A stretch of 64,000 nt of DNA from Treponemataceae bacterium (GCA_963667725.2 CAXXHO010000003.1:1824001-1888000), one strand, 5' to 3'. Shown: positions 1-64,000, counted from the first letter of the stretch. Notes: generated by a model from the letters alone, not told the origin. Numbers and translations: made by a program.

Positions 1-682
1 ATTCTCCCCTGGCGAGCTTCTCGGAGGCCTTGGCAAGGTTGCGTATCGGTTTCGTTATGGAATTGGCGACGATATAGACATAGCCGAGGAGGAGGACGCC
101 AGCCGCTATCATCCCCAGGAGAATGGCGTTGTTGATGAACTTGGCCTGCCTGCTTGAGGCGCGGAAGCTTTCCTCTCCCTCCTTCATGAGAATGCTGAGG
201 AGGCGCGAGAGGTACATGTCCACGTAGCCGGCTATCCTGTCGGCGCGGGCGAAGTCGACATAGTAATCGCTTCGGCCTGTAGCCCTGAAGGAAAAAGAAC
301 GGGCCACAAGGGGCAGATAGGCATCCAGGCCGTAGCCGGTGGCCCTGACTTCGAACCCGGCGTCTTCGGAGAGAGATTCGAGCGGGGCGAGGGAATTGTC
401 GAGGACCGACAGGTTGGCGATGGATTCGTAGAGTTCTTCAATCGGCCTGGACGAAGGTTCCCTGAGGAAACGGTCGGCGTCGGCCCTGAAGCTGTTGAGG
501 GCGACGCGCATGCTGTGGACGAGATGATAGTGGTTGAGGCGGGTTTCGTATTCCTCGGCCACTTTATAGGTGGCCCGCTGCGCTATGATCTCCATCGCCA
601 CCATGAATATGATGGCGATGCCCAGGAAGGCGAGAAGCCGACCGCGAATCCCTATCCTGAAGCGCCTGCCCTCAGCGGCCAT
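1..682 (-). CDS. Membrane sensor (TM-periplasmic-TM-HAMP), probably a YesM/LytS-type histidine kinase; 3' end runs off the window
   Basis: Manual translation from ATG at 682: MAAEGRRFRIGIRGRLLAFLGIAIIFMVAM...NAILLGMIAAGVLLLGYVYIVANSITKPIRNLAKASEKLARGE. Two TM helices followed by a typical HAMP start; lies 6 bp downstream of uxaE. Confidence 0.75.
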   Translation of the reverse strand, partial: MAAEGRRFRIGIRGRLLAFLGIAIIFMVAMEIIAQRATYKVAEEYETRLNHYHLVHSMRVALNSFRADADRFLREPSSRPIEELYESIANLSVLDNSLAPLESLSEDAGFEVRATGYGLDAYLPLVARSFSFRATGRSDYYVDFARADRIAGYVDMYLSRLLSILMKEGEESFRASSRQAKFINNAILLGMIAAGVLLLGYVYIVANSITKPIRNLAKASEKLARGE

Positions 683-688
683 CCCAGT

Positions 689-1924
689 CTATCCGAGAAA
701 GAGTGGCGTGAGGTGGCGCTCGAAGAGGTTGGCGGTCACGTTCCGGCTTATGTGCGCTTTATGGGTTTCCAAAGCCTTCAGATACTCATTCCCCATCTCT
801 GCCGCGACCTTGAAGCCGACATGGATGAGCTGCCTGAAATCGCGATTGTAGCGGGGATTTTTCCTGTCATGCCTGAGCGCGGAGACGTAGGCGGCGGAAT
901 CCCAGTTGTACACTTCGGCGGGCGAAGGCAGCCTGGATTTGGAGATGTCGATGACGGTGGCGTAGGGCTTGGAGAGTTCCTCGAAGCGGCCATATGCCTG
1001 GTCGTAGATCTTCTTGGCGAGCTCGAGCCCGCTGCCGCCGGCCTCGGCCAGGCCGATCACTTCCTCGAGCCACGTGGTGCCGGCGGTCTTCAGGTGGAGG
1101 CCGCAGCCGAGCCGTTTGATGATTTTCCCGATTCCGGGGTAGAGGCTGAATTTGTCGCTTCCGGTATGGATGGAGAGCTTGAGGCTGGCGGGGAGGGAAA
1201 AAGCGCCGATCGCCCACATGGCGACCTTGGCGTCTTCCTCGAACTCCCTGAGGAAAGCCGCGGGGTCGCCGACATAGTCGACGCCCTTGTTGAAGCGTCC
1301 CGAGAATTTAGGGGCTATGGTCTGGACGGGAACGCCGACTTCGGCGAGTCCGGCGAGGATGACGATCATCTCGGCCGGGGATTGGGGTTCGTCCGTCTCG
1401 TCCATGGAGACTTCTATATGAAAATTGCCATCGGGCTTAGATTCCAGGATTTTCGCGTAGACCTTGGCCGCTTCATCGATGGCATAGAGATATTTTCGAG
1501 CGCTCTTTTCCATGAGTTCAGCCGTAACCGGTACCGGCGCGCTTTTATCGCCGACGAGGCCCTTGTGGCTGGCGAGGAAGGCCTGGATACGCTCCGCGGA
1601 AGCGGGTTTGCCGATGAAATCGGCGACATCGATGGTGAAGAAATCGCAGTAAGCCATGAACTTGTCGACATTCTGCAGGCCGATGTGGTCAGCGTCGACG
1701 CAGTACGAGCCCGCGAATCCGGTGACCTTTATGGCCGCGTCGGCGGCGGCGCGCTGGTCTTTGGGTTCGGTGCCGATTATTACGTGCTCGCGATTGCTCT
1801 TGTTCCAGACTATGGAGGCGTTCACCCCTTTCTCGGCCAGAAGCTGGAACGCGCGAATCTGCGCCTCGCCCTGTCTGCCGAATCTATCGCCCGTTCCTAC
1901 CGAATATTTGCTCAATACTTTCAT
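689..1924 (-). CDS. uxaE: Tagaturonate/fructuronate epimerase (UxaE family)
   Basis: Motifs GTGDRFG, DADHI, EVSMDET, PKFSGRFNKGVDY, LSIHTGSDKF and HLKTAGTTWLE are typical of UxaE. Confidence 0.88.
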   Translation of the reverse strand: MKVLSKYSVGTGDRFGRQGEAQIRAFQLLAEKGVNASIVWNKSNREHVIIGTEPKDQRAAADAAIKVTGFAGSYCVDADHIGLQNVDKFMAYCDFFTIDVADFIGKPASAERIQAFLASHKGLVGDKSAPVPVTAELMEKSARKYLYAIDEAAKVYAKILESKPDGNFHIEVSMDETDEPQSPAEMIVILAGLAEVGVPVQTIAPKFSGRFNKGVDYVGDPAAFLREFEEDAKVAMWAIGAFSLPASLKLSIHTGSDKFSLYPGIGKIIKRLGCGLHLKTAGTTWLEEVIGLAEAGGSGLELAKKIYDQAYGRFEELSKPYATVIDISKSRLPSPAEVYNWDSAAYVSALRHDRKNPRYNRDFRQLIHVGFKVAAEMGNEYLKALETHKAHISRNVTANLFERHLTPLFLG

Positions 1925-2004
1925 GAAATTGATCTCCTTTCGATCTATCTGCTATACCCCGGAAGCCGTTCCTGGTCAAGGTGGAACCGAAACCGGGGCC
2001 AATC

Positions 2005-2033
2005 TTGAATCCGCGCCGCCTCCTTGTTACACT
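2005..2033 (+). promoter_or_regulatory. Putative sigma-70 promoter for the LarA-family gene
   Basis: TTGAAT-17 bp-TACACT, with TG upstream of the -10. Confidence 0.45.
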
Positions 2034-2077
2034 TCAATGTATACGACGAATGGACGCGGCGGCGTCGAGGAGCAACT

Positions 2078-3358
2078 ATGATGTATGTAACCCGGGGCTC
2101 GGCCCAGGATGAAATAACGCCGAAAATTCTCGCGGAACTGGTCAAGCGTGCGATCGAGGGAATCAGGGGGGCGAAGCGCGTCGTAGCTCTTCCGCCCGAT
2201 ATTACGCGTTTCCATTCCCAGGCCGGCGCGATTACCGACCTGCTCTACGAGAATCTGGGATCGAGACTCTCGGCCGTCCTTCCCGCCTTGGGAACGCACG
2301 CGCCCATGACGGCGGCCGAGATCGCCGCCATGTATCCGCGGACGCCGGCCCATCTTTTCCGCGTCCACGATTGGCGAAAGGATCCGGTCGAACTCGACCG
2401 CATCCCGGCAAGTTTCGTGCGGGAAGTCGGCGAAGGTTTCGTGGATTACGACTATCCCGTCCAGGCCAACAAGTCGCTCGTCGACGGGAGCTTCGACGCC
2501 ATCGTATCGATCGGCCAGGTCGTTCCTCACGAGGTTGTGGGCATGGCCAACCATGCCAAGAACATTTTCGTGGGAACAGGCGGCAAGGAAGCCATTGACA
2601 AGAGTCACTTCCTGGGCGCCGCCTACGGCATGGAGCGAATGATGGGCCGGGCCGATACGCCTGTGCGCCGCGTGTTCACAAAAGCGCTCGAACTCGCGCG
2701 CGGGAAACTGGCGCCCGTCCTCTGGATCCTCACGGTCATGGGCAGGAACGATGAAGGCAGGCTCGTCATGAAGGGTTTTTTCGCCGGCGACGACATGGAA
2801 TGTTTCGAGAAGGCGGCCGCCCTCGCCCGCGACGTGAACATCGATCTTCTGGACGAGAGCGTTGACAAGGCTGTCGTCTGGCTCGACCCTGCCGAATTCC
2901 GCAGCACATGGCTCGGCAACAAAGCCGTCTACAGGACGCGCATGGCCATGGCCGACAAGGGCGAACTCATCATTATGGCGCCCGGCCTCGCCCACTTCGG
3001 CGAAGACTCCGGCATCGACGCCCTGATAAGGAAATACGGTTACCGCTCCTCCCCCGAAGTTCGCGAATTCGTCCGCGGGAACGAGGACCTCGCCTCGAGC
3101 CTGTCGGCGGCGGCCCATCTTATCCACGGATCGAGCGAAGGCCGTTTCAGGATTACCTATGCGCCGGGGCCTGGCATCTCCAGGGCCGAAATCGAGGGCG
3201 TGGGGTACGGTTATGCTTCGCTGGCCGAGATGCAGGCGAAATATGATGTAAAGAAAATGTCCCTCGGCTGGAATGAACTTGCGGGAGGGGAACGGGTATT
3301 CTTCGTTCCCAATCCGGCTTTGGGTCTCTGGTCGACGAAGGCTCGTTTCGGGGTATGA
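2078..3358 (+). CDS. LarA (lactate racemase) superfamily nickel-pincer enzyme, probably a sugar-acid 2-epimerase (GntE-like)
   Basis: Motifs PDITR, ALGTH, HDW, VPHEVVGMANHAKN and SHF match the LarA catalytic His/Lys pattern. RBS GAGGAG precedes ATG 2078. Divergent from uxaE. Confidence 0.8.
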   Translation: MMYVTRGSAQDEITPKILAELVKRAIEGIRGAKRVVALPPDITRFHSQAGAITDLLYENLGSRLSAVLPALGTHAPMTAAEIAAMYPRTPAHLFRVHDWRKDPVELDRIPASFVREVGEGFVDYDYPVQANKSLVDGSFDAIVSIGQVVPHEVVGMANHAKNIFVGTGGKEAIDKSHFLGAAYGMERMMGRADTPVRRVFTKALELARGKLAPVLWILTVMGRNDEGRLVMKGFFAGDDMECFEKAAALARDVNIDLLDESVDKAVVWLDPAEFRSTWLGNKAVYRTRMAMADKGELIIMAPGLAHFGEDSGIDALIRKYGYRSSPEVREFVRGNEDLASSLSAAAHLIHGSSEGRFRITYAPGPGISRAEIEGVGYGYASLAEMQAKYDVKKMSLGWNELAGGERVFFVPNPALGLWSTKARFGV

Positions 3359-3397
3359 AGGCGAAAGGGTGGAGGCCCCTTTCAGCGCATTCCCCCT

Positions 3398-4801
3398 TCA
3401 GCGCATCACGAAAAGAGCTTCCGTGCCCGCCTTACCATCCCTTCGCTTTCCTATCGTCACTTTCCAGCCGTGAAGGTCAGCCGCCGCCTTGACGATGGTC
3501 AGCCCAAAGCCGTGGCCGCCGCCCGATCGGGAGGGCGAGCCCCGGTAGAAGGCGTCGAACACGTAGGGCGCATCTTCCTCGGCTAATCCTGTCCCGTCGT
3601 CGGCCACGGAAAAGGCGAACTTCCCTTCGTGCTGAATGAGCCTTAAGCTGATTTCGCCCTGATCCTGTGAATACTTGAACGCGTTGGTCACAAGATTTTC
3701 CAACGCCCGCTCGATCAGAAGCCTGTTCATCGTTATGGACGGAATGGCGAAATTGGGTTCAGGCGAGGCTTCCTCGCCGAATCCCCAAATCAGGTTTCTC
3801 TTCAGGAGACGGGCGTCGCTCGCGAAGCGAAGGCCCAAGGTCCGAAGCAGTTCGCCAAGGCTTACTTCTTCGACGGAGATGCTCCCCTCCCCGCCGATTT
3901 TCAGGAAATCGATGATCTCGCCCGTCAGGTCTTCCAGCTGTTTCGCCTTGTTCTGGATTATCTGCAGGTATTTCCCCTGCGTTTCCTTGTCGGAGGCCAC
4001 ATTGTCGGCCAAGGCGTCGGCGTAACCCTGGATGAGGGCTATGGGCGTCTTCAGGTCATGGCTTACGCCCATCAGCATCTTGGACCTGCGTACCAGCATA
4101 TCCTTGAGATTGAGGCGCATGAGGTTGATCGACTTGGCGAGGAGGAGGATTTCGTGATTGCCCGATCCGGCCACTTCATGGTCGAGGTCGCCCGTGGCCA
4201 CGATGGCTGTATCCTCTTCGAGGGTCTTGATGGCCCGGCTTATGGAGCGGAGGATGGCAAGCGAGATGACTCCCGATACGATGAAGAGAATGAGGGCGAA
4301 ACTGCTTATGAAAAGGACTGTGCGGTTGCGCAGGTCCTGCCTGGTCCAGAAAGGCTGGATATCGTAGAGGATGAAGGGGCTGTCATCGCGCTTCGGGTCG
4401 ATGGGATTGAGCTTGAACTCGGGTTTCGGCCCCGCTTGGCGATCATCTGTCGTGGAGGTGGCGATGTCCGAACTTGTTCGGCGTGGGGGAGCCAAGTCGG
4501 TAAGCCTGATCGAACTCCCCGGCATGATATGCGAGAAGGTGGAAAGGATGACGATGCCGTCGGCAGTCAGGAGCGCCACTTCCCGGAGCGGCATGCCGGC
4601 TTTCTCTGCTTCCTCGTTCATCGTTTCGACCGTCAGCGTGTCGCCCGCGTGCCATCGCGCGGACAGCGCTTCTATAAACACCTTGGAAGGGATCCTCGGA
4701 TCCTTGGGGGCCTGCTGAAAACCGAAAAAGACTATGGAGAATATGACGGGAAGCAGCGTCACCGCCGCCGTGAGGACGGCAAACTGGGTTTTCAGCCTCA
4801 C
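3398..4801 (-). CDS. HAMP-domain sensor histidine kinase
   Basis: Two TM segments, HAMP, H-box SHDLKTP, N-box NLVTNAFKY, G-boxes DDGTG and GHGFGL. Confidence 0.93.
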   Translation of the reverse strand: MRLKTQFAVLTAAVTLLPVIFSIVFFGFQQAPKDPRIPSKVFIEALSARWHAGDTLTVETMNEEAEKAGMPLREVALLTADGIVILSTFSHIMPGSSIRLTDLAPPRRTSSDIATSTTDDRQAGPKPEFKLNPIDPKRDDSPFILYDIQPFWTRQDLRNRTVLFISSFALILFIVSGVISLAILRSISRAIKTLEEDTAIVATGDLDHEVAGSGNHEILLLAKSINLMRLNLKDMLVRRSKMLMGVSHDLKTPIALIQGYADALADNVASDKETQGKYLQIIQNKAKQLEDLTGEIIDFLKIGGEGSISVEEVSLGELLRTLGLRFASDARLLKRNLIWGFGEEASPEPNFAIPSITMNRLLIERALENLVTNAFKYSQDQGEISLRLIQHEGKFAFSVADDGTGLAEEDAPYVFDAFYRGSPSRSGGGHGFGLTIVKAAADLHGWKVTIGKRRDGKAGTEALFVMR

Positions 4802-4810
4802 TTCATCCTC

Positions 4811-5512
4811 CTATGCGATCGTTTCCGGATTGAAACGGTAACCGAGGCCGTACTGCGTCTGGATGTACCGCGGAGCCGATGGGTCATCCTCTATCTTGCG
4901 CCTCAATCTTTGGATATAGACTCCCACGGCGCTGACGTCGCCGAAATTCTGCCCCCATACCTTATCGTAGAGTTCCTCGGGCGTGAAGGACTTGCCCTTG
5001 GCCTCGATGAGGGTCTGCAGGATGCCGAACTCCCTCGGGGACAGGCTGACGGGTACACCAGCCTTGGTCAGGAAAAGCGCTTCCGAATCCAGTTCGAAGG
5101 GGCCGAAACGCCAGACCGATCCTTCCTTGCCCAAAGCGGGAACTTGGGATCTTCGGATATAGGCGCGCACGCGAGCCGCGAGGACGCGCGGAGGACAGGG
5201 CTTCGTGACGAAATCGTCAGCGCCTACGCCCAGGCCGTGAATGACGTCCTCCTCGGCTTCCCTTGCCGTCAGGATCATGACGGGAATCATGGTGGTCTTC
5301 CTGAGTTTTTCGAGAAATTCAAAGCCGTCCATACCCGGAAGATTGATGTCCAGGATGATGAGATTCCATTCGTTTTCCTTGGCCAGGGCCAGGGGTAGGC
5401 CCGCTTCCGCGTCGAGCGCGATCTTGCATTCGAAACCTTCCCTGTTCAGGTAGAGCATGTAGAGTTCGGCCAGCTCCTTTGTGTCTTCGATGATCAGGAT
5501 TTTTCCTCTCAT
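4811..5512 (-). CDS. OmpR/PhoB-family response regulator
   Basis: IIED...LDINLPGMDG...KP receiver plus winged helix VYIQRLRRKIE...GLGYRF. Confidence 0.95.
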   Translation of the reverse strand: MRGKILIIEDTKELAELYMLYLNREGFECKIALDAEAGLPLALAKENEWNLIILDINLPGMDGFEFLEKLRKTTMIPVMILTAREAEEDVIHGLGVGADDFVTKPCPPRVLAARVRAYIRRSQVPALGKEGSVWRFGPFELDSEALFLTKAGVPVSLSPREFGILQTLIEAKGKSFTPEELYDKVWGQNFGDVSAVGVYIQRLRRKIEDDPSAPRYIQTQYGLGYRFNPETIA

Positions 5513-5521
5513 GCCTTCACC

Positions 5522-7198
5522 TCATCGTCTTTCGAAATCGAGCACTGTCCAGTACAGGCTTATGTCGGCCCCGACTCTATCCAGGGCGAACCCCTCATCG
5601 AATTTCAGGGGGGCGCCGACAACCAGCTTGACCTGGTTGAAAATGTTCATCGACAGGACCGGCTTGATAATGTTGCCTCTCGGGGCATATTCGGAGCCGG
5701 CGGACCCGAAGGATGACACGGCGGTGAGATCCATGCTGAAGCGTGATCCGCCCGAACCGAGGGTCAGTCCGAGGGAGGGTCCTATCCTCGTGGAATTGTC
5801 CGAGAAGTTATGGAGGGCATAGGCGCTGAAGGAAGTGTTCACGAGATCCTTTCCCCTGCCCTTCCTGAAGCCGAGGCCAATGCTGCCCGCCAGATAGAAC
5901 CGGCCGTTGCCCGTCGCCGAGGTGTCGGCGGAGCTGTATCCATCGACTGCCTTAATTGCGTTTTTCGCGGCTTCCATCGCGAGAATGGACGAATCGGCGT
6001 AGCCCGCGCCGTTGTAGTAGCCCTGGACGTGGAGATTCAGCACGAAGCCGTCGGAAGTGAACTTGGAATACTTGAGGCCGAGGGTCGACTGGAAGATAGG
6101 CTTGTTCTCGATAGTGTAGGTCTGATAGCCCCCCAGCCCATCGGACTCGACGTAGATGCGGTCCGAACCCCAGGATACGACGTTCTCGCCGTAGACATCG
6201 ATGCCGGCCAGGGCTCCGGTGAAGAGAAACATGGCTCTGGGCTTGGCCGCCATATCGCCCCGGTAAAATCCCGCCAGGGTGAGCTCGAAACCGCCCGCGA
6301 CGAAGTCGGTGCGCTGGGCGACGGAGAACTGCCCCAGCTCGTCGATTTCCGTGGGCGGGACGACATAGAGGGTCGCGTGGTTGAGGCCGAAGGGCATGTC
6401 TGCCTTGAAGGCGAAGGGACCTTCGCGTTCGGCGCGGGGGTTGTCGGGATCTATGGCCGAAAGGCTCAAGACATCAGAGGGTTTGTACCAGTTCCCCACG
6501 CCCCAGCGCACCCGCTGCTTGCCCATTCTGAAGAAGATCGCCCTTTCGATCGCGGCGTCGACGAAGAGTTCGTCGAGTGCGAACCCCTCGTCCTCGACGG
6601 TGAGGCTCGTCACGCTCTGGGTTATGTTATAGTCGTAGGATACGGCGCCGTAGAGTCTGAAGAATTCCGAAGCTCTGAGATCGGCATAGGCGCTAGCCTC
6701 GAGATCCTCGACGCCCGAGGGGAGAAAGGTTCCCGAAAGCTCGACATTGTAGACGTATTCCTTGGAAGGAAGGAAGGTAAAGGCTATCGAGTCGAGGTTG
6801 ACACCCCCCAAAAGGCTCTGACTGTCGCCGCTCACCGCTCCGTAAGGGACGAAGGAACTCTGGAGCCCTGCCGCCGCCTCGCCTTCGAGTATAAAAACGG
6901 GGTAGGTCTTTATATCGTCGACGAGCTCCACGATGCTCGTGGCCGCGACATCGGTGTCGACCACCTTGATGATGTCCGACTCGCCTCCGAAGAGGGCGCT
7001 TTCGTCGAGGGGCGTCGCGGTGTTGGTTATGTCCTGGCCAAGGGCCGCGCTGGAAGTGGATCCGGCGTTGCCGGAAGTTTGGCCCCCCGCCTGGCCGAAG
7101 ACTCGCCCTGAGGCGGGGCCGGCCCCCAGAACGAGGGCGAGAAGAGCGAGGAAGGCGGCGATCTGGCGCCGTCCGGCGCGCGAAATGTCATGGTTCAC
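5522..7198 (-). CDS. Exported protein, probable outer-membrane beta-barrel partner of the ABC/LolA-like system
   Basis: Signal peptide; GKQRVRWGVG...PSD motif; alternating aromatic beta-strands; operon position. Confidence 0.6.
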   Translation of the reverse strand: MNHDISRAGRRQIAAFLALLALVLGAGPASGRVFGQAGGQTSGNAGSTSSAALGQDITNTATPLDESALFGGESDIIKVVDTDVAATSIVELVDDIKTYPVFILEGEAAAGLQSSFVPYGAVSGDSQSLLGGVNLDSIAFTFLPSKEYVYNVELSGTFLPSGVEDLEASAYADLRASEFFRLYGAVSYDYNITQSVTSLTVEDEGFALDELFVDAAIERAIFFRMGKQRVRWGVGNWYKPSDVLSLSAIDPDNPRAEREGPFAFKADMPFGLNHATLYVVPPTEIDELGQFSVAQRTDFVAGGFELTLAGFYRGDMAAKPRAMFLFTGALAGIDVYGENVVSWGSDRIYVESDGLGGYQTYTIENKPIFQSTLGLKYSKFTSDGFVLNLHVQGYYNGAGYADSSILAMEAAKNAIKAVDGYSSADTSATGNGRFYLAGSIGLGFRKGRGKDLVNTSFSAYALHNFSDNSTRIGPSLGLTLGSGGSRFSMDLTAVSSFGSAGSEYAPRGNIIKPVLSMNIFNQVKLVVGAPLKFDEGFALDRVGADISLYWTVLDFERR

Positions 7199-7207
7199 GG
7201 TCGCCTC

Positions 7208-8083
7208 CTACTGGCTTACGCGTTCGAGATAATTCTTCGTGAAGACATCGTTGGGCACGGGCTTGGTCGAGATGTTGGTATAGGTGGTCTGCGTCCGCTT
7301 TTCGGGGATAAGGCCGTCCTGGAAGGTCTGGACGGTGGGCACGAGGGATTTCCCTATCTGTACGTAGCTTGTGTAGTAGGAGGTGCGCAGCAGAACCTTG
7401 GAGAGGCTGTACTCCTCCACCTTGAGGACGATCGAGCGCTCCTTCTCGATGTACATCGTTATGAAGGGAAAGGCAACTTCGTCGTTGTTCGCTTTGAGTT
7501 GGCCGACCCATACATCGTATTTCCCCAGTTTTCCGCTGTCCAGCTTGACCACGTCGTAGTCCAGTGAGCGCTGGAAGCGCGCGAAGTCCGAATTGCGTGT
7601 CGTGGTATTCTCGTACTGTTCCTTGAGGGTCGTATGGTTGAACTTGCGCGAGCTGGGATCGTAGCGCCACATGTTCGAGTCGACGCGGAGCATGCCCTGA
7701 CCCTTCCGCGACTCGGGTTCGAGGGTGATCATCAAAAAGGCGTCATCCTTGTCGCGGCGGTAGATGATCTCCTTGCGCGTCTGGGTGCCCTTTTCGGGGC
7801 TCACCGATACCATGGTGATCGTCGCAGTCATGTCGCTGTCGTAAAAGCTCGAACGGATATCTGTGGTGCGCACGAGCATGAGAAAATCCTTGCCCGACCA
7901 GTCTTTGGGATCTTTCGAGGTCGGTAGCTTGTAGTCATCGAGCCCTGGCATGCCCATTCCCAGCATCATGCCGCCTCCTCCTCCGGGAGGGGGGCCACCT
8001 TGGGCTTCCGCTCCCGAGAGGGCGAGGCCGACGAGAAGGGCGAGGCCGACGAGGCTGGCGAGGCTTTTAGTTCTTAGTTTCAT
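7208..8083 (-). CDS. LolA-like outer membrane lipoprotein-sorting protein
   Basis: Signal peptide; LEPESRKGQGMLR, MWRYDP and NSDF motifs; RBS AAGGAG before ATG 8083. Confidence 0.78.
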   Translation of the reverse strand: MKLRTKSLASLVGLALLVGLALSGAEAQGGPPPGGGGGMMLGMGMPGLDDYKLPTSKDPKDWSGKDFLMLVRTTDIRSSFYDSDMTATITMVSVSPEKGTQTRKEIIYRRDKDDAFLMITLEPESRKGQGMLRVDSNMWRYDPSSRKFNHTTLKEQYENTTTRNSDFARFQRSLDYDVVKLDSGKLGKYDVWVGQLKANNDEVAFPFITMYIEKERSIVLKVEEYSLSKVLLRTSYYTSYVQIGKSLVPTVQTFQDGLIPEKRTQTTYTNISTKPVPNDVFTKNYLERVSQ

Positions 8084-8093
8084 CCTGTACTCC

Positions 8094-9374
8094 TTATGCG
8101 GTTGCGCGCAGCGCTTCAATAGGCAGAAGCTTCGAGGCCCTCAGCGCGGGGCCGGATACGGCGATAGCGCTCGCCGCCATCACGCAGAGACTGACGAAGG
8201 CGAGCGATAGGATATCGGGAGAGAAGAGAAGCCTCCCCCGTGAGAGGGCGGATCCGAGGCTCCCCGCTGGATCGAAGGGGATGAGGTGAGCGAGGAGCCC
8301 CAGTGGCATGGACGCGAGCATCCCTGCGAGGCTCCCTGCCATGGCTATGAGGAGAGACTCATATATGAAGATCCTGAAGATGTCCTTCCTCCTGAATCCG
8401 ATGCAGCGTAGCATGCCGATTTCCTTGGTGCGCTCCATGAGGACCATGCGGTAAGTGTTCGTGATGCCCGCCATGACGAGGACGAGCATGATGGCGAAGA
8501 TGGTGGCGCCTATCCATCGGACCGATCCGAGGACGGCTCCCATCTGGCCAGAGAGTTCGGTCACCGTCGCCATCCTGTAGAAAACCTCGCCCGGCCGCGC
8601 GCCCGAACCGGCCGGCGATGAGGCTGAAGCCATCCTGAAGACGTAGCCCTCGGCACCGAGCCGCTCGACCAGTTTCTTCCCGGCGGCATCGGCCGTCGCC
8701 GCGTCAGGCAGAAAGACGGTGAGAGACTGGTATTGGCCTTCCCTCAGGTTGAGGTCGGCAAGGAGATTCGCCAGGGGAACGAAGACGGTGGTCATGCCGC
8801 CGGCGGCCGCGTCGTTGTAGACCGCCGCGAGATTGTACTCGGTGACGTTCTGCTGTCCCGACACCGTCGAAAGGCGCACGAGGACGGAATCGCCCAGGCC
8901 GAGGCCGAAGCGCCTGGCCGAGGAGGCTCCCATCACGATAGCTCGGTCGGCCTTGGCCGAAGCCCAGTCGCCCAGGTCGAGGACGAGGCTTCCCGAAAAG
9001 AGCCGATCGCCCTTCCAGTCCACGCCCCTAACCTTCAGCTGCTGTTCCCTCGAACCGAAGACGACCGTGGCCTGAGCCTGGGCCGTGGGCGATACGCTTA
9101 GCGCCTCGGGGAGGATTTCCTTCGTCTTCGCGGCCAGCGCCTGATCCTCTATCCTGTTCAGGGATCTGCCCGATTCGCTGGTCCCGAATCCGTTGATGAT
9201 GATATGGCCGGCGGAGAAGAGGGTAACGTTCGCCTGGACTGCCTTTTCCATGCCGGCGGTGAGGCCAGTGGAGAGGCATATGACGATGACGCCGAAGGCT
9301 ATCGCCCCGCCGAGGAGGGCTGTTCTGCGCGGCTGCCTGAGCGTATTTCTCAATGCCATCGTGGAACGGATCAT
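8094..9374 (-). CDS. FtsX/LolE-like ABC permease
   Basis: RNTLRQPRRT N-terminus; ERTKEIGMLRCIGF; C-terminal PIEALR. Start reassigned to MIRSTM (RBS AAGGAG). Confidence 0.88.
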   Translation of the reverse strand: MIRSTMALRNTLRQPRRTALLGGAIAFGVIVICLSTGLTAGMEKAVQANVTLFSAGHIIINGFGTSESGRSLNRIEDQALAAKTKEILPEALSVSPTAQAQATVVFGSREQQLKVRGVDWKGDRLFSGSLVLDLGDWASAKADRAIVMGASSARRFGLGLGDSVLVRLSTVSGQQNVTEYNLAAVYNDAAAGGMTTVFVPLANLLADLNLREGQYQSLTVFLPDAATADAAGKKLVERLGAEGYVFRMASASSPAGSGARPGEVFYRMATVTELSGQMGAVLGSVRWIGATIFAIMLVLVMAGITNTYRMVLMERTKEIGMLRCIGFRRKDIFRIFIYESLLIAMAGSLAGMLASMPLGLLAHLIPFDPAGSLGSALSRGRLLFSPDILSLAFVSLCVMAASAIAVSGPALRASKLLPIEALRATA

Positions 9375-9385
9375 CGCGGTCTCCT

Positions 9386-10930
9386 TCACTCGCCTTGCAT
9401 GGCGACGACAGGCCGTATCCGCAGCGCTATGGCGATGGGGTACAGCGACGAGAGGATGCTCATGCCGAATATCCATAGAAAGGCCTGCAGGGCGGCTCCC
9501 GCGGAAATGGAGGGCACCAGTTTTTTCCCCGCGAATATGGCCTCGAAAAAAAGGTTGGGCGCCTCTATGCCTGAACGGCGCAATACCATCAGCGCGAGGT
9601 AGCCGAGGAAGACCCCGGCGAGGCCGGCTATGATCGCGAGAAAACTTGTCTCGAGGAGAATCATCCTGCGGATGAAGCGTTTTTTCGCGCCCAGTGCGCG
9701 CAGGGTGCCTATCTCCGGCACCCGCTCGCTGATCGATACGACGAGGACGTTCATGGTGATCATGATGACGATGACGGCCACGATGGAGACCATGAGGTCG
9801 AAGACGAGACGGATGGTCACTGCTGTCCGCGCCACCGTTCCCGCTCCGGCCACCCAGTCCTGGACATGGGCGCCCTGGTCCAGCCCCGCGACGAAGGCCT
9901 TGAGCCCGTCCATGAAACGAGTGGCGTTCGCGCCCGAGCCAAGCCTGATGAGGATGAACTGCCAGGCGGGCTCGGGGGAAGCGGAGAGCGCGGCTTCTCC
10001 GGGAACGGCCATTTCAGCCGCGGCATCTTTAGCCGCGACGTCTTTAGCTACAGCGTCTTTAGCCTCGAGGGCGCTCAGGAAGGGATCGACGAAGCCGCTT
10101 CCCTCCGAGACGATGCCCACTTTCCCGGGATCGGCGATGACATCGGCCCCTGCCTCATCGCCGAAAAGCGCCTCGGGATCGAAGGCTTCGACGAATTCAG
10201 CCTGTTTCTCAGTGAGGACGATCTGGCCGTCGCGCAGACTCGCGAAGCCAAGAAGGTCGCGCATCGTGTCGGCATCGACGAGGGAAATCTTCGCCAGTTC
10301 CTGGCTGCTCTGGTTGAACTTGACGACGCCCGCGACTTCCACTTCCCTGATGACCGTGCCGGCGGTGTCGCCCAGGGCGCTCAGGACGATCTTTTCGCCC
10401 GCGCCGATATTCTTGCCTGCCGCCTTCGAAAGCATCTGGGCCGACATTTCGGATATGATGATCCAGGCTTGATCCCCGCCCGATGGCCATTGGCCTTCCA
10501 CGAGGCTGATGTTGCCCGAAAAGAAATTCCTGTAATCGGCGATGTCCACGCCGAAAGCCGAGCCTTGGCCGATAACCTGTTCGCCCAAGCCCATGGCCAC
10601 CTGTCCGCTCAGCATAGGAAGGGTCGCCGCGACATTCCTGTCGGCGGACAATCGCTCTGAGTAGCTCGAAAAGGCCGCGATATGGGGGAGGACCTCCTCC
10701 CCGCCGGCGGTTTCGCCGAAAATAGTCGTCGGAAAGCTCGTGGGTCCCGTCACCATGACGTCGCCCGTATAGCCCTCCACGAACATCTTTTTCAAGCCGC
10801 CGATCGCCGTATCGATGAGGGAATTCCCGACGAAGAGCACGGCAATCCCGAGGCACATGATCGTGCCCAGGAGGACGCTCTTCGCCTTGTGCAGGAAAAG
10901 ATTGCCGTAGGCCATTCGAAATAGGATCAT
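9386..10930 (-). CDS. FtsX/LolC-like ABC permease
   Basis: ERVPEIGTLRALGA; C-terminal PVVAM; large periplasmic domain. Confidence 0.88.
   Translation of the reverse strand: MILFRMAYGNLFLHKAKSVLLGTIMCLGIAVLFVGNSLIDTAIGGLKKMFVEGYTGDVMVTGPTSFPTTIFGETAGGEEVLPHIAAFSSYSERLSADRNVAATLPMLSGQVAMGLGEQVIGQGSAFGVDIADYRNFFSGNISLVEGQWPSGGDQAWIIISEMSAQMLSKAAGKNIGAGEKIVLSALGDTAGTVIREVEVAGVVKFNQSSQELAKISLVDADTMRDLLGFASLRDGQIVLTEKQAEFVEAFDPEALFGDEAGADVIADPGKVGIVSEGSGFVDPFLSALEAKDAVAKDVAAKDAAAEMAVPGEAALSASPEPAWQFILIRLGSGANATRFMDGLKAFVAGLDQGAHVQDWVAGAGTVARTAVTIRLVFDLMVSIVAVIVIMITMNVLVVSISERVPEIGTLRALGAKKRFIRRMILLETSFLAIIAGLAGVFLGYLALMVLRRSGIEAPNLFFEAIFAGKKLVPSISAGAALQAFLWIFGMSILSSLYPIAIALRIRPVVAMQGE
10023..10067. 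repeat. Imperfect in-frame 15-bp x3 tandem repeat (AKDAV/AKDVA/AKDAA)
   Basis: gcatctttagccgcg-acgtctttagctaca-gcgtctttagcctcg within the permease periplasmic loop. Confidence 0.7.
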
Positions 10931-11655
10931 GAAGACGCCTTTTCTTCGGCCCGATAATTCTCGACGATCTTTCCGTCCTTGAGCCGTATGACATGGTCGG
11001 CTATGTCGACGATGCCCTGGTCGTGGGTACTGAATATGAAGGTCGTCCCGAACTCGCGGTTCATGCGCTTCATCAGGGCGAGAATGCTCTCGCCCGTCGC
11101 CGAATCGAGGTTGGCGGTCGGCTCGTCGGCAAGGACTATGGGCGGCCTCATGACGAGGGCCCGGGCTATGGCGATCCTCTGGCGCTGGCCGCCGGAGAGC
11201 TCGGCCGGTTTATGCTTCATCCTGTCGGCGAGCCCCACGCTCTCGATGAGATGATCCACCCACTCCTGCCTCTCGTTTTTAGGCATATCGAGGTCGGAAC
11301 CGTCGAGGAGGGCCGGAAGCTCGACGTTTTCTCGTATATTGAGGACGGGAATGAGGTTGAAGGTCTGGAAAATGAAGCCGATGCCCTTATGACGCAGCGC
11401 GGTGAGTTTCTCATCGCCGAGGCTGTCGGTGCGCTGGCCGAGGATGGTTACGCTGCCCGAAGTGGCTGTGTCGACGCAGCCGATGAGATTCAGCACCGTG
11501 GTTTTTCCCGAACCGGAGGGGCCGGCTATCGATATGAAATCGCCCTTGAGAATATCGAAGCTCACGCCCTGCAGGGCGAGGACTTCGGTTTTTCCCAGGG
11601 CATAGCTTTTATGAACATCGTTGAGCCGCACGACATACTGATTTTGTCCGTCCAC
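10927..11655 (-). CDS. LolD/MacB-like ABC ATP-binding protein
   Basis: GPSGSGKT, LSGGQRQR, DEPTANLD, STHD. Confidence 0.95.
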   Translation of the reverse strand: MDGQNQYVVRLNDVHKSYALGKTEVLALQGVSFDILKGDFISIAGPSGSGKTTVLNLIGCVDTATSGSVTILGQRTDSLGDEKLTALRHKGIGFIFQTFNLIPVLNIRENVELPALLDGSDLDMPKNERQEWVDHLIESVGLADRMKHKPAELSGGQRQRIAIARALVMRPPIVLADEPTANLDSATGESILALMKRMNREFGTTFIFSTHDQGIVDIADHVIRLKDGKIVENYRAEEKASS

Positions 11656-11862
11656 ACATTCCTCCAGGCCATTTAAAAAAAACGAAGCCTTACGATCAGA
11701 TAGAGCGTATACCGACCGCGCCTTTTATTCCATGAAACATTTATTAAAAAATATAACAACGTCGCGCCGCGGTGGCCCTAGCCGCTCGCCGGCGCCACTG
11801 CCTGCCGAAGCGCCTCAGGTGACTTTCATTAAAAGCGTTTATTCCTATATACTATTGCCATT

Positions 11863-13320
11863 ATGGCATATGAAAACTTGCAGGAGTTTGTCTCGGCCCT
11901 CGAATCGGCGGGCGAGCTGAGGCGCGTGAAGGTCGAGGTCGACCCCATCCTCGAGATAACGGAAATCGCCGACAGGGTGATGCGCGACGGCGGCCCGGCC
12001 CTCCTTTTCGAAAAGGTGAAAGGATCGGAATGGCCCCTCCTCATCAACGCGATGGGATCGGAATCGCGGATGGCCATGGCCCTTGGCGCCGAAAGCCTCG
12101 ACGCCAAGTCCAAGGAAATCGAAGACCTTCTCATTTGGGCCTGGAAGCAAGTCCGCGGCTTCTCCCTTTTCACCGCCATTCCCGGCGCTCTTCCCAAGCT
12201 CCCCATAGCGAAATCCCTCCTGCCCAAAAAGGTCAGCCACCCCCTGTGCAGGCAGGTTATCGACGACGAGGCGGGCTTCGACAGCCTCCCCGTCCTCAAG
12301 TGCTGGCCGGGAGACGGAGGGCGCTTCTTCACCCTGCCCGTCGTCTGCACGATGGACCCGGAAATGGGCGCCCAGAACTGGGGCATGTACAGAATGCAGG
12401 TCTACGACGACAGGACGGCGGGAATGCACTGGCACCTCCACAAGGACGGTGCGCATTTCTTCGAGAAATATCGGGCTCGCAAAGAGAGGATGCCGGTCGC
12501 GGTGACGCTGGGCTCGGATCCCGCTGTCACCTATTCCTCGACAGCCCCCTTGCCCGAAGGCATATGGGAGGCCATGTTCGCCGGCTTCCTGCGCGGTAAG
12601 AGCTGTGAGGTGACGAAGGCGAGCCTCTCGGACATACAGATTCCCGCCGACGCGGAATTCGTGCTGGAAGGGTACGTGGACCCGGAGGAGACGAGGCTCG
12701 AAGGCCCCTTCGGCGACCATACGGGCTTCTACTCCCTGCCGGACCAGTACCCCGTCTTCCACCTGGAACGCATAACGCGCAGGAAAAACCCGATATTCCC
12801 CGCCACTATCGTCGGCATCCCTCCCAAGGAAGACTGCTACATGGCGAAGGCCACGGAGCGGCTTTTCCTCCCCCTATTAAGGCAGCTCTGCCCCGAAATC
12901 ACCGATTTCACGATGCCCCTCGAGGGCGTCTTCCACAACTGCGTCATCGTCTCGATAAAGAAACGTTTCCCCGGCCATGCCCGCAAGGTCATGGATTTCA
13001 TCTGGGGAATGGGCCAGATGATGTACACGAAGCTCATCGTCGTCGTCGACGACGACATCAGCCTGAAAAATCTCTCCCTCGTCGCGTGGAAGGTTTTCAA
13101 CAACATCGACGCGGGGCGCGACCTGGTGCTTTCTCAGGGCCCATTGGACGCCCTCGACCATTCCTCGCCCCAGCCCCGCTTCGGCACGCGCCTCGGCGTC
13201 GACGCCACGAAAAAGTGGCCCGAGGAAGGCCACGTCAGGGAATGGCCTGAACCCCTCGCCATGAGCCCGGACATCGTCCAGCGCGTCGACGCCCGGTGGA
13301 AAGACTATGGCATCGACTGA
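11863..13320 (+). CDS. UbiD-family prFMN decarboxylase (menaquinone/futalosine MqnL type)
   Basis: GPALLFE, NWGMYRMQ, HWHLHKDG, EGPFGDHTG, GPLDALDHS, DATKKW. Confidence 0.9.
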   Translation: MAYENLQEFVSALESAGELRRVKVEVDPILEITEIADRVMRDGGPALLFEKVKGSEWPLLINAMGSESRMAMALGAESLDAKSKEIEDLLIWAWKQVRGFSLFTAIPGALPKLPIAKSLLPKKVSHPLCRQVIDDEAGFDSLPVLKCWPGDGGRFFTLPVVCTMDPEMGAQNWGMYRMQVYDDRTAGMHWHLHKDGAHFFEKYRARKERMPVAVTLGSDPAVTYSSTAPLPEGIWEAMFAGFLRGKSCEVTKASLSDIQIPADAEFVLEGYVDPEETRLEGPFGDHTGFYSLPDQYPVFHLERITRRKNPIFPATIVGIPPKEDCYMAKATERLFLPLLRQLCPEITDFTMPLEGVFHNCVIVSIKKRFPGHARKVMDFIWGMGQMMYTKLIVVVDDDISLKNLSLVAWKVFNNIDAGRDLVLSQGPLDALDHSSPQPRFGTRLGVDATKKWPEEGHVREWPEPLAMSPDIVQRVDARWKDYGID

Positions 13321-14242
13321 CCCCTCAGCCGGCGGCCAAGGCGGTGGCTCAGGTAGCGCCCCGGACCAGCGGCGAGCCGACGGGCTAGGCCGCCGGCTCG
13401 CCCTCGTGGGCGACGCGGTCATGATACGGCACACCTTGTTTTCGCTTCCCTTCGCGGTCACGGCCGTCCTGCTCGAGACAAGTGGCCGCCCCCCCGCGGC
13501 CAAACTCTTCTGGATCGTCGTCGCCGCCTTCGGGGCGAGGAACGCCGCCAACGCCCTCAACAGGCTCGTCGATCACCGAATCGACGCCAAAAACCCGCGG
13601 ACCGCCGGCCGGCACCTTCCCAGGGGGACGCTCTCCAGGAAGGAACTCTGGGTTTTCACCGCGGCCATGCTGGCCCTCCTCGTCCTCGGGGCGGCCATGC
13701 TCAACCCCCTCTGCCTCGCCCTCCTTCCCGCCGCTGGTTTCCTCGTAGCGGGCTATTCCTATACCAAACGTTTCACCTGGCTCTGCCATTTCTGGCTGGG
13801 CCTGACCTGTTCGGCCGCCACGATGGGCGCCTTCCTGGGCGTTTCGGGAGCCTTTCACTTCCGCTACTTTCCCCTCGTGGCCGGCGTTGCCCTCTGGGTG
13901 GCCGGTTTCGATATCCTCTACGCCGTACAGGACATCGAGTTCGATCGCGGCGAAAAGCTCCGCTCGGTCCCCGCCCGTTTCGGCGAGAAAGGCGCGCGGA
14001 TCATCGCCGCCGGATGCCATCTCCTCGCCGCGCTCGGATTGGCCAGCGTCCTCCTCTTCTGGCCGGCCGCCGGCGCCGTTACGGTCGTCACCCTCCTCGC
14101 CTGCGCCTCCCTCCTCGCGGCCGAACACGTCATCGCGTTGGGCGGCACGGAAAAGCACGTGAAAATAGCCGCCTATGGAATCAACGAGATAATACCGCTT
14201 CTCTTTCTCTTCGGTGTTGCCCTCGATATATATCTGATATAG
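13307..14242 (+). CDS. UbiA-family polyprenyltransferase (MqnP type)
   Basis: HTLFSLPFA, NRLVDHRIDAKNPRTAGR, YSYTKRFT, GFDILYAVQDIEFD. Confidence 0.9.
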   Translation: MASTDPSAGGQGGGSGSAPDQRRADGLGRRLALVGDAVMIRHTLFSLPFAVTAVLLETSGRPPAAKLFWIVVAAFGARNAANALNRLVDHRIDAKNPRTAGRHLPRGTLSRKELWVFTAAMLALLVLGAAMLNPLCLALLPAAGFLVAGYSYTKRFTWLCHFWLGLTCSAATMGAFLGVSGAFHFRYFPLVAGVALWVAGFDILYAVQDIEFDRGEKLRSVPARFGEKGARIIAAGCHLLAALGLASVLLFWPAAGAVTVVTLLACASLLAAEHVIALGGTEKHVKIAAYGINEIIPLLFLFGVALDIYLI

Positions 14243-14253
14243 ACTAGATCCAG

Positions 14254-14853
14254 ATGGAACGTTATCTCGTCTGCATCACCGGAGCCTCTGGTGCGCTGTA
14301 TTCCCTCCGCCTCATCGCCGCCCTGGCGGCGAAAGGCGTCATTCTCCATCTGACCTGTTCTCCCTGGGGAGCGCGCGTCATCCTCGAGGAGACGGAACGG
14401 CCCCTCGGCTACTGGCTCGGCAAAATCAGGGCATCGGGCGGCCCCGGCAGAACGCCCGCCATCATCAAGCTTCATCCCTCCGACGACTTTTCCTCCCCCG
14501 TGGCATCAGGATCCTTCAGATTGAACGGCACGGTGATCCTCCCCTGCTCGACGGGCACCCTCGGCAGCATAGCCTCGGGCGTATCGGCCAATCTGATCCA
14601 TCGCGCGGGCAGCGTCGCGCTCAAGGAAGGCTGGCCTCTCATACTCGTCCCCCGGGAAACACCGCTCTCCCTCGTCACCATGAAAGCCTTCGTTTCCCTC
14701 AAGGAAGCGGGAGCTGTCATCATGCCCGCCTGTCCCAGCTTCTACAGCAAGCCTCAGTCGATTGAACAGCTGGCCGACACTGTGATAAACAGAATCATGG
14801 ATCGTCTCGGCGTTCCCGACGAAGGCGCGTATCGATGGAACGAGGCATTCTGA
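14254..14853 (+). CDS. ubiX: UbiX flavin prenyltransferase
   Basis: ITGASG, ASGS, PCS, NLIHRA..V.LKE, PRETP, FYSKP. Confidence 0.92.
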   Translation: MERYLVCITGASGALYSLRLIAALAAKGVILHLTCSPWGARVILEETERPLGYWLGKIRASGGPGRTPAIIKLHPSDDFSSPVASGSFRLNGTVILPCSTGTLGSIASGVSANLIHRAGSVALKEGWPLILVPRETPLSLVTMKAFVSLKEAGAVIMPACPSFYSKPQSIEQLADTVINRIMDRLGVPDEGAYRWNEAF

Positions 14854-14867
14854 AAGGAGCTTCCATA

Positions 14868-15821
14868 ATGACAATGAAAAAATTCGCATTTCTTGCGGCA
14901 GCCTTCCTGCTGCTCGCGGGGCTATCCGCGGCTAAAATGGAGGCGCAGGCGCAGACTTCGTCGGGCAAAAACGCCCTCAAGCTCGGAATTTTCGCCGATG
15001 CCGACTCCCTTCCCTTCATGCTCTGCGAAACCGAGGATCTCTTCGCCCAGGAAGGCGTCGATGTGCGGCTTATCCGCTTCCAGAGCGCCGTCGAACGCGA
15101 TTCGGCCTTTCAGGCGGGATCCGTAGACGGTGTCATCTCGGACCTCCTCGCCGTGATGCTTTCGGTTCAGGGCGGCTTTCCCGTCCAGATCACCAGCCTC
15201 ACCGACGGAAGGTATGGAATAGCCGTAGCCCCGGGCCTCGCCGCGAACAGTCTCGCCGACCTCGCGGGAAAACCCATCGGCATATCCAGCAACTCCGTCA
15301 TCCATTATATGGTGGACAGTTTCATGGCAGCGGCCGGAGTCCCCGCCGCTGAGATAAATCTGATGCCGGTGCCTAAAATGCCCGTCCGCCTCGAAATGGT
15401 CCTGGCGGGACAGACCGCCGGCGCCGGCATGCCCGAACCCTTCCTGACGACGGCCAGAGTGCGCGGGGCCAAAATCATCGCCACTACCGACGACTACGGA
15501 CTCGGCGCGGGCATCCTCGCCTTTTCAAGGAGCGCCCTGGCATCCAAGCAGGGGGAGATCGCAAAACTCTACAGGGCTTACTGGAAAGCGGCCCAGAAAA
15601 TCAACGCCGACCCCGACGCGTACCGCCCGCTCCTGGTAAAGAAGGCGGGATTTTCGGAGGAAGCCGCCAAGGCCTTTATTTTCGTGGTATACAAGAAACC
15701 CCGTCTTCCCTCCATGGGAGATCTGGAGCGCGCCTCCTCCTGGCTGACGGCCAAGGGTCTTCTAAAGAAGACAATCGATCCAGCTTCGCTCCTGGACAAG
15801 CGCCCCATCGAAGGATTCTGA
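14868..15821 (+). CDS. NitT/TauT (SsuA/THI5-like) ABC substrate-binding protein
   Basis: Signal peptide; DSLPF, FQSAVERDSA, PEPF; RBS AAGGAG. Confidence 0.82.
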   Translation: MTMKKFAFLAAAFLLLAGLSAAKMEAQAQTSSGKNALKLGIFADADSLPFMLCETEDLFAQEGVDVRLIRFQSAVERDSAFQAGSVDGVISDLLAVMLSVQGGFPVQITSLTDGRYGIAVAPGLAANSLADLAGKPIGISSNSVIHYMVDSFMAAAGVPAAEINLMPVPKMPVRLEMVLAGQTAGAGMPEPFLTTARVRGAKIIATTDDYGLGAGILAFSRSALASKQGEIAKLYRAYWKAAQKINADPDAYRPLLVKKAGFSEEAAKAFIFVVYKKPRLPSMGDLERASSWLTAKGLLKKTIDPASLLDKRPIEGF

Positions 15822-15830
15822 CCGCGACCT

Positions 15831-17531
15831 ATGATGAACTACCCCATGGTCAAGCTCGATAAAGTCTCGTTTTCCTATCGACTCAAGGAGAGAGCCCTCC
15901 CCGTCCTGTCGGATATCAGCGTGAATTTCGAGCGCGGCTCCATAACAGCCATCGTCGGCCGCTCAGGCTGCGGCAAGACAAGCCTCCTGCGCATCATCGC
16001 CGGGCTTTCTTCCCCTACCGAGGGCTGGGTGTCAGTGGGCGGCGAGGCGGGCGGCTCGATCAGGGCCAAGACAGCCCTCATATTTCAGGACTACGGGCTT
16101 CTTCCCTGGGCAAGCGTCCAGGCCAACGCAGAGCTAGGTCTGAGAACGAGGGGAATGAGCGCGGCCGAACGCAGATCCAGGGTGAACCCCATCCTCGCCG
16201 AGCTAGGCCTCGAACCTTTTGCCAGGCTTTATCCCGCGAGACTTTCGGGCGGAATGCGCCAGCGCGTCGCCGTGGCGCGCGCCCTCGCGTCGGACAGCGA
16301 TCTTCTCCTCTTGGATGAGCCATTTTCAAGCCTCGACGCCCTCACAAGGGAATCCCTGCAGGAAACCCTTCTCGAAACCCAGCGCAGGCATGGCACCACG
16401 GTAATTCTCGTCACGCACTCCATCGAGGAAGCGGCCTATCTGGCCGACACCATCTATATCCTGGACGGAAAGAATCCCTCCACCCTCTCGGCCCGCTTCG
16501 ATACGGACCGAAGAAGGATCGCCGTCCCGGCCGCCCTCCCCGCCCTCCCCTCCGGAATCGCTCCAGAAAGTCCCAACGCGTCCCCCGCGGGCTCGAATCC
16601 GACATCCGTGAAATCCCCGGCACAGGACGCGGCGGCAACCTCCTACAGGGAAAGCAGCCATTACTTTTCGAATGTGGCGACGCTCCGCCATCTCTTCGCC
16701 CATCCCCCCGGCGGAGCGGGGAAGACGGAGAACGAAATCCCGGAAGATGGTTCGCCGTCCCCCGCCCATGTCCGGGCGATCGGCTTTATGATGAGGCTCG
16801 GCAAGATCGCCCTGGCGGCTTCGGCGATCGCCCTTCTTTGGGCCGGCCTTTCCTTCATCCTCAAGAAACCCTTCCTGCCCTCTCCCGCCTTAGCGGCCAG
16901 CCGTTTCGGCGAAAAAATAGCCGACGGAACGCTTTTCGTCCACATCGGCGCGTCGCTGAGACGTATTTTCCTTGCCCTGATCGTCGCCGGCCCTCCCGCC
17001 TGGGCGCTCGGCCTGCTTTCGGGGCGCGTAAAGGCGGCGGACACGATAGCCTCGCCCCTCGTCTACCTTCTCCACCCCCTGCCTAAAGTGGCTTTCCTGC
17101 CGATATTGATGCTGTTCTTCGGCCTGGGGGACGCCTCGAAGGTCGCGCTCATGGGAATGGTGATCTTCGGTCAGCTTTTCGTCGGAGGAAGGGATTCGGC
17201 CAAGGCCATATCCTCCTCGCTCATCGACACGGTCCGCTCATTGGGCGTCCGCGGAGGAGGAATCCTGCGCTATGCCATCCTGCCCGCCACCCTTCCATCC
17301 CTTCTTTCGTCGCTGAGGATAAGCCTAGGCACGGCCATAGCCGTGCTTTTCCTGTCCGAAACCTTCGCGTCGATGGACGGCCTCGGCTGGTACATCATGG
17401 ATTCATGGTCCCGAGTGGACTATCCCGACATGTACGCGGCCATCATCGCCCTCTCCCTCGTCGGCCTCGTACTCTACCTCGCCCTGGACGCCCTCGAAAT
17501 CCTCGCCCTCCGCTGGCGCGAAACCGATTGA
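15831..17531 (+). CDS. Fused NitT/TauT ABC ATPase + permease
   Basis: N-terminal GRSGCGKT, LSGGMRQR, LLDEPF, VTH; Pro/Ala/Ser linker; C-terminal LPSP, PLPKVAFLP, GLGWYI permease motifs, all in one frame. Confidence 0.88.
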   Translation: MMNYPMVKLDKVSFSYRLKERALPVLSDISVNFERGSITAIVGRSGCGKTSLLRIIAGLSSPTEGWVSVGGEAGGSIRAKTALIFQDYGLLPWASVQANAELGLRTRGMSAAERRSRVNPILAELGLEPFARLYPARLSGGMRQRVAVARALASDSDLLLLDEPFSSLDALTRESLQETLLETQRRHGTTVILVTHSIEEAAYLADTIYILDGKNPSTLSARFDTDRRRIAVPAALPALPSGIAPESPNASPAGSNPTSVKSPAQDAAATSYRESSHYFSNVATLRHLFAHPPGGAGKTENEIPEDGSPSPAHVRAIGFMMRLGKIALAASAIALLWAGLSFILKKPFLPSPALAASRFGEKIADGTLFVHIGASLRRIFLALIVAGPPAWALGLLSGRVKAADTIASPLVYLLHPLPKVAFLPILMLFFGLGDASKVALMGMVIFGQLFVGGRDSAKAISSSLIDTVRSLGVRGGGILRYAILPATLPSLLSSLRISLGTAIAVLFLSETFASMDGLGWYIMDSWSRVDYPDMYAAIIALSLVGLVLYLALDALEILALRWRETD

Positions 17532-17537
17532 GACTTT

Positions 17538-18641
17538 CTACTCAGCCGCCTCGGGTAGCACGCGCACGAGCGACTCGTTGAAACCGATCGACACGGACTC
17601 GCCTTCGCCGGCTATGCGCTTTTCGGCCGGATCGTCGACCTGCACGAGGATTTCCCCGTACTGCGTCTTCACGAAGACCTCCACGCTCGACCCCAGATAG
17701 ACCCGCGCCGAAACCGTCCCCTCGGCCAAGCCCTGCCCCGGGCTGTGGAGACGCAGCGATTCTGGCCTCGCCATGATCACCGCCTTGTCCCCCGCCGCTA
17801 TCCCATCAGCCTTGTGCCCCGCCCTGACCTTTCTTCCGGCGAGAGAGCACTGACAGGAACCGTCCGCCTCGACAGCGTCCAACGTCACCGGGAAAAACGC
17901 CACCTTGCCCACGAATCCGGCCACGAAGACCGAATTGGGTTTCTCATAGATATCGCTGGGCGAGCCGATCTGCCTGACGAGGCCGTTTTTCATGACGATG
18001 ACCCTGTCCGAAAGACTCATGGCCTCGATCCTGTCGTGCGTGACGTAAATCGCCGTGATGCCGAGCGTTTTCTGGATTCTCCGGATCTCAATGCGCATCT
18101 GCTCGCGCAGGAGGGCATCCAGATTGGAAAGCGGCTCGTCGAGCAGCAGGACCTGGGGCTCCACGACAAGACATCGCGCGAGAGCGACGCGCTGCTGCTG
18201 GCCGCCCGAAAGCCGCCCCGGAGAGCGCTTGGCCAGGTCGGCCAGGCCCACGAGATCGAGGGCTTTCTTCACTCTTTCCTGGATTTCGGATGCCGGCCGC
18301 TTGCGGATCTTGAGCCCGTAGGCCACGTTTTCCTCGACATTGAAATGGGGGAAAAGTCCATAGGACTGAAAAACCGTCGCCGTCTCGCGGCCGTTGGGCG
18401 GCAGATAGGTGACGTCGTTGCCCCCGATGAGGATCTTGCCCTTGGTGGGCAGCTCGAAACCGCCGATCATGCGCAGAGTCGTCGTCTTTCCGCAGCCCGA
18501 GGGTCCGAGCAGCGTGACGAGCTCGCCGGGCTGGATTTCGAAGTTCGCGTCCCGGACGGCATGGACTTCCGCCTTGGTCTTGGGATCCCTGAAAGTCTTG
18601 GACACCATTTCGAGCGTAACAGGTACTGATTGTGCTGCCAT
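17538..18641 (-). CDS. ABC ATP-binding protein (AfuC/FbpC/PotA class) with TOBE domain
   Basis: GPSGCGKT, LSGGQQQR, LDEPLSNLD, YVTHD. Confidence 0.93.
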   Translation of the reverse strand: MAAQSVPVTLEMVSKTFRDPKTKAEVHAVRDANFEIQPGELVTLLGPSGCGKTTTLRMIGGFELPTKGKILIGGNDVTYLPPNGRETATVFQSYGLFPHFNVEENVAYGLKIRKRPASEIQERVKKALDLVGLADLAKRSPGRLSGGQQQRVALARCLVVEPQVLLLDEPLSNLDALLREQMRIEIRRIQKTLGITAIYVTHDRIEAMSLSDRVIVMKNGLVRQIGSPSDIYEKPNSVFVAGFVGKVAFFPVTLDAVEADGSCQCSLAGRKVRAGHKADGIAAGDKAVIMARPESLRLHSPGQGLAEGTVSARVYLGSSVEVFVKTQYGEILVQVDDPAEKRIAGEGESVSIGFNESLVRVLPEAAE

Positions 18642-18656
18642 TCTGAAATCCTTTCC

Positions 18657-20864
18657 TTATTGGACTGAAACAGTTTTTTCCAGATGCTCGCTCTGACGGA
18701 TCAGAAGCCTCATGAGCCCGAAAACCGCGAGGACGATGACGATCAGGGTCGTCGAAAGGACGCTCGCCAGACCGAAACGGATGTTCTCGGAGAAGTTGTA
18801 GATCTGGATGGTGATATGGTACCAGCGCGCGCTGATGAGGAAGATGATGGCGCTCACCGCCGTCATGGAGCGCACGAAGGTGTAGGACATGGACGAGATG
18901 AAGGCCGGCCTGATGAGGGGCATGATGATCGTCCTGAAGATCACGGACTGGTCGGCGCCGAGATCGGCGGCCGCCTCCTCGATGGAGGGGTCTATCTGCC
19001 TCAGGGCGGCCACGCCGCCCTCCAGCCCGACGGGAAGCTCGCGTATCACGTAGTTGATGACGAGGATGGCTCCCGTTCCAACAAGGAGAAGCGGCGGCTT
19101 GTTGAAAGCCAAAATATAGCTGATGCCCACGAGGGTTCCGGGGAGGGCGAACGGGGTCATGATCAAGCCTTCGAGAATCTTCTTGCCCGGGAATTTCTTG
19201 CGCACGACGATGACGGCCGCGACCATGGCCAGGATGCCGGCGATGGGCGTCGCCATGCCCGCCAGCGCCATCGTGGAGAAGAGCGCCTGCTTGCCCCGCG
19301 TCAGGGCTTCGCCGAAATTGGCCAAAGTGAAGGTATAGTCGATGCCCCAGTTCTTGACGAAACAGCCCGCGACAATGGTCCCGTAGAGGGCGACGATGAA
19401 GACGCTCACAGCGGCGACAAAGGCCACCAGGCCTTTTCTTGCCCCCGGGGAAGCCAGGTCTGAAAGCCTCATCGAAGGCTTTCCGGTAACAACGACGAAG
19501 GACTTCTTGTTCACCCAGGAACGCTGGACGAAAAACGCGCTCAGCGTGGGAAGAAGCAGAAGTATGGACAGGGCGGCTCCGTTGGACAGCCGGTTCATCC
19601 CGGTCACTTCGATATAGGACTCCACGGACAGGACGCGATAGGACCCGCCCAAAAGAAGGGGGTTGGCGAAATCGGCCAGGGAGTTCGTGAAGACGAGGAG
19701 CCAGGACGACAATATCCCGGGGAAGGCCAGCGGCAGGGTCACGTGCGTGAAGGTGTGCCATCGCGACGCGTTCAGGTCGAGGGAAGCGTCCTCGAGGGTC
19801 GAGTCTATGGCCTGCAGCACCCCCTGCATGGTGAGAAAGGCGATGGGGAACATCGAAATCGTCTGCACGACGGTGAGCCCGCCCAGTCCGTAAATGCTGA
19901 AATTTTCGAGTCCCAGAAGCCGTTTCGTGATCAGCCCATTGTTGCCGAAAAGGAGGATGATCGACAGCGTGAGGGAGAAAGGCGGCGATATCACCGGCAT
20001 CGTCGCGAGCGCCGTCACCAGTTTTTTCCCCTTCATGCTGGTTCTTGCCACGGCGAAGGCGAAAATGAAGCCGATGAAGGTCGATGCCGTAGCGGTGTAG
20101 ATTCCCAGATGAATCGATCCCCACAGAGCCTTCAGGTATTGGGTATTGCCGAGGACCGTCTTCCAGGTGGCGAAGGTAAACCTTTCGTTGGTGACGAAGG
20201 TAAGCCTGACGGCCTCGAAAAGCGGGTAGGCCACAAAGGCTATGACCACGGCGAAAAGAACGAGAATGGCGTAGCCGGTGATGGGATCCCTTGAAAAAGT
20301 GGCCACGCCGAAGGCGAGCGCGAAAAGCAGGAAGGCTATCAGCGTAAAGCCGTCCAGGAGGGAAGCGAAGGACGAGGTTCTTGCCGCGTCCACGGCGATG
20401 AGGACAAAGCCTGACGCCGCGTCGTTCGTCTCGTTCACGATAGGCGCCACGACGAGATTTTGCTCCGAATCGCCTACCCTGACGGATTCAGGGAGAATGT
20501 ACGTTTCAAGGTAGGAGACCGAGTCTACCGCCTCCAGGAGGACGGGCGAATCCACGGCCTGGGAGTTCCAGTAGGCTATAAGCCCGGCATCGCCAGCGAC
20601 TTCGTGATAGCCATCTTCCCCGGGCAGCCCCATGAAATAATAGAAGGAATAGCCGGGATAGCTCTGCAGAAGCCCATCCAGCCAATCCGTCGCCAGGGCC
20701 TCATCCCTGGGAGCCGATCTGGCGATCGCCAGCGCCAGCGTCTTCGAGTTCTGCGTCATGCTTTTTTCGAAGCTGGTCTTCACGGTCGAGAACATCCACA
20801 GATCGGCGGCCAGAAAAACGGCGCAGGCGGCAATAAAAATCAGAATTTTCTTTTTCGTGAACAC
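18657..20864 (-). CDS. AfuB/FbpB-type ABC permease with an extra N-terminal periplasmic domain
   Basis: SPPF, LEDASLDL, ADFANP, EEAAADLG double-core permease. Probable GTG start at 20864 (GGAG upstream). Confidence 0.85.
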   Translation of the reverse strand: MFTKKKILIFIAACAVFLAADLWMFSTVKTSFEKSMTQNSKTLALAIARSAPRDEALATDWLDGLLQSYPGYSFYYFMGLPGEDGYHEVAGDAGLIAYWNSQAVDSPVLLEAVDSVSYLETYILPESVRVGDSEQNLVVAPIVNETNDAASGFVLIAVDAARTSSFASLLDGFTLIAFLLFALAFGVATFSRDPITGYAILVLFAVVIAFVAYPLFEAVRLTFVTNERFTFATWKTVLGNTQYLKALWGSIHLGIYTATASTFIGFIFAFAVARTSMKGKKLVTALATMPVISPPFSLTLSIILLFGNNGLITKRLLGLENFSIYGLGGLTVVQTISMFPIAFLTMQGVLQAIDSTLEDASLDLNASRWHTFTHVTLPLAFPGILSSWLLVFTNSLADFANPLLLGGSYRVLSVESYIEVTGMNRLSNGAALSILLLLPTLSAFFVQRSWVNKKSFVVVTGKPSMRLSDLASPGARKGLVAFVAAVSVFIVALYGTIVAGCFVKNWGIDYTFTLANFGEALTRGKQALFSTMALAGMATPIAGILAMVAAVIVVRKKFPGKKILEGLIMTPFALPGTLVGISYILAFNKPPLLLVGTGAILVINYVIRELPVGLEGGVAALRQIDPSIEEAAADLGADQSVIFRTIIMPLIRPAFISSMSYTFVRSMTAVSAIIFLISARWYHITIQIYNFSENIRFGLASVLSTTLIVIVLAVFGLMRLLIRQSEHLEKTVSVQ

Positions 20865-21015
20865 GATTCGTTCATCTCCCATAAATACAAAGGCAACCGG
20901 ACAATCAACCGACGGCGACTGCCGCATTCGGCTCAACATCCAGTTGCCTTTCAGCGCTTACCCGATCATATGATGATCGGGCGGAGTCATCTCATCGGGA
21001 TGAAAGGAATCCTGC

Positions 21016-22011
21016 TCAGCGTTTGGATCCGATTTCCTTTACCCAACGCTCGAGAAGCCTTTCCTTGTTGCCGGCGTCCCAGACGATATCCTGCTTGACC
21101 GTCTTTACTTCGGTCATGCTGAAGGCGGCCGGATTTTTCTTAGCCAGCTTGGAGAGCGGGACGACATACCACTTCGCGATGATTTCCTGGGCTTCGGGCT
21201 GGAGAACCCAGTCATAGAGCTTTTTCGCGTTGACGGGATCGGGTCCGCCCTTCACGAGAGACATGGAGGCAATCTCGAAACCAGTGCCTTCGGCGGGAAT
21301 CGTGAGCGTGACGTCGGCGCCCTGAACCTTGAGCTTGACCTGGTCGTGCGCATACCCAATGCCGACGGGAATCTCGCCGATAGCGACGCTTTTCCCAGGC
21401 GCCGAACCGGATTTCGTGTACTGGTCGATGTTCTTGTCGAGTTCCCTTAGATAGCTGAAAACCTTCTCCTCATCGCCATTGAACACGTAGCGGAGCGTTG
21501 TCACCAGATTGTATGCCGTTCCCGATGTCGTGGGATTGGGCATGCGGATTTTGCCTTTGTATTCCGGCTTGAGAAGGTCGGCCCAGGACTTCGGCGGCTG
21601 AATTCCCTGTTCTTTGGCGATCTTGTTGTTGGTGATGAAGGAGAGGGGGCCGAGGTAAAGTCCTACCCAGTAGTTTTCCGTGTCGCGGTATTCAGCCGGG
21701 GTATTGGCGAGCATCTTGGATTTGTAGGGAGTCGTGAGTCCCTTGATCTTGGCGCTCATGTGGTTGAGTCCGACGCCGCCGACCCAGATGGATGCCTGGG
21801 GATTGGCTTTTTCGGCTTCCAGCCTGCTCTCCACTTCTCCGCCCGAGAGTCTCTGCCAGCTTATCTGGATGCCGGTTTCTTTCTGGAACTGGTCGAAGAG
21901 TTCCTTGGCGAGGGGTTCCTCGAGCGTCGTGTAGACGCCGACTTTCTGCTGGGCGGTCACAAAACCCGTCGCGAGCATGAGGACGACGAAAAGCGTCAAT
22001 AAACGTTTCAT
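21016..22011 (-). CDS. AfuA-like ABC substrate-binding protein (sugar-phosphate or iron class)
   Basis: Signal peptide; RLEAEKANPQA, TSGTAY, KSGSAP, AHD, GTGFEI. Confidence 0.85.
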   Translation of the reverse strand: MKRLLTLFVVLMLATGFVTAQQKVGVYTTLEEPLAKELFDQFQKETGIQISWQRLSGGEVESRLEAEKANPQASIWVGGVGLNHMSAKIKGLTTPYKSKMLANTPAEYRDTENYWVGLYLGPLSFITNNKIAKEQGIQPPKSWADLLKPEYKGKIRMPNPTTSGTAYNLVTTLRYVFNGDEEKVFSYLRELDKNIDQYTKSGSAPGKSVAIGEIPVGIGYAHDQVKLKVQGADVTLTIPAEGTGFEIASMSLVKGGPDPVNAKKLYDWVLQPEAQEIIAKWYVVPLSKLAKKNPAAFSMTEVKTVKQDIVWDAGNKERLLERWVKEIGSKR

Positions 22012-22369
22012 TTTAGCCTCCGAAAAAACGAGTTGAAATATTTGACATGCCCATAATAAGCCCGCCAGATAAAATTCGCAATATACAAGCTCCTAAAACC
22101 GGTTTTCACTGGTGTTTCTTTTTGACACATTATATTGGGCGTTTTTAACACAGGCGTATCCAGGGGAAACATAAAAAACGGGAATCCCGAAACCCTGTTT
22201 CCGCCAATATCGCGGACGACCGAAAGCCTGAACTTTTCGACCTCCCTTAGGTCAGCCATCAAGACAGCAGGCTTTCCACGGGAATCGATGAATAACCTAA
22301 ATCTATTCAATATATACAATTAAAGTTTTTAAAATTTTCTGATAATTTTTTGTGATGTTTTTATTATTT

Positions 22370-22385
22370 TGGCACGATTTGTGCA
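22370..22385 (+). promoter_or_regulatory. Sigma-54 (-24/-12) promoter of hsp20
   Basis: TGGCACGATTTGTGCA = GG-N10-GC with a perfect TGGCACG; very AT-rich tract upstream. Confidence 0.7.
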
Positions 22386-22489
22386 TAATAATAGATGGGC
22401 GCCAAAAAGGGCCCCGCCAGGATGAGGCGGCTTGTAGAGCCGAAGCCCATCCGGCGAATTCCGGAAATTCCGGATTTTTGGAGGTTTTT

Positions 22490-22909
22490 ATGAATAACGT
22501 AACGCTTTATGGAAGCAATCCCTTCGATCTCATCGACCAGATGTTCAGCGGCGACGAATTCCTCTATCCTCAGTTCCGAACCCCGGCCATCGATGTCCGC
22601 GACGAAGAGAACCGCTATATAATCGAGGCTGAGCTTCCCGGCTATTCCGAGAAGGACATCAAACTCGAACTCAAGGACGGCACGCTTTCCCTCTCCACCG
22701 CGAAAAGCGATGCGGAAGGAGAAAAGAACGAAAAGGGCCGCTGGCTGCATAGGGAGCGCAGGGAATTCCGCTTCTCCCGCTCTTTCTCCCTTCCCGAAGA
22801 TGTGGATGCGGAGAAAATCGAGGCGAAATATAGGGATGGCCTCCTGACGATCTCTCTCGAGAAAAAGCCGGAGTCTTCTCCCCGCCTCGTTCCGGTAAAA
22901 GCGGCGTAA
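22490..22909 (+). CDS. Hsp20/alpha-crystallin small heat-shock protein
   Basis: PAIDVRDE, AELPG, FSRSFSLP, AKYRDGLLTI; RBS GGAGG before ATG 22490. Confidence 0.93.
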   Translation: MNNVTLYGSNPFDLIDQMFSGDEFLYPQFRTPAIDVRDEENRYIIEAELPGYSEKDIKLELKDGTLSLSTAKSDAEGEKNEKGRWLHRERREFRFSRSFSLPEDVDAEKIEAKYRDGLLTISLEKKPESSPRLVPVKAA

Positions 22910-22930
22910 GGCTTCCAGTCCGAATCGATC

Positions 22931-22973
22931 GGGGCTGCCCGCGAGACAATCGCGGGCGGCCCCATTTTTTTTT
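22931..22973 (+). terminator. Intrinsic terminator after hsp20
   Basis: GGGGCTGCCCGCGA-gacaa-TCGCGGGCGGCCCC followed by A and T9. Confidence 0.88.
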
Positions 22974-22987
22974 GAATTTGGTAACTC

Positions 22988-23029
22988 GTAACATATGTTA
23001 CAGATCATCGATGCGCGCCGCCATATACT
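22988..23029 (+). promoter_or_regulatory. Crp/Fnr-family (HcpR2/NtcA-like) operator plus -10 box
   Basis: Perfect palindrome GTAACATATGTTAC (22988-23001); TATACT at 23024-23029. Confidence 0.6.
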
Positions 23030-23080
23030 CAGCATGAAAAACGGCAGGAATTGGCCGGCAGACCACAAGGCGAGGGAAAA

Positions 23081-23935
23081 ATGGCGAAACGCACGATAAT
23101 CGAAATAGATCAGGATCTCTGCAACGGCTGCGGCTCCTGCGAAACAGGATGCCCCGAAGGAGCCCTGAAAGTCATAGACGGAAAGGCCAGGCTCGTCGGC
23201 GAAAGCCTCTGCGACGGGCTGGGCGCATGCATCGGCCGCTGTCCCGTGGACGCGATTCATGTCATCGAAAGAGAGGCCGACGCCTACGACGAGGTCGCCG
23301 TGCTCAAGGAAATACTCTCTCAGGGTCAGAGCGTCGTGCGGGCGCATTTCGCCCATCTCGATCACCACGGCCAGGACCTTTATCTGGAAAGGGCTGTCGC
23401 CTATCTCTCAGCCCAGAACATCGCCATTCCCCAAGGATACGAACGCTTCGGGCAGAAAAAAACCGCGCCGGCCTTCGTAAAATCCTGCGGCGTCTTTTCG
23501 GCGCTCAAGGAAAAAACGGCCTCGGCCGCGGAATCCATCCCATCGAAGCCTTCCGGCGTCTCGGCGCTCAAGAATTGGCCGATCCAGCTCCATCTGGTGA
23601 ATCCCCGGGCTCCCCATTTCACCGACGCCGATATCGTCATCGCCGCCGACTGCACGGCCTTCGCGCTGGGCTCCTTCCATGCCGACATCATCGAGGGAAA
23701 ATCCCTCGTCATCGCCTGCCCGAAGCTGGATTCGGGGAAGGATATCTACCTTTCCAAGTTGGCCGCCATATTGCGGCAAGCCCGAAGCGCTTCGGTCGTC
23801 ATCATGGAAGTGCCCTGCTGCTCTGGTCTCGTAAAGCTGGTTCAGGAAGCTCGGTCCATGGCAGGAGCGACGTTGCCGATCGAGATTCTCATCATCGGGA
23901 TAGATGGCGGATTCGTCGCCAGGAAAACAGTTTGA
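23081..23935 (+). CDS. 4Fe-4S dicluster ferredoxin-domain protein with Cys-rich C-terminal domain (FrdX-like)
   Basis: CNGCGSCETGCP, CDGLGACIGRCP, NWPIQLHLV, AADC, CPKLD, MEVPCC. Confidence 0.85.
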   Translation: MAKRTIIEIDQDLCNGCGSCETGCPEGALKVIDGKARLVGESLCDGLGACIGRCPVDAIHVIEREADAYDEVAVLKEILSQGQSVVRAHFAHLDHHGQDLYLERAVAYLSAQNIAIPQGYERFGQKKTAPAFVKSCGVFSALKEKTASAAESIPSKPSGVSALKNWPIQLHLVNPRAPHFTDADIVIAADCTAFALGSFHADIIEGKSLVIACPKLDSGKDIYLSKLAAILRQARSASVVIMEVPCCSGLVKLVQEARSMAGATLPIEILIIGIDGGFVARKTV

Positions 23936-23994
23936 TTCTTGTAAGGTGCGGGATGTATAATCAAGCACTATAATTTACTTTTATGGAGGGGATT

Positions 23995-24225
23995 ATGGCG
24001 GACAAATCATCAAAAAATCCCGGCAATGTCGCGGGAAAATGGTATGTGGATTCGACATGCATAGGCTGTGCCCTGTGCAACGGCACGGCGCCCGACGTTT
24101 TCGCCATGACCGACGACGGATCGCTGGCCTTCGTCGCCAAGCAGCCAGGCCCGGGCGGCGAGACGGAGCTGGCGGTACAGGCGCTCAGCGACTGCCCCGT
24201 GGGAGCTATCGGCAACGACGCTTAA
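23995..24225 (+). CDS. Small ferredoxin (single cluster)
   Basis: YVDSTCIGCALC...APDVF...CPVGAI; RBS GGAGG. Confidence 0.9.
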   Translation: MADKSSKNPGNVAGKWYVDSTCIGCALCNGTAPDVFAMTDDGSLAFVAKQPGPGGETELAVQALSDCPVGAIGNDA

Positions 24226-24250
24226 GCCCGGCGACCGCCGCGGCTCCTTG

Positions 24251-24281
24251 GGGCGGGCGGGATCGCGATCCTGCCCGCCCC
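24251..24281. terminator. GC-rich hairpin between convergent genes
   Basis: GGGCGGGCGGGATCGCGATCCTGCCCGCCC inverted repeat; no clear U-tract. Confidence 0.5.
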
Positions 24282-24284
24282 GCC

Positions 24285-25400
24285 TCACATCAAATTCTCG
24301 GGATTGAGCCTCTCGAGTTCCGGCAGCACAAACCGGCCGTCTTTCCTCGCGAGCCTGCCGTCCAGCCAGATTTCCCCGCCTCCCGACGCCTCGTCCTGTT
24401 TGAGCACGAGGTCCCAGTGCAGGCTCGACCGGTTGCCGTTGAAACAGTCGTCGTAGGAATTCCCCGGCGTAATGTGCACCGAGCCGGCTATCTTCTCGTC
24501 GAACAAGGTGTCCAGCAGTGGCTGCGTGATGTAGGGATTCACGCCGAAGGCGAACTCGCCCAGATATCGCGCGCCCTCATCTATGTCGAGCATCGCGTTG
24601 ACGCGCTTCGTGTCGTTGGCCCGCGCGTCCACGATCTTCCCGTTCTTGAATTCGAACCTCACCTGCTCGAACTTGAATCCATCCTTTTCGCTCGGCGTAT
24701 TGTAGCTTAAGACCCCATTCGCCGAATCCCTCACGGGAGCCGTATACACTTCCCCGTCGGGGATGTTCATCGTCCCGTCGCACTTGATGGCGGGCAGGCC
24801 CTTGATCGAAAAAGCGAGATCGGTGCCCGGGCCCAGTACCCGAACCTTGTCCGTGCGTTCGAGAAGTTTCACCAGGGGATCCATGCCTTTCGACATTTTG
24901 GCGTAATCCATGGTGCAGACATCGAAGAAATAATCCTCGAAAGCCGCTTCGCTCATGGCCGCGTTCTGAGCCATCGCCGGCGACGGATAGCGGAGCACCA
25001 CCCATCTCGTGTGCGGGACTCTCTGCTCGATATGCACTTTTTTCCAGATATGCTTATTATACAGATCCATCTTTTCCGCCGGCAGATCCTTCCAGGCGAA
25101 AGCGTTGCGCAGGCTCGTGAATCCAATAAACGCGTCCATTTTCTTCATCCGCTCGAGCTCGAACTCGGCCTGGAGGACAAACTGCTCCTCAGGACCGTTC
25201 AAATACAGTTCCCTCTCCACGGCCTTGTCGCGGAGCGCCACGAAAGCCAGCCCTCCCGCCGCGTGAACCGCGCCCACGAGCGCCTTGACGAATTCCGGTT
25301 CCGCGTTCGTGTCCTGTATAAGTACTTTTTCGCCTTTTTTCACCATAACCGAATAATTGACCAGGATGTCGGCCAACCTCCGTATCCTCGGGTCCACCAT
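24285..25400 (-). CDS. Aminopeptidase, M29 family (AmpS/AmpT-like)
   Basis: NIPDGEVYTAP, GEFAFG, LFDEKI.GSVH, SSLHWD. Confidence 0.9.
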   Translation of the reverse strand: MVDPRIRRLADILVNYSVMVKKGEKVLIQDTNAEPEFVKALVGAVHAAGGLAFVALRDKAVERELYLNGPEEQFVLQAEFELERMKKMDAFIGFTSLRNAFAWKDLPAEKMDLYNKHIWKKVHIEQRVPHTRWVVLRYPSPAMAQNAAMSEAAFEDYFFDVCTMDYAKMSKGMDPLVKLLERTDKVRVLGPGTDLAFSIKGLPAIKCDGTMNIPDGEVYTAPVRDSANGVLSYNTPSEKDGFKFEQVRFEFKNGKIVDARANDTKRVNAMLDIDEGARYLGEFAFGVNPYITQPLLDTLFDEKIAGSVHITPGNSYDDCFNGNRSSLHWDLVLKQDEASGGGEIWLDGRLARKDGRFVLPELERLNPENLM

Positions 25401-25514
25401 GTGTCATCTCCTCTTGAAGCTTCTATCGACCCGGCCTGCCGGCTGGAACGTTCTCAACGATATCCTAGCCTCGGCGCCTCGACAAAATAGGGCCTTTCCT
25501 TCATACTTATCATC

Positions 25515-25808
25515 ATGAGCGAAGAACTTCCATCCTGTTCTGGTCCTTTCGGCGGGGTCCAGATAGAATACCCCGTCCACTTCGACCTGCGCATCATCTA
25601 CAGCAAGGCCGAAGCCCAGGATATGGCCGCGGCTCTTGAAGCCACCTTAAAGCGAATCGCCGTTCCCTGCTCCATCATACAGGGTGTGGCCAAGCCCGAC
25701 GGGAAATACGGCCGCATGGGTGCCAGGGTTACCGTCGATTCCAAGCGGACGATGGACAGGCTCTACGCCGAAGTATCCAAGCTGCCGGGCATCAAGGCCG
25801 TCATTTAG
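25515..25808 (+). CDS. DUF493/YbeD-like ACT-fold protein
   Basis: IEYPVHFDLRII...GKY...LYAEVSKLPGIKAVI. Confidence 0.7.
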   Translation: MSEELPSCSGPFGGVQIEYPVHFDLRIIYSKAEAQDMAAALEATLKRIAVPCSIIQGVAKPDGKYGRMGARVTVDSKRTMDRLYAEVSKLPGIKAVI

Positions 25809-25867
25809 GCGCCCTCGTCGAATCCTCGGTCGACGCCCTCCTCGAAGACCCCGGCTGGCGTCGTAGC

Positions 25868-28800
25868 CTAAGGCCTGGCCGAATTCTCGGCAGGCCGCTC
25901 CACGGCAGCTTCGGTCAGCCGCTCCACGGCAGCCTCGGCCGCCCAGGCATCCTTCACGATATAATAGCTTTTCTTCAGTTTTTCGCGATAGGGAGGAGCC
26001 TCTTCCCAGCCCTTCCAGAAATAAGGATATGACGGATTGATTTCTATTCCGCCCGTCGTTTTCCCCAGCTTTTTGTCCCATACGATCGCGTCGACGAGGA
26101 AGCCGTCGGTCGCTACTGTATCCAGGGCGTCTCTTTCGGGATTGAAATAGCCCGTCCTCGAATCCTGGAGAACCTGGCGCGAAGAAGGATCGGTCACGTT
26201 GATATAGGTCCAGGGCAGGCGCAAAGAGATAGTCGATCCCTGGATGTTCCAGAGATTGCCCGCTTCGTCGAAGGGCCCCTTGCGCAGGGCGGAAGCGTCG
26301 AAACGCTTCTCGGCGATGTTCCTGCCGTCTTTCGTCCGCGCCGATCCATTCACGAGCATGCTGATCCGCTGGAATTGGCCGTCGGAGAGGCGAACCGTGG
26401 CGAAGCGGGACATGGCGGTATTGTAGGTCGGGATGACGAGGAGATCGGCTTTGTCGGCCGAAGACAGGCGAAAGACGAATTCCAGTCCTGAACTCGTCTT
26501 CATGTTTCCGACGGGCCAAAGCATCTGCCCCAGCTCTCGGCCGAGCGTATCGAGTCCGACCAGGATTTCCTCCGCGGCGAAATCGGGGGCGCGCTTAAGC
26601 TTTATCGTAATATTCAGATACGACGCGTCGACCGACAGTTCCATCGAATCGACGATGCCATTGCCCTTATATGTCACATCGGGCCGTTCCGGAGTCAGGA
26701 CTTCGTTCGCCATAAGGCCGTAGTTCTGTTCAGGGTCTACGGCGTTGTGCCAGAGGACATGCCGGTCGTAGGGAATCATGAGCGTCTCGGTGGTCCAGGT
26801 TTTCTTCACCCACTCGTCCATCCACTCGAAGATGACGCCGCCGGCATAGCCCTCTTTCCGGATCGCGTCCATCATCCTGAGAATGCCTTCCCCGGCCGCG
26901 GTTTCGTCTATGCCGCCATGATGCAGGCCGTCGGGGGCAAAATGCGCGATGCCCGAACCGTTGGCCAGACCGAACTCGGCCACGAGGGCGGGATACCGTC
27001 GATGGCTCTCCATGAACTCCCTGAGATAGCCGCCATAGCGGAGCGGGCCTTCTTCATCCTCGTAGGAGCCATAGGCGATCTCATTGTTCATGAAATCGGG
27101 ATAGTTCGGATAGATGTGGTAGGCGCCGAAGAGCCCGGCTGTCATGGCGGGCGTGATTTCAAAATGATCTATGGTCACGCTCGCCCTGTCGTTTCCCTTA
27201 TTCTTCTTGCCGGTCGCAGGGTCCCACTCCGAATCATGTTCCTTGGGATCCAGGGTCGGCCAGCTCACGAGGGAGACGGGATGCAGCTGGCCATATCGAG
27301 CCGCTTCGATCGACGCCACTTCGTCCAGGGATTCGGCCAGCCATACTTCCGTCGGCGTCGCCTCGAGCCCGGCCGAGACATACTTCCCGGCATAAGCTGC
27401 ATGTTTGTTGCGCTCGTCCGTCTCCATGACTTCCTCGCTCTCAAGCTCACGTCCCACGAGCCAACCCAGAAGCCATTTTGATACATCGGCGGTATAGATG
27501 CCCCAGGCCCTCCCCTTGCGCTCCGGCACATTGGCCCGGCCGTAAACGGCATCGATGCCGTAGTCGATCTCCTTGAGGAAGCTCTCCCTGTATTCGGGCG
27601 CGAGATAGTCGCCATTGGCGGGATTTTCTTCGGGCCAGATTTCCTGAAGCAGATAGAGCGTTCTATCGGGATGCTCGGTGTTGTGAATGGACAGCGCCTT
27701 ATAGAACTCGGGAGGCGGGAGCGTGTAAATCCTGATGGTGTTGGCATTCATGTCAGCGATGCCTTCGAGCCAGCGCCTGTAGGTGCTTACATCCTCAGGA
27801 AAGTTGGTGAAGTACATCCCCGGTTCCGCGAAACCCATGTTGACGCCGCGCACGAAAAGATCTTTCCAGATTCCGTCCTTGTCGCGCAGCTGAAAGCCTT
27901 TGCCGAAGGCCCTGACGTTGACCCTAAGTTCGCCATGTTCGCCGGACATCAAAGTCCTCGCTACCTTGGCCTTCTCCGCGTCGCGGAGTATCGAACGTAT
28001 GAGCGGCACATAGGCCTTCCAGAAGAAATAGGCGTTGCTGTCCACCGAATCGTCGATCAGCAGTTTTTTCAGCCAGGAGATCCCTTTCATTCCATAGGGA
28101 GTGGAAATAGCCTGGAGATCAGCGAAATCCCCCGCGAAATACCAGCCAGAATACTGCGGGTTTTTATAGAGGAGAATGGCCGGAAAGGTCGTAGGCAGCC
28201 CGAGACTATCCAGTTTGGCTTTGCCGCTCGCGGTTAGGTCGAGAGTATAGTCGGCGACGGTTTCCGATCCGCTGTCTGGAATTGTCCACTCGAACCAATA
28301 GCGGTAGGAAATGGGCTTTTTCGATTTCAGGGCTTCGGCCCAAGGATCTCTGAAGGAAAACTTCAGCCCATTCTTGCCTATATCCTCCATTTCCGTGAGC
28401 ACCTCGACATGGTCTTCATCCGAGATGAGAATGTATCCGCGGCCAAAAAAGTTCCATTGCTTTCCAGTCTGAGCCGCGTAATTGGATATCACCCAGGCCG
28501 GAACTTCTTTTCCCGCCGTGAGATCCTCGAAATACTTGCCGATCCAGCCATTCCACTGGATGCCCAGCAACCTTCCCAGCGTCAGCCTGTCCCGCAGGTT
28601 CGTCGGCGAAGCCGCCGAATTGAACTCGGCCATGAAGGTATTCCCGGCACCCAGGTTCTTCCTGATCGTCTGGATGTCCTCCGTGGTCAAGGCGCCGTAT
28701 AGCTTGGAAGAGATTTCGCCCGCCAGTTTCTTCTGCATATAATCGTCTTTGTAGACGCCATAGGTATCGGTGATATAGACGATATCGGGCCGCTGCCCGT

Positions 28801-29122
28801 CGGCCGGCAGAGAAAGGCTTCTCCATTCGTTTTCGCCATAAGGGTAGAAACCGAAGTAATCGGATTTTTCATTATAGAGCTGTCTGGACCCCAGTTTCGC
28901 GATTTTCTCGTTTTTCAGCACCCAGAAAAAGCCGGCGTGTTCGCGGTAATCGGGATAGGGAACGGTCTTGTCCACAGCCCATATGTTGAGTTCGCGCGAT
29001 GGGGCTACCTGCCACAAGATGAAAGGAGCCAGAACGAGGAGGACCGTTCCGGCCGTGATCGCGACGAGAAGGATGCTCAGGATCATCATCGCGGAACGTT
29101 GCCCGATACCAGAAGTCTTCAT
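25868..29122 (-). CDS. Membrane-anchored two-domain protein: uncharacterised N-terminal domain + clan GH-A-like glycoside hydrolase
   Basis: N-terminal TM; DKTVP..YREH/DTYGVY domain; then VRGVNMG, NANTIRIYT, GRE, YHIYPNYP, AEFG, FEWMDEW TIM-barrel motifs. Confidence 0.72.
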   Translation of the reverse strand: MKTSGIGQRSAMMILSILLVAITAGTVLLVLAPFILWQVAPSRELNIWAVDKTVPYPDYREHAGFFWVLKNEKIAKLGSRQLYNEKSDYFGFYPYGENEWRSLSLPADGQRPDIVYITDTYGVYKDDYMQKKLAGEISSKLYGALTTEDIQTIRKNLGAGNTFMAEFNSAASPTNLRDRLTLGRLLGIQWNGWIGKYFEDLTAGKEVPAWVISNYAAQTGKQWNFFGRGYILISDEDHVEVLTEMEDIGKNGLKFSFRDPWAEALKSKKPISYRYWFEWTIPDSGSETVADYTLDLTASGKAKLDSLGLPTTFPAILLYKNPQYSGWYFAGDFADLQAISTPYGMKGISWLKKLLIDDSVDSNAYFFWKAYVPLIRSILRDAEKAKVARTLMSGEHGELRVNVRAFGKGFQLRDKDGIWKDLFVRGVNMGFAEPGMYFTNFPEDVSTYRRWLEGIADMNANTIRIYTLPPPEFYKALSIHNTEHPDRTLYLLQEIWPEENPANGDYLAPEYRESFLKEIDYGIDAVYGRANVPERKGRAWGIYTADVSKWLLGWLVGRELESEEVMETDERNKHAAYAGKYVSAGLEATPTEVWLAESLDEVASIEAARYGQLHPVSLVSWPTLDPKEHDSEWDPATGKKNKGNDRASVTIDHFEITPAMTAGLFGAYHIYPNYPDFMNNEIAYGSYEDEEGPLRYGGYLREFMESHRRYPALVAEFGLANGSGIAHFAPDGLHHGGIDETAAGEGILRMMDAIRKEGYAGGVIFEWMDEWVKKTWTTETLMIPYDRHVLWHNAVDPEQNYGLMANEVLTPERPDVTYKGNGIVDSMELSVDASYLNITIKLKRAPDFAAEEILVGLDTLGRELGQMLWPVGNMKTSSGLEFVFRLSSADKADLLVIPTYNTAMSRFATVRLSDGQFQRISMLVNGSARTKDGRNIAEKRFDASALRKGPFDEAGNLWNIQGSTISLRLPWTYINVTDPSSRQVLQDSRTGYFNPERDALDTVATDGFLVDAIVWDKKLGKTTGGIEINPSYPYFWKGWEEAPPYREKLKKSYYIVKDAWAAEAAVERLTEAAVERPAENSARP

Positions 29123-32100
29123 TTCTTGTCCTTGTCAGGCTGATTTCCGGCTGGCCCCGAAGCCACGCCGGAAGAGGAGAAGCCCTTTCTTTCCATCTTG
29201 CCCCAGCCTTTCGGCTTTTTCATGGCGCTCAGGAATCCGAACACGCGCCACATAGAAAACAGCTGCCGGGGGCCGAAATTCTCGATGAGGGCGATGGCGA
29301 GCATCTTCAGAGTGTCCTTATACGAGAAATAATAGATCTGCCGCTCCGCGATCAGCACCGAAGCCATGGAAATGAGGATACCCATGAAGACGGTCGAGAG
29401 AAAAAGAAGAATGGCGAGCTTGGCGCTTATCAAACCGAGAAGAGCCGCAAGAAAGACCATGAAATACCCTTGAATCTCAAAAAGCGGACCTATCATCTCG
29501 AAAATGAGAAAATACGACATTCCGAGCATACCCATTTTCCCGTAGGCGGGATTGAAAATCAGTTTTCTGTGGAAATACAGGATATCGATGAGCCCTCTAT
29601 GCCACCTGTCCCTCTGCCGCTTCAGGATATCTATGCTTTCCGGAACTTCCGTCCAGCAGTTGGCGTTATAGGCGTAGCTTATCCGGTATTTCTGCTTTTT
29701 TTCTCGCATATGCCTGGCCAGCCTCACGACGAGCTCCATGTCTTCTCCCACGGTATCCTTCCCGTATCTTTCGTTGCTGGTGAGATAGCCGCCTACGCTG
29801 ATCACCCGCTCCTTGCGGAAAAGACCGAAAGCACCGGATATGATGAGAAGCGTATTGATCTGCGCCCAGCCGAGCCTGCCGCACATGAAGGCTCTCAGAT
29901 ACTCGATGGTCTGCAGTTTGGCCAGGCTGTTGGCCGGAAGGGCTATGTGCGTGAGCTTTCCGCGGTCCACGCCGCATCCGTTTATGGGGAAAACGTTGCC
30001 GCCCATCGCGGGCGTCTCCACCCCGTAATCGAGGGTCATGGCGGCGACCTTTAGCAATGAGTCGGGCTCGAGAAGCGAATCGGCGTCTATGCCGCAGAAG
30101 TATTCCTTGGAAGCGATGTTGATGCCGGCGTTGAGCGAATCGGCTTTCCCGCCGTTATCCTTGTCCACGACGACGAGACGCGGGTAAAGAGGATTCATGT
30201 AGATTCCCCTCACCGAGGCCGTCTTGAGCCTTTGTGTGTAATAGTGATCTGTCCGTTTGAGAGCGTAGTAGGAGATGAGGCTGTTCAGCGTGCCGTCACG
30301 CGATCCGTCATTGACGACGACCAGTTCGTAGTCGGGATACTTGAGATTGAGCAGGGAGCTCGTACTCTCTATGATCGTCTTCTCTTCGTTGAATGCCGGG
30401 GCGATGATGGAGACCGAAGGAAGTATGCGCGGCTTGAAAAGGAAGGACATCGTCTTTAGATTCCAGAGCCTGGTAGATGATTTCACCTTCACGGTCGAGA
30501 GCAGGAGAAGAACGATGTATATCGCGTTGATCGCCATCGAATACCAGGCAAAGTTGTAGTTCACGTCCACGACGTAGGTTTTCAGCTGCACGAGCGGCGG
30601 GATGGAACCTATCTGGTTGCCATGGCTTAAAAAGTAAATCGCGGGAAAAAGCAGAAGCGATCCGATCAATATCATATAGAGCCGACGCACCATTTTCCAG
30701 TCCCGTTTTTCTTCGCGCTTCTTGACGGGAACCGTGATTCTCCGGAAACCGCATTTCTCGATGAGGCGATCGGGAAGATAGAGTCCGCATTCCGTCCTCA
30801 GCCTTTCGCTTCCATCGGCTTCTTCGCGTATGATGGCGATTACGGCTTCTTCCAGAGCCTCATCCTTGTTCAGTTTCAGAAATTCGATGATCTCCGAAAC
30901 CTTCCCGAGCCTGATGACCTCGCTTATGAGCCGGGCCGATTTTTCCTTCTCCTTCCCCGATAGTTTGGTTATGAAATATTCGATCTTTCCAGCCAGTATT
31001 TCAGCCAGGCTCTGGGCAATGTTCTTGTCGGTCGTTTTCTCGAAAGCATCCACGACTGACGGAATGAGCCGCGGATGCGCCATCAGAATCCGTGAGAGGC
31101 CGATTTTTGCCGGTATCGCCGTCTGCTCATCTCCGAGATAGCGCAGCAGCGTATCGATGTCATCCTGGCCGTTTCCGCCGCCGAGGGAGCGCACCGCGAT
31201 GGCTCGGATATCCTTGTCTTCATGTTCGAGGAACTCCGTGGAATTCAATACATCGCCATAGAATTTTTCGATGCACTCGGCCGCTTTCAGCATGAGCCTA
31301 TGATGGTTCTCCACGGGGTGTTGGCTCGTGACAAGGAGATTGAAATGCCTGCAGTGAAAATCCGGCGAGACGCTGCCTTTGTATTTGCATTGCCTTCGCT
31401 GGTCGTCGGCGATGGTCTGGCCGTGGCGGCAGAAGGCGCAGCATTTTTCGGGACAGCCCTCTACCAATGCCGAGAGCCGGGCTATCTCGGCCTGTCCCCC
31501 CGAGAGCATCGCTACGAGATACTCCTTGAGGTCTTCGGAAACATAGGTGATGGATATGTCCAGAAAGAGCTCGAGTATCTCGCTGCCTTCGCGCCAGAAA
31601 TACCCGCGCAGATAATCTGAAGCTTCCGGACCGAAGGAAGCGATGAGGAGATTCACTTTATCGCGATACCAGCGATGGGCGCCTATCAGGCTCTCGACGA
31701 GTACGTTCAGGGACCGGGGATCCCCGATTTCAGCCAACGCGTTCGCGATGAAAAGCTTGACGGGAAATTCCTTTTCGGCAAGAAGAGCTTTTTCAAGTAT
31801 CGCGCGGGCATCGTCGCTCCTAATCAAGGACAGTCCCAGGGAGGCTTCCATCCGCTCGTAGCGGCTTTGATACCTGATTCTTCTCTTGAGGATGGATTCC
31901 AGCCTTTCCGACCTGGCCAGGCTGAGAATCCTGAGATGCTCGTGTTCGGGAAGCTGTATGGACTGTTTCAGGCGAAGGTAATTATCGAAGAGCCTGCTCA
32001 CTCTTTTCTTGTCCCACTTGGTGCCTGTCTCGAAAAGATGGTTGAGTTGGGCGATTTCCCTTTGTCGCCGCTCATCCGAGAGCGCAAGCCTGGATTTGTT

Positions 32101-32184
32101 GATCAACGTCGTTAAAATGACGAAGATATCGAACCAAAGGAAAAAAATTACGGCGAGCAGTATGAATTCTATCTCGAGATTCAT
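29119..32184 (-). CDS. HEAT-repeat + processive family-2 glycosyltransferase fusion (PgaC/IcaA-like synthase)
   Basis: HEAT-like repeats (IANALAEIGDPRSL, IRAIAVRSLG); GT2 motifs PAFNEE, NDGSRD, NGGKADSLN, DADS, GED, QRDRW; C-terminal TMs and WGKMERKG. Confidence 0.88.
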   Translation of the reverse strand: MNLEIEFILLAVIFFLWFDIFVILTTLINKSRLALSDERRQREIAQLNHLFETGTKWDKKRVSRLFDNYLRLKQSIQLPEHEHLRILSLARSERLESILKRRIRYQSRYERMEASLGLSLIRSDDARAILEKALLAEKEFPVKLFIANALAEIGDPRSLNVLVESLIGAHRWYRDKVNLLIASFGPEASDYLRGYFWREGSEILELFLDISITYVSEDLKEYLVAMLSGGQAEIARLSALVEGCPEKCCAFCRHGQTIADDQRRQCKYKGSVSPDFHCRHFNLLVTSQHPVENHHRLMLKAAECIEKFYGDVLNSTEFLEHEDKDIRAIAVRSLGGGNGQDDIDTLLRYLGDEQTAIPAKIGLSRILMAHPRLIPSVVDAFEKTTDKNIAQSLAEILAGKIEYFITKLSGKEKEKSARLISEVIRLGKVSEIIEFLKLNKDEALEEAVIAIIREEADGSERLRTECGLYLPDRLIEKCGFRRITVPVKKREEKRDWKMVRRLYMILIGSLLLFPAIYFLSHGNQIGSIPPLVQLKTYVVDVNYNFAWYSMAINAIYIVLLLLSTVKVKSSTRLWNLKTMSFLFKPRILPSVSIIAPAFNEEKTIIESTSSLLNLKYPDYELVVVNDGSRDGTLNSLISYYALKRTDHYYTQRLKTASVRGIYMNPLYPRLVVVDKDNGGKADSLNAGINIASKEYFCGIDADSLLEPDSLLKVAAMTLDYGVETPAMGGNVFPINGCGVDRGKLTHIALPANSLAKLQTIEYLRAFMCGRLGWAQINTLLIISGAFGLFRKERVISVGGYLTSNERYGKDTVGEDMELVVRLARHMREKKQKYRISYAYNANCWTEVPESIDILKRQRDRWHRGLIDILYFHRKLIFNPAYGKMGMLGMSYFLIFEMIGPLFEIQGYFMVFLAALLGLISAKLAILLFLSTVFMGILISMASVLIAERQIYYFSYKDTLKMLAIALIENFGPRQLFSMWRVFGFLSAMKKPKGWGKMERKGFSSSGVASGPAGNQPDKDKK

Positions 32185-34214
32185 CTCCCCGCCCCTGCCG
32201 ATGTCATGTTCCGGACAATCCCTAAAAGTTCAGGGAGAAGATAAGGTTTTTTCAGATAATGATCGATGCCCAGTTTATACGCTCTGGAAACGGATTTTTC
32301 ATCCTTCCGGTGGGATAAAAGCACGAAAGGAATGTCCTTGGTTCCCGATTTCCTCGAAAGGGCTTCCTTGAGCATGAGGCCGTCGATCTTGGGAACCATG
32401 AGTTCCGAGATGATGAGATCGTAGCCTTCCTCGCTTATTTTTTTCAGGGCCTCGGCGCCGTCTTCGGCTATGGCGACGGAATAATCGGCATTCTCCAGAA
32501 AGGTCCTTATGACGCCCGCGTTCACGGTATCGTCGTCGACGATCAGTATATTCGCCTTGGATTCGACCTCCGTACCGACCTCGGACGACGAACATATGGT
32601 ATCGCCGCCGCGCCTCTTCGCCAAACGCAATCGTTTCAAGCCGATCTCGGAGAGCGAGCCCCCAGCCTCGGCGGGATCCGTGATCGACGACTTGATTTCG
32701 GCTATCGCGACGAGGCCGATGGATATGGTGATCGGCTCTATGAAAGATCTGGAGATCTCGACACTCTTCCTAATATGCTCGCAAAGATCGTTCGCTTCAT
32801 GGAAAACGATGCGCGGCATCCAAATCGCGAAGGTCGCTCCGTGCAGACGGAAAACAGGCTGGCTCGCCGACTTTAGATCGAGCACGATCCTGGTAACACC
32901 CTTGAGAACGGCCTCCACTTCGCGCGGCCCATATTGATACTCGATCGAGGAAATGGCCTCATCGATGCCGATAACGGCCAGGACATCGTCTTCCATCCCT
33001 TCCGCGTCCAGCGAAAGCGAGGCTTGCTCGTCGATGAAATTGCGGAAGAAGGCTTCGTTGTAGAGTCCGGTGGTGGTGTCCCTCAGCTGGGATTCATTCG
33101 CCTGACCGTAAGCCTGTATGAGCTGTTCGTTCAGCTGCCTGAGTCTGGCGACTTCCTGCCCGAGCTCCTCGAAATTCCGCTCCGCTTCCTTAAGGATGGA
33201 AGCGTATATCGCGGGACGCTTTATGCCGAATTCCTCGCAGAGCTTGGCCACGAAAGGTTCCAGCAAGGTTAACGCGGAATGGCCCTGCACCAGATAAATC
33301 GTGTCGGCGAGCCTGTTCCACAGGTCCAAGCCAGCCGGCGCGGCGTTGACGATAGCGCCTGTCTCAGTATCCAATTCAAGCCCAAGCTTGAGGGCAATAG
33401 TGTCAGCTAACTTCTGTCCGTAAACGGCGGAAAAACGGGCTAAAAGATGCCTGACAGGCTTGAGGGACCCGCTGAAATCGCCCAGGTTTTTTTTGGGTGA
33501 ACCCAGCAAGGTGCCGCATTCCAGGGTTCGAAGCTCGTCGATATATGTCTTGATGTCGCGGTCGATTATCGATCCATGCTGAGGCAGTATGGCCACGAGT
33601 TCGAGACAGGAGAAGATTTCCATCACCGGTCCCAATATTTCGTGGGAGGGCATGTAGTGTTCATGGAAGGTTTTCATCCCTTCCATATAGTCTTTCCCCG
33701 CATGGAGGGACCACTCGGGCGTAAAGGCGCCAAAAAGGTCGCTGGATAGAAGGAACTTGGCCTGTCTGTCGTAGGTTGCGATGGCGCCGGGAAAGTGAAG
33801 ATAGGCCGTCGGTATGAAGCGCAGCGCTCTCCCCGAGGCAAGGGTGAGAAGATACCCATGCTCGTCCACCAGGTAAGCAGGCGACTTGATCCCGTAGAAA
33901 CGCACCAGCGTCCAGGTTCTCCAGTGCGTGACGATGGTGAAGCGCATCCCGAGCGCCTCAAGATGGGGTACAGCAGAAGCGAGATCGGGGTCCTGGTGGG
34001 ACAGCACGATGTATTTGACTTTTTCGAGCGGAATTATGGAGGCGACATTGGCTGCCACCTCATTCACGTCAAGGACCGAGCCAGGATCGAACAGGACGGC
34101 TTCTTCTCCCTCGACAAGCAGATAGGGATTGCACTGCAGGCTGTCGGTTGCGGCCTGGGCGCCGACCCAGTAATAGCCTGATCCAAGGGATTCGCTCACG
34201 CTTCCTGACGCCAT
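32181..34214 (-). CDS. ODP-type MBL-fold di-iron sensor + degenerate GGDEF + atypical receiver domain
   Basis: QCNPYL, DPGS, HQDPD, HWR, HFPG, SSDLFG, FHEHYMPS, PQHG; DTTTGLYN...RLHGATF...AKRRGGD; ILIVDDD...DLIISE...KP. RBS AGGAG before ATG 34214. Confidence 0.85.
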   Translation of the reverse strand: MASGSVSESLGSGYYWVGAQAATDSLQCNPYLLVEGEEAVLFDPGSVLDVNEVAANVASIIPLEKVKYIVLSHQDPDLASAVPHLEALGMRFTIVTHWRTWTLVRFYGIKSPAYLVDEHGYLLTLASGRALRFIPTAYLHFPGAIATYDRQAKFLLSSDLFGAFTPEWSLHAGKDYMEGMKTFHEHYMPSHEILGPVMEIFSCLELVAILPQHGSIIDRDIKTYIDELRTLECGTLLGSPKKNLGDFSGSLKPVRHLLARFSAVYGQKLADTIALKLGLELDTETGAIVNAAPAGLDLWNRLADTIYLVQGHSALTLLEPFVAKLCEEFGIKRPAIYASILKEAERNFEELGQEVARLRQLNEQLIQAYGQANESQLRDTTTGLYNEAFFRNFIDEQASLSLDAEGMEDDVLAVIGIDEAISSIEYQYGPREVEAVLKGVTRIVLDLKSASQPVFRLHGATFAIWMPRIVFHEANDLCEHIRKSVEISRSFIEPITISIGLVAIAEIKSSITDPAEAGGSLSEIGLKRLRLAKRRGGDTICSSSEVGTEVESKANILIVDDDTVNAGVIRTFLENADYSVAIAEDGAEALKKISEEGYDLIISELMVPKIDGLMLKEALSRKSGTKDIPFVLLSHRKDEKSVSRAYKLGIDHYLKKPYLLPELLGIVRNMTSAGAGR

Positions 34215-34362
34215 CGCGTACTCCTGCAATTCTGATGAATATAAGCTGGCTCAATTCACCGCATAAGACCGCTGTCTTTGATTATACAGCGCTCCAGTAT
34301 CATAATAATGCATAATGATACGCTTAGTAAGACTTTTTGCCCTATGCCCCTGCATATTTCAT

Positions 34363-34391
34363 TTGACAGCGAAAAAAGGCAAGGGTATGCT
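34363..34391 (+). promoter_or_regulatory. Sigma-70 promoter of cstA
   Basis: TTGACA-17 bp-TATGCT. Confidence 0.7.
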
Positions 34392-34420
34392 ACGTTATCC
34401 GTTTTTTGCAGGAGGACTGC

Positions 34421-36124
34421 ATGTCTACACTAATTGCGTTGGTAGCGCTTGCTATCTACGTGGTGTTCTACTTTACTTACGGTAAGAACATCCGTGACAA
34501 GCTGCTCAAAAGCGACAAAGCTGCCGAAGCCCCGTCCAAAAGGCTGTCGGATGGCGTCGACTATGTTCCGACGTCCAAGTATGTCCTGTTTGGCCACCAC
34601 TTCGCGTCCATCGCCGGCGCAGGACCCATCACCGGTCCCGCAATGGCCGTCGCATGGGGCTGGCTGCCTGGACTTCTCTGGATCTGGTTCGGCAACATCT
34701 TTCTCGGCGCTATCCATGACTATCTATCCCTCGCCGCGTCGGTCCGCTATGACGGACGTTCGATGCAGTTCGTCGCACAGGACCTGATCGGCAAGAAAGC
34801 AGGAAAAACTTTCAGCTGGTTCATCCTCTTCCTCTGCGTCCTGGTCGTCGCCGCATTCGGCGACATCGTCGCCGGACAATTCGCCGCCGACGGTCGCGTC
34901 TTCTTCTCTTTCGTCTTCTTCTGTGTTGCGGCTGTCATAGCCGGCTATTTTATGTACAAGTCCAAGCTGGGCCTCGGAAAGGGCACGATCATCGGCATCG
35001 CCCTCATCATCGTGGCATTCTGGCTCGGCGACAAGTTCGCCGGCGTGAAGTGGAGCAAGGATGTCTATTTCATCATCATCGGGGTATACATCATTCTGGC
35101 CTCGACGCTCCCCGTCAACCTGCTTCTGCAGCCGCGAGACTATCTGTCGTCATTCTTCCTTTATTTCGGTCTTCTCGCGGGCGGCATCGCCGCGATCATC
35201 AGCGCCAAGGCCCTGGATGCCATTCCCGTATTCACCAGCTTCAGCGCCAAGCTGATCGGCCCCGCCGGCAATCTCCAGCCTTCGCCCTTCTGGCCGACCG
35301 TACCTCTCATTATCGCCTGCGGCGCCCTGTCGGGCTTCCATTCCCTCGTCGCCGCCGGAACCTCTTCCAAGCAGCTTAAGGAAGAAAAAGAGGCTCTCTT
35401 TGTCGGTTACGGCGCCATGCTTGTGGAAGGTTTCCTTTCCACCCTCGTCGTCATCTCCATCGCGGGATTCGGCGCCATCGCCCTCGGCGACAAACTCATG
35501 GCAACGCCGGCTCTCGGCCGATTTGTCCAGTCTTTCGCTACGATGGTCAGCACCCAGATTCCCTTCCTTCCCAAGAGCTTCATGTCGCTTTTCGCCGCGG
35601 TATGGGTATCGACCTTCGCTCTCACCACACTGGACACGACAAACCGCCTTGGCCGCTACATCATCCAGGAAATGGTTCTTCCCCTCAAGGAAACGAAGCC
35701 TGGCGTGTTTAAGACCCTGGGCAACAAGTGGGTAGCTTCCATCATCATCGCCGTCGTTGGCATCTTCCTCGCCAAAAGCGGTGGCTACACGGTCATCTGG
35801 CCGGCCTTCTCCGGAGCCAACCAGCTTCTGGCCTCCATTGTCATGCTTACGCTCGCCATGTGGGTCAAGAAGAAGCTCGATCCCAAGTATATCAACATGG
35901 TATTAGTGCCGGCGTATCTGCTGTGGTTCACCGTCACCGTCGCCCTCATCTGGTACGAAGTGGTCATCGTCCCCGTCTTCTTCGTCGATATGGCGAAGTC
36001 GATGAATGTGATCACCGGCGTCGTGGTTGGAGCGATCAATCTCTTCATGCTCATCCTCAGCTTCATCATGCTGTTCGCTTTCAGGAAGAGCTGGAAGTCC
36101 GCTGAATTCGCTAAAGACTATTGA
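34421..36124 (+). CDS. cstA: Carbon starvation protein A family transporter
   Basis: DGVDYVPT, FGHHFASIAGAGPITGP, LLQPRDY, IACGALSGFHS, TTLDT, WPAFSGANQLLA. Confidence 0.93.
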   Translation: MSTLIALVALAIYVVFYFTYGKNIRDKLLKSDKAAEAPSKRLSDGVDYVPTSKYVLFGHHFASIAGAGPITGPAMAVAWGWLPGLLWIWFGNIFLGAIHDYLSLAASVRYDGRSMQFVAQDLIGKKAGKTFSWFILFLCVLVVAAFGDIVAGQFAADGRVFFSFVFFCVAAVIAGYFMYKSKLGLGKGTIIGIALIIVAFWLGDKFAGVKWSKDVYFIIIGVYIILASTLPVNLLLQPRDYLSSFFLYFGLLAGGIAAIISAKALDAIPVFTSFSAKLIGPAGNLQPSPFWPTVPLIIACGALSGFHSLVAAGTSSKQLKEEKEALFVGYGAMLVEGFLSTLVVISIAGFGAIALGDKLMATPALGRFVQSFATMVSTQIPFLPKSFMSLFAAVWVSTFALTTLDTTNRLGRYIIQEMVLPLKETKPGVFKTLGNKWVASIIIAVVGIFLAKSGGYTVIWPAFSGANQLLASIVMLTLAMWVKKKLDPKYINMVLVPAYLLWFTVTVALIWYEVVIVPVFFVDMAKSMNVITGVVVGAINLFMLILSFIMLFAFRKSWKSAEFAKDY

Positions 36125-36180
36125 CGATAGCATTCAGGCATGCAGGCCTGCGCGCCTGATTGATGCCTGATCGAATCAGG

Positions 36181-36218
36181 AAGAGCCCAGGGGTATTCAA
36201 ACTCCCGGGCTCTTTTTT
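36181..36218 (+). terminator. Intrinsic terminator after cstA
   Basis: AAGAGCCCAGG...CCCGGGCTCTT followed by a T-run. Confidence 0.72.
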
Positions 36219-36354
36219 CTGTTATGACAATCGACGCGACAGCCACCGGTATGACAGCTGTCGGCGCTTGCCCGCATGAGTCTCCCAGTAGTATAGTCAC
36301 ACCTGAGCCTGCAGCCTGAAGTAAAGTGCTCAGCCTCGGTAAAAGGAAATCCAG

Positions 36355-36636
36355 ATGCCTTCAAAGCTCGAACATTGGATACGGTCGGCGATAAAAGTGA
36401 TCACCCAAGTCAACAGGGAAAAGGCGACTGGCATTCTCGAATTTGAGACTCATGAATTGGAGAATATTTTCGCCCTTCTTGTGCTTGGAGGATTCGCCGG
36501 ACTCCCTTCCCCGCCTTCTCCGATAGCGGTCGAGCTTCTCCCCTATATGGAGAAAGAATTGCTTATGCTTCTCTCCCGCACCGATCTAGCCCAGGATCCT
36601 ATAGGCGTGCTTGCCAGCATGCTTGAAGTGGGCTGA
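36355..36636 (+). CDS. Small hypothetical protein associated with CstA/ArsA loci
   Basis: 93 aa; ELENIFALLVLG.F.GLPSPP...ELLPY; RBS AAGGA. Confidence 0.7.
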   Translation: MPSKLEHWIRSAIKVITQVNREKATGILEFETHELENIFALLVLGGFAGLPSPPSPIAVELLPYMEKELLMLLSRTDLAQDPIGVLASMLEVG

Positions 36637-36645
36637 GGATATACG

Positions 36646-37593
36646 ATGAACAAGACCGTTTTTTTCCTGGGCAAGGGCGGGGTTGGCAAGACAACGCTGT
36701 CGAGCGCCTTCGCCTTGAGTCTCGCCAGAATGGGCAAAAAAGTGCTCATCGCCTCGCTTGACCCAGCCCATAATCTGGGCGATGCCCTCGATATTCAGCT
36801 TACAGGTCAGGCGAAAAACGCTGAGCCCAACCTGGACGCCCTCGAAGTTGACCTTGCCTACTGGGTGGACAAGTATCTTGATGACAGCCGGAGACAGCTG
36901 AAATCGAATTATTCCTACAATGTGACCCTCAACCTCGATTCATTCTTCAATATCCTGAAGTATGCTCCCGGCACCGAGGAATACGCCGTACTGTGGGCGA
37001 TAGAGGATATAAATACCAGGCTGGGACCTCTCTACGATGTCGTCGTATTCGACACACCGCCAACCGCCCTCTCTCTTCGCTTTCTCTCCCTTCCGACAAT
37101 TTCAGGTCTTTGGGTAAAAGAATTGAGTAAACTGCGGGAAACCATCCTGAGTAAACGGCAGACTATCACAAGGCTCAATCCCGAATCGCCGGTGGCCGAG
37201 AGTTGCGTTGACAAGGACGATGATAAGGTCTACGGCCAGCTCAAGGGTATCGGAGCAAGGCTTCGCGGTCTCGAGCATCTTTTCGCCTGCGAAAGTTTCC
37301 TGTCGGTCATCGTGAACCCGGACCAGCTCTCGATAGATGAGGCCTTGCGGATACAGGACGAGCTGACGAAACTGGGCATTCCGCTATCCGCGGTCTGTAT
37401 CAACAAACAGGGCGTATCGGATATGGTCTGGGAACAGAATCCTTCGCTAGCCCGATATCCACAATTCACTTACGATTTTTCGCGCGGTGGCATCTCGACG
37501 AGGGAGGATCTCCTCAGCATAGACACCGGCCCCCTCGCTGACCTGTTTTTGAAAAACACACAGAATCCCATCATTGAGAGGAAGAAAAAATAA
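36646..37593 (+). CDS. Single-domain ArsA/Get3-family ATPase
   Basis: GKGGVGKTT deviant Walker A, DPAHNL, PGTEE, DTPPT. Confidence 0.9.
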   Translation: MNKTVFFLGKGGVGKTTLSSAFALSLARMGKKVLIASLDPAHNLGDALDIQLTGQAKNAEPNLDALEVDLAYWVDKYLDDSRRQLKSNYSYNVTLNLDSFFNILKYAPGTEEYAVLWAIEDINTRLGPLYDVVVFDTPPTALSLRFLSLPTISGLWVKELSKLRETILSKRQTITRLNPESPVAESCVDKDDDKVYGQLKGIGARLRGLEHLFACESFLSVIVNPDQLSIDEALRIQDELTKLGIPLSAVCINKQGVSDMVWEQNPSLARYPQFTYDFSRGGISTREDLLSIDTGPLADLFLKNTQNPIIERKKK

Positions 37594-47158: not shown

Positions 47159-48781
47159 CTATTCATAGCGGGCATGCCCTTCCGCCACATAGCGGTCGGT
47201 AATCCCCCTGATGGCTTCGACCGCTTCAAGGCAGAGCCTTCCATCGCTAGAGACGACTTCCCAGCGGACCATCCCCTCTTCGCTGCGAGAAATGCGCTGG
47301 GCGACCTGATACCACGCTCCGGTAACATCGGTATCGGCGCCGATGATTTCCGGCAGGCCTGACCTCATCAGCGTGGCATCCAGGCTCGTGCCGTCTTCCA
47401 TCGTTTTTAAAACCGAAAGCCCCCGGCCCGCGAATTCGGCCTCGACATCTACCATCACGCGTTCCATCAGGGCCTCGTCAATGAAATGGCAGGGCCATTC
47501 CCTCGCCCGCGCGATCCGCTTCTGACGTTCCATGGCCTTTTCGAAAAGCTCGGGATGATTCGCCCAGAGCCTGGCCGTCAGCAGGGTGAAATACAGCGTA
47601 TTCTCCGTGGCCGCGAAGCCCTTGGAGAAATCGTCGAGATCATAGGGAAAATTCATATAGTAGTGAGCCGATTCCTCGGAAGCGACCAGATACTGCCGGC
47701 CGCAATGGGTCCGCAGCGCCTCTTTTATGAACGAATGTCCGTTGCGTATGATATGGACATCGATTCCCCGGGAAGCCTGGTCGACCATCGCCAGTGGATT
47801 CGCCTTGACATCCGAGTACATCTGCGGACGCCATGGCGCGGAGGCGCCTCCATCGAAAAAGCCGGAAGCGTGGACGCCCCGGAAAAACTTCATTATCTCC
47901 GGAACGAGGACGCCGAGATTGAAGGATGGGGTCAGCTGCTCGCCTCGGGCGTTCATCACATCCATTCGGTCTCCGTCGCCGTCATAGCAGAAGCCGAAAT
48001 CGTAGCCGCCCGCCTTCATCAGATCCCAGGTAGGCTGTATGCTTTTCAGAATGCCGGGATTGGGATCCCCCCTGGGAAAGAATCCGTCGGGCACGAGGTT
48101 CCTCGTCCGGACTTTAGCGCCGGCCAGTCCCAGAGCCTCGCTGACCTCTGTTCCCGCGGCGCCGCAGAGGAAATCCGCCAGGACAGACAGCCCCGAGAGG
48201 GAATCGCGCTCCACGCCCGCGAGTTGCATTGAATAGTCGATGAACTGGTCGAGATAGCGACGCACGGTCACTTTCGCCCTTCCAGACGGGGATCGGGCGA
48301 GATCGCCGCCTTCCAGGTAGAGGGCGAGAATGCCGGTTATGCCGCCTGCCGGTCCCGAATCCATGGCGAGGGTCATCATGCCGCGGGACATCAGCTTCAG
48401 CCCGATATATTCGCCTGGATTGTGGCTCGCGGTGAACATGATCGCCGCGCTGTCCGGATTCCGCAGGCAACTGTAGTAAAACTGGCAGGTAGAACTCTGG
48501 AGGGGATTGAGGATTACCTCGATGCCCATTTCGGGCAGCAGTTCCACGGCCAGCTCCATAAGTGCAGGCGCGGCCAATCGGGCATCGCGCCCCAATACCA
48601 CGGAATCGACGCCGAGCGCTTCCTTGATATAGCGGCCCACGGCGATGATCAGCCGCGTGCCGAGGACTGGGGTCAGCCTGCTTTCCTTCGTCCTTATGTC
48701 GTAGGCTTTGAACATGCCAAGGTTGAGTTCTTGTCTCTGCGCTTCCGATACCGTGGCCATGAGCGATTGATAATCCGTCAT
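47159..48781 (-). CDS. Phosphomannomutase/phosphoglucomutase family
   Basis: FKAYDIR, TASHNP, DGDGDR, EESAH; start uncertain (48781-48817). Confidence 0.85.
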   Translation of the reverse strand: MTDYQSLMATVSEAQRQELNLGMFKAYDIRTKESRLTPVLGTRLIIAVGRYIKEALGVDSVVLGRDARLAAPALMELAVELLPEMGIEVILNPLQSSTCQFYYSCLRNPDSAAIMFTASHNPGEYIGLKLMSRGMMTLAMDSGPAGGITGILALYLEGGDLARSPSGRAKVTVRRYLDQFIDYSMQLAGVERDSLSGLSVLADFLCGAAGTEVSEALGLAGAKVRTRNLVPDGFFPRGDPNPGILKSIQPTWDLMKAGGYDFGFCYDGDGDRMDVMNARGEQLTPSFNLGVLVPEIMKFFRGVHASGFFDGGASAPWRPQMYSDVKANPLAMVDQASRGIDVHIIRNGHSFIKEALRTHCGRQYLVASEESAHYYMNFPYDLDDFSKGFAATENTLYFTLLTARLWANHPELFEKAMERQKRIARAREWPCHFIDEALMERVMVDVEAEFAGRGLSVLKTMEDGTSLDATLMRSGLPEIIGADTDVTGAWYQVAQRISRSEEGMVRWEVVSSDGRLCLEAVEAIRGITDRYVAEGHARYE

Positions 48782-48949
48782 ATTCAGGAAAGTATACAGG
48801 TAAAAATCATCCATCACAAGGAAAAAGAAACAAAAAGAAAGAAAAACAAAGGCAAAGCGAGATGTTTACCGCCGCACCCCTCTCGGCTCAGAGGAATACC
48901 GGCCGGCCTATCTCTTCAATTCCGGGAGCGATTATCCCATACTATCCGC

Positions 48950-49510
48950 ATGAAGACCCAATCGAGGAGCGCCGACCCTCTGCGTATCGACGAACTCGCG
49001 ATGCCCGGCTGCCCGGGCATCGTCGGCCTCACCTCCTGTCCTGGCAGGAAGAGGGCCTTCCTGAGCCGCGGAACCAGGGATAGTGAATTGGAAGCCGACC
49101 TGGCCGCCATCAAAGCCTGGAGAGCGGAAATCCTCCTGAGCCTCATCGAGCCGCAGGAATATGCTTTATATGGCGTCGAGCGGATGCGCGAGCTGATTCC
49201 CGAGGGCATTCTCCACCTTCGGCTTCCGATCCCGGATGGCTCGACGCCCGACGCTTCCTGGGAAAATTCCTGGGAAGTCGCCGGCCCCAAGATCCGCGCG
49301 ATCCTGAGCCGCGGGGGACGAGTCTGCGTTCACTGCATAGGCGGACTAGGACGGACGGGGCTTGTCGCCGCGCGGCTTCTGGTGGAATTCGGCGCTCAGC
49401 CTCTGGAGGCTATCCGAATGGTCAGGGATATCCGCCCGGGCGCGATTGAGACCGCCGCGCAGGAAAACTATGTCAGATCGCTCCTGCCGGCACGTGAGAC
49501 CTTTTCGTAG
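48950..49510 (+). CDS. CDKN3-like dual-specificity/tyrosine phosphatase
   Basis: CPGR, DLAAI, LPIPDG, HCIGGLGRTG (CX5R), RPGAIET..Q. Confidence 0.85.
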   Translation: MKTQSRSADPLRIDELAMPGCPGIVGLTSCPGRKRAFLSRGTRDSELEADLAAIKAWRAEILLSLIEPQEYALYGVERMRELIPEGILHLRLPIPDGSTPDASWENSWEVAGPKIRAILSRGGRVCVHCIGGLGRTGLVAARLLVEFGAQPLEAIRMVRDIRPGAIETAAQENYVRSLLPARETFS

Positions 49511-50205
49511 GTTTTATATCGCCCCTGTTTGCCCGACTCGGCGAGAAGGCTGGCACGGCAGAAACAGTAGAGAATCTTGCGCGCCCTTTGGGGAGGGATG
49601 CCGAGAGCCTCCCCCAAGGCCGCCGAGGTAAAGGGCGACGCGAGGCTCTTCGGGATGAGGGCGAGCCATTGGCCACGGGTCCTGAAAGAACGCGACGAAA
49701 GAACTTCGAGAAGCTCCTTGTCAACCGTCCTGTCGCCCTTGCGCCACCATGATCCCGATCCGTCGCGAACCTTCGTCTCCACGCTCCTGACCATGAGTAT
49801 TTCGACCGTGACGTTGCGCGCCGCCATGAATCCGGGCGCACGGATGAGTTCGTCGAAAAGGCTGTACAGATCGCCCCGCTTCGGGCTCATGCGGACCGAA
49901 AGCAGCTCGTTCGTCACCGGTTCGAGCCTGCGCAGCTCGCGCCTCGCCGACACGGGGTAAACCACGCGCACGCGGTACCCCTTCCCGGCGAATTCGAGAA
50001 CCTTGGGCGCGAGCTGGCCAAGATGCCCGGTTTGCACCTCGACAAGCTCGCCGTCGGCGCGAACGAGATCCACCACCTTGCCTTCGACCAAGGCTTCCAG
50101 ACGGTCCCCCGGCTTGGCGAGATAGTCCTTGAGTTGGGCATGGAGACTGTATTCCGAATAGAGGTTAATGCCTGACCGCTCGGCGGCGATGGATCCCATG
50201 GCCAT
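49468..50205 (-). CDS. Hypothetical protein, PD-(D/E)XK-like N-terminus with C-terminal winged helix
   Basis: E.SLHAQLK...E...VD......LVEVQT; C-terminal FTSAALGEAL...ARKILYC. Confidence 0.6.
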   Translation of the reverse strand: MAMGSIAAERSGINLYSEYSLHAQLKDYLAKPGDRLEALVEGKVVDLVRADGELVEVQTGHLGQLAPKVLEFAGKGYRVRVVYPVSARRELRRLEPVTNELLSVRMSPKRGDLYSLFDELIRAPGFMAARNVTVEILMVRSVETKVRDGSGSWWRKGDRTVDKELLEVLSSRSFRTRGQWLALIPKSLASPFTSAALGEALGIPPQRARKILYCFCRASLLAESGKQGRYKTYEKVSRAGRSDLT

Positions 50206-50314
50206 AAGTATGCACGAGACTGGCAAAAATGCCCAGCGGCATACTCAAGGGTTCGGGCATTGACAGAAAAGCAAAACAGTACAAACTTGATTATAAACAC
50301 AGCGGAGGTTCAGC

Positions 50315-51184
50315 ATGAAATATTCGGGCATACTTCTTCCGTTTTGCATGGCAATCCTTGTCGCGGGCTGCGCGAGCGCTCCCTCTCCAGCCACGCTCGA
50401 AGCCCCCGTGCCCAAAACCGACATCTGGCCGAAAATCTACAGCGACGAATCCTACCTCTCGACTTTCGCTTCAACCTGGTCCGAGGATGAAGCGGTTGGC
50501 GCGATAAAAAATCTTCAGAATTCCATGGTTGAATTCAACGCCAACCTTCCCCTGTCGGAATTGAGCGTCGACCCCTACGGCATGAGGGCCCGCTGGTCCT
50601 GGATCGAGAACGGCACATTCCAGAAAAGCGCCGGCATCGTCATCCCCTTCGACATGGTCACATCCATGCTCCTCGAGCATTATCCAGCTCTCGAAAAAGA
50701 CTATAAATGGGGACTCCTCGTCTACATAACGGGAGGAAGCCCCGTATCCCTGCGCATGCCCACGAGGGATATGGCGGAACGTCTCGGCAAAGCGGTCACC
50801 GTGCTGGCCAAAGCCAGGGCGGCGAAACTGTCAATGCCCAATCCTCGTTTCGGCGCGGCCCTTGGAGCCCTGAGCGAAGCCCAGGCCCAAGCCGCCGGCA
50901 TCCTGCCCACGGGAGGCATCATCATATCCTGGATCTTCAGAGAGAGTCCGGCCGAAAAAGCGGGCTTCTCGCCCCAGGACATCATCACGGGCATTGGGGG
51001 AAAGCCGGTGCGGAAAACCGACGACCTTTTCTCCGCGCTGGACGCCGCCGCGGCCGAGGGAGCCATCGAGATAAAAATATCGGGCATAAGGCGCAGCTAT
51101 AGAACTGAGGGAAAAACCAATGTCGAAATCTTCGTTCCCCTCACCTTCACCCTGGCGATAGACCAGACGGGAGCGGCCAAATGA
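50315..51184 (+). CDS. Lipoprotein with C-terminal PDZ domain
   Basis: Lipobox VAGC; SPAEKAGF..QDIITGIGG. Confidence 0.8.
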   Translation: MKYSGILLPFCMAILVAGCASAPSPATLEAPVPKTDIWPKIYSDESYLSTFASTWSEDEAVGAIKNLQNSMVEFNANLPLSELSVDPYGMRARWSWIENGTFQKSAGIVIPFDMVTSMLLEHYPALEKDYKWGLLVYITGGSPVSLRMPTRDMAERLGKAVTVLAKARAAKLSMPNPRFGAALGALSEAQAQAAGILPTGGIIISWIFRESPAEKAGFSPQDIITGIGGKPVRKTDDLFSALDAAAAEGAIEIKISGIRRSYRTEGKTNVEIFVPLTFTLAIDQTGAAK

Positions 51185-51846
51185 AAACCAGACAATATCT
51201 GCTCTTCGCCGCCATGGGCTTCCTCGTGCTTTTCAGGGCATTTTCCCAGGGGGCTGACCCCAAGACGGTAACGCCGGCCTGGATACTGGAAAAACAATTC
51301 GAACAGCAGGAGGAAGAAAAAAAGGTGGCCAGCGCGGCGGGAGCCTTCAATGTTTTCTTCATAGGCTATGACTATCCCTTGATCTCGGGTCCGCTGGCGC
51401 CCCATCTCGATACATGGAAGAGCCCGCTCAATTTCGCCTTCGGCATGGAAACGTCCATCTCAAACGAATCTTCGTTCCTGACCGGCGTCGAGGGGGAACT
51501 CTTCATGACCTTCAATGACCAGGGGTCTTTCTTTCTCATGAACGATATGGTCATGTTCGGGTACTCCATCAATCTGAAGCCGGTCAGGCTCAACATGGGC
51601 CTCCGCGCCGGCTTCTCCATCCTGGATGTCATGGGCACGACGGAGACATATACGGGACTTGGGCTGATCATCGGCCCCGAAGCCTCCATTTACCTAACCT
51701 TCGCTCCCGATTCCTGGCTATGGCTCAGGGGCCGTTATGCCATGGCCGGCTACATGAGCTTGGACTCATCCTCGAATCCGATTTCGCAGGGGGACAACTC
51801 CCTAACCTTGATCAGTCTCGAAGCCGGTTTGGCTTTCAAGCTTTAA
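51181..51846 (+). CDS. Exported protein, probable small outer-membrane beta-barrel
   Basis: Signal peptide; amphipathic strands; C-terminal EAGLAFKL; ATGA overlap with the PDZ gene. Confidence 0.55.
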   Translation: MKTRQYLLFAAMGFLVLFRAFSQGADPKTVTPAWILEKQFEQQEEEKKVASAAGAFNVFFIGYDYPLISGPLAPHLDTWKSPLNFAFGMETSISNESSFLTGVEGELFMTFNDQGSFFLMNDMVMFGYSINLKPVRLNMGLRAGFSILDVMGTTETYTGLGLIIGPEASIYLTFAPDSWLWLRGRYAMAGYMSLDSSSNPISQGDNSLTLISLEAGLAFKL

Positions 51847-51855
51847 AATCGCGGC

Positions 51856-52857
51856 TCAAAGCGAAAGGATCTCCCGCCAGACGCGTTCGTCCACGGGGAT
51901 GCCTTCGGCCGCGTTGCGCTCCCTTACGGCCCTCATCCGCTGCCCGGCATAGACGATGGGCCTGGACGAACAATCGGGTTTCGACAAGAGCAGATCCTCC
52001 ACGGCGTCCCGAATGATCCCTTCCACGCGCTCAGGCGGCGCTATGGCGGAAATATTGATGGCGATGAAGGTCTGCGAGATCGCGTACTCGCCGCCGAGCC
52101 TGCCGATGGCCGATGTCGTGTTGCCGAGCGAGAGTCCTCCCGAGAAAATATCCAGGGCGAAGGAAAGCGCCGCTCCCTTCCAGTACCCGGCAGGCATCAT
52201 CCTTTTCGTCTTCAATACAGCCTCGGGATCGCAGGTCAGATTGCCCGCCGCGTCGAATCCGGCCGCATAGGGCATCTGTTCGCCGTTGAGCGCGGCGAGT
52301 TCCAGCGCGCCGTACGAATACTGCGACATCGCCATATCGACGACGATATGATCTTCCTTCCATGGGAAAGCCATGACGAGTGGATTGTTTCCCAACCGCG
52401 GATCGACGGCTCCCCATGTCGGCATATTGGGCAAGGTATTGGTAAAGCAAATGCCAGCCATGCCCTGTTCGCTGGCCTGATAGCCATAGGTCGCGGCCCG
52501 GAGCCAGTGGTTCGTATTGCGCAGGGCCACGCAGCCGATGCCATGCTCCTTCGCGAGTTCGATCGCCCGTCCCATGCAGGCCCAGGCGTTGACGATCCCG
52601 AAGCCCAGCCCGCCGTCATAGTTCTCTAGCCCGCCAAAAGCGTTGATCAACGCCGGTTCCGCCTTCATGTCCAGCGTCCCATCGTCGATGCCTCTTACCA
52701 GCCGCGCGAAACGATTGATCCCATGGGTGTAGGTGCCCTCGAGCGAATTGCGCGCCACTTCGAAGGCCACCTTCCGCGCATGTTCCGGCGGACAGCCTCG
52801 TCCAAGCAGTATTTTTTCAAACGCGGCCTGTACTTCTCCGGCTGGAATCTTCAGCAT
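51856..52857 (-). CDS. yiaK: 3-dehydro-L-gulonate 2-dehydrogenase (Ldh2 family)
   Basis: NSLEGTYTHGINRF, LRNTNHW.R...YG, MPTWG...LGNNP, DMAMSQYSYG, YWKG. Confidence 0.87.
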   Translation of the reverse strand: MLKIPAGEVQAAFEKILLGRGCPPEHARKVAFEVARNSLEGTYTHGINRFARLVRGIDDGTLDMKAEPALINAFGGLENYDGGLGFGIVNAWACMGRAIELAKEHGIGCVALRNTNHWLRAATYGYQASEQGMAGICFTNTLPNMPTWGAVDPRLGNNPLVMAFPWKEDHIVVDMAMSQYSYGALELAALNGEQMPYAAGFDAAGNLTCDPEAVLKTKRMMPAGYWKGAALSFALDIFSGGLSLGNTTSAIGRLGGEYAISQTFIAINISAIAPPERVEGIIRDAVEDLLLSKPDCSSRPIVYAGQRMRAVRERNAAEGIPVDERVWREILSL

Positions 52858-52917
52858 CGCGTCGCCTCCCTATTCGAATCGATCCACGCAATCACGATAC
52901 CATGCGGACAAACCAAT

Positions 52918-52948
52918 AAAAAAGGCTTCCTTTCGGAAGCCTAAAAAA
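52918..52948 (-). terminator. Terminator downstream of tRNA-Leu
   Basis: AGGCTTCC-tttc-GGAAGCCT flanked by A-runs (T-run on the minus strand). Confidence 0.8.
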
Positions 52949-53028
52949 TGCCCGGAGGGGGACTTGAACCCCCATGCTTTCGCACTAGAACCTGAATCTA
53001 GCGTGTCTGCCAATTCCACCATCCGGGC
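52949..53028 (-). tRNA. tRNA-Leu (anticodon CAG), CCA not encoded
   Basis: GCCCGGA acceptor stem; GGAATTGGCAGAC D-arm; CTAGA-TTCAGGT-TCTAG anticodon arm; variable arm TGCGAAAGCA; GGGGG-TTCAAGT-CCCCC T-arm. Confidence 0.96.
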
Positions 53029-53055
53029 GAGCGGAGCCTGATAACGCGGAGTGTA

Positions 53056-53084
53056 TTTTTACCGGTACGGGGGCGCTCTGTCAA
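53056..53084 (-). promoter_or_regulatory. Sigma-70 promoter of tRNA-Leu
   Basis: Minus strand TTGACA-17 bp-TAAAAA. Confidence 0.65.
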
Positions 53085-53266
53085 GCACTCGGATGCGTTT
53101 CGCGCCAACTGAAGGCTATTTCAATACTTGATACCATGGTTTCAAATTCGGCTTTTCTCAACTTGCTAGATTTGACATCCCAGGGTAGTATGATCTCGAT
53201 GCGTAAAGTGGAGCGGAATTGCCTGCGCTTATCCCTTCCGGCAGGCAAAAAAGCCATGGAGACACT

Positions 53267-54619
53267 ATGAAACTTTCAGCCTGGAATCGCGACATGAGCG
53301 GTTTTGATTACCTGTCCCTGCTTGTCATCGACATTGACGGCAGGCTTCGCGCGGTGAGCCTTCCCGCGAATTACGCGAGCGAAAAAGTACTGAAAAAGGG
53401 CATCGGCTTCGACGCTTCCAACTTCGGTTACGCGAAGGTTCATTCTTCCGACATGGTGGCAGTGCCCGACCTGGATACCGCTTTCATCGAGGAGAAAGAA
53501 GGTTTCAGGATCCTTCACGCCTTCTGTAGCGTAAAAACGACGGATGAACTGCCTTTCGCCCATTATCCGAGGGAGGTGGCGGCGGCCGCGCTGGAGAAGG
53601 TAAGGCAGAGCGGCGTCGGCGATGATGTCATGCTGCTCGTCGAACTGGAATTCTATGTGTTCGACAGCGTGAAATATTCGACAACGGTCGATCATTCTTA
53701 TTATTTCGTCGAGAATTCCGAGGGAATCGGCGAGGAATCCGAGGACGCGCCGAGGGTTGGGCTTTCGAGGGCGTATCATCTTTCGTCGCCTGACGATCGC
53801 TATCAGCTTCTACGCAACAGAGCGGTGCAATCGATGATCGACGCGGGAATTCCCGTAAAATATCACCACCACGAGGTGGGTTCCTCCCAACTCGAGATCG
53901 AGCTGGATTTCATTTCGTTGAAAAAGGCGGGAGACCTGGTGACGCTCGCGCAGTGGATTCTCCGCAACGAGGCGGCCGAACTCGGGCTTTATGTCACCTT
54001 CATGCCCAAACCGATGTACAAGATCGCTGGAAGCGGCATGCATGTGCATCAGTTCATCGTGAAAGACGGCGCGTCCGTGTTCCCCGGCGATGGGCTCTAC
54101 GGGCTCTCGAAGACGGGGCTGGCCTACACCGCGGGCATTCTTTCCCACGCGCTTTCCGGCTCCCTTCTGGCCTTCTCTAATCCTTCGACGAATTCCTACC
54201 GTCGCCTGGTGCCAGGCTATGAGGCGCCGGTGAGCGCGACCTTCGCTCAGGGGTCGAGGGCCGCCGCGGTCCGCATTCCCGGATATTTGGGCAAAGGCGA
54301 GGCGCGCATAGAGTTCAGGACCGGCGACGCCACGGCCAATGTCTACTATTTCATCGCGGCCATGGTCCTGGCGGGTCTGGACGGGATCCGGCGCGGGCTC
54401 GATCCTGTTGCTATGGGTTTCGCTTCCGACAAGGTTACGCCGAAAAACACCTTCCCGACGGGGCTTTATCATGTTCTGGCGGGGCTCCGCAAGGATAAAA
54501 AGTACCTGGAAGGCATCTTCCCCGAAGAGCTCATCGCGGTGTGGACCGAGCGCAAGTCCAAGGACGCCGAATATGTCTACAACGCTCCCGTTCCGCAGGA
54601 ATACGAGCTTTACTTCTGA
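53267..54619 (+). CDS. glnA: Glutamine synthetase, type I family
   Basis: FDASN, ELEFY, HHEVG..QLEI, FMPKP, GSGMHVH, NSYRRLVPGYEAP, RIEFR. Confidence 0.85.
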   Translation: MKLSAWNRDMSGFDYLSLLVIDIDGRLRAVSLPANYASEKVLKKGIGFDASNFGYAKVHSSDMVAVPDLDTAFIEEKEGFRILHAFCSVKTTDELPFAHYPREVAAAALEKVRQSGVGDDVMLLVELEFYVFDSVKYSTTVDHSYYFVENSEGIGEESEDAPRVGLSRAYHLSSPDDRYQLLRNRAVQSMIDAGIPVKYHHHEVGSSQLEIELDFISLKKAGDLVTLAQWILRNEAAELGLYVTFMPKPMYKIAGSGMHVHQFIVKDGASVFPGDGLYGLSKTGLAYTAGILSHALSGSLLAFSNPSTNSYRRLVPGYEAPVSATFAQGSRAAAVRIPGYLGKGEARIEFRTGDATANVYYFIAAMVLAGLDGIRRGLDPVAMGFASDKVTPKNTFPTGLYHVLAGLRKDKKYLEGIFPEELIAVWTERKSKDAEYVYNAPVPQEYELYF

Positions 54620-54671
54620 TGGGGAAGCCAGTTTTAGGAATGGCTTTTTGCTGCCGAAGAGGAGAATAGCG

Positions 54672-56297
54672 ATGCCGGAATTCGTTTTTTCGGGCGATGA
54701 GGCGATAGGACGCGGAGCTATGGATGCCGGGGTTTCGGGCGCTTTTGCCTATCCGGGCACTCCATCCACCGAGATCATGGAGTTCATCCAGGACAACCTG
54801 GACGCGTACCTGGCCCTGCTTTCAGAGGCCGAGAGGAAATCGGTCGTCGCCCAGTGGTGCGCCAACGAGAAATCCGCCTACGAGGCCGCGCTTGGAGCTT
54901 CTTTCGCTGGCAGACGGGCGATGGTCTCAATGAAACATGTAGGTCTCAATGTAGCCATGGATCCTTTCACCAACTCGGCGCTCGTGCGCATAAGGGGCGG
55001 ACTGGTGGTGGTGGTGGCCGACGATCCTGGCATGCATTCGAGCCAGGACGAACAGGATTCGAGGATTTTGGCCGATTTCGCGAGGGTTCCCTGCTTCGAG
55101 CCTTCGGACCAGCAGGAGGCCTACGAGATGACGCGCGCCGCCTTCGATTACTCCGAGGCGAACGAAGTGCCCGTGATGCTCCGCGTCACGACGCGGCTGG
55201 CCCATGCGCGGTCGCTGGTGCGGACGAAGGCGGCGCGCTTGCCCAATGCCCTCGCGAAACGCGCCGACTCCAAGTCGTGGATACTCATGCCCGACAACGC
55301 GCAGAAAAATTGGAAGACCCTTCTCGAGAAGAATATACTTTTCCGGCGGGACGCCGAGAGTGCCGCCATCCTGAAGTTGCGCGATAAGAGCCTGGGCATA
55401 ATCACCTGCGGACTGGGCTTGCGCTATTATCTGGAAAACGAGGATGATTGGGCCGCCGCGCATGACGGCGCCCGCCCTTCGCATCTCCACATAGGGCGCT
55501 ATCCGATCGAGAGCAATAAAATAAGGGAGCTGGCCGCTCACGTGAACAAGATCCTCGTCGTCGAGGAAGGCCAAGTTTTCATGGAAAGGTTCATCGTCGG
55601 CGTATTTCCGGCGCCCGTGCCGATAATGGGAAAACTGTCGGGAGCGATTCCCGAGGACGGGGAACTGTCCGCGGATTCCGTACGCAAGGCGTTGGGGCTT
55701 GCCCCGAAAAGCGCCCTTCCCTCTCCTGGGATTCGGATACCGCGGCGGCCGCCTCAGTTCTGCCAGGGTTGTCCGCATGGGGATTCCTTTTCCGCGCTGA
55801 AGGAGGCGCTCAAGGACGAAGCCGACTTCCTGACCGCTTCCGACATCGGCTGCTACACGTTGGCCGCTCTTCCTCCTTTCAATGCCGTGGACACCTGCGT
55901 CGATATGGGCGCGTCGATAGGCATGGCTCGCGGGGCTTCCTCTATCGGCCAGAAAAAAGCGGTGGCTATCATAGGCGATTCCACCTTCTATCATTCGGGC
56001 ATGACGAACCTTCTCGACGCCGTGGCGCACGGGACAACAATCACGGTGCTCATCCTCGACAACAGCACGACGGGCATGACAGGCGCCCAGCCTACCATTT
56101 CGCCTGGATTCAGGCTGCGGGCTATTCTTGAGGGTTTGGGCGTCGAGGCGGAACATGTCCGCGAGCTGGAGGCGCAGCGCAGGTATCACGAGGCGAATGT
56201 CGCCGTCCTGCGCGAAGAGCTGGCTTATGAGGGCGTCTCGGTGATCATCATGAAACGGGAATGTATTGAATATCTCAAGAAAACGAGGCGGACATGA
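54672..56297 (+). CDS. iorA: Indolepyruvate:ferredoxin oxidoreductase alpha subunit (short form)
   Basis: YPGTPSTEI, NEKSA, MKHVGLNVA.D, DDPGMHSSQ.EQDSR, C.GCPH, DIGCY, GDSTF.HSG. Confidence 0.92.
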   Translation: MPEFVFSGDEAIGRGAMDAGVSGAFAYPGTPSTEIMEFIQDNLDAYLALLSEAERKSVVAQWCANEKSAYEAALGASFAGRRAMVSMKHVGLNVAMDPFTNSALVRIRGGLVVVVADDPGMHSSQDEQDSRILADFARVPCFEPSDQQEAYEMTRAAFDYSEANEVPVMLRVTTRLAHARSLVRTKAARLPNALAKRADSKSWILMPDNAQKNWKTLLEKNILFRRDAESAAILKLRDKSLGIITCGLGLRYYLENEDDWAAAHDGARPSHLHIGRYPIESNKIRELAAHVNKILVVEEGQVFMERFIVGVFPAPVPIMGKLSGAIPEDGELSADSVRKALGLAPKSALPSPGIRIPRRPPQFCQGCPHGDSFSALKEALKDEADFLTASDIGCYTLAALPPFNAVDTCVDMGASIGMARGASSIGQKKAVAIIGDSTFYHSGMTNLLDAVAHGTTITVLILDNSTTGMTGAQPTISPGFRLRAILEGLGVEAEHVRELEAQRRYHEANVAVLREELAYEGVSVIIMKRECIEYLKKTRRT

Positions 56298-56872
56298 ACT
56301 ACAATATCATCCTCGCAGGAGTCGGCGGACAGGGCGGCCTCTCCATCTCCGTGGTGATAGCGCGCGCGGCCATGGCCGCTGGCTTTCTCGTCAAGCAGTC
56401 GGAAGTCCACGGGATGTCCCAGCGCGGCGGTCAAGTCCTCGCCCATCTTCGCATCGCCGATACGGAAATTCATAGTCCGACAATTCCGATGGGATCCGCG
56501 GATCTCGTTCTCGCTTTCGAACCTCTCGAGGCTTTGCGCTATGTTTCCTGGCTCGCCGCCGACCGCGGGGTCGTGGTTTCCGCTAAGGCTCCAATAAGAA
56601 ACATTCCCGATTATCCTGAGATTGACGCCGTCATCGCCGAAATAGAAAAGCTGCCGAGACATCGCATCCTCGATGCCGAGGCCATAGCCAAAGCCGCCGG
56701 CAGCGCTAAATCAGCCAACGTCGTCCTCGTGGGAGCAGCCGCCGATTTGACGCCGATTCCCGCCGATCTCATCGAGAAGGAAATTTCGGCGCTCTTCGCC
56801 CGGAAGGGCGAAGCTGTCGTTCAAGCCAATATGAGGGCATTTAAAGATGGTCAAGCACAATTCGTCCATTGA
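56294..56872 (+). CDS. iorB: Indolepyruvate:ferredoxin oxidoreductase beta subunit
   Basis: GVGGQG, SEVHGMSQRGG, EPLEALR. Confidence 0.92.
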   Translation: MNYNIILAGVGGQGGLSISVVIARAAMAAGFLVKQSEVHGMSQRGGQVLAHLRIADTEIHSPTIPMGSADLVLAFEPLEALRYVSWLAADRGVVVSAKAPIRNIPDYPEIDAVIAEIEKLPRHRILDAEAIAKAAGSAKSANVVLVGAAADLTPIPADLIEKEISALFARKGEAVVQANMRAFKDGQAQFVH

Positions 56873-59294
56873 AAACGGCATGAGCCCGGATCAGGTCGAA
56901 CTCGCCGAGCGGTTTTCGGCCATACTGGCTCCGGCGAAGGCCCAGGGCAGGGATTCGCTCACCGAAGTGGAAGGCTTGGCGATGCTGGAGGCGATGGGCG
57001 TGTCGGCCCCGCGTCATCATTTCGTGGCATCGGCGGAGGAGTATGCGGCGCTTGCGGGACTGACCGTCGCCAAAGACGGCGCCGTATCGGGCAACGCGAG
57101 ATCGGGCGAGGGCCGCCATCTTTTCCCGGGACGGCGCGCCGTGGTGAAAGTGATCAGCCCGCAGATCCTGCACAAAACGGAAATGGGCGGCGTCGCCATC
57201 GTCGCCAACGAGACTCAAGCCATTCTCGACGCCATAAGGCAGATGGAAGCCCGATTCGTCATGTTCCATGTCGATGGATATACCGTCAACGAATTCGTGC
57301 AGTTCGAGCCGAGGTTAGGGCACGAGATCATCTTCGGCTATCGTTTCGCCGCCGACTTCGGTCCCGTCGTCAGCTTCGGGCCCGGCGGCATCTATGCCGA
57401 GTTCCTGGCCGAAAAATTCAAACCGGGATCAGCCAACGTCTGCTTCTCGCCGAGAACCGCGACGCGAGAACTCGTCGGAGAAACGCTGGCGCACAACGTT
57501 GTCTATGGCATCGTTAGCGCGGGCTTGCGCAACACCGAAGCATCCATTCCCGGAGAAGCGCTCATCGATGCGCTCATGAACTTTATCTCCGTCTCCGAGG
57601 CTCTCGCGGCAAGCGGCGTTTCCGAGTTCGAAGTGAATCCCATGGTTATCCGCAAGGTCCCAAGCGCAGGCTCGACCGCCGGGGTTTCGGCGGCCAGGCC
57701 CACCTCGCCGACCTCACCCCCCTCGACTCTCGTCGCTCTCGACTGTCTCGTCAAGCTTAAGGATTTTTCGTCGATCGGCCTTTCTCCCGCGGCCGACGGC
57801 AAGCCCCACAACGCCGCCCAGGACACTCGTCCCGTCGAGAACATAGGCCGTATCCTCGAGCCGGAAAGCGCCGCGATAATCGGCGTCTCGGAAAAAGGAA
57901 TGAACAACGGCCGCATAATCCTGCGGAATCTTCTTGAAAACGGTTTCGATCCAAAACGCATCTACATAGTAAAGCCCGGAGCCGAGAGCATAGACGGCTG
58001 CCGCTGCGTTCCCGATGTCGCCCATCTTCCCGAAAAGGTCGATCTATTCGTCCTCGTCATCCCGGCCGCGGGCACGCCCGAGACTCTCGCCCAGATCGCG
58101 TTGAGCGACAAAGCATGGTCCGTCATCGTGATTCCCGGCGGCCTCGAGGAAAAGTCGGGCTCGGACGCTATCGTGAAAGAAATGCGGAAGACTTTCGACG
58201 AAGCGCGGGCTCGCGGCGCTGGTCCCCTCATAAATGGCGGCAACTGCCTCGGCATCAGGTCGGTATCGGGAAAATACAACACGCTTTTCATACCCGAGCA
58301 CAAGCTTCCGATGCCCAAGGGCGCGGTCGCCCCGCTCGCAGTCATTTCGCAGTCCGGCGCTTTCTCCATCACCAGAATTTCGAAACACCCCGACATCAAT
58401 CCCAAGTACGTGATCACGCTCGGCAACCAGATGGACCTCACCATAGGCGACTATCTCGAATATATGAGCGACAACCCCGACATAAGGGTCTTCGCCGTCT
58501 ATGTCGAGGGCTTCAAGGCCCTCGACGGTCTCAAGACCCTGAACGCCGCGAAAGCCATTGTCGAATCTGGCCGGACGGTGATCTTCTATAGGGCGGGAAG
58601 GACGAGCGCCGGGGCCGGCGCGGCGGCCAGCCACACGGCGAGCATCGCGGGCGATTATCCCGTCACGCGGGAACTCTTCGCCCAGGCAGGTGCCATCGTC
58701 TGCCAAAGCCTTGACGAGTTCGACGACGCGATCACCGTCTTCACCCTCCTCGAAGGCAGGAAGGCGAAGGGGAACAGGCTGGGAGCCGTGTCCAACGCCG
58801 GATTCGAATGCGTAGCGATAGCCGACAATCTTGGCGGGATGAAGCTGGCGAAATTCTCGAACGCGACGAACGCGGTTTTGGCGAAGGTTCTGGATGACGC
58901 GGGCATTACGGAAATCGTGGATGTGCATAATCCTCTCGACATAACGCCCATGGGAAGCGATGACGCTTACGATCGCTCCTTCAGGGCCGTGCTGGCCGAC
59001 GAGAACACCGATCTCGGCATCGTCGGCATCGTGCCTTTTACCGTGCGCATGAATTCTCTCGCCGCCGAGCCTTCCGTCCATGGCGAAGACGTGAGGAAGG
59101 CCGATTCCATCGCCAATCGCTACGGCTCGCTGATGTCGGAGACGAAAAAGCCCTTCGTGACCGTCGTCGACACGGGACCGCTCTACGATCCGCTCTGCAG
59201 GCTGCTCGAGAAATACGGCGTCGTTGTCTTCAGGACGGCGGACAGGGCTCTCAAAATGCTTGAGCTGTGGAGGACTTCTCCCGCGGCGAGATGA
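56847..59294 (+). CDS. ADP-forming acyl-CoA synthetase (acetate-CoA ligase family), beta-alpha fusion
   Basis: N-terminal ATP-grasp (KVISPQILHKTEMGGV, FGPVVSFG, EVNP); CoA-binding GGNCLG; SQSG; phospho-His ASHT; NPLD. Start could be 56880. Confidence 0.88.
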   Translation: MVKHNSSIENGMSPDQVELAERFSAILAPAKAQGRDSLTEVEGLAMLEAMGVSAPRHHFVASAEEYAALAGLTVAKDGAVSGNARSGEGRHLFPGRRAVVKVISPQILHKTEMGGVAIVANETQAILDAIRQMEARFVMFHVDGYTVNEFVQFEPRLGHEIIFGYRFAADFGPVVSFGPGGIYAEFLAEKFKPGSANVCFSPRTATRELVGETLAHNVVYGIVSAGLRNTEASIPGEALIDALMNFISVSEALAASGVSEFEVNPMVIRKVPSAGSTAGVSAARPTSPTSPPSTLVALDCLVKLKDFSSIGLSPAADGKPHNAAQDTRPVENIGRILEPESAAIIGVSEKGMNNGRIILRNLLENGFDPKRIYIVKPGAESIDGCRCVPDVAHLPEKVDLFVLVIPAAGTPETLAQIALSDKAWSVIVIPGGLEEKSGSDAIVKEMRKTFDEARARGAGPLINGGNCLGIRSVSGKYNTLFIPEHKLPMPKGAVAPLAVISQSGAFSITRISKHPDINPKYVITLGNQMDLTIGDYLEYMSDNPDIRVFAVYVEGFKALDGLKTLNAAKAIVESGRTVIFYRAGRTSAGAGAAASHTASIAGDYPVTRELFAQAGAIVCQSLDEFDDAITVFTLLEGRKAKGNRLGAVSNAGFECVAIADNLGGMKLAKFSNATNAVLAKVLDDAGITEIVDVHNPLDITPMGSDDAYDRSFRAVLADENTDLGIVGIVPFTVRMNSLAAEPSVHGEDVRKADSIANRYGSLMSETKKPFVTVVDTGPLYDPLCRLLEKYGVVVFRTADRALKMLELWRTSPAAR

Positions 59295-59317
59295 GTTCCG
59301 CCCGCCGAGCCGCAAAG

Positions 59318-61180
59318 TCAGTTTCGGGGAACGACCGCGACGCCGATGGCGCCGAGCCAAGCGATCGATGAGAGCAGCGGCCCCATGTCCGACACGAAAA
59401 TCTCGGCTTTGGCGCTTGCCTGAGACTTGCAGAGGTAGGCCAGTTTTTCGGCCTCCTCCTTCGCCGCCACATGTACGATATGGATGGACCAGGCCGCGTC
59501 CGACGAAATCTGTCGGCGGATTCTGGAGAACAGCGCCGAAACGGCGTTTTTCTCGCCTACATAGAGCCCTTTCGTCACCGCTTTTCCCTTCGTATCCGTT
59601 CCCAGCAGGGGTTTCAGGCCGAATTTCCTCAAGACGAGGCTTTTGATTCCATGCAGCCGTCCCGAACGGATGAGGCTCGAGAGGTCCCGCACGGCCACGA
59701 AGAGGGCGAGTTCCTCGCGTTTCTTCTCGAGTTCGACCCGAATTTCCTCTGCCGAAGCCCCCAATTCCGCCCGCTCTACCGCCAAGGCAGTCAGGACTCC
59801 GGCTCCGGCGGTGATCGTCTTCGAATCGACGCAGCGAACTTTGCCGCCAAAGCTTTCCGCGGCTTTTTCTCCCGCCTGGAAGGTGCCGGAAAGGGCCGAG
59901 GTAAGGCCGATATAGAGCGCTTCGTCAGCCTGGGAAAGCGCGAGGGTAAAAGCTCGGACAAAGGCGGATTCCACCGGCTGGCTTGTCGACATCGAGAAGC
60001 CGGGATCATCGGTCATCCTCGAATGGATGCTCTCCAGCTCCATGGCCGCGCCGTCAGGCCTCGTGATTCCGCCAATCGTGATCAGGGCGGGCACTTTGAT
60101 GATTCCATGCTCGAGCATGTAGTCGGCCGGCAGATCGCAGCCCGTGTCCACGACGATGGCGCATGGCCTTTTAGCCGCTCTCGCGGAGCGGACGACAAGC
60201 CTGCGCTGGAGTTCCATATCGTCCACTTTATGCTGTTCCACCCTGCCCGCCGACTCGAGCAGGTCGAATACGGCCGAGGGTCTGTCGCTATGCACGTGAA
60301 CCCTGGCCATTTCCTCGTCGCCCGCGACGACAATGCTGTTTCCCAGACCGGAAAGCCTCTCTCGGATCGACTCAAGGGGGACGGAAACATCGCGCAGCAA
60401 GGCCTCAGTGCAGTATCGAGGTCCTTCGGGGTCGCCCGAATCATCGATGCCGCCCGCGTTCACGGAAAACGCTGCTTCGGCGGGGATTTCGGCCTGAAGG
60501 CCGGCCTGCGTTCGGCTCGCGCGGCCCGGCCTGCCCAGAACTGCTCGCGATCGCGGCCTCATGCCGGGTTTCAGCAGTTCGGCCACGCCGTCGAGCAGGT
60601 GGATGAAGCCCTTGGCTCCGGCGTCCACGACGCCGGCCCTGCGCATTTCGGGCAGGAAGCCGCGCGTCCGCTCGAGAGAAGCTTTCGCCGCGTCGAGGCT
60701 TGAGTGGAAAACCTGGAAAATATCGTCGCAATGAGTCGCCGAATCGTGGAGGGCCTGGGCCCAATCGTGGAGCACGGTGAGGATCGTTCCTTCGCGGGGG
60801 CTGGTAAGGGCGGCTCTGGTCTTCTCGGCCGCGATGACGGCGCCCTGGGCCAATCGCTTGGCCCCGATCCTGGCTTCCGAACCCAGTTCGTGGGCAAGGC
60901 TCTGAAGAAACTGCGCCAGGATGGCGCCTGAATTTCCCCTGGCTCCCTCGAGGGCCGAACGCGCGGCCTGCCTGAGTACGCTGCCCGCGTCCCTGTGAAG
61001 CGCCGATCTCAGGGAAGCGGCGATCGAACGCATGGTGCTGGCCATGTTGGTGCCCGTGTCTCCGTCGGGCACGGGGAATACATTGATCGCGTTGAGGTTT
61101 TCGGCGTTGGATATTATGGACTGCGACCCCGCCAGGAAAGCCGTGCGCAGCCTGGCTCCGTCAATATAAGCTATTTTCAT
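59318..61180 (-). CDS. DAK2 (FakA-like) + DegV (FakB-like) fusion, fatty acid kinase
   Basis: NVFPVPDGDTGTNM, GARGNSG, EGTILTV, VVDAG, YCTE..HVH; then DTGCDL, TSQP, LSGT, SGRL. Confidence 0.9.
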   Translation of the reverse strand: MKIAYIDGARLRTAFLAGSQSIISNAENLNAINVFPVPDGDTGTNMASTMRSIAASLRSALHRDAGSVLRQAARSALEGARGNSGAILAQFLQSLAHELGSEARIGAKRLAQGAVIAAEKTRAALTSPREGTILTVLHDWAQALHDSATHCDDIFQVFHSSLDAAKASLERTRGFLPEMRRAGVVDAGAKGFIHLLDGVAELLKPGMRPRSRAVLGRPGRASRTQAGLQAEIPAEAAFSVNAGGIDDSGDPEGPRYCTEALLRDVSVPLESIRERLSGLGNSIVVAGDEEMARVHVHSDRPSAVFDLLESAGRVEQHKVDDMELQRRLVVRSARAAKRPCAIVVDTGCDLPADYMLEHGIIKVPALITIGGITRPDGAAMELESIHSRMTDDPGFSMSTSQPVESAFVRAFTLALSQADEALYIGLTSALSGTFQAGEKAAESFGGKVRCVDSKTITAGAGVLTALAVERAELGASAEEIRVELEKKREELALFVAVRDLSSLIRSGRLHGIKSLVLRKFGLKPLLGTDTKGKAVTKGLYVGEKNAVSALFSRIRRQISSDAAWSIHIVHVAAKEEAEKLAYLCKSQASAKAEIFVSDMGPLLSSIAWLGAIGVAVVPRN

Positions 61181-61237
61181 CTCACTTATACATTATTGCA
61201 ATTTTTGTCAAAGAGCAAGACGGGGCGGGAACCAGGC

Positions 61238-61891
61238 TCAACGCCTGCGGCGCAGAAACTTCAGCTTGTCGAAGGATTTTTCTTTCCCTTTCAGAATGCG
61301 TCCGATGTTCGCCCTGTGGGTAAAGACGACAAAGGCGGCCAGGATGACCGAAAAACCCAGAAACCATGGGGAGGGAGGAGATCCCGCCGCGCCCAGGGCC
61401 ACAGCCGCGGGCAGGATGAGGGCGGCGGCGAGGGAGCTGGCCGAAACGATGCCAGTCGCGCCCAGGACGAGGAGAAAGCCGGCCGCCGAATACAGCGCCG
61501 CGCCCGGGGCGATGGCGAGGATGGCGCCCGCGCCCGTCGCCACGCCCTTACCGCCCCTGAATCCCGCGAATACCGGGTATACGTGACCCAGGATGGCAAA
61601 GAGGGCGCCGGCGATTTTTAAAGCTATCAAAGGGATGAGAGAGTCGCTTGAAGCCGAGCCCAGCGCCGAGCAGAGGGCGACAGCCAGGGCGCCCTTGGCC
61701 AGGTCCACGGCGCTGACCGCTATGCCCGCCGCCGCGCCGAACTGCCTGAAAATATTGGTGGCCCCGGTGGCGCCGCTTCCGCCATCCCTCGGATCTTTAT
61801 GGAAGAACAGCTTTCCGACGATGACGCCCGTCGGGAAAGATCCGAGGAGATAGGCGGACAGAAGTCCCAGGGCGAGCTTCACGATACTCAT
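61238..61891 (-). CDS. plsY: Glycerol-3-phosphate acyltransferase PlsY
   Basis: YLLGSFP, GSGATGATN..R, D..KG, GHVYP...FRGGKGVAT, HRANI.R; start MSIVKL. Confidence 0.93.
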   Translation of the reverse strand: MSIVKLALGLLSAYLLGSFPTGVIVGKLFFHKDPRDGGSGATGATNIFRQFGAAAGIAVSAVDLAKGALAVALCSALGSASSDSLIPLIALKIAGALFAILGHVYPVFAGFRGGKGVATGAGAILAIAPGAALYSAAGFLLVLGATGIVSASSLAAALILPAAVALGAAGSPPSPWFLGFSVILAAFVVFTHRANIGRILKGKEKSFDKLKFLRRRR

Positions 61892-62027
61892 AACGGTACG
61901 ATAAGAGTTTTCATGCGGGAAAACAAGATTGAGCGGACGACAAAAAAAGAGCGGCCCTATGCGCGGCCGCCCTTTTCCGTGAACCGGAATCCTGTCGTTT
62001 TCGACCGATTCCTGCTTTCCCAGAAAT

Positions 62028-63545
62028 TTATTTTTTATAGATGAGATTGTCAGCCGTAATGGTGCCGAGATGCTGGGCATACTTCTGGAAAACCTCGGCG
62101 TCGGAGGGGAAATCGTTCTGCGCCTTGCCGATCAGCATGCGGTAATCGTCTCCGCCGTTGAACTCGAAATTCAGCGTCGCGAAGAGGTAGTCCTTATTCG
62201 GGTCTACGGGCTGGCCGCCGACGAGGATATTGGAAATTCTCTCTCCCGCGGGTTTGGTCACGTCGAGCGTGTAGCTCCAGCCTGCCAGGTGAGGGAAACG
62301 TCCGTCGGGAGCCGGCAGCTTGCCGACGCCGTTTTCGAGGACGGCTTTGAGCTCGGAACCCTTGAGTTTTCCGGTCTGGATATAGTTACCGAAGGGCATG
62401 ACGGTGTAGATCTGTTTCAGGGTGATGTCGCCGGCGGGAATGGAATCGCGGATGCCGCCGCCGTTCATGAGGGCGATATCGGCGCCCGTCACATAGAGTA
62501 TTCCGTTGGCGATGAGGGTGCCGAGGTTGGACTGCTGGGTGCGGACGATCTCGCGTTTGCCTTCGAGCGCCACGGTGGTCTTTCCGACGACCTGCAGAAG
62601 CACGGAATCCTGAGCCTTGGCCAGGGAGGTGACCATGGCGCCGATCTGCGCGTCGCCCTTCAGCTCGGGCGAATTCGCGACGGTGATGGTCCGGGCGGTC
62701 TTGGACTGCACCGCGCCGTCGACGACGACAAGCTCCACGACGCCGAGGCCGGTGCCGTAAGAACCGGTGCTGGCGATGAGGGTTTCGGTCGTGTTTTCTT
62801 TCTGAAGCGTCTCGAGGGTGGTGTGGCTGTGGCCGTCGATGATGACATCGATGGCGGGGATGGCTTCGGCGATCTGCAGGGAAGTCGGATCCGAGGATTT
62901 GTCGGTGCCGATATGGGAGACGAGGACGAGGACATCATACTGTCCCGAGAGCTCGATGGCCACGTTCGACGCTTCAACGATGGGATCGGTGAAGGTCACG
63001 CCCACCGTGTTCTTCGGGTCGGCCTTATAGACGGTCTCGGGAGTGGCGAGGCCAAAAAAAGCGATCCGGACACCCTGGACGTTCTCGATGATGTAGGGAG
63101 TGAAGGCCCTTTTGCCGTCTTTCCAGACGTTGGCCGCGAGAATATCGAATGCCGCCTTTTTCTCAAGCTGCAGCAGGCGGTCGAAACCATAATTGTAATC
63201 GTGGTTTCCGGTGGTCATGCAGAAATAGCCGATGGCGTTCATGAGTTTCACGACGCTCTCGCCCTGGTCGATATTGGCGATGGGCAACCCATGGAAGGTG
63301 TCGCCGGCATCGATGAGGAAGGTGTTCGGGTTCTTGGCTTTGGCCGCCTGGTAAGCTGCCGCGATCCTGGAATAACCCAGTTCGGCCTTGCCCTCGACGA
63401 TGCGGGCATGCATGTCGTTGGTATGCATAAGCGTGATTTTCACTTCCTGCGGAACCTGATCGGAGACGACGGGAGCGGTTGCTATGAATGCCATCGTGAA
63501 CATGATAGCAAGCGAAAGCGCGATGCCGGCGATTTTTTTCATCAT
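62028..63545 (-). CDS. 5'-nucleotidase / UDP-sugar hydrolase family
   Basis: HTNDMH, DAGD, GNHD, GHSH, NGGGIR, PFGN. Confidence 0.92.
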   Translation of the reverse strand: MMKKIAGIALSLAIMFTMAFIATAPVVSDQVPQEVKITLMHTNDMHARIVEGKAELGYSRIAAAYQAAKAKNPNTFLIDAGDTFHGLPIANIDQGESVVKLMNAIGYFCMTTGNHDYNYGFDRLLQLEKKAAFDILAANVWKDGKRAFTPYIIENVQGVRIAFFGLATPETVYKADPKNTVGVTFTDPIVEASNVAIELSGQYDVLVLVSHIGTDKSSDPTSLQIAEAIPAIDVIIDGHSHTTLETLQKENTTETLIASTGSYGTGLGVVELVVVDGAVQSKTARTITVANSPELKGDAQIGAMVTSLAKAQDSVLLQVVGKTTVALEGKREIVRTQQSNLGTLIANGILYVTGADIALMNGGGIRDSIPAGDITLKQIYTVMPFGNYIQTGKLKGSELKAVLENGVGKLPAPDGRFPHLAGWSYTLDVTKPAGERISNILVGGQPVDPNKDYLFATLNFEFNGGDDYRMLIGKAQNDFPSDAEVFQKYAQHLGTITADNLIYKK

Positions 63546-63687
63546 CAGACCTCCTTGATAATGGGCTCGAATAATCGAACACAGGGCAAATTATATTCTC
63601 GTTTCATCCATCTAACAAGAAGAATCGCATGGCAATGGAAAGCTTGCTCTCTTTTCCAATGGGTACGATGCATATTATGATTCGCTC

Positions 63688-64000
63688 ATGCATTCATCAG
63701 CTCGCCCGGGTCGCGGCCTGGAGCTTTCTCGCGCGATTTCCGGACTCAAGGGGCTTTTTTCCCTCCTGCTTCTCCTCGCCCTGACAGCCCCACTGGCTCT
63801 GGCCCAGGCGGGACAGGATTCGGCCCAGGATTTCCTTATCGGAGGGCAGGCAGGGCTCTATCGCGGGACATTCAATCGGAATAAGGCGGAAACCCGCATA
63901 GTCTGGGACGAAGACTCGGTGAACTCCATCATTCCCTCCGAAGGTGGCTGGTATTTTATCGGTTCGAAGGGAATTACCTACAGCGCCGACCTGCGCGCCT
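63688..64000 (+). CDS. Exported protein, 5' part only (runs off the window)
   Basis: Open frame from ATG 63688: ...LFSLLLLLALTAPLALAQAGQDSAQDFLIGGQAGLYRG...GWYFIGSKGITYSADLR (signal peptide, beta-rich). Confidence 0.55.
   Translation, partial: MHSSARPGRGLELSRAISGLKGLFSLLLLLALTAPLALAQAGQDSAQDFLIGGQAGLYRGTFNRNKAETRIVWDEDSVNSIIPSEGGWYFIGSKGITYSADLRA

Follow-up and report, generated by a model that had tools for sequence, protein, structure and literature searches.

The window analysed here, a stretch of 64,000 nt from a Treponemataceae bacterium (GCA_963667725.2 CAXXHO010000003.1:1824001-1888000), contains an operon of three genes encoding a cytosolic regulator with an ODP di-iron domain, a processive GT2 glycan synthase fused to a HEAT arm and a membrane-anchored protein with a clan GH-A barrel. 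The best explanation of the operon as a whole, to which about an even chance is given, is that the ODP domain and a HiPIP-like insert in the HEAT arm modulate the synthase and that the GH-A protein processes the glycan. No description of this ODP-linked glycan synthase system was found in the open-access literature. The domain calls of an initial annotation were borne out, by Pfam for ODP, GGDEF, REC, HEAT_2 and GT2 and by fold for GH-A, while its view of the synthase as gated had to be revised.

Organization of the operon

The minus-strand arrangement with ATGA overlaps coupling all three genes, as first annotated, was confirmed by the open reading frames and by the plus strand, which reads TCAT at 32181-32184 and 29119-29122. 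M29 peptidase and CstA genes flank the operon. Upstream of gene 1, the DNA motif CCGA(T/A) is conserved in 23/29 orthologous leaders. A sigma-28 reading of this motif was not adopted: visual inspection revealed no TAAA element, and no flagellin turned up in the genome. A sigma-70 scan found no minus-strand site ahead of gene 1. A Fur box upstream of gene 1 was rejected: the best match to the consensus was 12/19, 3401 sites in the genome match at this level, and it was not conserved. Short contigs from one sequencing run, the kind of which was guessed, cover parts of all three genes and give no measure of expression or co-transcription.

Table 1. Coordinates of the operon, its genes and their domains within the window.
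Feature	Position	Strand	Remarks
Operon, three genes	25868..34214	-	
Gene 1, cytosolic regulator, 677 aa	32181..34214	-	ODP, helical domain, coiled coil, degenerate GGDEF, Glu receiver
ODP di-iron domain, residues ~10-236	33507..34187	-	Pfam PF19583; H73, D75, D77, H140, D159, H213 all present
Helical domain of no known family (~245-345), then coiled coil (~345-375)	33090..33482	-	
Degenerate GGDEF domain	32571..33083	-	RLHGA replaces GGDEF; no RxxD I-site
Receiver domain	32205..32555	-	Glu604 at phospho-acceptor position
Gene 2, 1021 aa	29119..32184	-	N-terminal TM, HEAT arm, two TMs, processive GT2, C-terminal TMs
HEAT-repeat arm, residues ~60-490	30715..32007	-	
Cys insert in HEAT arm	31315..31473	-	C249, C252, C266, C278; predicted HiPIP-like [4Fe-4S] mini-domain
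GT2 catalytic domain	29560..30432	-	D, DxD, ED, QxxRW invariant across alignment A2
Gene 3, 1084 aa	25868..29122	-	membrane anchor, unknown alpha/beta domain, clan GH-A barrel with inserted beta-sandwich (likely)
N-terminal domain of gene 3, residues 40-392	27947..29005	-	no family assigned
GH-A (beta/alpha)8 barrel	26693..27928	-	candidate acid/base E559, candidate nucleophile E716
Beta-sandwich domain of gene 3, residues ~812-1030	26033..26689	-	

The ODP domain of the regulator

The ODP family was matched at 1.2e-56 over residues 26-214 (192 bits against a curated cut-off of 27.2, model positions 1-194 of 194), and the closest PDB relatives of gene 1 are both solved ODPs, 6qrq (1e-24) and 6qnm (6e-24). 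The domain and its motif residues are the same as in the ODP of Treponema denticola TDE2498, to which these structures belong; HQDPD, H140, D159 and QHG line up with 6/6 motif residues, so that the intact motif claimed at the outset is present. From the metallo-beta-lactamase/flavodiiron motif, we take these six residues to be iron ligands.

All six residues are complete in 35/67 non-redundant homologues and incomplete in 32/67, with at least two missing in 29/67. On a quick tree of the GGDEF-REC part, the state of the site changed 7 times, at least 4 of these changes being forced. The domain was absent altogether in 4/50 loci and kept with a lost site in 22/50; the fold outlasts ligand loss in many lineages, and after site loss the ODP domain diverges faster relative to GGDEF/REC (ratio 0.81 vs 1.05). 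The complete site was also found in other spirochaete families (L068, L071, L075) and on a probable Bacillota contig with spore-germination genes (L111), which argues that it is old and kept under selection. These counts do not fit the gate of the initial annotation. Since about half of the related operons lost the di-iron site, O2 or iron likely tunes the synthase and does not strictly gate it, and the ODP domain is likely a modulator that lineages keep or drop.

The genome, 97% complete, has just one strong ODP match, gene 1 (1e-57, followed by one at 3e-17), and yielded no flagellin. The described role in chemotaxis is therefore unlikely for the ODP domain here.

The helical, GGDEF and receiver domains of the regulator

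Between the ODP domain and the coiled coil lies a helical domain of about 100 residues, which is deleted in many orthologues. Family searches with it returned TAL-repeat and coiled-coil matches that were repeat artefacts, and no family. The GGDEF and REC domains matched Pfam at 4e-9 and 7e-23. An intact GG(D/E)EF motif occurs in 0/132 homologues, in agreement with the earlier proposal that no c-di-GMP is synthesized, and no RxxD column exceeds 15% frequency across residues 345-674 of the 132 sequences. D379, D418, R456, R482, R528 and R530 of the degenerate GGDEF domain are each conserved in at least 90% of these sequences, and this strongly conserved surface may bind a further ligand.

Glutamate replaces the acceptor aspartate in 128/132 ODP-fused receivers, which upholds the proposed independence from a phosphorelay. 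Stand-alone receivers of unfused systems keep the aspartate in 11/12 cases, so the ODP domain appears, from this comparison of sequences, to have replaced the phosphorelay input of the unfused relatives.

The synthase and its four-cysteine insert

Gene 2 matched Pfam HEAT_2 (1e-12) and GT2 (4e-20). The motifs of a processive GT2 that had been reported intact are all present (NDGS 625, DADS 700, GED 813, QRDRW 857), with flanking transmembrane helices. The top NCBIfam model was PgaC/IcaA (1e-32; TIGR03937 at 113.5 bits against an equivalog cut-off of 422.3); GlcNAc transferases (PgaC/IcaA and NodC) were the best models, cellulose synthase was weak, and PDB sequences gave generic GT-A matches. 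Pfam detected neither PilZ nor any other family linked to c-di-GMP in gene 2, and a YaiO-type export pore was found neither in this genome nor in 60 relatives. From the hydrophobic segments 498-516 and 544-565 between the HEAT arm and the cytosolic GT2, we infer that the arm is cytosolic. Prediction of a complex between the HEAT arm (31-496) and the receiver (550-677) with 34-row alignments gave an ipSAE of 0.00 in two runs and counts neither way.

The four cysteines of the insert, in CxxC...C...C order, are invariant in 24/24 aligned inserts and in 61/61 aligned sequences when free-standing homologues of about 70 aa are counted. The insert matched no Pfam family or PDB sequence. It was modelled over 53 residues with a pLDDT of 71; the best 10 structural matches among 48,161 chains were HiPIPs or HiPIP-like glycyl-radical-enzyme subunits, at Z scores of only 2.5-3.6. 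In Foldseek the best 16 ranks were all HiPIP or HiPIP-like, led by HiPIP 3h31 (prob 0.97, rmsd 2.3, but E 0.09). The model suggests a HiPIP-like [4Fe-4S] mini-domain, which would give the synthase an iron site of its own besides that of the ODP domain; a zinc site is the alternative. HiPIP-like subunits of glycyl-radical enzymes bind [4Fe-4S], and control of enzyme conformation has been proposed for BSS-beta (PMC13450708, PMC12590467). Some of these subunits are regarded as structural, and an aid to solubility is attributed to the gamma subunits (PMC13450708). Like HiPIPs, BSS beta/gamma and HPAD gamma, the insert is a four-cysteine mini-domain, and the predicted fold would be theirs. Those proteins occur in the periplasm as free carriers or form small subunits of their own, whereas here the mini-domain interrupts the presumably cytosolic HEAT arm of a glycosyltransferase.

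Of the 22 loci with a lost ODP site, 12 retain the insert. By motif tests, 14/50 loci have neither iron site, one of them (L040) with a frameshift-damaged insert, so the machine can presumably work without either.

The GH-A protein

Gene 3 matched no Pfam or NCBIfam family and no PDB entry by protein or profile. Its AlphaFold2 model (pLDDT 90) matched GH157 9fz9 best (Z 30.0, rmsd 2.5, 317 aligned residues), which confirms the membrane-anchored barrel behind an unknown domain of the initial annotation and adds a beta-sandwich. Because the final helix (1051-1071) is again aligned to the barrel, the beta-sandwich is likely an insertion in it. In the fold ranking, the beta-1,3-glucanases GH157 and GH158 came first, at a structural identity of 12-16%, and GH72 transglycosylases were also high. 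E559, after the modelled strand 551-556, is conserved in 82/83 sequences and E716, within strand 712-717, in 83/83; from these strand positions we infer acid/base and nucleophile, respectively. A Planococcus homologue lacks both glutamates. Gene 3 shares the barrel fold with clan GH-A (GH157, GH158, GH2, GH5, GH72 and the PslG-like GH39), and its two conserved glutamates may correspond to the catalytic pair after strands 4 and 7 of that clan. It differs by an identity of at most 18%, the extra N-terminal domain and the likely inserted beta-sandwich; if confirmed, it defines a new GH-A family.

The N-terminal domain also occurs as unnamed proteins of about 370 aa in other phyla. An atlas search led to DUF2194 with a score of only 0.81, and a profile comparison gave no support for kinship with the GH42M-like domain found in neighbouring deacetylases (probability 0.1).

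Distribution of the three genes

In Rectinemataceae the synthase occurs in 24/36 genomes, all 24 of which have a gene-1 match covering GGDEF-REC; gene 3 is present in 23 of these 24 and in 0/12 of the others. The metagenome survey comprised 80 loci, with 52 receiver-only matches (L116-L167) left out. Gene 2 directly follows gene 1 in 25/27 metagenome gene-1 loci, the other two stopping at a contig edge, so the co-conservation of both genes proposed earlier holds in genomes and metagenomes alike. A gene-1-type regulator was found at 8/11 retrieved fused-synthase loci of other spirochaete families, and a receiver beside the synthase at 19/20 retrieved phylum loci and 4/7 plasmid loci. Gene 3 is missing beside the gene 1-gene 2 pair in 12/50 loci and is accessory outside Rectinemataceae. 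CE4 deacetylases adjoin the synthase in seven loci (L046, L069, L070, L071, L083, L085, L112), with a TPR-YaiO pore in L070 and a GH16-like gene abutting the operon in L071.

Discussion

In the proposed mechanism, gene 2 is a membrane synthase, which likely produces a beta-linked glycan and also translocates it. Gene 1 would be its dedicated cytosolic partner, likely docking on the HEAT arm via the Glu receiver and tuning the synthase by the iron or O2 state of the ODP domain and of the predicted [4Fe-4S] insert. The role predicted for gene 3 is to act on the glycan in the periplasm, by trimming, releasing or remodelling it. The favoured direction, induction of a protective layer by O2 exposure, is a guess. 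The ancestral module was presumably a receiver, HEAT and GT2 system under phosphorylation control; in this branch the receiver would have been fused to the ODP domain and lost its aspartate, with the ODP taking over from the kinase input, and iron cofactors appear to have been swapped in as input. A stronger version is rather improbable in our judgement: two iron cofactors, in the ODP domain and a HiPIP-type cluster, would directly switch the synthase with neither second messenger nor phosphorylation, the cluster re-reducing the di-iron site or serving as a redundant redox sensor, and anaerobes would build a glycan layer when O2 or iron changes.

Known systems share parts of this design. PMC7319448 reports, in general terms, ODPs joined to signal-transduction domains, and the partner described in PMC7666581 is the chemoreceptor/CheA array; unlike in TDE2498, the ODP is here fused to degenerate GGDEF and REC domains, its operon encodes a glycan synthase, and flagellin was not detected in the genome. 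Dead signalling domains likewise form a dedicated synthase subunit in E. coli BcsE (NTD, degenerate REC, degenerate GGDEF) and Pseudomonas PelD. Both bind c-di-GMP through an RxxD I-site, and c-di-GMP is the switch of characterised synthase-dependent polysaccharide systems (PMC8892547, PMC8461298). Gene 1 differs in lacking this site and in domain order, and neither protein has an ODP or a HEAT-fused synthase. The poly-beta-1,6-GlcNAc systems PgaABCD/IcaADBC have the processive GT2 motifs in common, but the operon here has a HEAT arm and a GH-A partner and no genes for PgaD/IcaD, the deacetylase PgaB or the porin PgaA. Uncharacterised clusters of Mesorhizobium, Erythrobacter, Emticicia, haloarchaea, Paenibacillus, Deinococcus and Planococcus contain a homologous GT2 (33-42% identity) and an adjacent HEAT gene, and also carry a receiver, a YaiO pore or a gene-3 homologue; they differ in having separate genes and an Asp receiver, without ODP or Cys insert. 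A similar, possibly homologous arrangement is listed for C. perfringens NELoc-2 in a table of PMC2879425. This receiver/HEAT/GT2 family spans several phyla and archaea without known c-di-GMP sites, and the HiPIP-like four-cysteine insert that the model suggests in the HEAT arm would be new here.

Retention of the ODP fold in the 22 loci without a site, the solubility role considered for HiPIP-like gamma subunits (PMC13450708) and the conserved upstream motif would all suit a constitutive structural activator, in which the Glu receiver mimics phosphorylation, the ODP is mainly a dimerising scaffold, the Cys insert is structural, and control is transcriptional or through an unlinked factor. The joint retention of six ODP residues in distant families and on the probable Bacillota contig, and the faster divergence after site loss, speak against it, and we consider it unlikely. 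Less probable still is that gene 1 acts like BcsE or PelD, with c-di-GMP or another nucleotide at a non-canonical site of the degenerate GGDEF domain as the main switch and the ODP as an accessory. The pseudo-REC/pseudo-GGDEF logic shared with both (PMC8892547, PMC8461298), 21 GGDEF matches in the genome and the six conserved GGDEF residues favour this, but no RxxD column stands out, gene 2 has no c-di-GMP family and unfused systems have a receiver without GGDEF. As for the strict gate first annotated, in which the synthase would stay off except in a single, particular O2/Fe state of the di-iron centre, the site is intact in this genome and the operon holds no other recognisable input; repeated loss of the site while GT2 and GH genes stay intact makes it very unlikely.

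Independently of regulation, the product is possibly, though doubtfully, a periplasmic beta-glucan, perhaps cyclised or branched by gene 3 as a transglycosylase, and not a surface HexNAc polymer. The cyclic-glucan synthases that combine GT2 and GH17 (NdvB) would provide an analogue, and the fold ranking of gene 3, the missing YaiO pore in the genome and its relatives and the GH16-like gene in L071 point the same way. The preference of the GT2 for GlcNAc transferase models and the CE4 deacetylases and TPR-YaiO pore near related synthases argue against a beta-glucan, and the rank of a GH-A fold does not fix the substrate.

If confirmed, modulation of the synthase by the ODP domain and the insert would give ODP a second job beyond chemotaxis, the first iron-sulfur domain within a glycan synthase as far as the literature search showed, and a compact three-gene unit in which to test directly how O2 controls envelope or biofilm glycans of anaerobes. 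Ready-made controls exist in nature, as variants that have both iron sites, only one of them or none.

Operon organization and genomic context

Re-reading of the sequence and its open reading frames returned the three genes and both ATGA overlaps exactly as the initial annotation had placed them. The three-gene system is real, conserved and apparently undescribed in print. The nearest named relatives are Rectinemataceae/Treponemataceae MAGs, which makes the host a spirochaete; the Rectinemataceae are an anaerobic family. At 53-58%, the operon's GC content is similar to that of the surrounding DNA. According to Pfam, the operon is flanked by an M29 peptidase gene downstream and by a divergent cstA gene upstream; the downstream group also lies near the operon in several relatives, and the upstream synteny is kept in many. 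In one run of guessed kind, the cstA contig was far deeper than that of the operon.

The motif CCGA(T/A)(A/T/G) was located 22-43 nt 5′ of the start codon in 23 of the 29 leaders of gene 1 orthologues (L032-L114), compared with a mean of 1.6 and a maximum of 6 in shuffled sequences, and is likely a promoter element. The leaders of the window and of locus L031 are without this motif and carry, as judged by eye, TTATGC-17-TATATT/TATAAC.

Coordinates of the operon genes and associated features
Feature	Location	Strand	Remarks
Gene 1	window 32181-34214	-	677 aa, ODP-GGDEF-receiver regulator
Gene 2	window 29119-32184	-	1021 aa, HEAT-fused GT2 synthase
Gene 3	window 25868-29122	-	1084 aa, GH-A protein
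ATGA overlap, genes 1 and 2	window 32181-32184	-	
ATGA overlap, genes 2 and 3	window 29119-29122	-	
Gene 1 leader	window 34238-34266		
Downstream group	window 22352-25400		Hsp20, ferredoxin-like protein, M29 peptidase
4Fe-4S ferredoxin-like protein	window 23051-23935		
Upstream group	window 34421-38222		Divergent cstA, ArsA-like ATPase, membrane protein
SpoIIE phosphatase-HATPase fusion	L041:5026-6630		Directly upstream of gene 1
SpoIIE phosphatase-HATPase fusion	L042:4919-6196		Directly upstream of gene 1
TPR-fused gene 3 barrel	L053:11652-14294		Second copy
TPR-fused gene 3 barrel	L054:9321-12014		Second copy
CE4 homologue, host genome	C3:1370312-1371112		Unlinked to operon
GH16-like homologue, host genome	C3:247511-248224		Unlinked to operon

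Distribution and co-conservation

Among 60 relatives, the synthase (gene 2) was detected in 24 of the 36 genomes that belong to the same family and in 2 of the other 24. All 24 family genomes with the synthase had a gene 1 match spanning the GGDEF-REC region; gene 3 was present in 23 of them and in none of the 12 family genomes without the synthase. In 27 metagenome gene 1 loci, which include near-identical ones and one that matches the window exactly, gene 2 followed directly in 25 and the remaining 2 were cut by contig ends, and gene 3 was adjacent in 18, absent in 1 and cut off in 8. Locus L111 combines the full trio and an intact ODP site with spore-germination genes on the same contig, so the trio probably also occurs in Bacillota.

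Phylum-wide, 26 of 401 genomes matched, and 20 of the 26 places other than the host's own were retrieved. These comprised 11 HEAT-fused synthases, preceded by a gene 1-type regulator (8) or a shorter receiver protein (3), and 9 unfused ones, 8 of which had a stand-alone receiver upstream. Gene 3 was found in only 1 of the 8 gene 1-type loci; the others carried TPR proteins (one scoring as a YaiO pore), CE4 deacetylases and an orphan 455-aa gene without Pfam or NCBIfam match. Beside the synthase in L069, L070, L072, L073, L083 and L085, where gene 3 is missing, this orphan gene of about 455 aa is paired with a CE4 deacetylase. The operon of locus L071 is bordered by CE4 and GH16-like genes, homologues of which occur in the host genome at unlinked positions.

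In the 7 plasmid loci retrieved from 17 matches, HEAT and GT2 were encoded by separate genes, accompanied by a receiver in 4, a gene 3 homologue in 3 and YaiO in 2. The acceptor Asp was retained in 11 of 12 stand-alone receivers. On the Planococcus plasmid L063, VTC-domain, DUF4956 and CotH genes lie ahead of the GH-like/HEAT/GT2 genes; the NELoc-2 table of C. perfringens gives a similar order (PMC2879425, Table 4), listing an uncharacterised hypothetical/HEAT/GT2 cluster.

Gene 1, an ODP-GGDEF-receiver regulator

Pfam models for ODP (1.2e-56, full model), GGDEF (4e-9) and receiver (7e-23) matched gene 1; no other protein of the genome gave a strong match to ODP. Its best solved relatives were two ODP structures, whose motif residues are matched by H73, D75, D77, H140, D159 and H213; we take these six to be the iron ligands. 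A helical domain of about 100 residues between ODP and coiled coil, present in 58 of 128 homologues, matched no known family. The proposal that gene 1 acts neither by c-di-GMP synthesis nor by phosphorelay was borne out, since an intact GGDEF motif was found in 0 of 132 homologues and the receiver acceptor position is Glu in 128 of 132. The genome itself carries 21 GGDEF matches and, at 97% completeness, no match to flagellin.

Gene 2 and its cysteine-rich insert

Gene 2 combines HEAT repeats and a GT2 domain (Pfam), the latter with D, DxD, GED and QRxRW motifs invariant over 48 homologues. The best NCBIfam models for this domain were PgaC/IcaA (113 bits vs a cut-off of 422), TIGR03111 and NodC, with cellulose synthase weak, and the operon is not a member of the Pga/Ica systems. 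Two hydrophobic segments lie between the HEAT arm and the GT2 domain, which suggests that both are cytosolic.

In all 24 HEAT-arm inserts C249, C252, C266 and C278 were invariant, and a HiPIP-like pattern was suspected from this motif ahead of structure modelling. The insert had no sequence match in Pfam, NCBIfam or PDB. A profile search against 1.84 billion representatives returned 48 matches, mostly free-standing proteins of 56-99 residues with the same four cysteines, which stayed invariant in a 61-row alignment joining 37 matches to the 24 inserts. At Z ≥ 2, the insert model (53 residues, pLDDT 71) matched 11 chains in a set of 48,161, and all 10 matches listed were HiPIPs or HiPIP-like [4Fe-4S] glycyl radical enzyme subunits (Z 2.5-3.6). 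The top Foldseek match was HiPIP 3h31 (prob 0.97, TM 0.59, rmsd 2.3, E 0.09), and the HiPIP class persisted throughout the matches listed, to rank 18. Because the scores are low, as expected of so small a model, a HiPIP-like fold is likely, not proven. According to PMC13450708 and PMC12590467, HiPIP-like subunits of glycyl radical enzymes bind [4Fe-4S], the gamma subunits being thought structural and BSS-beta regulatory.

The free-standing CxxC...C...C proteins (P0299-P0343) constitute an unnamed family outside Pfam and NCBIfam and, being homologous to the insert, are also predicted to be HiPIP-like. Beyond the insert itself, no such homologue was found in this genome.

Gene 3, a putative glycoside hydrolase

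No family was assigned to gene 3 by sequence (Pfam, NCBIfam, PDB sequences). Its model (pLDDT 90, pTM 0.88, from 83 sequences) matched clan GH-A: GH157 at Z 30.0, GH2 at 27, GH5 and GH72 at 23 and the Pseudomonas GH 4zn2 at 20. E559 (conserved in 82/83) and E716 (83/83) would lie in this model where acid/base and nucleophile are expected. The protein is anchored by its N-terminal helix and probably faces the periplasm; its unnamed N-terminal domain occurs as a stand-alone protein in other phyla. Second copies of the barrel fused to TPR repeats were seen in L053, L054, L058, L060 and L062, in two of these genomes just downstream of the operon, past the M29 peptidase.

Loss of the predicted iron sites and proposed mode of control

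All six ODP residues were kept in 83 of the 128 gene 1 homologues having the domain. After removal of redundancy only 35 of 67 retained six, 3 retained five and 29 four or fewer, and on the GGDEF-REC tree, built by a quick method and with long basal branches, the ODP-site label changed 7 times, at least 4 changes being forced by strong branches; the initial view of polysaccharide synthesis as O2/iron-gated is thereby weakened. An intact site is common to distant families and thus ancestral to the branch and selected, yet dispensable. In 50 hand-chosen loci with both genes readable, freed of near-duplicates and not independent, ODP was intact in 23, had five of six residues in 1, was lost in 22 and absent in 4; the Cys insert was present in 14 of the intact loci, in the five-of-six locus and in 12 of those with ODP lost, a 13th (L040) being damaged. 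The two predicted iron sites thus vary independently; both motifs are present in the window and neither in about a quarter of the 50 loci. Only the ODP site is kept in L037 and L071, only the Cys insert in L048 and L102, and L041 has neither. In L041 and L042, two family members that lost the ODP site, the SpoIIE-HATPase gene upstream of gene 1 is a further swap of input.

We give roughly even chances to a synthase-dependent glycan machine under control of a receiver/HEAT module in which phosphorylation input was exchanged for iron cofactors; these would modulate synthase activity via contact, and gene 3 would trim or remodel the product. A strict gate is improbable given the losses of the ODP site. 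That gene 1 is a constitutive scaffold is unlikely, the site being apparently selected. Several Asp and Arg of the degenerate GGDEF-REC are conserved at 90% despite the lost motifs, and a non-canonical nucleotide receptor is rather doubtful: the systems closest in working, BcsE- or PelD-regulated synthases (PMC8892547, PMC8461298), are defined by an RxxD I-site, but gene 1 fails the I-site test, no column of its homologues' GGDEF-REC exceeding 15% RxxD. The literature presents ODP as a sensor for chemotaxis (PMC7666581) and reports its fusion to signalling domains of unspecified type (PMC7319448). An ODP-, HEAT- or HiPIP-controlled glycan synthase was not found in searches of an open-access library, and the primary ODP paper or its supplement may list the fusion.

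Two products are candidates. A periplasmic beta-glucan is favoured by the fold ranks of the gene 3 GH and because no YaiO pore was found in any of 61 genomes; a HexNAc polymer is favoured by the GT2 model matches and by the deacetylase neighbours.
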